28,091 bases of DNA from IMG/VR virus record IMGVR_UViG_3300030109_001599, positions 1-28,091 of that record; one strand, 5' to 3'. The translations under genes were made by a program, and so were the position numbers. Below the pieces are notes generated by a model. The model made no database searches. It was not told where the DNA came from and saw nothing but the letters and a program-made list of their open reading frames with translations. Origin of the DNA: a virus. Taxonomy: Duplodnaviria > Caudoviricetes. Shown here piece after piece: positions 1 to 28,091 of this stretch. Every line of letters begins with the position of its first letter. Within the stretch, counting starts at the first letter, position 1.

Positions 1-1539
1 CATAGCTGAACCATCTGCATCATTACCTATTTCGTGGTTAAACAAAGTATTTTCTCCAACAGCTTGTGGATTACTTCGTAAGTTAGCGTCTAACCAAGCA
101 CTTCTGTCCAAAGATCCATAAAACCATAAATTATCTTGATAGTTATAAACTACGTAAGAATCATTTTTAGTGCTATTAGCAGAAGGATAAAACCACCACA
201 CTTCGTTATGCGCTTCTACAGTGCCTGCGTATACATACGCAAGAGTGTTAAAATTTATGTTATTAAATACATGATCCCTTAAACTACAAGGCAGCGTATC
301 GACTTTTCCGTTATACATATAAAATTTATCTGTCCCCATCCAAAACACTATATTACTAGCCCCCGCTACGCACCTAGAACTGGCTACAGAAATATTAGTT
401 TCTAACTCTTGAAGACCAAAAACATCTGTTGTGCCAAGAAACTGCATCGAATGAAGTGACATATCTGTAAAAATTAATATCTCTTGTCTTGTTCTAAACG
501 CAGTTATTATTTGTGAACCACTACTAACTCTTATAAACCCTGCACTGTTAAGAGTAGATGGAGTAAAATTCTCAGGCTCATCTTGATTAGCAAAACGAAT
601 TAATAAAGGGTCAAAGTCTCCCCCACCAAAAGGTGTCGCTCCAAAAGCAATAAGATGCCTATCTACTTGAGACACCATGATCTGACCCACTTCATCAGGA
701 ACATCAGAAGCATTTGAACGACTTGATAGTAAAACTGCCCGCGCCCTTAAATTAGTTGTAGGATCTGTTGCTGTACCTCTTTCCCAATAATAAATAGCTC
801 CTTTACCATTAGTGTTAACATTCATAATTAAATCATTATCAAAGTTATCAAAAAACCAAACAGTTAAAGGATTTATTATAGGTTGTAAAGAACCAGAACC
901 CCAAGTTGATCTACCCCAAGTAGATGTATCCCAGCCATATCCAAAAGAAATAAACCCACTGCCTGCGGTTATTTCATAAGCGCCTACAGTAGCTCCACCG
1001 CCATTACCACTGTCACTACTGGTCGCAAGAACTGTATCTCCACTAGTATCTCTAGCTGATATAGAGTAAGTAGTAGCGTCAATCTTAGTAATTTCATAGT
1101 TTTGATTTAATACAGCAGCGGTAATATTACCCCCTAAACTAGCCGCATCTGAAAAAGTTACAAAATCCCCAGTTGCTGCCCCATGTGATGCGTCCGTAAC
1201 AGTAATAGTAGAAGAACCGTTAGTAGCAGAGAAAGTTACATCACCCGCACTTGTTGTTGAACGTATTGGTGTAATGTCGTTTAGATTACTAGCAACTTCT
1301 ATATATACTTTACTGTTTGTGCCTATAGCTAAAAAATTGTCTGAAAAAGAAGTTATCCATCCAAACAAAGCTCTACATGTTCCATCTATCGTAGATATGA
1401 TAGTTTGCCAACCTTTTATTTTTTCTGGATATCCTTTTAAAAATCTAACTTTATCGCACTCATACCAACCGCCTTCATTAGAATAGTTTGTAACATCTTG
1501 ATTAATGCCGGGTTTAAATTGTAATTTTTGTAGTGCCAT
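1..1539 (-). CDS. Tail hub / DNA-stabilisation-like structural protein (partial, runs off left edge)
   Basis: Not in ORF track. ATG at 1539, open to position 1 (513 codons): MALQKLQFKPGINQDVTNYSNEGGWYECDKVRFLKGYPEKIKGW...DPLLIRFANQD...VFWMGTDKFYMYNG...NEVWWFYPS. Beta-propeller-like composition typical of P22 gp10-like / tail tubular B proteins. Confidence 0.7.
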   Translation of the reverse strand, partial: MALQKLQFKPGINQDVTNYSNEGGWYECDKVRFLKGYPEKIKGWQTIISTIDGTCRALFGWITSFSDNFLAIGTNSKVYIEVASNLNDITPIRSTTSAGDVTFSATNGSSTITVTDASHGAATGDFVTFSDAASLGGNITAAVLNQNYEITKIDATTYSISARDTSGDTVLATSSDSGNGGGATVGAYEITAGSGFISFGYGWDTSTWGRSTWGSGSLQPIINPLTVWFFDNFDNDLIMNVNTNGKGAIYYWERGTATDPTTNLRARAVLLSSRSNASDVPDEVGQIMVSQVDRHLIAFGATPFGGGDFDPLLIRFANQDEPENFTPSTLNSAGFIRVSSGSQIITAFRTRQEILIFTDMSLHSMQFLGTTDVFGLQELETNISVASSRCVAGASNIVFWMGTDKFYMYNGKVDTLPCSLRDHVFNNINFNTLAYVYAGTVEAHNEVWWFYPSANSTKNDSYVVYNYQDNLWFYGSLDRSAWLDANLRSNPQAVGENTLFNHEIGNDADGSAM

Positions 1540-1540
1540 A

Positions 1541-1933
1541 TTAATAAGACCAGATGGTTGGGCGAGGTCTTGCAGGAGAACTTTCAATAGTGTCTAGGTG
1601 CAAAAACCTCGCCCCGCCTTTCTGATTTACTCCTATACCTGTAAATCCAACAACAAATGCTAATGAAAGAAGTTTAAACGCATCCGTCCTGTCAATTAAT
1701 ATATCTGAGGCTTTACCTGAAACGTGCGCTCCAGCAGTAGGATCTTTTTTAGCTGCTTCTACTGGATGAGTTGCGTCTCTGTATCCAGAACTAATTGTCA
1801 TGGGCTTGCCATATGCCTCTCGCAAGTTATTTAATTTGTCTATAAAGTTTTGATCCATTTTCTCTGTACCTGTATGACTACAAGTAAATTCAGTAGCTTT
1901 AAAGTATTTAGAGTTTTCCCAATCTACGCTCAT
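1541..1933 (-). CDS. Endolysin, peptidase M15 family (Zn D-Ala-D-Ala/L-Ala-D-Glu peptidase)
   Basis: YF..EF.C, SGYR, H-x-x-G-x-A-x-D (AHVSGKASD) and FLHLD motifs; directly downstream of a holin-like gene. Confidence 0.88.
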   Translation of the reverse strand: MSVDWENSKYFKATEFTCSHTGTEKMDQNFIDKLNNLREAYGKPMTISSGYRDATHPVEAAKKDPTAGAHVSGKASDILIDRTDAFKLLSLAFVVGFTGIGVNQKGGARFLHLDTIESSPARPRPTIWSY

Positions 1934-2385
1934 AGTTTTGGTTCTTTCTTACTAAACATATCTTGAAGTTCTTTACTTTTCTCCTTGGAGCCAGTACTGG
2001 AGCCGAAGTAGTAGTTTATGCAACTCATTAAGGCTCCTGATAATAACCCTAAAATATATAGGGATATTTCGTAATTTTTACCAGACTCAATGTCCATAAA
2101 CAAGATTGCTGACATCATGCCAAATGTTAGAAAAACGATTAAAATGGCTAGGCACGGTACGATGATTTTATTTACCATTGGGGCAAATTCTGAATTAGCG
2201 ATTTTCATTTCACGCTCTCGCGCACTTGCAGTATTTGCATGGTCGGCAGAAAGCCTTGCTAGTTCACCTGATTGCTCCATTTGTTTTAATTCTTTGAGAG
2301 CTTTTTGCTTGGCTTCTGGATCAGGAATTAATTTATCAACTAATTTTTCACCTATAGGTAGTAAACTTCCAATTAAATTTAACAT
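1930..2385 (-). CDS. Putative holin (GTA 3TM-holin-like)
   Basis: N-terminal LVDKLIPDPEAKQKA, two hydrophobic helices, C-terminal YYFGSS..SKEK; ATGA overlap with endolysin. Confidence 0.7.
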   Translation of the reverse strand: MLNLIGSLLPIGEKLVDKLIPDPEAKQKALKELKQMEQSGELARLSADHANTASAREREMKIANSEFAPMVNKIIVPCLAILIVFLTFGMMSAILFMDIESGKNYEISLYILGLLSGALMSCINYYFGSSTGSKEKSKELQDMFSKKEPKL

Positions 2386-2885
2386 TAACCACTCGCTTCC
2401 TTAATCATGTCAATTAAAAACCAAATCATACTTATTAATAAAGTTACTACGATAGTTATAGCTCCTCCCATCATTGTATTATAAAAGAATGCTTTACGTC
2501 TGCGTAATTGATCGTACACCTCACGTTTACGTTTTTCTTTAATTAATCTTCTTTGTCTAATAAACTCTTTGTAACCGTTAATTCCTAAATGATTTAAAGC
2601 TCCAACATAAAACATACTTTTTATCTCACGTTCCTGCTCTTCTATTTTTCTTTTAGCTACTAAGGTGTCAAAAGCTGCTGCTGTCTCTGACTTACTATAT
2701 ACAATTTTTTTAAAGATAGAAGGTTTGGCTTCCTCCTGAGACATCCATTCTTGCAAATCACTAATGTGTCCTGCCCACTTAGATAAAGATTGATATACTG
2801 CATCAGCTTCATCTGCTGCTTTAGCAACCTTCTTTACTACCGTAAAAGCAGTATTTGCTGCTGCTAATATAGTAAGCGGATCCAC
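2385..2885 (-). CDS. Conserved phage membrane protein (C-terminal TM), possibly lysis-associated
   Basis: 166 aa, MDPLTILAAA N-terminus, helical body, basic stretch then one TM; TAATG overlap with holin. Confidence 0.55.
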   Translation of the reverse strand: MDPLTILAAANTAFTVVKKVAKAADEADAVYQSLSKWAGHISDLQEWMSQEEAKPSIFKKIVYSKSETAAAFDTLVAKRKIEEQEREIKSMFYVGALNHLGINGYKEFIRQRRLIKEKRKREVYDQLRRRKAFFYNTMMGGAITIVVTLLISMIWFLIDMIKEASG

Positions 2886-2887
2886 AA

Positions 2888-3301
2888 TTAAGTAGCCTCA
2901 TCCCACCCAACAGAATTATCAGCTTGATATGCTGTTTCGTTCCAAGTATAAAGTTTGCCATCATTAGGATATGTTATAGGACACTCCCACAAACAAGTGT
3001 TTTCATTTAATGTCCAACTTGCGAAAGGTCTTGGAGATATAAACGCATCTCTTGCGGAGTCATAAGTCATACCCGCTCCAGCATAATTTTTACGAAGTGG
3101 AGTGCCACCTAAACTGTGAACATTTCCTCGTGTGTTGTAACTTGTTTGTTTCCAAGTAGTATCTGACCCGTATAGTTTTTTGCAAAAAGCAATACCAAAT
3201 GATTCATCTTCCTGACCACTTGAATTTAAATTATCTGCATTTCCAACAGCTATTACTCTTATAACAACATTGCTTGAATTTAACTCTGCAAAATAAGCCA
3301 T
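2888..3301 (-). CDS. Conserved tail-fibre-associated protein
   Basis: MAYFAEL...WKQTSYN...RKNYAG.GMTYD...DAFI.P.PF.SW.L pattern commonly found next to Gly-rich fibre genes in aquatic phages. Confidence 0.6.
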   Translation of the reverse strand: MAYFAELNSSNVVIRVIAVGNADNLNSSGQEDESFGIAFCKKLYGSDTTWKQTSYNTRGNVHSLGGTPLRKNYAGAGMTYDSARDAFISPRPFASWTLNENTCLWECPITYPNDGKLYTWNETAYQADNSVGWDEAT

Positions 3302-3304
3302 TTT

Positions 3305-4189
3305 TTACCCCGTTATAATTATTACAATTCCTTTTGCACCATTCCCGCCAGCAGTTAAAGTAGCTCCATTTCTTCCTCCGCCACCACCGCCACCTCGATT
3401 AGCTGTTGCACTATCCCCAGCGCCACTTCCAGAAGAAGCTTGCCAACCTTTTCCACCCTGAGTTCCAGCGGCTCCTCCGGGGCGAGTTCCGTTGTCACTT
3501 CCGCCTCCGCCACCCCCACCACAACATTGGATTGCAGTTGCACCATCAACAGAGTAAACAACATCAGCGGTAAATCCTTTTCCTCCATATCCACCAAAAG
3601 CTCCACCCGGGTAATCTGCATCGCCACCAGCTTGTGAGTATCCTCCTCCCCCTCCTTGAACTGTCCAACCTGTATTATCAGATCGACCAAGACCCCCATT
3701 ATTACCTTGCACAGGAGATTTGCTAGGAGTATTACCTGTTCCAGCAGTTTGTGAACCATCGGTATATCCTTCTGATCCTCCTCCAGAACCACCATTTTGG
3801 CCGTTGCCGTAACTTACACCACCTTGTGTGCCACCGCCGCCGCCGCCAGCAGCAGCAACTACACCAACTATTTCACTCGAAGCACCTGCACCTGCATGAT
3901 TATTAGCTGCACTACTACCATTGCCCCCAGCCCCTACTGTAATTGTGTAAGTCTGACCAGCATTTACCGAAACTGTTCCATGATCTGAATCAACTAACAA
4001 ACCGCCGCCACCACCGCCACCGCCTGAGTAGCCGCCACCTCCACCTCCTGCTGCCACTAGATAACGAATTGAAGAAACACCCGCTGGAACTGTAAAAGTA
4101 CTTGAACTTGTAAAAGTAAATAATTGACCTGAGTTGTCTGCTGCTGCTGCGGCTCCTTGTGCCATTAAAAGTTGATGTATTCCTGTCAT
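3305..4189 (-). CDS. Glycine-rich tail fibre / receptor-binding protein
   Basis: TFTSSSTFTVPAGVSSIRYLVAAGGGGGG...GGNGAKGIVII: typical phage Gly-rich domain. Confidence 0.75.
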   Translation of the reverse strand: MTGIHQLLMAQGAAAAADNSGQLFTFTSSSTFTVPAGVSSIRYLVAAGGGGGGYSGGGGGGGGLLVDSDHGTVSVNAGQTYTITVGAGGNGSSAANNHAGAGASSEIVGVVAAAGGGGGGTQGGVSYGNGQNGGSGGGSEGYTDGSQTAGTGNTPSKSPVQGNNGGLGRSDNTGWTVQGGGGGYSQAGGDADYPGGAFGGYGGKGFTADVVYSVDGATAIQCCGGGGGGGSDNGTRPGGAAGTQGGKGWQASSGSGAGDSATANRGGGGGGGRNGATLTAGGNGAKGIVIIITG

Positions 4190-4192
4190 AAT

Positions 4193-5473
4193 TTAAGTCC
4201 CTGTCACATATGCGTGTTGAGCCGAAACAAACAAAACTGATGCTATTTTGTTAGCACCTAAAGTTATTGTCGCTGTGGCTGATGCTTCTCCGACTTTGAA
4301 CATAGAAGTAATGTTTGAAGAAATAGTTGCTGATGCTCCTGCACACACCACACTAAATATGTCACCAGTATCAAATGTTCCAGAGGCTGTTGGAATTACA
4401 ACTGTCTGGTCAGCAGACGTTAAAAATATAAAGTTGCCTGTATCAGTTTGAGCAGCAGAAACTGTTGTATCTGCAAATGTTCTTGATCTAGGAATATCTC
4501 TTAAATTACCATCAGCATCCAATACGGTAGAAAGACTAGTTACAACCCCACCTATGTTAAGAGTTCCTGCAACACTTATTGAAGGTATTACATCTAAAGT
4601 TTTATTAGTTATAGTTGCTGTTCCAGCTTCAGATACTAAGGTAGAATTAGCCCCTTTTGGTAAAAGCATTTCATTAGTAACCCCCTCACTATGAGGTTGT
4701 GACATTATTTTTTGACCATGTGAGTTACTTCTACAGTTAAGCTGCACTGTCCCATCTGTAGAACCACCACCTTTTATTTCTACAATTTGTGTAGTAGGAT
4801 CAATTACTAAATTTCCTACTTCATTATTTATTTCTCCTTCAACTGCAAGAGTAGAAGATACAGATACAGCACCTTTAACATTTAATGTTCCCTTTGCTGA
4901 AGTATTACCTTCTATATGAAAAGTACCACCAACTGAGGCATTTCCAACAACACCTAAATTACCCGTGCTATTAGCAGTGGCAAGTGTAAATGTTCCACCT
5001 ACAGAAGCTGCACCTCCTACGTCTAATGTAGTTAACACAACCATTGAGCTTGCACTGTCTAACGCAGAAGTAACCGCTGATCCGTCTGTATAGACTATAG
5101 TTGATCTTCCTGCACCAACTGTTGCTATATTAAAAGTGTTTGTTCCATTTGCTGTTCCATTTCTAACTGAAACATCAACGGATAAATTATTATCTATAAG
5201 ATAACTTTTCTCGACTGTAGGTAATAATAAAATTTGCCCTGCTGTCCCTGTTCCTGTTAAATTTAAACGATAATTTCTTCCTTGTTGTAAAGCATTACTG
5301 TCAGCAAGAGTTATTGCTACAGTTGCTGTCGCTGAAAAAGCCACATCCGTTGTTCTTGCAATAGCCTCTTCAATAGCAGAAAGATTATTATTAGTTATAG
5401 TTCCCCATGCGCCAGAGTTTTCCCCTGTTGCCATGAGTTGAATTTTTAAATCTGGTGACGCTGACGAAGCCAT
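4193..5473 (-). CDS. Tail fibre protein (proximal)
   Basis: N-terminal anchor LKIQLMATGENSGAWGTITNNNL; beta-repeats (ASVGGTF twice); Thr/Ser/Gly-rich. Confidence 0.7.
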   Translation of the reverse strand: MASSASPDLKIQLMATGENSGAWGTITNNNLSAIEEAIARTTDVAFSATATVAITLADSNALQQGRNYRLNLTGTGTAGQILLLPTVEKSYLIDNNLSVDVSVRNGTANGTNTFNIATVGAGRSTIVYTDGSAVTSALDSASSMVVLTTLDVGGAASVGGTFTLATANSTGNLGVVGNASVGGTFHIEGNTSAKGTLNVKGAVSVSSTLAVEGEINNEVGNLVIDPTTQIVEIKGGGSTDGTVQLNCRSNSHGQKIMSQPHSEGVTNEMLLPKGANSTLVSEAGTATITNKTLDVIPSISVAGTLNIGGVVTSLSTVLDADGNLRDIPRSRTFADTTVSAAQTDTGNFIFLTSADQTVVIPTASGTFDTGDIFSVVCAGASATISSNITSMFKVGEASATATITLGANKIASVLFVSAQHAYVTGT

Positions 5474-5482
5474 AATGTTCTC

Positions 5483-5854
5483 CTATGCTGCTTCTATTAT
5501 ATTCCAATTAGGGGTTTGATCTGTATCTATTTGCCCCCACACTAATACTGTTCCTATCTGCCCAGTAGCAGAAAATCCTGAAACTTGTAAAGGTATTTCT
5601 ATACTACCTAAATTTGCTGCGCCGCTAACCCCCGTTACATTTATATTAACCGTAGTTGCAAAAGTAGGAGTTCCTATACCCCCTACTGCTCCTACTCCAG
5701 TAACTGATACAGCTTTACCTACTACTACTAAAACAGAACCAAGACCCGCAGTTGCTCCAACACCATCTACGCCTATATCTAATTGAGGTGCGCCCCAACC
5801 ATTTCTTGCCCACGGCCCAGTACTCCACCCTTCGTAGATAGCACTTGTGGGCAT
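5483..5854 (-). CDS. Virion structural protein (tail-associated)
   Basis: GW..G.W..GWG N-terminus, V.VTGV.A repeats, C-terminal WGQIDTDQTPNW. Confidence 0.55.
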   Translation of the reverse strand: MPTSAIYEGWSTGPWARNGWGAPQLDIGVDGVGATAGLGSVLVVVGKAVSVTGVGAVGGIGTPTFATTVNINVTGVSGAANLGSIEIPLQVSGFSATGQIGTVLVWGQIDTDQTPNWNIIEAA

Positions 5855-5855
5855 T

Positions 5856-6323
5856 TTACGCTATTCTAATAATCGCTGCCGCACTAGTTGCCGCAGGAAA
5901 TACTATTGTAAAATCACCCGATGTTGCCGATTTTGATCCCCCAAAATCTAACACTGCTACTGCTGCATTAGTTAAAGTAGTTCCAGCATTATTAGATGTA
6001 AACGGAGTGCTATTGTAAATCAACGCCCCATCTGCCGCTAAAGTAACATTTAAAAATGTTAAATCAGAAAAATCTACAAAACCTGATGTAGAGCCTGATG
6101 TTACTCCAACCACTGTTAACGCAGAACCTGCGGTAGTATAATTAGTTCCCACACATTCGCCCGCTGTAACAAACCCAGTTGTAGAAGCATTTAATGTTGC
6201 CCCAGATGAATACAAAGCAAGTTTAAACGTACTAGCCGCACTTGAACCTGTTGGATGAAAATTGTGCATACTTAACATTACTTCTTGTTTAAATGAAGTA
6301 CACATTGCTTGTGTAATTGCCAT
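5856..6323 (-). CDS. Virion structural protein (tail-associated)
   Basis: MAITQAMCTSFKQE...FKLALY...GALIYN...AVAVLDFG...AIIRIA, conserved pattern in aquatic phage tail modules. Confidence 0.6.
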   Translation of the reverse strand: MAITQAMCTSFKQEVMLSMHNFHPTGSSAASTFKLALYSSGATLNASTTGFVTAGECVGTNYTTAGSALTVVGVTSGSTSGFVDFSDLTFLNVTLAADGALIYNSTPFTSNNAGTTLTNAAVAVLDFGGSKSATSGDFTIVFPAATSAAAIIRIA

Positions 6324-6333
6324 ACCTAACTCC

Positions 6334-6624
6334 CTATTCGTCTAAAATTTTTATTAGTTCAGGATGTCCTGCTTGCCTAAACTTATGTGCCAATGTCGTG
6401 TTATTACTGCTTATAGCTTCCTTCATGTAGTGAACTATAACTTTTCTAATATTCTCTTTAAATGCTTCTGCTTGTTCTCTAATAACAGGATGTGTTTGAC
6501 TGCCAACAGATATAATTTTATCTACAGCCCTTTCAGATATTTCTTCCGGAGTGAAGCCTCTATTAGAAGTTGTGTAAACTTTTACATTTCCACCTAATAA
6601 TGCTGATGTACTATTCCCTATCAT
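6334..6624 (-). CDS. Conserved hypothetical phage protein
   Basis: 96 aa, ATGA-coupled to upstream gene. Confidence 0.6.
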   Translation of the reverse strand: MIGNSTSALLGGNVKVYTTSNRGFTPEEISERAVDKIISVGSQTHPVIREQAEAFKENIRKVIVHYMKEAISSNNTTLAHKFRQAGHPELIKILDE

Positions 6625-7301
6625 TTGACTTCATACCTCGCTTGTTCTGTTCTGTACATATCTTGACGATTTTTACCTTCACTTAATTGTTTAAGTAACG
6701 ATAAACTTTCATTATAACGTGCTGTATAGTTTGTTAAAACATCAGGTTCTGCTTTTGTAAAAGCAGCAGCTTCTAATAAAGACCCGTATAATAACAACGA
6801 ATCAAAATTATCTCCAAGCCATGATGTTCCTGCAGTCACAATAGACTCTGGATAATAAAAGTAATGCAACTCAGTTGAATAGTTTTGATCTGGTGTTGGG
6901 CCTACTATATATGTATCATCATCAAACAAAGCGTAATGTGTGGGAGTTGCTGTATCTGTTGGAGTTGGAAATGCTTCTCGAATAAAACTAACATCTTTAT
7001 TTAAAAGATAACTATAAGCTCCTGTAGTAGGATCAATTACAGCTAAAGAAAAATTAGCTAACCAATCTGAAGGAGTTTTTAAATATTGATTACTAGCTGT
7101 TAAAGACCCTAATACATTCTTTCTAAGATTTAAAAGTTGAACGGAGTTAAACACACGTTGCTCAGTTTGTTCTATAAATGTATTAACTTGTTCAGTGCTA
7201 GTCAAAGAAATAGAATTACCAGCACTATCTGTAAAAGAAGTGTCAGGGAAATCGTTTTCACAATACCCTTTTATAGTTTCATAAAGAGTAGCGTAATTCA
7301 T
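6621..7301 (-). CDS. Head-tail adaptor / tail tubular A-like protein
   Basis: MNYATL...FIEQTEQR...P.HYA...VGPTPD..Y..ELHY..YPESI....SWLGDN...LLYGSLLEA pattern. Confidence 0.65.
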   Translation of the reverse strand: MNYATLYETIKGYCENDFPDTSFTDSAGNSISLTSTEQVNTFIEQTEQRVFNSVQLLNLRKNVLGSLTASNQYLKTPSDWLANFSLAVIDPTTGAYSYLLNKDVSFIREAFPTPTDTATPTHYALFDDDTYIVGPTPDQNYSTELHYFYYPESIVTAGTSWLGDNFDSLLLYGSLLEAAAFTKAEPDVLTNYTARYNESLSLLKQLSEGKNRQDMYRTEQARYEVK

Positions 7302-7456
7302 TATGCAAGCCTAGTTGAAGACTTATTACCTTTTGTAGCAGCACCAGACCCTCGCGTTACAACTGTTTGCGTATTCGGTACATTATTAGGATACCCGTCA
7401 ACTTTAGGCACAGGAACTTGCTCTGGTTGTTTATAAGTATTAGTATCATTTTTCAT
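7301..7456 (-). CDS. Small protein (51 aa) with RGxGAAxKG motif
   Basis: Not in ORF track. RBS AGGAG, ATG 7456, MKNDTNTYKQPEQVPVPKVDGYPNNVPNTQTVVTRGSGAATKGNKSSTRLA, TAATG overlap with next gene. Confidence 0.75.
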   Translation of the reverse strand: MKNDTNTYKQPEQVPVPKVDGYPNNVPNTQTVVTRGSGAATKGNKSSTRLA

Positions 7457-7465
7457 ATATTTCTC

Positions 7466-7825
7466 CTAAGAAATTTCTATTGTTACATTGCCTACACCTG
7501 TACTAGCAACTAGATCATTAGTTAAACCTAACTCCAACGGATCAGCAAACCCTACTGGGTTAAATCCATATTGAAAGTTCCTAGACTTTGATGAAGGAAA
7601 TCTAGTTAAATCAGGCCGCGGATTACGAACTGCTTGCGGATCTTCCACTGGATACAACCCTAATGATAACTGAGGTTGATCTTTTTCCCAACACGTAGGA
7701 CAGACAAAAATATTTACTACATTGTTTTTAATTGTTAAAGGTTTTAATTCTTTTAACTTATATCTAAACCCGCATCTATCGCATTCTGCAATAGTATGTT
7801 TGCCAGAGCTAAATCTGTTACTCAT
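7466..7825 (-). CDS. Conserved phage protein with CxxC...CxxC zinc ribbon
   Basis: CDRC and CPTC pairs, QPQL...DPQAVRNPRPD. Confidence 0.65.
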   Translation of the reverse strand: MSNRFSSGKHTIAECDRCGFRYKLKELKPLTIKNNVVNIFVCPTCWEKDQPQLSLGLYPVEDPQAVRNPRPDLTRFPSSKSRNFQYGFNPVGFADPLELGLTNDLVASTGVGNVTIEIS

Positions 7826-7827
7826 AG

Positions 7828-8544
7828 TTAAGTAATAAACATTTGTCGTGGAACAAGTCTATCTGATGCTTTTTCACGATCTTCTCCTGCAGCAAGATCC
7901 CATGTTTCATCATACATGGCCTTTAACATCGACAAACGCTCCATTCCATTAGGAACTTTCAACGCTAAGTAATACGCAAGTCCTGCTGTTAAACATGGTA
8001 AAAATCTAAAAGGTACATCAAAACTTACAGCCCCAGTAGATGCGTCTTGTATTCTTCTCATTCTCCAATATACAAAAGTATAGTAATTACTTTGATCTGG
8101 TACAGGCCATACATTTATATTTGGAGACTGTGTTCCTGTAGGACTAGTAGTACCAGATTGTCTGTCAATATAAACTTGAATTGGCCTGCCTTGATTTAAT
8201 TTTGAAGGAATGCTTGCATAAGTAGAAACACTTATCCTAGAAATTGTTAAATCCGATTGATTAGAAACACTACCATCATTTGTTCTAATGACATGTTCTA
8301 GTAAATCAACAGTATCTACAGGCAGATTGTATTGTCCTGTACCCGCTGTCAAAGATATAGATCCTTGTTCAACAGTCCATAAATTAATTCCTCTATTAGC
8401 CCAATCTGCAAATAATAAATTTAAAGAACGTCTTGCAGTTTTTAAATCGTATCCGGTACGTAGCTCAGAACCTGCACGTTCAAAAGCCTCTTCAACAATT
8501 TCTGTTAAATTAAGATCAAAACTAGAAGTGCCTGAAGTTGTCAT
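7828..8544 (-). CDS. Head-tail connector (adaptor-like) protein
   Basis: MTTSGTSSFDL...EEAFERAG..RTGYDLKTARRSLNLLFADWANRGINLW...VWPVPD...FLPCLTAGLAYYLA. Confidence 0.65.
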   Translation of the reverse strand: MTTSGTSSFDLNLTEIVEEAFERAGSELRTGYDLKTARRSLNLLFADWANRGINLWTVEQGSISLTAGTGQYNLPVDTVDLLEHVIRTNDGSVSNQSDLTISRISVSTYASIPSKLNQGRPIQVYIDRQSGTTSPTGTQSPNINVWPVPDQSNYYTFVYWRMRRIQDASTGAVSFDVPFRFLPCLTAGLAYYLALKVPNGMERLSMLKAMYDETWDLAAGEDREKASDRLVPRQMFIT

Positions 8545-8801
8545 TAAGATTTCCTATATGCTTTTGTTTTCTTTGCTATTTTTTTCGGTTGAGCCACATA
8601 CTGCTTACCTTGCTTCTTACCTTTTCGCTTAGCTCTGCTAGTCGCTCTATACTCTGCATCAGATAATGAGGCAATTGCTTTAGCTGGTAAGTACCTTTCG
8701 CCTGTAGCTTTTTTACCTTGTGTGCTAGGTTTCCCACTTTTGGTTCTCCATTTTTGTTTTGTCCAGTTCTTTAAAGATTTTTGCGATTTAGCTAAAGCCA
8801 T
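8544..8801 (-). CDS. Small basic protein, resembles C-terminal half of DUF5872-type proteins
   Basis: SQKSLKNWTKQKWRTKSG...ERYLPAKA...LS; very Lys/Arg-rich. Confidence 0.65.
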   Translation of the reverse strand: MALAKSQKSLKNWTKQKWRTKSGKPSTQGKKATGERYLPAKAIASLSDAEYRATSRAKRKGKKQGKQYVAQPKKIAKKTKAYRKS

Positions 8802-8813
8802 ATAATGTCCTAT

Positions 8814-10013
8814 TTAATATCTTAGTTTCGCCAACCCTCCATTTACAAAAGAAGAAGCCATTGCCGCAACGCTAGAAGGAGCAGAAGCAGAAGGAGATGT
8901 AGTTTGTATAGGAGCAGGGGCAAGACTAGTAGGAGTTTGATAAAACTGTTGTCCTGCAATAACACGCGCTCCCTGATTAGCTAGGTTTATTGTAGCTGCT
9001 TGCGGATTACTTAAAGGCATTCCGGGGGGTTGCATTCTAGGTTGTGGTGTAAAACCACTTAATGGTTGAATAGCTGAAGTAGCAGGACGATTTGCTATGT
9101 TGATACCTGCTAATCCAGTTGTAAACGAATCTCTATTCAAGTTAATATTTGAATTTAAAATGTTATTTAGTTCTGCTTGAGACGGAGCGTACCCCATCTC
9201 TTGCTCAAACATTTCAGCAGCACGGTTTCCAAACTCTCCACCTGTAATAGCTGTTTGTCTAAACGTAGCTGCATCTTGAATAGCATCAGGATCTACATCT
9301 CTGTAATACTTATACGCATCTAAACTAGGATCTCGGCCTAATACATTTTGAAATTGTTTTATAGTATTATCACTTCCTAATTCTGGAATAACTGATTCAA
9401 AATATTTTTGAGCTTCGCCTTCATCTAAAGTTGCCCCAACAGCTTTTCGGGCTTTCATAAAATCCCCATACTCAGTTGGCGCTGCACCAAAAACATCTTG
9501 ATACGCTTGAAATGCCCCTGACTTTGCAGCATCAGGATCTTGCATCATTCTTGTAAATAAATCTTGTCTTTCGTTTGCGTCTATAGAATCTCCAAACTCT
9601 TTTTTATAGTAAGCAATATCATTAGCAGTTGGGTCACGCCCTAATACACTTTGATAAATCTCTGTTAAGTTAGAGCCAAAATCAAAAGCATCAGGCACAC
9701 TTCCATCTGACACTCTTGTACCAGACATAGCTTGCTCTTCTGTTATGACGTTTCCTGTATCCGCATCACGGTAAACAGTTTCTGTCGCCCCCATACCTAA
9801 AGGTTTTTCTTCTGTAGTGTATGTAACAGGTGCTGCAACAGGTGCTGCAGGAGCAGTATATCCGGGTACAGAAACCATTTCATTAGTTAACGCAGCAGCT
9901 TCTTGAGCGTCTAACTCTGCACCAAATCTATTAGCGTGATAATCTAATTCTCCTTGAGATGCAGGTCTACCATAGTTGTCAATATATAATTGATTAATTG
10001 CTTCAATACTCAT
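8814..10013 (-). CDS. Repeat protein with five DUF4214-like (Y/F-x3-LGR-x-P) helical repeats
   Basis: LYIDNYGRPA, IYQSVLGRDP, AYQDVFGAAP, FQNVLGRDP, FEQEMGYAP; Pro/Ala-rich tail ending FVNGGLA. Confidence 0.6.
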   Translation of the reverse strand: MSIEAINQLYIDNYGRPASQGELDYHANRFGAELDAQEAAALTNEMVSVPGYTAPAAPVAAPVTYTTEEKPLGMGATETVYRDADTGNVITEEQAMSGTRVSDGSVPDAFDFGSNLTEIYQSVLGRDPTANDIAYYKKEFGDSIDANERQDLFTRMMQDPDAAKSGAFQAYQDVFGAAPTEYGDFMKARKAVGATLDEGEAQKYFESVIPELGSDNTIKQFQNVLGRDPSLDAYKYYRDVDPDAIQDAATFRQTAITGGEFGNRAAEMFEQEMGYAPSQAELNNILNSNINLNRDSFTTGLAGINIANRPATSAIQPLSGFTPQPRMQPPGMPLSNPQAATINLANQGARVIAGQQFYQTPTSLAPAPIQTTSPSASAPSSVAAMASSFVNGGLAKLRY

Positions 10014-10267
10014 TAACTTTTATACCCTCCACCAGATTTTTTGTAGGACGAGGCGAGTAACTGCGCTTTACGGGCTGACCACTGACCGGGGCGACCTCCC
10101 TTTCCACCAGCTTTTATCTGGTTGAATAAGCGTTTACGAAGGGTGGGCTTCGTGTAATTACCCGCCTCATTGACCTTTGATTTAGCTTTCTTTTTAACAG
10201 AGCCGCCGTTTTTAAGTTTCTTTAACTTAGATTCTTCAACAGCACCCATACCACGACTTGGCATCAT
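10013..10267 (-). CDS. Small basic protein, resembles N-terminal half of DUF5872-type proteins
   Basis: NYTKPTLRKRL...AGGKGGRPGQWSARKAQLLA..YKK.GGGY. Confidence 0.7.
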   Translation of the reverse strand: MMPSRGMGAVEESKLKKLKNGGSVKKKAKSKVNEAGNYTKPTLRKRLFNQIKAGGKGGRPGQWSARKAQLLASSYKKSGGGYKS

Positions 10268-10563
10268 GCTACCTTTTTCCCTTTAGTTTTTCCTTGTCTA
10301 GCTATACCATCTATACTCTTTTTCTTAGTGGTTTTTTTCTTACCGCCAGCCATAGCCATTTTAGCTTTAGGTTTATTAACCCCACCACCTATAGCCATCT
10401 TAGCTTTAACTTTACCGCCGCCCATCATTTTGCCTTTACCATCACCAACAAAAGTAGGTTTACCAGTAGCTTTATTCATAGGCATACCGCCAGCTTTATA
10501 TCCTTTTTTCATCATACCGCCTCCTGTCATTCCCATTTTCTTTTTCATTCCCATACCTTTCAT
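10264..10563 (-). CDS. Lys/Gly/Met-rich low-complexity basic protein
   Basis: RBS AAGGAG; repeated (M/Y)-x-x-G-G units; C-terminal DGIARQGKTKG. Confidence 0.65.
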   Translation of the reverse strand: MKGMGMKKKMGMTGGGMMKKGYKAGGMPMNKATGKPTFVGDGKGKMMGGGKVKAKMAIGGGVNKPKAKMAMAGGKKKTTKKKSIDGIARQGKTKGKKVA

Positions 10564-10567
10564 AACA

Positions 10568-11233
10568 TTACTCCTTGTATAAATTATTAAAAGTTACTTC
10601 TGGATCTGTATAACTATCATCTTGTTCTGCACAATGTGTCCATTGACTTGGTTTAAAATCTGGTGCGCCTTCTCCTGTAATCCAATACGCAGGACTTGTT
10701 ACCCTAACTCTATTGTTAGGTAAGGCTACTACATTGCCTTTCCATTGTCCATCGGTCAGCACCATAACATGACTCTGTTTGTGTTGGGCTGGGTCATCTG
10801 CGACTTCGCTTTCGGTGTAGTCCACAGTGAAGAGATATCTCGATTGATGAAACTCTCCTGCGATTTTACATAGCCACGGGCTTGGTTTGCATCTGTTGAG
10901 AGATACGATTGAATGGTTGTGTGATGGGCAATCCCACGGTTGGGCGAGGTGCGTTTCCATTCTTTCTGGCCACTCTTCCAAAGCAATGTCTCCAACCAAC
11001 CCAGTGATGGGCATCCTTGCCCACATTGCTCCCCCGTGTACATTCTCTTGGCTTCCGTCGTCTGCTTCACATCCTGTGAAGATGATTTGGAAACTGAGGC
11101 AGCGATCTGGCATGGTTGTAACAGCCACTGCCAATCCGTGAACAAACTCCCCGTGGTAATTTTGATGCCCATTTGTAAACTCTTTCCTAACCCAACATTT
11201 AAAATACGGTATATTACTTATTAAGTGCGCCAC
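10568..11233 (-). CDS. Conserved hypothetical phage protein (His/Cys/Trp-rich)
   Basis: 221 aa, GTG start after AGGGAG; motifs GAMWARMPI, QPWDC, YLFTVDY, HKQSH, PNNRV. Confidence 0.7.
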   Translation of the reverse strand: MAHLISNIPYFKCWVRKEFTNGHQNYHGEFVHGLAVAVTTMPDRCLSFQIIFTGCEADDGSQENVHGGAMWARMPITGLVGDIALEEWPERMETHLAQPWDCPSHNHSIVSLNRCKPSPWLCKIAGEFHQSRYLFTVDYTESEVADDPAQHKQSHVMVLTDGQWKGNVVALPNNRVRVTSPAYWITGEGAPDFKPSQWTHCAEQDDSYTDPEVTFNNLYKE

Positions 11234-11248
11234 CTTACACTCCCTTTG

Positions 11249-11887
11249 TTATACTATTCGACCCCTTGTTTTACCTCTACTTGCGATACCATCACCTCTA
11301 AATTTTTTAATTGTTTTTAATTTAGCTTTTGGTTTTGTTTTTACTTTGCCACCTTTTTTATAAGCTCTTTCTTTTAAACTTTTATCTATTTGATAAGTAG
11401 ATATTCTACGATCATACTCGTCAGGATCCATATCCATAATCCGATCACCTGCTGTATCAGACATAACTCCTCGTCCAGAAAGTATTGCTTCTTGCACAGC
11501 GGCTTCTTCCTCTCTGCCTTTTCTAGTTAAAGGAGAGGGTCTACCACTTTTTCCACCCACTGTTCTCATTCTGTCTTCATACATTTTGACAAGTCTTTTT
11601 TCTTCAGCTTTTGATATGTCTGGGTTGCCTTGAATTTTTTTTCTTACCTTACCAAGAAGCACATCCAGACTTAAAACAGGAAGTGCGCCTGCACCTGCGG
11701 CTAATTGCCTTATCGCAGAACCAGCAGCGGTAGCATCAGGAGCAGTTTCTAATCTTTGAAGTTTTTTATAAAATTGTTGCGTGTAAGCACTATCGCCTCT
11801 TTTTTCTTTTATTTCCGTTTTTGCTTTTGTTCTAGCAAGTTTTTTTTCTGAAGGTGTTAATTCCTCATCATCTTTTTTCTTAGCCAT
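11249..11887 (-). CDS. Basic hypothetical protein with C-terminal YKKGGKV and RGDGIASRG motifs
   Basis: Start moved from 11944 to ATG 11887 (MAKKKDDEEL), preceded by AAGGA; avoids overlap with upstream gene. Confidence 0.65.
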   Translation of the reverse strand: MAKKKDDEELTPSEKKLARTKAKTEIKEKRGDSAYTQQFYKKLQRLETAPDATAAGSAIRQLAAGAGALPVLSLDVLLGKVRKKIQGNPDISKAEEKRLVKMYEDRMRTVGGKSGRPSPLTRKGREEEAAVQEAILSGRGVMSDTAGDRIMDMDPDEYDRRISTYQIDKSLKERAYKKGGKVKTKPKAKLKTIKKFRGDGIASRGKTRGRIV

Positions 11888-11931
11888 TATTAATTCCTTT
11901 TTTTTTTTAAGTATTCTAGGATTAGAACTTT

Positions 11932-12219
11932 TTAACACTTCCACCTTCTCCTAGCCTGTCTCAAACGACTGTTTGGATTTTTAGCTGCTTTTGGAAACTT
12001 CTTCATTTGCCCTGCCGATCTCGCACAAAATGATTTTCTTCTTTTAGCTCTTTTACCTGTAGGTTTATCTTCTGTTACAGCAGTCTTTAGCTTAGAACCG
12101 GGATTAGCCCTACGATAAGCAGCTACTCCCTTTTTAGTCATACCAGCCCCCTGCTTAGTCTTGCGAAAATTGCCAGACTTCACAGAGGTTTTAATACCCA
12201 TTCCTTTAGACTTAGCCAC
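11932..12219 (-). CDS. Small very basic protein (DUF6321-like)
   Basis: GMTKKGVAAYRRANPGSKLK...RRKSFCARS...NSRLRQARRRWKC. Confidence 0.65.
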   Translation of the reverse strand: MAKSKGMGIKTSVKSGNFRKTKQGAGMTKKGVAAYRRANPGSKLKTAVTEDKPTGKRAKRRKSFCARSAGQMKKFPKAAKNPNSRLRQARRRWKC

Positions 12220-12805
12220 AGTACAACGTCAAACTCGTTATGTTAGTTAATGAAACTATAGCGTAGTTATTGTTATTACTTCCTGTAGTTAATATTCCGT
12301 TTTCTGGAATAGTTAAATGACTAGATTCAACAATACCAACAGGAGAAGTTATCTCTAGGATTGGTAATGTACTGTTATCATCTCTTGTAACCGTAATAGA
12401 ACCTGCGGCTGTAGGTGCAGCATAATTAAATGCCTTAATTCTAGTCCGTGGTAAAGCAATGTCACCTCCGTATCCAACTTGAATAGTTCCTACAGATGTT
12501 CCAGCAGCAACAGCAAAATTAGTTACTTCTGCAAAATAATTAGTAGTAAAAACAGTAACCGCACTTTCTCCACCTGCAAGGGTTTCAGTTACTGTAGATG
12601 CTCCTAAATCACCAACTACAAATCCTGAAATATTATAGTTAGTGCTAGAATCATCACCTGCACTATTTTGGACAGATACTTTGTACCCAGCTCCATTCCT
12701 ACTAGGAATACTTTTTAATAAACTTATAGTACCCGTAGCAGTTGCTGATGCAAAATAAAAATTATTATCAGAGGAAGGTGTAATAGCAAATACATCTGAT
12801 TGCAT
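12212..12805 (-). CDS. Putative virion structural protein
   Basis: 197 aa beta-rich Thr/Ser/Gly composition, RBS GAGGAG, downstream of capsid gene. Confidence 0.55.
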   Translation of the reverse strand: MQSDVFAITPSSDNNFYFASATATGTISLLKSIPSRNGAGYKVSVQNSAGDDSSTNYNISGFVVGDLGASTVTETLAGGESAVTVFTTNYFAEVTNFAVAAGTSVGTIQVGYGGDIALPRTRIKAFNYAAPTAAGSITVTRDDNSTLPILEITSPVGIVESSHLTIPENGILTTGSNNNNYAIVSLTNITSLTLYCG

Positions 12806-12818
12806 AACTTACTCCTCG

Positions 12819-13295
12819 TTAAATAGTATAAAATCCACCAGCCGATACAGGTTGCATGTACTCAACAGTTGCTATAGCGTCACCTAGAGTCCCAAGATTC
12901 CCCGCAGAGGCAGGGAAGAATGTAGCAAACACTCTAGTGCCACCTGTTCCAACATTAATAGATGCTGTACCCATTGCAGAGCTTCTGACATTAGTAATAG
13001 AAGTAATATCAGTACTGGCTAAAAAGGTAGCGTCTCCTGTAGCAGTTCCAATAGTCATAGTAGCTGCCGCACAAGCACTAACAGCTTCAAAAACATTTAA
13101 AGATACATTAGTAACTTGCGCTCCCGGAGGTAAAGTTGCAACAGCTGTTGTTGCAGTAGCTCCTACAACATCGACTCTCGCTGATTGAGCCATTAGTACA
13201 AACCCTGTGTTTTGCACATCTGTGCCTACAGTTGTACCTGTGGTGTCTTTGGTTGGCCCTGCTTTAATTGGGCCTGAAAAGGTAGTAATACCCAT
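12819..13295 (-). CDS. Putative capsid decoration / structural protein
   Basis: MGITTFSGPIKAG N-terminus, beta-rich, first gene after MCP, RBS AAGGAG. Confidence 0.55.
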   Translation of the reverse strand: MGITTFSGPIKAGPTKDTTGTTVGTDVQNTGFVLMAQSARVDVVGATATTAVATLPPGAQVTNVSLNVFEAVSACAAATMTIGTATGDATFLASTDITSITNVRSSAMGTASINVGTGGTRVFATFFPASAGNLGTLGDAIATVEYMQPVSAGGFYTI

Positions 13296-13323
13296 TTAAT
13301 TCTCCTTGTGTATTAGCACATAT

Positions 13324-13377
13324 ATTATATCATCTCTAATAAGTCTGCTAGGTCAGTTGATATAATTTTAACCCTAG
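13324..13377 (-). ncRNA. Candidate structured RNA (H-type pseudoknot) in leader of post-capsid gene
   Basis: Interleaved stems: 13324-13332/13358-13366 (9 bp perfect) and 13348-13352/13373-13377 (5 bp). Confidence 0.4.
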
Positions 13378-13403
13378 AAAACAACAGGGGGCTAATGCCC
13401 CCT
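13378..13403 (-). terminator. Rho-independent terminator after major capsid gene
   Basis: AGGGGGC-ATTA-GCCCCCT hairpin followed by GTTGTTTTT on the minus strand, 4 nt after the stop codon. Confidence 0.7.
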
Positions 13404-13407
13404 ATCA

Positions 13408-14319
13408 TTATGCTGCTCCCGGTGATCCAAACATTCCTAATGGATCAGAAAATCCAAAAGAATATCTTTCACGGGCTTTATAGCGAACGTTACCTGTATC
13501 AAAGTCTCCATCCATAGATGTATTCATTGGGGAACGAACAAAGTGCTTCAAGCCATTCGGTATGTCAGTTGTTAAGAACCAAGCATCGGTATCTGTTAAA
13601 TAATGATTAACAGCGTATCCTTCTGGAATAGCTCCATTAGTTTTAATCGCATTAATATCATTATCAGCAGTAGCCACACGCAAGTCAGTATCTAACAAAC
13701 GAGTTGCAACAAACATTAAATTAGGTGGAATAATTAGCTTGCGAGGTTTAGCCGCAATTAATAACCCACGCTCATCTGTCCAAGCAGCTATTTGAATAAC
13801 AGCAGCTTCGAGAGAAGTTTCATTTAAGTCAGCCGCAGTTGCAGGTTCATTAGAATTAGTTCCCCCACTTACTAATGGATGCGCGGTAGAGAATAATTCT
13901 ACTCCGTCACCACCAGTAAATGCAGAATCAAATCCATTATTAAGAACGGATGCTGCTTTAACTTGCTTGGTATACGCCATACCACGAGCAAGAGCTTTTG
14001 TATAACGCGCAGAAAGCGAATCGTACAAATTATCTTCAACTGCTTCTTCGGTTATTGAAAACCCTAAAGCAATTGTTTCGTGTGTATAACGAGCTGTGAA
14101 CGCTTCTTGTGCATTGTCATAAGAAATAGCTGCGCCTTCAGACTTTACAGGTGCTTGACCAAAGCCAGAAAGTTTTGTCTCTTCTTCAAATGAACGCTCA
14201 GAAGTTTCGGTTTCATAAATCTCCTTATGCTCTTCACCGTATTTGGTATATTCAAGACCAAACAAAGCATTTAAGCCCGGAAGGAGTTCCTTTAGTAGTT
14301 GCGAACGTGATATTGCCAT
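13408..14319 (-). CDS. Major capsid protein (HK97 fold)
   Basis: MAISRSQLLKELLPGLNALFGLEY...DGVELFSTAHP...LIIPP...NHYLTDTDAWF...YKARERYSFG; strong RBS; terminator downstream. Confidence 0.9.
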   Translation of the reverse strand: MAISRSQLLKELLPGLNALFGLEYTKYGEEHKEIYETETSERSFEEETKLSGFGQAPVKSEGAAISYDNAQEAFTARYTHETIALGFSITEEAVEDNLYDSLSARYTKALARGMAYTKQVKAASVLNNGFDSAFTGGDGVELFSTAHPLVSGGTNSNEPATAADLNETSLEAAVIQIAAWTDERGLLIAAKPRKLIIPPNLMFVATRLLDTDLRVATADNDINAIKTNGAIPEGYAVNHYLTDTDAWFLTTDIPNGLKHFVRSPMNTSMDGDFDTGNVRYKARERYSFGFSDPLGMFGSPGAA

Positions 14320-14331
14320 TTAAAAATCTCC

Positions 14332-14994
14332 TTAGATGCCTAGATTGTTCTCGGATGAAAGAACACTGAAGTTAAACTTAACAATGAACTCTGGGAAGTT
14401 GTCATTCTCTGTACCAGCAACAACCTCAACAATTCTCATTGCTAAAGTTTCTGTTACAGCGATTGAACCACCGTTTGAACCTACTACAAGGTTTACGGCT
14501 GAAAGACCAGTAGAAGTGCTTTGAGCTTCAAAGTTACCTAATGCTGCGTTTTTACCAACAGCGCCAGCAAAACCTGAACCGTCTGTGCCACTATTAAATG
14601 TTCCTAGTGCAGCGCTACCTTGAATCTGATATAGCTGTCTTGGATCATCGTTGACTCTAACAAATATGTCTGTAAAGCCAGCGGTAGTAGCATTGGCTGG
14701 TAAGTGTTGTGCAAATTGTTGAACGCCATTAGCATCAACATATCTAACACCAACACATACACCCATAATACCGGCAGTAGCGTTGGTGGATGTTCCTGTA
14801 AATTCAACCGCTACAGGTGTAGCTGTACGAGCCACAGGCAATCCAGCAGTTGTTAAAGCGATAACATCACCAAAAAACATTCCAGCCGTATTATTAGCTT
14901 TGACTGGGTATTCTCTGATGGCGCCACCATGATTGGGTGTACCACCAAGCATATTGGTAGACTTTAACCCGAAAGGGGAAGCAGTAGCTGCCAT
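14332..14994 (-). CDS. Minor capsid / head decoration protein
   Basis: SPFGL N-terminus, FFGDV, GVCVGVRY, V.DDP motifs; immediately upstream of MCP. Confidence 0.6.
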   Translation of the reverse strand: MAATASPFGLKSTNMLGGTPNHGGAIREYPVKANNTAGMFFGDVIALTTAGLPVARTATPVAVEFTGTSTNATAGIMGVCVGVRYVDANGVQQFAQHLPANATTAGFTDIFVRVNDDPRQLYQIQGSAALGTFNSGTDGSGFAGAVGKNAALGNFEAQSTSTGLSAVNLVVGSNGGSIAVTETLAMRIVEVVAGTENDNFPEFIVKFNFSVLSSENNLGI

Positions 14995-15011
14995 TTAATT
15001 TCTCCTAAAAG

Positions 15012-15467
15012 TTATTTAGTTCCTGATCCAAATCCTACCCCTTTTGTAGTAGATGATTTTTTATCACTAAACAAAGGCATTCTTGGATCACTATTACGCA
15101 TAAAGTTGTTATCAACAGAATCTATTTGAGCTTGGTTTTTATCTTTAAAATACTCTGTTCTAGCTTCTACCATTCCTTCGTCCATGCTGCAAAGCATTAG
15201 ACCACCAAGTTCTACATTACCGTTAACATCACCAGTTAATCTTAATTCAGGATAGTCCTCTGCTTTTACAGGTTCCCATCCTTCTCTATTTTTCTTAGAT
15301 ACATTATTCTGTACAGACTCGCCAAGCACGTGAGTAGCAATCCAACGATGCTTTATGCCGGGACGTTTGTTAGGTACGGGTAATGAACTAGAAGGCGTGT
15401 ACACAGCACGAGTTTTAGTTTCACGAGTATTTGAACTTCTTGCTTCACGATTATTTCTTGATGACAT
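15012..15467 (-). CDS. Conserved head-module protein
   Basis: HRWI...NVSKKNREGWEPV...GGLMLC...R..YF; lies between scaffold and capsid genes. Confidence 0.6.
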   Translation of the reverse strand: MSSRNNREARSSNTRETKTRAVYTPSSSLPVPNKRPGIKHRWIATHVLGESVQNNVSKKNREGWEPVKAEDYPELRLTGDVNGNVELGGLMLCSMDEGMVEARTEYFKDKNQAQIDSVDNNFMRNSDPRMPLFSDKKSSTTKGVGFGSGTK

Positions 15468-15468
15468 A

Positions 15469-16404
15469 TTAAGACTCCGAATTTAGTTTAAGGACTTCTT
15501 TAGCGTACTGTTCGTTTGATAACCCCAATCGTCTTGCTAGTTGTGCTTGAGATTTTGTCAAAGTAATTTTCTTTTTACCCGTTGTACGAGAGGGTGCGGC
15601 TACCACAGTAGCTGGTTTTGCTTTCGGTTCTTTCCGTGCATCTCCAAAATAATCTGGAAATTCATTTCGCATGCGAGAATCAACATTCTCGTAGTAATTC
15701 TTCGTACCAACTGCAACACCTGCGTTGACTAACGAATGATGCACCTGCATTGCGTAGTCAGTCATATGTTGATTTGAGTTAAACCACGGATTCCGGGTTT
15801 GCCATCTAATATCATCATCGCTTAACTTAACCGCATTTTCAGGCGTTTGTTTATTATATACCTCATTACTAGGTTCTTGTAAAGCCTGTGGCTTAAAATA
15901 TTTTGCTTGTTCTTCTTTAAACTTAGCAGCAGCCAGAGCTTCTTGTGCTTTTATAATCTCGTCCGTATCATAATTTTCTTGTGCTGAACGAAGTTTTTGT
16001 CTAGCCATCTCTAACTCCATGCCTGCATTAGACGTTAATACTTCGCCGTATTGCTTAGCCCCAGAGTTATATTGATTACGAAGTTTTTTATTCTCTTCAA
16101 ATAATTGTGCAGTTAATTTTGCAGCTTCGTCTTTTTCTCGTTGAGCCGCTTCTTTAGCTCGACGCTCATCATGCCTAGCTCGTGTTAGTTCTTTCATCCG
16201 TCTTTGAACTTTATCGCTGTACTCGGCAATCTCAGTATCTGATGGATCTTCTACAGAAATAGGTTTACGGTTTTGATCTTCTTCAGGGGCGTCATCAACA
16301 ACTTCTAAATCAATGTCACTTTCCTCAACAAGCTCTACTTCTTCTGTTTCTTCTACGTTTTCTACATTTTCTATTTCTTCATTATCTTTAACAGCTTCAT
16401 TCAT
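15469..16404 (-). CDS. Putative capsid scaffolding protein
   Basis: Acidic N-terminus, long coiled coil, W..RNPWF, C-terminal LT.SQ..LARRLGLS.EQYAK; position between portal and MCP. Confidence 0.7.
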   Translation of the reverse strand: MNEAVKDNEEIENVENVEETEEVELVEESDIDLEVVDDAPEEDQNRKPISVEDPSDTEIAEYSDKVQRRMKELTRARHDERRAKEAAQREKDEAAKLTAQLFEENKKLRNQYNSGAKQYGEVLTSNAGMELEMARQKLRSAQENYDTDEIIKAQEALAAAKFKEEQAKYFKPQALQEPSNEVYNKQTPENAVKLSDDDIRWQTRNPWFNSNQHMTDYAMQVHHSLVNAGVAVGTKNYYENVDSRMRNEFPDYFGDARKEPKAKPATVVAAPSRTTGKKKITLTKSQAQLARRLGLSNEQYAKEVLKLNSES

Positions 16405-16416
16405 GTCCTACTCCTT

Positions 16417-16776
16417 TTAAGCACGAGAATAACCCCGTGGATCTTCTACAACCGCTTCAACCTGATCGTCGTTAAGTATTCTAAATTCATTACCATGAAC
16501 TTTAAATTTTGTACCGGAGTACAACCTAACTAGGATGAAGTCACCTTTTTTACACCACGGCCCACTTGGAAACTTTTCTTTATCCTTATACGCTAAATCG
16601 CCAACCTCTACAACAAACAAAACAGTTGTACCAAACTCTTCTTGTTTCATTACAGCATCTGGTTTATAAATACCGGATTCACCAAAAGTATCTTCTATTT
16701 CTGGTAAAGCACAAAGAATACGCCAGCCTTGTGGTTTGGGTAATTGTGTTGCTTGAGTGTCATCATTATCAGCCAT
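16417..16776 (-). CDS. groES: GroES (Cpn10)-like co-chaperonin
   Basis: P.GWRIL...SGI...VVEVG...KKGD.IL...YSGT.FKVHGNEFRILNDDQVEAVV matches the Cpn10 pattern. Confidence 0.85.
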   Translation of the reverse strand: MADNDDTQATQLPKPQGWRILCALPEIEDTFGESGIYKPDAVMKQEEFGTTVLFVVEVGDLAYKDKEKFPSGPWCKKGDFILVRLYSGTKFKVHGNEFRILNDDQVEAVVEDPRGYSRA

Positions 16777-16963
16777 CTGATTCCTCTACTTGTTTAGCAA
16801 GGCTAAGTAAGTGATCCTCTGCAGTGCGTAAGCCTTGAATCAGCCCACAGAGTTTTTGATATTCATCAAAACTTTTGCAACTACCTGATGTGACTGCATC
16901 AGCATAGTGATTTATATCTTCTCTGATTTTCTCTTTCATAACTCTAGTGAAAGCATCTATCAT
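16769..16963 (-). CDS. Small conserved helical protein between portal and GroES
   Basis: 64 aa, G...FDEYQKLCG.IQGL; overlaps both neighbours. Confidence 0.7.
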   Translation of the reverse strand: MIDAFTRVMKEKIREDINHYADAVTSGSCKSFDEYQKLCGLIQGLRTAEDHLLSLAKQVEESDG

Positions 16964-19434
16964 TTAGGAGTCCTTTGACGTAAGTTATCTTTTGCTTTAC
17001 CTATATCTACTCCGACTTTTACTCCTTCAATTTCTCCTTTTAATTTAAGCTCATCTGCTTTAGCCGCAGCATCTGCTAAGATTTCTTTTTCTTTTAACTT
17101 TAATTCATCTGCTTTAGCTGCAGTGTCAGCAAGAAACTCTTTCTCTTTAAGTTTTAATTGCTCTGCAGTCGTGGCTGCATCAGTCATCATCTTTTGTTTC
17201 TTTAACTCAAACTCTGCTTTTTTCAAAGCAAGCTCTTGTTGTTGCATTTGAACAATAGGATCTTGAGCCTGCTGTTTAGCCTGTTGTTGTGCAGCTTCTT
17301 GTTGATTAGCTGTTAGTAATCGTTTACCTGCTTCTGCTGCTAAACGCGAAACTTGTAACTCAAGTTCTTCTGGTAAATCCTCATCAGGCTTAGGAAGGGG
17401 AGCGCCCAACTGTTCTTCAATTTTATTTCTATATGCAAACGCTACGTGTTCTGCTATGTGTGCCTGTAGTGCTGACATCATTTGATTTGCTTTAGGGTTC
17501 TGCCCCATAAGTTGTCGTATCTTTGGATCTTGCATAGCTGTCATGTGAACAGTTAAGTGTGCTTCATGGTCTTGATATATAAACGCTTTTACAGGTTTAT
17601 CATTAATAATGTCCATATTCTCAGACACAGGATCACGAGGCTTATAATCATCTTCAACAGGAACTAACTTAGCTGCATTTTTAATACCTAGCACTTCTAA
17701 CATTTGTCTATGTAATGCAGGTAAATCATAAATCTGTGGAGCGCCTTGTGCTAGTTGTATAACTGCTTGGTACTGTACAACACGCTGTGACATAGTTGCA
17801 GCATTAGGATCACTTACAGGAATAATCTCTACTTCATCATAGTCTTCTCTTTTAGCTTGACGAGGTGCGCCTTTAGGATCGTACTCATATTCATCATCTG
17901 AATAGTCCCTAATAATATTTGCTAATAGTTGAAGTTCTTGTTTAAAAGAATAATGCACACGGGCTTGCACTGCAGACATTACCTTTAACATTCTTTCTAA
18001 TAAAGCAAGGGTTGTTCCTACAGGAGCTTGTGCGCTCATGTCCGATATTTTCATATCTGCTGTAGACGCAAATCTTCTACCTTCTTCAACAATAGTTCCC
18101 AGTAACTGATACAACACTCCACTAGGTTCTTTATACGGAAGCGGAAGAATGTTATCTCGAATAGCCCCGGAACCTACATCTACATCACGAAACTCACCCG
18201 GAGCAATCGGGGTGTCATCTCCTTTTATACGTAACCCTCTAGCTTTTAAACCGCCGGGAAGATTAGCTAAAGTTCCCGCATCAACAAGCTGACGCATAAT
18301 ACTAGTAGCAGATTTAGCAAAGCCTCCGATTAAATGAAATAACCCAAAGCCATACACTCCGTATCCCGGTATGTACATGTAGTGAACAAAGTGATTTCGT
18401 TTTGCTTTTGTTTCATCATCCTCATAAAAGTTTCTACGAATAGACAATACTTCTCCTGTGCCTTCTACTAAAGTAACTACATATGGAATAGCTATACCTG
18501 TAGGTTTGCCATCATCCTTATCTTCAAATCCAACAATATCTAAATTAACATGACTCTCATATAAGACATACCTATCATCATTAACTCCAGAAAATCCTGT
18601 TTCCTGATCTTTCTTTTCTTGTAGTTCATCTTTTATTTTAGGAGGATCGCCTAACTCTACGTCTCTATAAAACCCTGCAACCTGCAACTTTCTAATCTCG
18701 TTACTGGTTTTATACATGCGGTGTGTAACACGTTCTGCTGTTTCAATACTTGACGCTCCGTAAGAAATAATAATATCTTCAGCAGGAATAAATAAAGATG
18801 TCTGTCTTTGTAGTGAAGGATCAAAGTAAACTTTTTTAAAAGCTGATCCTGTAGCAGGCAGATTCCAAAGCATCCGTTCATGCTCTGTTCTAAACTCAGG
18901 CATACGTTCTGTTAACTCATAGTTTAAATCTTCTCTAACTCGTTTAGCCGCAGCATCTTTTTCTGTAGAGTCTTTACCAATAATTTTTGTTTTGACTGGC
19001 CCTTGTGCGGGGAAAGTCTCCATAATAGTTTCACTTTGAAAACGTACTACCGCTTCTGTAATCATTGGATGAAATACGCCGGATGCCCCACTCCACGGTT
19101 CTGTTCTTTCTTCGTACTTTAAACCTAATAAAGTAATACCTTCTTTATAAGTTTGTTCCCAATCTTTTCTTGAACCTAGATCACCTTTTATTCCTTCTAG
19201 TAAATCAGTGCCAAGAAACTCTAACTCATCTCCAGTTAAATCTTCTGCAATATTTTTATAAAAGTCTTCTTCTGCTTCAGCGTCTGGATCAATAACCAAC
19301 TCCATATCACCTGTACGTACAGTAACTTTCTCTGGGTCTTCAATCTCTATTTCTAAATCTGGTTCCCCTAATTTATCTTTGATTTCTTCCTCTACTCCAA
19401 CCGGAGCTTGATATAAAGATTTTTCCACTGCCAT
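16960..19434 (-). CDS. Portal protein (P22-like, long C-terminal helical barrel)
   Basis: 824 aa after terL; SRKDWE, TEPW.GA.GV.HP, GSAFKKVYFD, YGFGL.HLIGG, Gln-rich coiled-coil tail. Confidence 0.88.
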   Translation of the reverse strand: MAVEKSLYQAPVGVEEEIKDKLGEPDLEIEIEDPEKVTVRTGDMELVIDPDAEAEEDFYKNIAEDLTGDELEFLGTDLLEGIKGDLGSRKDWEQTYKEGITLLGLKYEERTEPWSGASGVFHPMITEAVVRFQSETIMETFPAQGPVKTKIIGKDSTEKDAAAKRVREDLNYELTERMPEFRTEHERMLWNLPATGSAFKKVYFDPSLQRQTSLFIPAEDIIISYGASSIETAERVTHRMYKTSNEIRKLQVAGFYRDVELGDPPKIKDELQEKKDQETGFSGVNDDRYVLYESHVNLDIVGFEDKDDGKPTGIAIPYVVTLVEGTGEVLSIRRNFYEDDETKAKRNHFVHYMYIPGYGVYGFGLFHLIGGFAKSATSIMRQLVDAGTLANLPGGLKARGLRIKGDDTPIAPGEFRDVDVGSGAIRDNILPLPYKEPSGVLYQLLGTIVEEGRRFASTADMKISDMSAQAPVGTTLALLERMLKVMSAVQARVHYSFKQELQLLANIIRDYSDDEYEYDPKGAPRQAKREDYDEVEIIPVSDPNAATMSQRVVQYQAVIQLAQGAPQIYDLPALHRQMLEVLGIKNAAKLVPVEDDYKPRDPVSENMDIINDKPVKAFIYQDHEAHLTVHMTAMQDPKIRQLMGQNPKANQMMSALQAHIAEHVAFAYRNKIEEQLGAPLPKPDEDLPEELELQVSRLAAEAGKRLLTANQQEAAQQQAKQQAQDPIVQMQQQELALKKAEFELKKQKMMTDAATTAEQLKLKEKEFLADTAAKADELKLKEKEILADAAAKADELKLKGEIEGVKVGVDIGKAKDNLRQRTPK

Positions 19435-19443
19435 AATATATCC

Positions 19444-20952
19444 TTAATAGTATGCGGCTCTTCTACTTGATTTAAAAAACTGAGGAGAGTCTGGCTCATC
19501 TGAAGGTAAAGTTATAAACCCCCCGTTTCTAAATCTAAGCAACGCTTGTGACATTGTATCTACGTAGTCGTCATGTTCTCCAACTGGAAAACTAACAACC
19601 TCTTCAATTACATCTCTTGCCCATCTAGTATCCGGCGCCCATACAATACCAGAAGCAAACAAATCAGAAACTGCATTTACCCTAGATATCTTGTCGTTAC
19701 CACGACTCGGAGTAAACTCATCTACTGGTATCCCCATTCTTCTAAACTCTTGTACTAGTGGTGCGCCTGCTGCTTTTTTCTCTACGAGAAACGAATCCGG
19801 TCGCCAATCTTTGTAATGCTTTAATGCAATCTCTTTTAATTCAGGAAACTCCATTCTATCTTTAAATGCGTCTAGTAATATAATACTAGGACGGTTGTGT
19901 TCTTCCTCATCATACCAAACTCCCCATGTAGTACAAGCAGAATAGTCGGCTGTTGTTTTTGCTTCGTGTGCTGTATCCCAACTTTGAATTACAAACTCGC
20001 ACGGTGGAGGATCTCCCTTTTCCCAAATCTGCCAACTCGTTCTTTTAATAAACGCAGCAGAGTCTGCTGTTGGCTGCTGCATATATTGAGCATTCCAAAA
20101 TCTTGGATCAATGGCAGCTTTCTTTTGTTCTAGCTGGTTCACTGGCCATTGTTCAGGCCATAGACTTTTACCTGATGGTAGTATCGCAGGTAACTCAACC
20201 ACTTCCCACGGATCAGCTTCCGGGTTACGAAGTTGAAAGTTCATTAGCTTACCTGTTAAATCTATTAGACTCCACCTAGTCATAATAACTAGAATGGCTC
20301 CACCCGGCATCAATCGTTGTAGTGGGCCTGTTTGAAACCATGCCCACGCATTCTCAAATGTAGATCGACTGTTTGTTTGTATGTCTTGCTCTGAGTGCGG
20401 ATCATCAATAACAAATAAATCCGCACCACGACCAGCTAACGCGCCGCCCACACCTACTGCGTAATACTGTCCTCCACTAGACGTTGACCATTTGCCTGCA
20501 GCTTTTTGATCTTCTGCTACCTGTGTGTCAGGGAACACTTGTTTATATTCATCAGACACAATTAAGTTTCTTACCCGTCTACCAAAGTCTTCTGATAGTC
20601 CTGCAGTGTGGGTCGCCATAATTACTTTCTTAGTAGGATACTTTCCAAGAAACCATGCGGGAAACAAATAAGAAGAGAACTCTGACTTACCCATACGTGG
20701 AGCAATATTAATAATGACTCTTTTCTTTTTACCGTCTGCTACATCTTTAAATATCTTTGCCAGTTTTCTATGATGCCCCCCTTCTTTAAATCCGGGGTAC
20801 ACGTAGTCAGCAAAACTCAACATAGATTTTTTTGCTTTTTGTAGCTTATACCTTCTCTCCTGTTCTTCGAGTTCTTCTAAAAACTCTAGCTTTTGAGAAG
20901 AAGATAATGTAGCTAATAATTTATTTACGTCGTTTTCGCTTAGGCTTAGCAT
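19444..20952 (-). CDS. terL: Terminase large subunit
   Basis: Walker A IINIAPRMGKS, Walker B LFVIDDP, MTRW coupling motif, nuclease QSWDTA and HDDYVD. Confidence 0.95.
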   Translation of the reverse strand: MLSLSENDVNKLLATLSSSQKLEFLEELEEQERRYKLQKAKKSMLSFADYVYPGFKEGGHHRKLAKIFKDVADGKKKRVIINIAPRMGKSEFSSYLFPAWFLGKYPTKKVIMATHTAGLSEDFGRRVRNLIVSDEYKQVFPDTQVAEDQKAAGKWSTSSGGQYYAVGVGGALAGRGADLFVIDDPHSEQDIQTNSRSTFENAWAWFQTGPLQRLMPGGAILVIMTRWSLIDLTGKLMNFQLRNPEADPWEVVELPAILPSGKSLWPEQWPVNQLEQKKAAIDPRFWNAQYMQQPTADSAAFIKRTSWQIWEKGDPPPCEFVIQSWDTAHEAKTTADYSACTTWGVWYDEEEHNRPSIILLDAFKDRMEFPELKEIALKHYKDWRPDSFLVEKKAAGAPLVQEFRRMGIPVDEFTPSRGNDKISRVNAVSDLFASGIVWAPDTRWARDVIEEVVSFPVGEHDDYVDTMSQALLRFRNGGFITLPSDEPDSPQFFKSSRRAAYY

Positions 20953-21529
20953 TTGGTTTAGCGTCGGTCACATCTTTAACTACAGGTTTAGGCATCACTG
21001 CTTCTAGTGTGTTTAATTTTTCTTTTATCTTTTTGTCTAACTCTGTATCGCTGATCTCAGCTTTTTTAATTTCTACTCTGTCTGTAAATAGTCCAACCTC
21101 TGTGACACGGCCTAGTAACTCTAAAGCCTTTAACCGGATTCGAGCATCCGGGTGGTCTGTCTCTTCAAGGATTTTTGCAACTGTCATTCCTCTTAGTTCT
21201 TTTGCCTGTTCAACAAATGACCAGTCGTATGCAGTTAGCATGCCTACTAATTTTTGTACGGCAGGAGGTGTCGTGAGTTTCGTTAGTGAAACTTTTGCTG
21301 TCTCTACATTTGTGGAAAGAGAATGGAATGCCTCTCGTGCCTGAGTTTCTTGTGCCTGTTCTGTCACAGCTACATCAGTTGCTGCACCTACAGAGTCTAG
21401 CCACTCGGCTGTATTGCTTTGCCCTTCAACTATTTGTTCTGGAGTAGCCTTACGTGCTGTAACAAAGTTACCCTTTGGATCATCAATAACTTTAGGTTCA
21501 GTAGTGTCATCTATTAAATGTTCAAACAA
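20921..21529 (-). CDS. terS: Putative terminase small subunit
   Basis: Directly upstream of and overlapping terL by 32 nt; RLKALELLGRV.EVGLF motif; basic C-terminus; TTG start with GAGGGG RBS. Confidence 0.65.
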   Translation of the reverse strand: MFEHLIDDTTEPKVIDDPKGNFVTARKATPEQIVEGQSNTAEWLDSVGAATDVAVTEQAQETQAREAFHSLSTNVETAKVSLTKLTTPPAVQKLVGMLTAYDWSFVEQAKELRGMTVAKILEETDHPDARIRLKALELLGRVTEVGLFTDRVEIKKAEISDTELDKKIKEKLNTLEAVMPKPVVKDVTDAKPNAKPKRKRRK

Positions 21530-21558
21530 GCGAGTTCCCCTCGTGCGTAAATTAATTC

Positions 21559-21587
21559 TTGCATTACGATTTATGTAAGTGTATTCT
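21559..21587 (+). promoter_or_regulatory. Sigma70-type promoter
   Basis: TTGCAT (21559-21564), 17-nt spacer, TATTCT (21582-21587). Confidence 0.6.
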
Positions 21588-21593
21588 ATCTTT

Positions 21594-21694
21594 ATGTGCT
21601 ACGCAAGCACTGAGAATTTTATATGTTTATTCTCGTAGTCTCCTTTCTTATAGTTGTACATTAAGCCTCGTCTAGTCAACGAGGCTTTTTTTTT
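21594..21694 (+). ncRNA. Candidate small RNA with anti-Shine-Dalgarno segment
   Basis: Lies between a promoter and a terminator with no credible + ORF; hairpins 21596-21610 and 21612-21634; unpaired TCTCCTTTCTT at 21639-21649. Confidence 0.5.
21663..21694 (+). terminator. Rho-independent terminator
   Basis: AAGCCTCGT-CTAGTCA-ACGAGGCTT running into a 9-T tract. Confidence 0.75.
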
Positions 21695-21790
21695 GGCCGG
21701 GTGCTGTCTAATGTTTGACTTGGCTTTACATTTTTTCTGAAATTTGTGTGGATTACTGTTGTACACATATACGCACGTCGTGTACACACA

Positions 21791-21812
21791 GGGGTGGTGG
21801 GGGTGGGGTGGG
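21791..21812 (+). other. G-tract cluster (potential G-quadruplex)
   Basis: GGGG-TGGT-GGGGG-T-GGGG-T-GGG in an AT-rich genome. Confidence 0.55.
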
Positions 21813-21891
21813 TCAACAGAAATCAAAAGGGGGTCGCTAATCACACCTATGGTAAACTATAAGGGTGGTCAGGGGGCTATTTTCTGATCGC

Positions 21892-21921
21892 TAACGTAGC
21901 TACGTTATCGATAACGTAGCT
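21892..21921. promoter_or_regulatory. Overlapping perfect palindromes (operator/terminator-like), copy 1
   Basis: TAACGTAGCTACGTTA (21892-21907) overlaps AGCTACGTTATCGATAACGTAGCT (21898-21921); T run follows. Confidence 0.6.
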
Positions 21922-21950
21922 TTTTATTTATTAACTTAAGGAGTACAACC

Positions 21951-22424
21951 ATGAACGTATCACAACAAGTAACAGCCCTTTGTAATGACGTGCAAGACAT
22001 TATAGAAACAAAAGATGAACTTGCTTTGACAATTGCTAAGGAAGTCGCTAAGAAGAAGACCTCTGACGCCAAATGCAAATGGGTACTTGAGAACGTAGCT
22101 AAACCAATCTCACAAGCGTACCACGACAAAGACGACGCTTTTTCCTCCAAGCCTGAGAATACTGGCAAGAAAGATAAGGGCGGTCGCTTGTTACTACCAA
22201 TCAACAAGTGGGAATCGTCAGGTGCTGAAAGTATGTTTCGTAATCTGGTTCACAAAGTAAAGGGCGGTATATTCGGTAAAGCCAGTGGTAGTAAATCAAC
22301 CAAGGGTAATAAGACTGAATGGGTGTTTGATAAAGCCCTTGAGCGTTTTATGAATGAGTGTGCAAAGAATGGTATCACAGGTGCTAATAGGATCGTGAGC
22401 AAAATCCAAAAGGAGTATGCTTAA
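21951..22424 (+). CDS. Hypothetical early protein (Lys-rich)
   Basis: 157 aa, RBS AAGGAG, first gene of the + block. Confidence 0.75.
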   Translation: MNVSQQVTALCNDVQDIIETKDELALTIAKEVAKKKTSDAKCKWVLENVAKPISQAYHDKDDAFSSKPENTGKKDKGGRLLLPINKWESSGAESMFRNLVHKVKGGIFGKASGSKSTKGNKTEWVFDKALERFMNECAKNGITGANRIVSKIQKEYA

Positions 22425-22439
22425 TCTTTGTACTTTGTT

Positions 22440-22474
22440 AAAGCTACGTTATCTATAACGTAGCTTTTTTTTTT
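22440..22474 (+). promoter_or_regulatory. Palindrome copy 2, also terminator-like
   Basis: AAAGCTACGTTAT-CT-ATAACGTAGCTTT running into a 10-T tract, intergenic. Confidence 0.6.
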
Positions 22475-22495
22475 ATCTTTTATAAGGAGTATGTA

Positions 22496-22894
22496 ATGTT
22501 TGAGAAATCATTTAATAAACGCACGTTGACTGGAACAACTGCCAATGTGTATGCGAATAAACCGTTTGAAGATTTAGACTATGAAATATCAGCGTTTGAA
22601 CGCTTTGAAGAAGAGTGGTATTTCACTTCGCCATACGAGTTTGAGAGTGAATATGCTGAGCGGAAACAATCTCTTGAAGACAGGATCGAACGCCATGATG
22701 CTGTACTACAGCGTAAGGACTATGACCATGTTGAATCTGCAATTAGAGAATACAAATTAGTTCTTGCATTACGATTCTGGGTCAGTAAGTTTCGTAAGCT
22801 AAAGCAGTTCATGTGGGACGATATAGATCGCATTGATCGAGGGTTTGTTTATGTAGCGTTCGCTTTTTGTTTATGTTTTGTAATCTTTTTTTAA
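22496..22894 (+). CDS. Hypothetical early protein with C-terminal hydrophobic segment
   Basis: 132 aa, RBS AAGGAG. Confidence 0.7.
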   Translation: MFEKSFNKRTLTGTTANVYANKPFEDLDYEISAFERFEEEWYFTSPYEFESEYAERKQSLEDRIERHDAVLQRKDYDHVESAIREYKLVLALRFWVSKFRKLKQFMWDDIDRIDRGFVYVAFAFCLCFVIFF

Positions 22895-22904
22895 GGAGAA
22901 AGTA

Positions 22905-23135
22905 ATGCAACTATTTGAAATCGTTTTTAGTATTCTCTGGATATCTGTTGTAGCACCTGTGTGTGCATACATAGGGTATCTGTTTCCCACGCCCTTTGAA
23001 GTGTGGCACTACCTTGTAATTATTCTGTTTTATTTTCCTGCACTATTAGTTCCATTCTTTATTCAGAGTATGTGGCAAAACACTAGCAGTCTGATACGTG
23101 ACTACAAGTTCTACAAAAACCTAAGGAGAAGATAA
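22905..23135 (+). CDS. Small membrane protein (2 TM)
   Basis: 76 aa, two hydrophobic stretches, basic tail, RBS AAGGAG. Confidence 0.7.
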   Translation: MQLFEIVFSILWISVVAPVCAYIGYLFPTPFEVWHYLVIILFYFPALLVPFFIQSMWQNTSSLIRDYKFYKNLRRR

Positions 23136-23311
23136 TGTCTTCAAACAACAAACGATCTAACACAGCCGTACTCTTACGGCAACAAAAAGAACAAAGCAAC
23201 AGCAACAGCAACAACAAGCAGTACAAGATGGAACCTGTGTTACTAACACGGAGTATGAGTTGGGAAGCTGTAATGAACAGTTGTACAGAACTAACCAAAA
23301 GGAGTAAGTAA
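23135..23311 (+). CDS. Small hypothetical protein (58 aa)
   Basis: Not in ORF track. RBS AAGGAG, TAATG coupling at both ends; MSSNNKRSNTAVLLRQQKEQSNSNSNNKQYKMEPVLL...TKRSK. Confidence 0.6.
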   Translation: MSSNNKRSNTAVLLRQQKEQSNSNSNNKQYKMEPVLLTRSMSWEAVMNSCTELTKRSK

Positions 23312-23457
23312 TGAAAGCAAGTATATTGAAATCTCGCAGTAACAAAGAAGATAAGACTCGTAAAGCTAAGGAACGTCGCACCCCTGAGCAGAACAAAGCA
23401 CGAGTCTTATTCAAACAAAAGCAATACAAGATGGAAGAAAAACTATCCTGTTCCTGA
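23311..23457 (+). CDS. Small basic protein (48 aa)
   Basis: Not in ORF track. RBS AAGGAG; MKASILKSRSNKEDKTRKAKERRTPEQNKARVLFKQKQYKMEEKLSCS. Confidence 0.6.
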   Translation: MKASILKSRSNKEDKTRKAKERRTPEQNKARVLFKQKQYKMEEKLSCS

Positions 23458-23498
23458 GCGTACGCTGTGGTACGTCCTGTATCACTAAAGTGTACTTT

Positions 23499-23820
23499 TG
23501 TCCTGCGTTTAGACAACTTGTCAAACAAAGTGGGCTACCTAAGATCAAGCACCCGTAATGTCTAGTCCAGAAAATGTCCACTATAATATAATAAAATAAA
23601 AATTAAATATATATATATAGAGGGGTAGACAAGTGGACACTTTTTTTTCTGTCCACTTACCCGAAGTTTCCCTGACCCCTTTGCTTTTTTATTTTCCCAT
23701 GTTTTGGTGGACACTTTTGCCCTTAGCCCTTACTGGCAGTACATCTTAACTTACCCACTTCATTTGACAAGTTGTCTAAACCGTGGACATTTCCGAAAAA
23801 AAGTGGACACTTGCCCACTT
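23499..23820. repeat. Dyad-symmetric non-coding element with GTGGACA repeats and AT-rich tract (candidate replication origin)
   Basis: Perfect 19-bp IR 23507-23525/23763-23781; further IR pairs share axis ~23644; GTGGACA or its complement at 23575, 23633, 23650, 23707, 23783, 23803; AT tract 23582-23619. Confidence 0.6.
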
Positions 23821-23832
23821 TCACTACAATCC

Positions 23833-23850
23833 TGCGTTACCTGTAACGCA
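23833..23850. promoter_or_regulatory. Palindrome copy 3 (variant)
   Basis: TGCGTTAC-CT-GTAACGCA directly after TACAAT (23825-23830) and before an RBS. Confidence 0.45.
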
Positions 23851-23859
23851 ACTTTACTG

Positions 23860-24174
23860 AGGAGTACAAGCATGACTAACAAGAAACAGAAGAAAGCAAA
23901 AGATCGTAGCAACCGTGTAACAAAGGAAGCTAACATAGAGAGAAACAAATCCAAATCCCAAAAAGAACAACGTGCTGAAGAGAAAGAACGTAGGAAAGCA
24001 CTTGTTAAGAAAGCACTTGCTAAGAAAGTTGAAGAGGAAGCACTTGCTAAACTAAAGATGTCTGAACAAAGGACGGCAGAAATATCATCTCTACTACACT
24101 CGGCAGATGAAACACTACGAGTGCGTCATCTCCTTGCCAACCTAAACAAAACCTATGGAGGAGTACAAGCATGA
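23860..24174 (+). repeat. Junction motif family B: AGGAGTACAA(G/C)CATGA
   Basis: Identical copies at 23860 and 24159; one-mismatch copy at 21939. Confidence 0.7.
23872..24174 (+). CDS. Basic coiled-coil protein (100 aa)
   Basis: Start moved to ATG 23872 after GAGGAG; MTNKKQKKAKDRSN... Confidence 0.7.
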   Translation: MTNKKQKKAKDRSNRVTKEANIERNKSKSQKEQRAEEKERRKALVKKALAKKVEEEALAKLKMSEQRTAEISSLLHSADETLRVRHLLANLNKTYGGVQA

Positions 24175-24542
24175 TGGAAGAAAAGGAGTATACAAACTAT
24201 TGGAATCAACCTACTGATTTTACAGATGAAGAATGGGACGCTGTACTCAAAGAGTTTAAATATGTATGTAAGATGGGTGAAGATTATATACATGAAGTAA
24301 CTGTTTCTAAAGAACAAAGTCCCAGTATTAGGTTTACTGCAACAGGTTGTGAATCATTCTATATAGGTAAAAGGGCTGAAGATAGTGCTTCAGGCACTAT
24401 TGATTATTGTGAGACAAATGCTAGGACTATAGATATTTATGTATGGCATATGCTTACGTTTTGTCAGATGATTAAAGAGGACTTTACTTGTAGTAGAGAT
24501 TGGTGGTATTGGGAAAAGAAAAGTGAAAAGGAGAAAGCATGA
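24171..24542 (+). CDS. Hypothetical early protein
   Basis: 123 aa, YTNYW...FTDEEW; RBS GGAGGAG; ATGA coupling. Confidence 0.75.
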   Translation: MMEEKEYTNYWNQPTDFTDEEWDAVLKEFKYVCKMGEDYIHEVTVSKEQSPSIRFTATGCESFYIGKRAEDSASGTIDYCETNARTIDIYVWHMLTFCQMIKEDFTCSRDWWYWEKKSEKEKA

Positions 24543-24985
24543 ATACATTAACATTCTTGAATGTTGCAGAACCAAAATATGACAGAGTTTATGATATTGA
24601 TAAAGCTCAAGCATATTTCTTAGCGGTGTGTCCTGTAATACACTTAGAGGAGTTAGAGAAAGAGATTTACAACGGGCTATTTTATAACAAGTCGTATGGA
24701 TTTAAACGCCATTACATCGTGGGCTGGTTAGAAAGGAGACAAAGTTATTTTTACGTCCCAAACCGAATGGATGAGAGAGTGAACAAGGATTTTGTAAAAG
24801 GTTTTGCTGTTACGGACATAGATGATGACGATAACTTACTTGATGACTACTGGTGTGTGATGGCTCACGCTGTGATACATCTTCTAGCAAAGCGTGGGAT
24901 AGACAGGGAAGTAACCGCTCGTAGAAAACACCTTGAACGAGCAAAGCTACCAACTAAAACATTGGTAAGTAACGACTGGAGGTAA
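24539..24985 (+). CDS. Hypothetical early protein
   Basis: 148 aa, RBS AAGGAG, ATGA coupling. Confidence 0.75.
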   Translation: MNTLTFLNVAEPKYDRVYDIDKAQAYFLAVCPVIHLEELEKEIYNGLFYNKSYGFKRHYIVGWLERRQSYFYVPNRMDERVNKDFVKGFAVTDIDDDDNLLDDYWCVMAHAVIHLLAKRGIDREVTARRKHLERAKLPTKTLVSNDWR

Positions 24986-24988
24986 CAA

Positions 24989-25204
24989 ATGAAAATGAGT
25001 GAAGAAAAAGACTATCTTTTTTCAGTTAAGTGTGAGTATCGTTATGGGATATCAGCACGTGATGAAAAAACTGCTCGTAAGATATTACAAGATAAAGGTG
25101 GTTTAGAAATAAGTGGAGAACTACTTTTATCGGAAGATGATTACAAAAGAGCAGAACTTGTAGAGGTTCGCAGAAAAAAGGAGGACAACAATGAAACACC
25201 TTGA
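24989..25204 (+). CDS. Small hypothetical protein
   Basis: 71 aa, RBS GGAGG. Confidence 0.7.
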   Translation: MKMSEEKDYLFSVKCEYRYGISARDEKTARKILQDKGGLEISGELLLSEDDYKRAELVEVRRKKEDNNETP

Positions 25205-25331
25205 ACGTGCATTACCCATCATACTATTACTATTAGCTTTATCAGTTACTGTAGTGTTTATGTATGATATACTTAATTCTACGTTACATAACGTAGCTTG
25301 TAGAACGGACTGTTACACGAAAGGAGAGTGA
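25191..25331 (+). CDS. Small single-TM protein (46 aa)
   Basis: Not in ORF track. RBS AAGGAGG; MKHLERALPIILLLLALSVTVVFMYDILNSTLHNVACRTDCYTKGE. Confidence 0.6.
   Translation: MKHLERALPIILLLLALSVTVVFMYDILNSTLHNVACRTDCYTKGE
25265..25296 (+). promoter_or_regulatory. Extended -10 promoter plus palindrome copy 4
   Basis: TG-A-TATACT (25265-25273) then CTACGTTA-CA-TAACGTAG (25279-25296). Confidence 0.45.
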
Positions 25332-25333
25332 AG

Positions 25334-25525
25334 ATGAGTGAAAAATATAGGGTAGTTAGAACAACTACAGATCACGCAAACATAGAAGCTGACAAAGTTT
25401 CTGATTTATCAGCTTTATATTCCAATGGTACCGTTGACGAGGTCTGTTCTGATGCTTTTCATTCAACTGTCAAATATTCTGTTTTTGATTCTGACGGACG
25501 AATTGTTTTTCAAACAGAAGCATAG
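25334..25525 (+). CDS. Small hypothetical protein
   Basis: ATG within family C repeat, 7 nt after GGAG. Confidence 0.7.
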   Translation: MSEKYRVVRTTTDHANIEADKVSDLSALYSNGTVDEVCSDAFHSTVKYSVFDSDGRIVFQTEA

Positions 25526-25537
25526 GGGAGAGTGAAA

Positions 25538-25786
25538 ATGAATGAGTTGATAAAGGCAAACGTTAAGTATGAGATTTGCATTAACAAGCTAAAAGCAATA
25601 CAAGCTTGTTGCGAAACTGGTAATTCTTTAATCCCTTGTATAGAACCTCGGGATGTTAAAAGAATAAGAAAGGACTGCAATTGTCCTCACATGACGAACG
25701 TGGAAGTTGGTTTTGTTATGGGTTTACGAGAGAAAGCAGACAGCATCATGGCAATAATTAAAAGAAAGGAGAGTGAAGATGATTGA
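25538..25786 (+). CDS. Small Cys-rich hypothetical protein
   Basis: ATG within family C repeat; six Cys. Confidence 0.7.
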   Translation: MNELIKANVKYEICINKLKAIQACCETGNSLIPCIEPRDVKRIRKDCNCPHMTNVEVGFVMGLREKADSIMAIIKRKESEDD

Positions 25787-26219
25787 TCTAATCGAGATTG
25801 ATGAACAGGGGGATTGGGTATCCCTAACAACGTTAGATGGTCGACAGATTGATTTGAATATCTGGAGGACTGAAGAGAACCATATCCTAATTACTTTTTA
25901 TCCTACAAAACCATCTAAGGACGATCCTAACGTACTAGTAACAGTCGCAGATAAATGGTTTGGTAGTTTTGATTTGACGGAGAAAATGAATAGTACGAAA
26001 GTACTTACTGCTCCTGCTCACATTAAGATTGACCTCTTGCAGAATGGAACTATTAAAGACACCAAAGAAGCTAGGTTGAAACAAGGCTTTGGGTTCTTAG
26101 ATTTGTTGCACTGGGACTTTGTTCTTTATGTAAATAGATCGGGAGAGTTTGTAGCACTAGACTTTTACAACATCAAAACACAAGAATACTTAAAAGGAAA
26201 GGAGAGTGAAGATGAGTGA
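25779..26219 (+). CDS. Hypothetical protein
   Basis: ATG within family C repeat; 146 aa. Confidence 0.7.
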   Translation: MIDLIEIDEQGDWVSLTTLDGRQIDLNIWRTEENHILITFYPTKPSKDDPNVLVTVADKWFGSFDLTEKMNSTKVLTAPAHIKIDLLQNGTIKDTKEARLKQGFGFLDLLHWDFVLYVNRSGEFVALDFYNIKTQEYLKGKESEDE

Positions 26220-26361
26220 ATACGAAGTAAAACCTCGTGCAGAAGTCGAGAGACTTCTGGTTAAGTTTATCGAAGAAAATAAAATTTACGCTCAGTATGG
26301 GAAAGATACTGAGGGTCTGTTAGTTGTACATTTTTTAGTTGAAGAGGAGAAAGGAGAGTGA
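26212..26361 (+). CDS. Small hypothetical protein (49 aa)
   Basis: Not in ORF track. Starts and stops within family C repeats; MSEYEVKPRAEVERLLVKFIEENKIYAQYGKDTEGLLVVHFLVEEEKGE. Confidence 0.7.
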   Translation: MSEYEVKPRAEVERLLVKFIEENKIYAQYGKDTEGLLVVHFLVEEEKGE

Positions 26362-26363
26362 AG

Positions 26364-26660
26364 ATGGATGAACTAGTAGCATTTATTAAACGAGCAGTAA
26401 AGCAGTTGGTTGTGTATGTGGTAATAATTTTTACCACGCTACAGTTTGCAAGGTTTGATCTTGCGTACTGTTACCCTGCACACCAACCATTCCCAACAGA
26501 AGCATACCTATGGCTCATGTGTTTAGGAGCTAGTATTCTTATTGCAGGTAAATTGGCGTGGGATCAGATTAAACCTAACAACCTGTTAGTTGGAGGAAAA
26601 CTAGCATCAATAACAACGTCCACAAGAAGTGTACGTAGAAGAAAAGGAGAACAACTATGA
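26364..26660 (+). CDS. Small membrane protein (2 TM)
   Basis: Two hydrophobic segments; start in family C repeat, stop in family D repeat. Confidence 0.7.
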   Translation: MDELVAFIKRAVKQLVVYVVIIFTTLQFARFDLAYCYPAHQPFPTEAYLWLMCLGASILIAGKLAWDQIKPNNLLVGGKLASITTSTRSVRRRKGEQL

Positions 26661-27022
26661 GTAGATCACATCCTATCTGGATTAACGTACAGGATTTCAA
26701 CACCTACAGAACTAGTAAAAGTTTTGGTGGTAAGAAATCTCTACACCTTGAAGTACGTGTGGGTACATCAGGTACAAACTCGCATCATTTTTGCAATATA
26801 GAGATTCATCGTGAGTCACATCAGCCAATCCCATTGAGCTACGATCAACATGACTACAGGTTTAGACAATACGGAGAAAAAACAGGAGCAAAATTTACGC
26901 TGTACATAGATGGACACGAGTACAAGGCAGCCGTAGTAACAGATAAAAAAGAGTACGTTCCTGAGCGTGAAGTAGTAACCACGTTGAGTAGCGATGGACA
27001 ATTAATCAGACTAGATAAGTAA
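26657..27022 (+). CDS. Hypothetical phage protein
   Basis: 121 aa, MSRSHPIW...SKSFG...VGTS..NSH.F. Confidence 0.75.
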   Translation: MSRSHPIWINVQDFNTYRTSKSFGGKKSLHLEVRVGTSGTNSHHFCNIEIHRESHQPIPLSYDQHDYRFRQYGEKTGAKFTLYIDGHEYKAAVVTDKKEYVPEREVVTTLSSDGQLIRLDK

Positions 27023-27033
27023 AGGAGAACAAC

Positions 27034-27255
27034 ATGGATAAAGAACTAGTAACCGAAGAAGAAAGAACAGAAGTCTACGAGTATCTAACACAACTTCGTG
27101 CTTCTGAAGACGCACCCAACATGATGGAAGCTCCAATGTATTTACGAGCAGAATTTGGCTTTGATAAATACACAGCAAAAACATTAGCATCAGACTGGAG
27201 GAAATGGTTTTCCGAACAGCCAGATGAAACCATTAGAGCAATCGAAAATAAGTAA
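27034..27255 (+). CDS. Small conserved helical phage protein
   Basis: 73 aa, YL..LR.S...NM..A..YL..EFG pattern. Confidence 0.75.
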   Translation: MDKELVTEEERTEVYEYLTQLRASEDAPNMMEAPMYLRAEFGFDKYTAKTLASDWRKWFSEQPDETIRAIENK

Positions 27256-27267
27256 AGGAGAACAACT

Positions 27268-27468
27268 ATGAGTATTGAAAACTGTTGTATATGTGGTGAG
27301 AACATGGCTAAGAAAGCACATGATCCAAGTTGGACACTAGGCAATAACGCAGGTGGGACTGACCCTAGTACGTGGCGGTTTAAACATGGTAAATGTTGTG
27401 ATGACTGCAACAAACACGTCGTCCTACCAGAAAGATTTATGAACATTAGAAAAGGAGAACAACTATGA
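27268..27468 (+). CDS. Small zinc-finger-like protein
   Basis: CCIC ... GNNA ... CCDDCN..VVLP.R. Confidence 0.7.
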   Translation: MSIENCCICGENMAKKAHDPSWTLGNNAGGTDPSTWRFKHGKCCDDCNKHVVLPERFMNIRKGEQL

Positions 27469-28091
27469 TAAAAAAGAAAACCATGAATTACAATGAAGCT
27501 AGGGACTATGCGTACGCAAGTATTCTAACCCCTAGACTTGAGCATCAAGAGTATTCCCCAGTAGCTTTTATTTTTGTTGGGCTTATGGGTACTGCCAAGA
27601 GTGCTATGCTTAAAGAGGTAGCTGACATACTTGTAGCAAAGCACGGGTACGTTAAATCTTCGTTTGATCTCTCTGTTAGTAACTCAGCTAGTGTAGCTGG
27701 CCCAACTGTTGACAAAGAATCAGGGCAGTGGGTAGAAGTACCCAACAAGCAAACCAAAGTGTCAAACACTAATTGCTATGGTGTAGAGGGATCGAAACCT
27801 GTTATTGTTTGCCGTGAAGAAGTAGGTAAAGCTGACCTGCCTTTCATACGAGCGTTTGCCAGAGAATCATACGACAAGATGGCAGGCTCAACGCAATACC
27901 CAGAGAACAGTGCTTTTCTGGGTACATCAAACCTAGCATCAGAAGACTTGGGAGATGCCATACCTAATAATCTCAGGAATCGTGTTTGTATTATTGAGGT
28001 ATCGGCTAATGCTGATGTATCGCTACAGTATGCTATCTCTATGAAGTGGGAGTCTGAGTTGATTGCAACTATGAGCTTTGTCAAAGATGAA
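27465..28091 (+). CDS. MoxR-like AAA+ ATPase (partial, runs off right edge)
   Basis: Not in ORF track. Open to window end; FIFVGLMGTAKS (Walker A-like), PVIVCREEVGK (Walker B-like), GTSN sensor 1, LRNR arginine finger. Confidence 0.7.
   Translation, partial: MIKKKTMNYNEARDYAYASILTPRLEHQEYSPVAFIFVGLMGTAKSAMLKEVADILVAKHGYVKSSFDLSVSNSASVAGPTVDKESGQWVEVPNKQTKVSNTNCYGVEGSKPVIVCREEVGKADLPFIRAFARESYDKMAGSTQYPENSAFLGTSNLASEDLGDAIPNNLRNRVCIIEVSANADVSLQYAISMKWESELIATMSFVKDE

Follow-up and report, generated by a model that had tools for sequence, protein, structure and literature searches.

A candidate small RNA encoded back-to-back with terS and its predicted pairing with early ribosome-binding sites in a family of uncultured phages

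Does the stretch upstream of terS in this phage encode a regulatory RNA and, if so, on which messages would it act? The window, i.e. the whole stretch of 28,091 nt analysed here, is part of the genome of a tailed phage that has not been cultured; the late genes (terS, terL, portal, GroES, capsid and lysis) lie on its minus strand and small early genes on its plus strand. An original prediction, made from the sequence alone, had placed a small RNA (sRNA) at this locus, with a linker complementary to the ribosome-binding sites (RBSs) of early genes. Comparison with relatives leads us to consider it rather probable that a phage-encoded base-pairing sRNA, with its promoter back-to-back with that of the terS operon, would keep many early and replication genes of the same phage from being translated.

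The terminase small subunit gene terS (20921..21529, minus strand), the first of the late operon, was assigned from a weak PHROG match and its position directly upstream of terL; it had no match in any cultured phage, and its relatives were found in roughly 1,300-1,900 IMG/VR stretches. TerL was 48-55% identical to that of the seven closest cultured phages, HTVC027P first; HTVC027P and DSL-LC04 have in common with the window family a terL of 52-55% identity and show a different gene order. A GroES co-chaperonin is encoded among the head genes (16417-16776), likewise in these two phages. Of 15 long records, 13 with a completeness of at least 90%, none contained a tyrosine integrase, which suggests that the family is lytic. 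Two of the three matches to bacterial assemblies fell in Limnohabitans and Polaromonas MAGs (two MAG contigs), a weak hint of Burkholderiales hosts for distant clades that does not extend to the clade of the window. No Pfam family was found for the early proteins tested. Elsewhere in the window, the non-coding stretch 23500-23830 has an origin-like appearance: GTGGACA repeats occur in it, its centre is AT-rich and inverted TAGACA/TTGACA boxes lie on either side. A palindrome (GCTACGTTA..TAACGTAGC) is repeated before early genes at 21898-21921, 22440-22467 and 25281-25299, two of the copies having T-tails, as terminators or operators might. In the literature we found no description of this RNA; the seed strings are absent from six supplementary files of Fremin 2023 (PMC10690425), and the RNA may be among the unnamed candidates of that study.

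The RNA gene and the promoter shared with terS

The putative sigma70-type promoter of the RNA (21559..21587, plus strand) consists of a -35 box, TTGCAT (21559-21564), and a -10 box, TATTCT (21582-21587), separated by 17 bp, and it is kept in relatives. An RNA of about 99 nt would start around 21594 and end at 21694 (21594..21694, plus strand, both ends predicted). Its predicted fold comprises a 5' hairpin (21596..21610), the DNA of which holds the terS -35 box, a second hairpin (21611..21635) with a variable loop and a stem kept in 6/6 clade sequences, and an intrinsic terminator (21663..21694; stem at 21663-21687 followed by a T-run) in which the clade shows one compensatory and two wobble changes. 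Between them lie a putative anti-start segment, CUCGUAG (21632..21638), read from the sequence and from duplex predictions, and an unpaired seed (21639..21655) made of a UCUCCU core and its extension. This region is formed by the linker TCTCCTTTCTT (21639-21649) and the adjoining 3' 8-mer ATAGTTGT (21650-21657), all features being on the plus strand. On re-checking, the coordinates of the original prediction were all correct, and its outline of about 100 nt with two hairpins, a linker and a strong terminator on the plus strand agreed with both coordinates and predicted fold. The 20-codon minus-strand ORF, whose translation the original prediction had named as a refuting alternative, has no ATG in the close relatives L003, L007 and L010.

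Local statistics were modest: the fold, with two hairpins and an unpaired linker, had a z of -2.47 and was equalled in stability by 2 of 200 shuffles, and a plain scan of the window did not list the RNA promoter among the 22 found (20.5 expected), so that support for this promoter is comparative and the case as a whole rests on comparison. Contigs from three RNA-labelled runs (0.05 of the words) lay over terS and one early gene and none over the RNA, a result that is uninformative for an RNA of 99 nt.

Absent from the original prediction was the finding that the -10 of the RNA is palindromic and doubles as the -10 of the predicted terS promoter (21578..21606, minus strand), which overlaps that of the RNA and whose -35 TTGCGT (21606-21601) and -10 TACACT (21583-21578) are 17 bp apart. 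The predicted terS start (around 21571) lies 23 bp from that of the RNA. Bidirectional promoters with reciprocally overlapping -10 elements have been described in which the starts are 10, 18 or 23 bp apart, 23 bp being common (PMC12825309), and the overlapping -10 boxes and predicted spacing found here are those of a bidirectional sigma70 promoter. A promoter common to terS suggests late expression of the RNA; according to the same report, however, when one direction is activated the other is often repressed. This speaks against RNA and terS simply being expressed together late, and makes a steady damping of early genes as plausible. An early protein of a relative (L297:7747-8304), with a weak match to the PHROG transcriptional activator phrog_1324, is a candidate regulator of the shared promoter.

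Two further observations concern the surroundings of the RNA. Just past the terminator (21705-21720), a palindrome TGTCWA-N4-TWGACA is conserved in most relatives and is often followed 17-18 bp on by TATAAT/TATAAA, possibly an operator overlapping a rightward promoter. A G-tract between the RNA and the first early gene (21791-21812) is conserved family-wide; among 224 contigs, 39 have their end in the region 100-500 nt upstream of terS, compared with 14-24 per later 500-nt bin, as a packaging site or an assembly break would produce.

Conservation, loss and co-variation with early starts

Relatives were compared at 220 non-identical terS loci, corresponding to 67 clades defined at 75% terS identity, leaving out 16 loci with <200 nt upstream and L113 (a frameshifted match). 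The terminators of L003, L005 and L241, missed by the script, were re-scored by eye as present. The palindromic -10 scored 9-10 of 10 at 191 of the 220 loci, a terminator was found downstream at 199, and terminator and UCUCC core together at 184 (67 clades, 40-60% terS identity); judged from the sequences, the recurrence of a predicted promoter, unpaired core and terminator beside terS is far from chance. In the first 80 loci the predicted RNA length ranged from 72 to 176 nt (median 95) and the core was unpaired at about 0.8 (clade average), with the letters 5' of it mostly paired. A hairpin and the terminator follow the seed in most relatives, the hairpin having almost no sequence conservation and its pairing retained; in the clade of the window this middle hairpin is missing and an unpaired U-rich linker takes its place. 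Both 3' helices co-varied (score 0.34 on a MAFFT alignment, reached in 0/500 shuffles). Pair counts were used here instead of RNAalifold, which gave only 3 pairs for 24 diverged sequences because of poor alignment; the alignment A9 among these counts is model-fitted and includes 5 host sequences. Some loci depart from the common plan: the clade of L167, L181, L245, L246, L250, L251 and L254 has an RNA with two anti-SD motifs, one at the extreme 5' end; L084:1080-1255 carries an insert of about 100 nt in the 5' part, core and terminator being intact (176 nt vs 75-78 in its clade); and L188, L194, L196, L189, L252 and L242 have promoter and terminator and no clear UCUCC core, possibly as retargeted or different RNAs.

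Loss of the RNA was informative. At the 18 loci without it, which belong to five clades, the plus-strand -10 T was lost in 16 and the overlapping terS -10 was intact, whereas 196 of the 199 terminator-bearing loci kept this T, and the same contrast was seen in close kin (~90% terS identity) between L061/L062/L066, which have the RNA, and L076/L087/L090, which do not. As the plus-strand -10 decays with RNA loss while that of terS stays, the plus-strand promoter appears to exist for the RNA. A strand test by folding energy was rejected, since the plus strand was better in 20/24 clades, yet also in 19/21 for a control stretch.

As for the predicted targets inside the window, the claimed 11-nt complement of the linker (AAGAAAGGAGA) indeed has a single plus-strand copy, at 25762, and the 8-nt core match (AAAGGAGA) is present at all nine early junctions previously named, with further copies at 24732 (inside a gene), at 11529 and at two minus-strand sites in the portal gene. 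The nine putative early RBSs, all on the plus strand, precede the genes at 24539 (24527..24534, AAAGGAGA), 25334 (25320..25327, GTGAAGATG family), 25779 (25762..25772, the 11-nt match and best predicted target inside the window), 26212 (26198..26205), 26364 (26350..26357), 26657 (26643..26650, ACAACTATG family), 27034 (27021..27028), 27268 (27254..27261) and 27465 (27451..27458), the last encoding an AAA ATPase. The anti-start segment can in addition pair with CUAUGAG of the ACAACUAUG family, with a 4-nt target bulge and a G-U at the AUG. When the 50 window starts, obtained like all others with our own SD-weighted caller, were ranked for RNA pairing, 9 of the top 10 were early. A generic anti-SD oligo, however, separated early from late window starts as well as the RNA did (p=6e-7 vs 4e-5), indicating that an early-over-late preference alone is generic, a caveat which the original prediction had already raised.

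Clades were then compared. Many of their RNAs contain CAU-spacer-UCUCCU, which is complementary to an SD together with its spacer and AUG, and the letters of the spacer change from clade to clade alongside the early RBSs (AGCAA types, ACAAC types in L044, a GGCAGC type in L058/L068). Co-variation was measured in a clade-by-clade matrix of duplex energies with row and column means removed, leaving out clades with <10 early starts and clade 17 (unclear core). Over 32 terS clades the RNA paired better with its own early starts than with those of others (residual -0.83 kcal/mol). The first 13 clades gave -1.15 kcal/mol (p<5e-5) and 16 held-out clades, fetched afterwards, -0.75 (p<2e-5); shuffling the seed flanks lowered the residual to -0.22 ± 0.15. 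Own-clade preference was present in 15 of 16 disjoint nearest-neighbour sister pairs (p=8e-4), and late starts showed none (4/11 pairs, residual +0.36). The longest exact complement was longer at early than at late starts in 24/25 clades, and when the ten best starts were taken from each of 10 whole or near-whole genomes, 89 of these 100 lay on the early strand, where polymerase, helicase, primase and ATPase genes are found (p<0.05 in 9/10; no difference between early and late in G007, p=0.32). The commonest seed complement had 1-7 early-strand copies in 6/10 phage genomes.

The early RBSs themselves followed the presence of the RNA in part. AGGAGA was found in 647/1490 early RBSs of RNA-bearing loci vs 71/698 late ones, and in 0/27 and 0/12 early RBSs of the wholly RNA-less clades 14 and 22; RNA-less members of clade 12 retain it (15/23, the same as RNA-bearing ones), which counts against the proposed action. 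Tests based on wobble pairs were weak: asymmetry counts were 177 v 158, and the anti-AUG triplet was CAU in 61/120, wobble-compatible in 16/120 and other in 43/120. Taken with the correlated loss, the co-variation of linker and junctions that the original prediction had named as a check supports its central proposal, a putative sRNA gene divergent from terS with a linker directed at standardised early RBSs.

Likeness to host RF02278 RNAs and alternative readings

The best Rfam match to the window RNA was RF02278, the Betaproteobacteria toxic sRNA (32.1 bits, E 6e-4), whose gathering score of 50 was reached in 0/20 phage loci (24.9-32.1 bits); the best score among 14 loci was 30.4. The RF02278 double-hairpin RNAs of Burkholderia (ncS03, ncS05, ncS27, ncS62), as described in PMC5688073 and PMC4603805, expose an unpaired UCUCCU anti-RBS stretch as the phage RNA is predicted to do, and the order of parts, i.e. 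seed, hairpin, U-rich linker and GCCCC-type terminator, recurs in phage relatives, some of whose terminators are nearly identical to host ones. Unlike in the host RNAs, the middle hairpin of the phage RNAs is free in sequence, and the phage hairpins lack the second conserved CU-rich stretch (CCACCCUC) of the first host hairpin; the phage RNAs are moreover phage-borne, fixed on the bidirectional terS promoter, and have seed flanks that track phage early RBSs. Host RF02278 copies, which arrange their parts in this order and end in a terminator much like that of the phage RNAs, were present in 28/31 Limnohabitans-genus genomes. When 26 genomes were searched with the phage-RNA model R1, the RF02278 locus was the only match in 8 of the 9 with a match (E 0.01-0.04; scoring was limited to 150 candidates in each genome). 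R1 misses the window's own RNA at E<=0.1 and had no match in the HTVC027P and DSL-LC04 stretches. As the layout matches RF02278 below the cut-off, the phage RNA is likely to be an sRNA of host type whose targets have become phage early mRNAs. It probably descends from, or converged on, the Burkholderiales RF02278 RNAs and would work like them, though below gathering it is not classed as a member.

This likeness also feeds an alternative that we hold unlikely, namely that the RNA is real and acts mainly on host mRNAs as ncS27 does, for host shut-off or metabolic rerouting, the matches at phage RBSs reflecting a common host RBS style. A core of 6-8 nt pairs with any AGGAGA, the anatomy is that of the host family, and ncS27 overexpression has been reported to slow growth (PMC5688073). 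Late phage genes, however, use the same ribosomes and show no own-clade preference, and phage seeds were better than host-type seeds on their own early RBSs in 25/32 clades. The commonest full seed complement (14/15 nt) was also absent from 30 Limnohabitans-genus candidate host genomes, the single match being the phage contig itself, a comparison that leans on the weak host assignment (two MAG contigs, distant clades).

A quite improbable alternative is that the RNA mainly controls one gene, the weaker matches being a by-product of strong SDs. It is suggested by the close relative L009 (96% terS identity), which extends past the end of the window and encodes at L009:744-1034 a 97-aa protein predicted to be a winged-helix DNA binder from Atlas features only (0.89-0.94), with no Pfam family. 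The RBS of this gene matches 21639-21655 exactly and colinearly as a complement of 17 nt (-31 kcal/mol) and stands first among 47 starts. Other exact matches to the window RNA at early starts, at 11 nt, fall far short of it, and 200 shuffles gave 13 nt at most. The site, which also speaks for the main reading, is invariant in 5/5 loci, one being the same contig as L009, and other alleles of the clade pair with it at -30.9, -27.7, -26.0 and -19.4. With accessibility included, though, it is barely ahead (-22.9) of array sites (-22.4, -22.0); it is mean pairing, not just the top site, that co-varies across clades; and in other clades full-length sites occur in several nearly identical copies, for instance 7 in G002. 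A separate point, against the main reading, is that nothing beyond an ordinary match was seen at the winged-helix homologue of the L044 clade.

The same 17-nt match speaks against one element of the original prediction, a permuted two-site pairing in which the 3' 8-mer would bind ACAACUAU separately. The P1 c4 and P4 CI antisense RNAs use two separate pairing sites together. In the window's clade the 3' 8-mer varies among five alleles (pairing to ACAACUAU at -9.6, -9.3, -5.0, -4.3 and -2.9 kcal/mol), and on one target a 3-nt RNA linker would, by geometry, have to span 16 stacked pairs. Since the colinear match covers AUAGUU, permuted pairing is not needed, and we rejected it. Rfam C4 had no match to the window RNA at E<=5 and none at gathering in the loci tested, and the window RNA is not a c4/CI member.

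Least probable is the absence of any regulatory RNA. On the minus strand the element would then be an RBS with its start codon, belonging to a lost gene or a leader peptide and placed behind a bidirectional terminator, and it would resemble early RBSs through having been copied from one. In favour of this, 91/184 loci have an ATG at 3-10 nt behind the SD of the minus strand, an inverted RBS next to a terminator can imitate the RNA model (second match in G003) and repeat recombination could yield co-variation without function. Against it, 93/184 loci have no such ATG (26 clades none, 12 mixed), and the ORFs either span 1-29 codons or continue into terS, with no frame preferred (17/16/9). The terS promoter is situated between site and terS, so that the terS mRNA would exclude the site. 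The window's own ORF is absent from the close relatives named above, and loci that have lost the element show a decayed plus-strand -10. Had RBS repeats been copied into the seed, the promoter, the terminator and the accessibility would still lack an explanation. The minus-strand leader ORF was rejected on these grounds.

Proposed action, related systems and implications

Returning to an sRNA that silences early genes, we propose that it would be made from the promoter shared with the terS late operon and would pair over SD, spacer and start codon of early mRNAs, blocking their translation. The unpaired UCUCCU core would nucleate on AGGAGA, and pairing would then spread into spacer and AUG in most clades; in the clade of the window it would spread upstream of the SD instead, the tightest site being the RBS of the predicted winged-helix regulator. 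The predicted promoter, seed and U-rich terminator are hallmarks of Hfq-dependent trans-acting sRNAs, and host Hfq may assist through the U-rich linker and terminator, as no phage-encoded Hfq was found in 5/5 genomes. A role as early-to-late shut-off is the weakest step and falls just short of an even proposition; constitutive damping of early expression fits equally well.

Among the phage RNAs reviewed in PMC12197685, the P1/P7 c4 antisense RNA is likewise phage-encoded and trans-acting and blocks the RBS region of a phage mRNA, as predicted for the window RNA, but it targets the ant operon in temperate-phage immunity, whereas the RNA described here would have many targets with a shared RBS in phages of which 15/15 records showed no tyrosine integrase. 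P22 sar, lambda OOP and aQ and the PAK_P4 antisense RNAs also repress phage genes and shape development; they are cis-encoded and single-target, while the window RNA is encoded kilobases from many predicted targets. VpdS (VP882) and PreS (lambda) resemble it as Hfq-dependent, host-type phage sRNAs of the lytic cycle, but their main action is on host RNAs or Hfq, and the part of that review which treats them describes no shared-RBS regulon.

A partial analogy only, from phages unrelated in kind and sequence, is offered by the SAS of cluster K mycobacteriophages, a standardised extended RBS at non-structural genes described as being of unknown function (PMC3203893, PMC11373665, PMC12699233). K1 phages contain one reversed SAS copy, which in Adephagia (JF704105) lies in the gene 92-93 gap (L331:28660-28715) and reads as the anti-SAS loop of a long hairpin where late transcription starts. 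In the stretches examined (11 records), the loop was present in 3/4 Anayavirus records, degenerate in 2/2 Unicornvirus and absent from 5 others: Anaya and Biglebops also have it, it is degenerate in Bryler and PhelpsODU, and it was not found in the stretches of Scarlett, Keshu, ZoeJ, Kratio, Aminay and Boilgate.

A wider reading, which we offer tentatively and regard as rather doubtful taken whole, is that a lytic family captured a toxic host sRNA, wired it to a late promoter and co-evolved with it an extended early RBS, thus creating a protein-free early-to-late translational switch. If true, the same one-RNA logic may explain the K1 SAS repeats, whose late leader displays the anti-SAS loop. 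With the loop of Adephagia, the SAS question, which dates from 2011, can be put to the test in a cultured phage that grows on M. smegmatis. The phage regulatory RNAs named above from PMC12197685 act as cis-antisense, on a single operon or on the host; in the family described here, a single RNA appears to co-evolve with a whole class of RBSs. RNA-less lineages would serve as natural knockouts and the clades as natural orthogonal seed/RBS pairs, and the arrangement may offer a reason why phage early genes often have extended RBS repeats in common.
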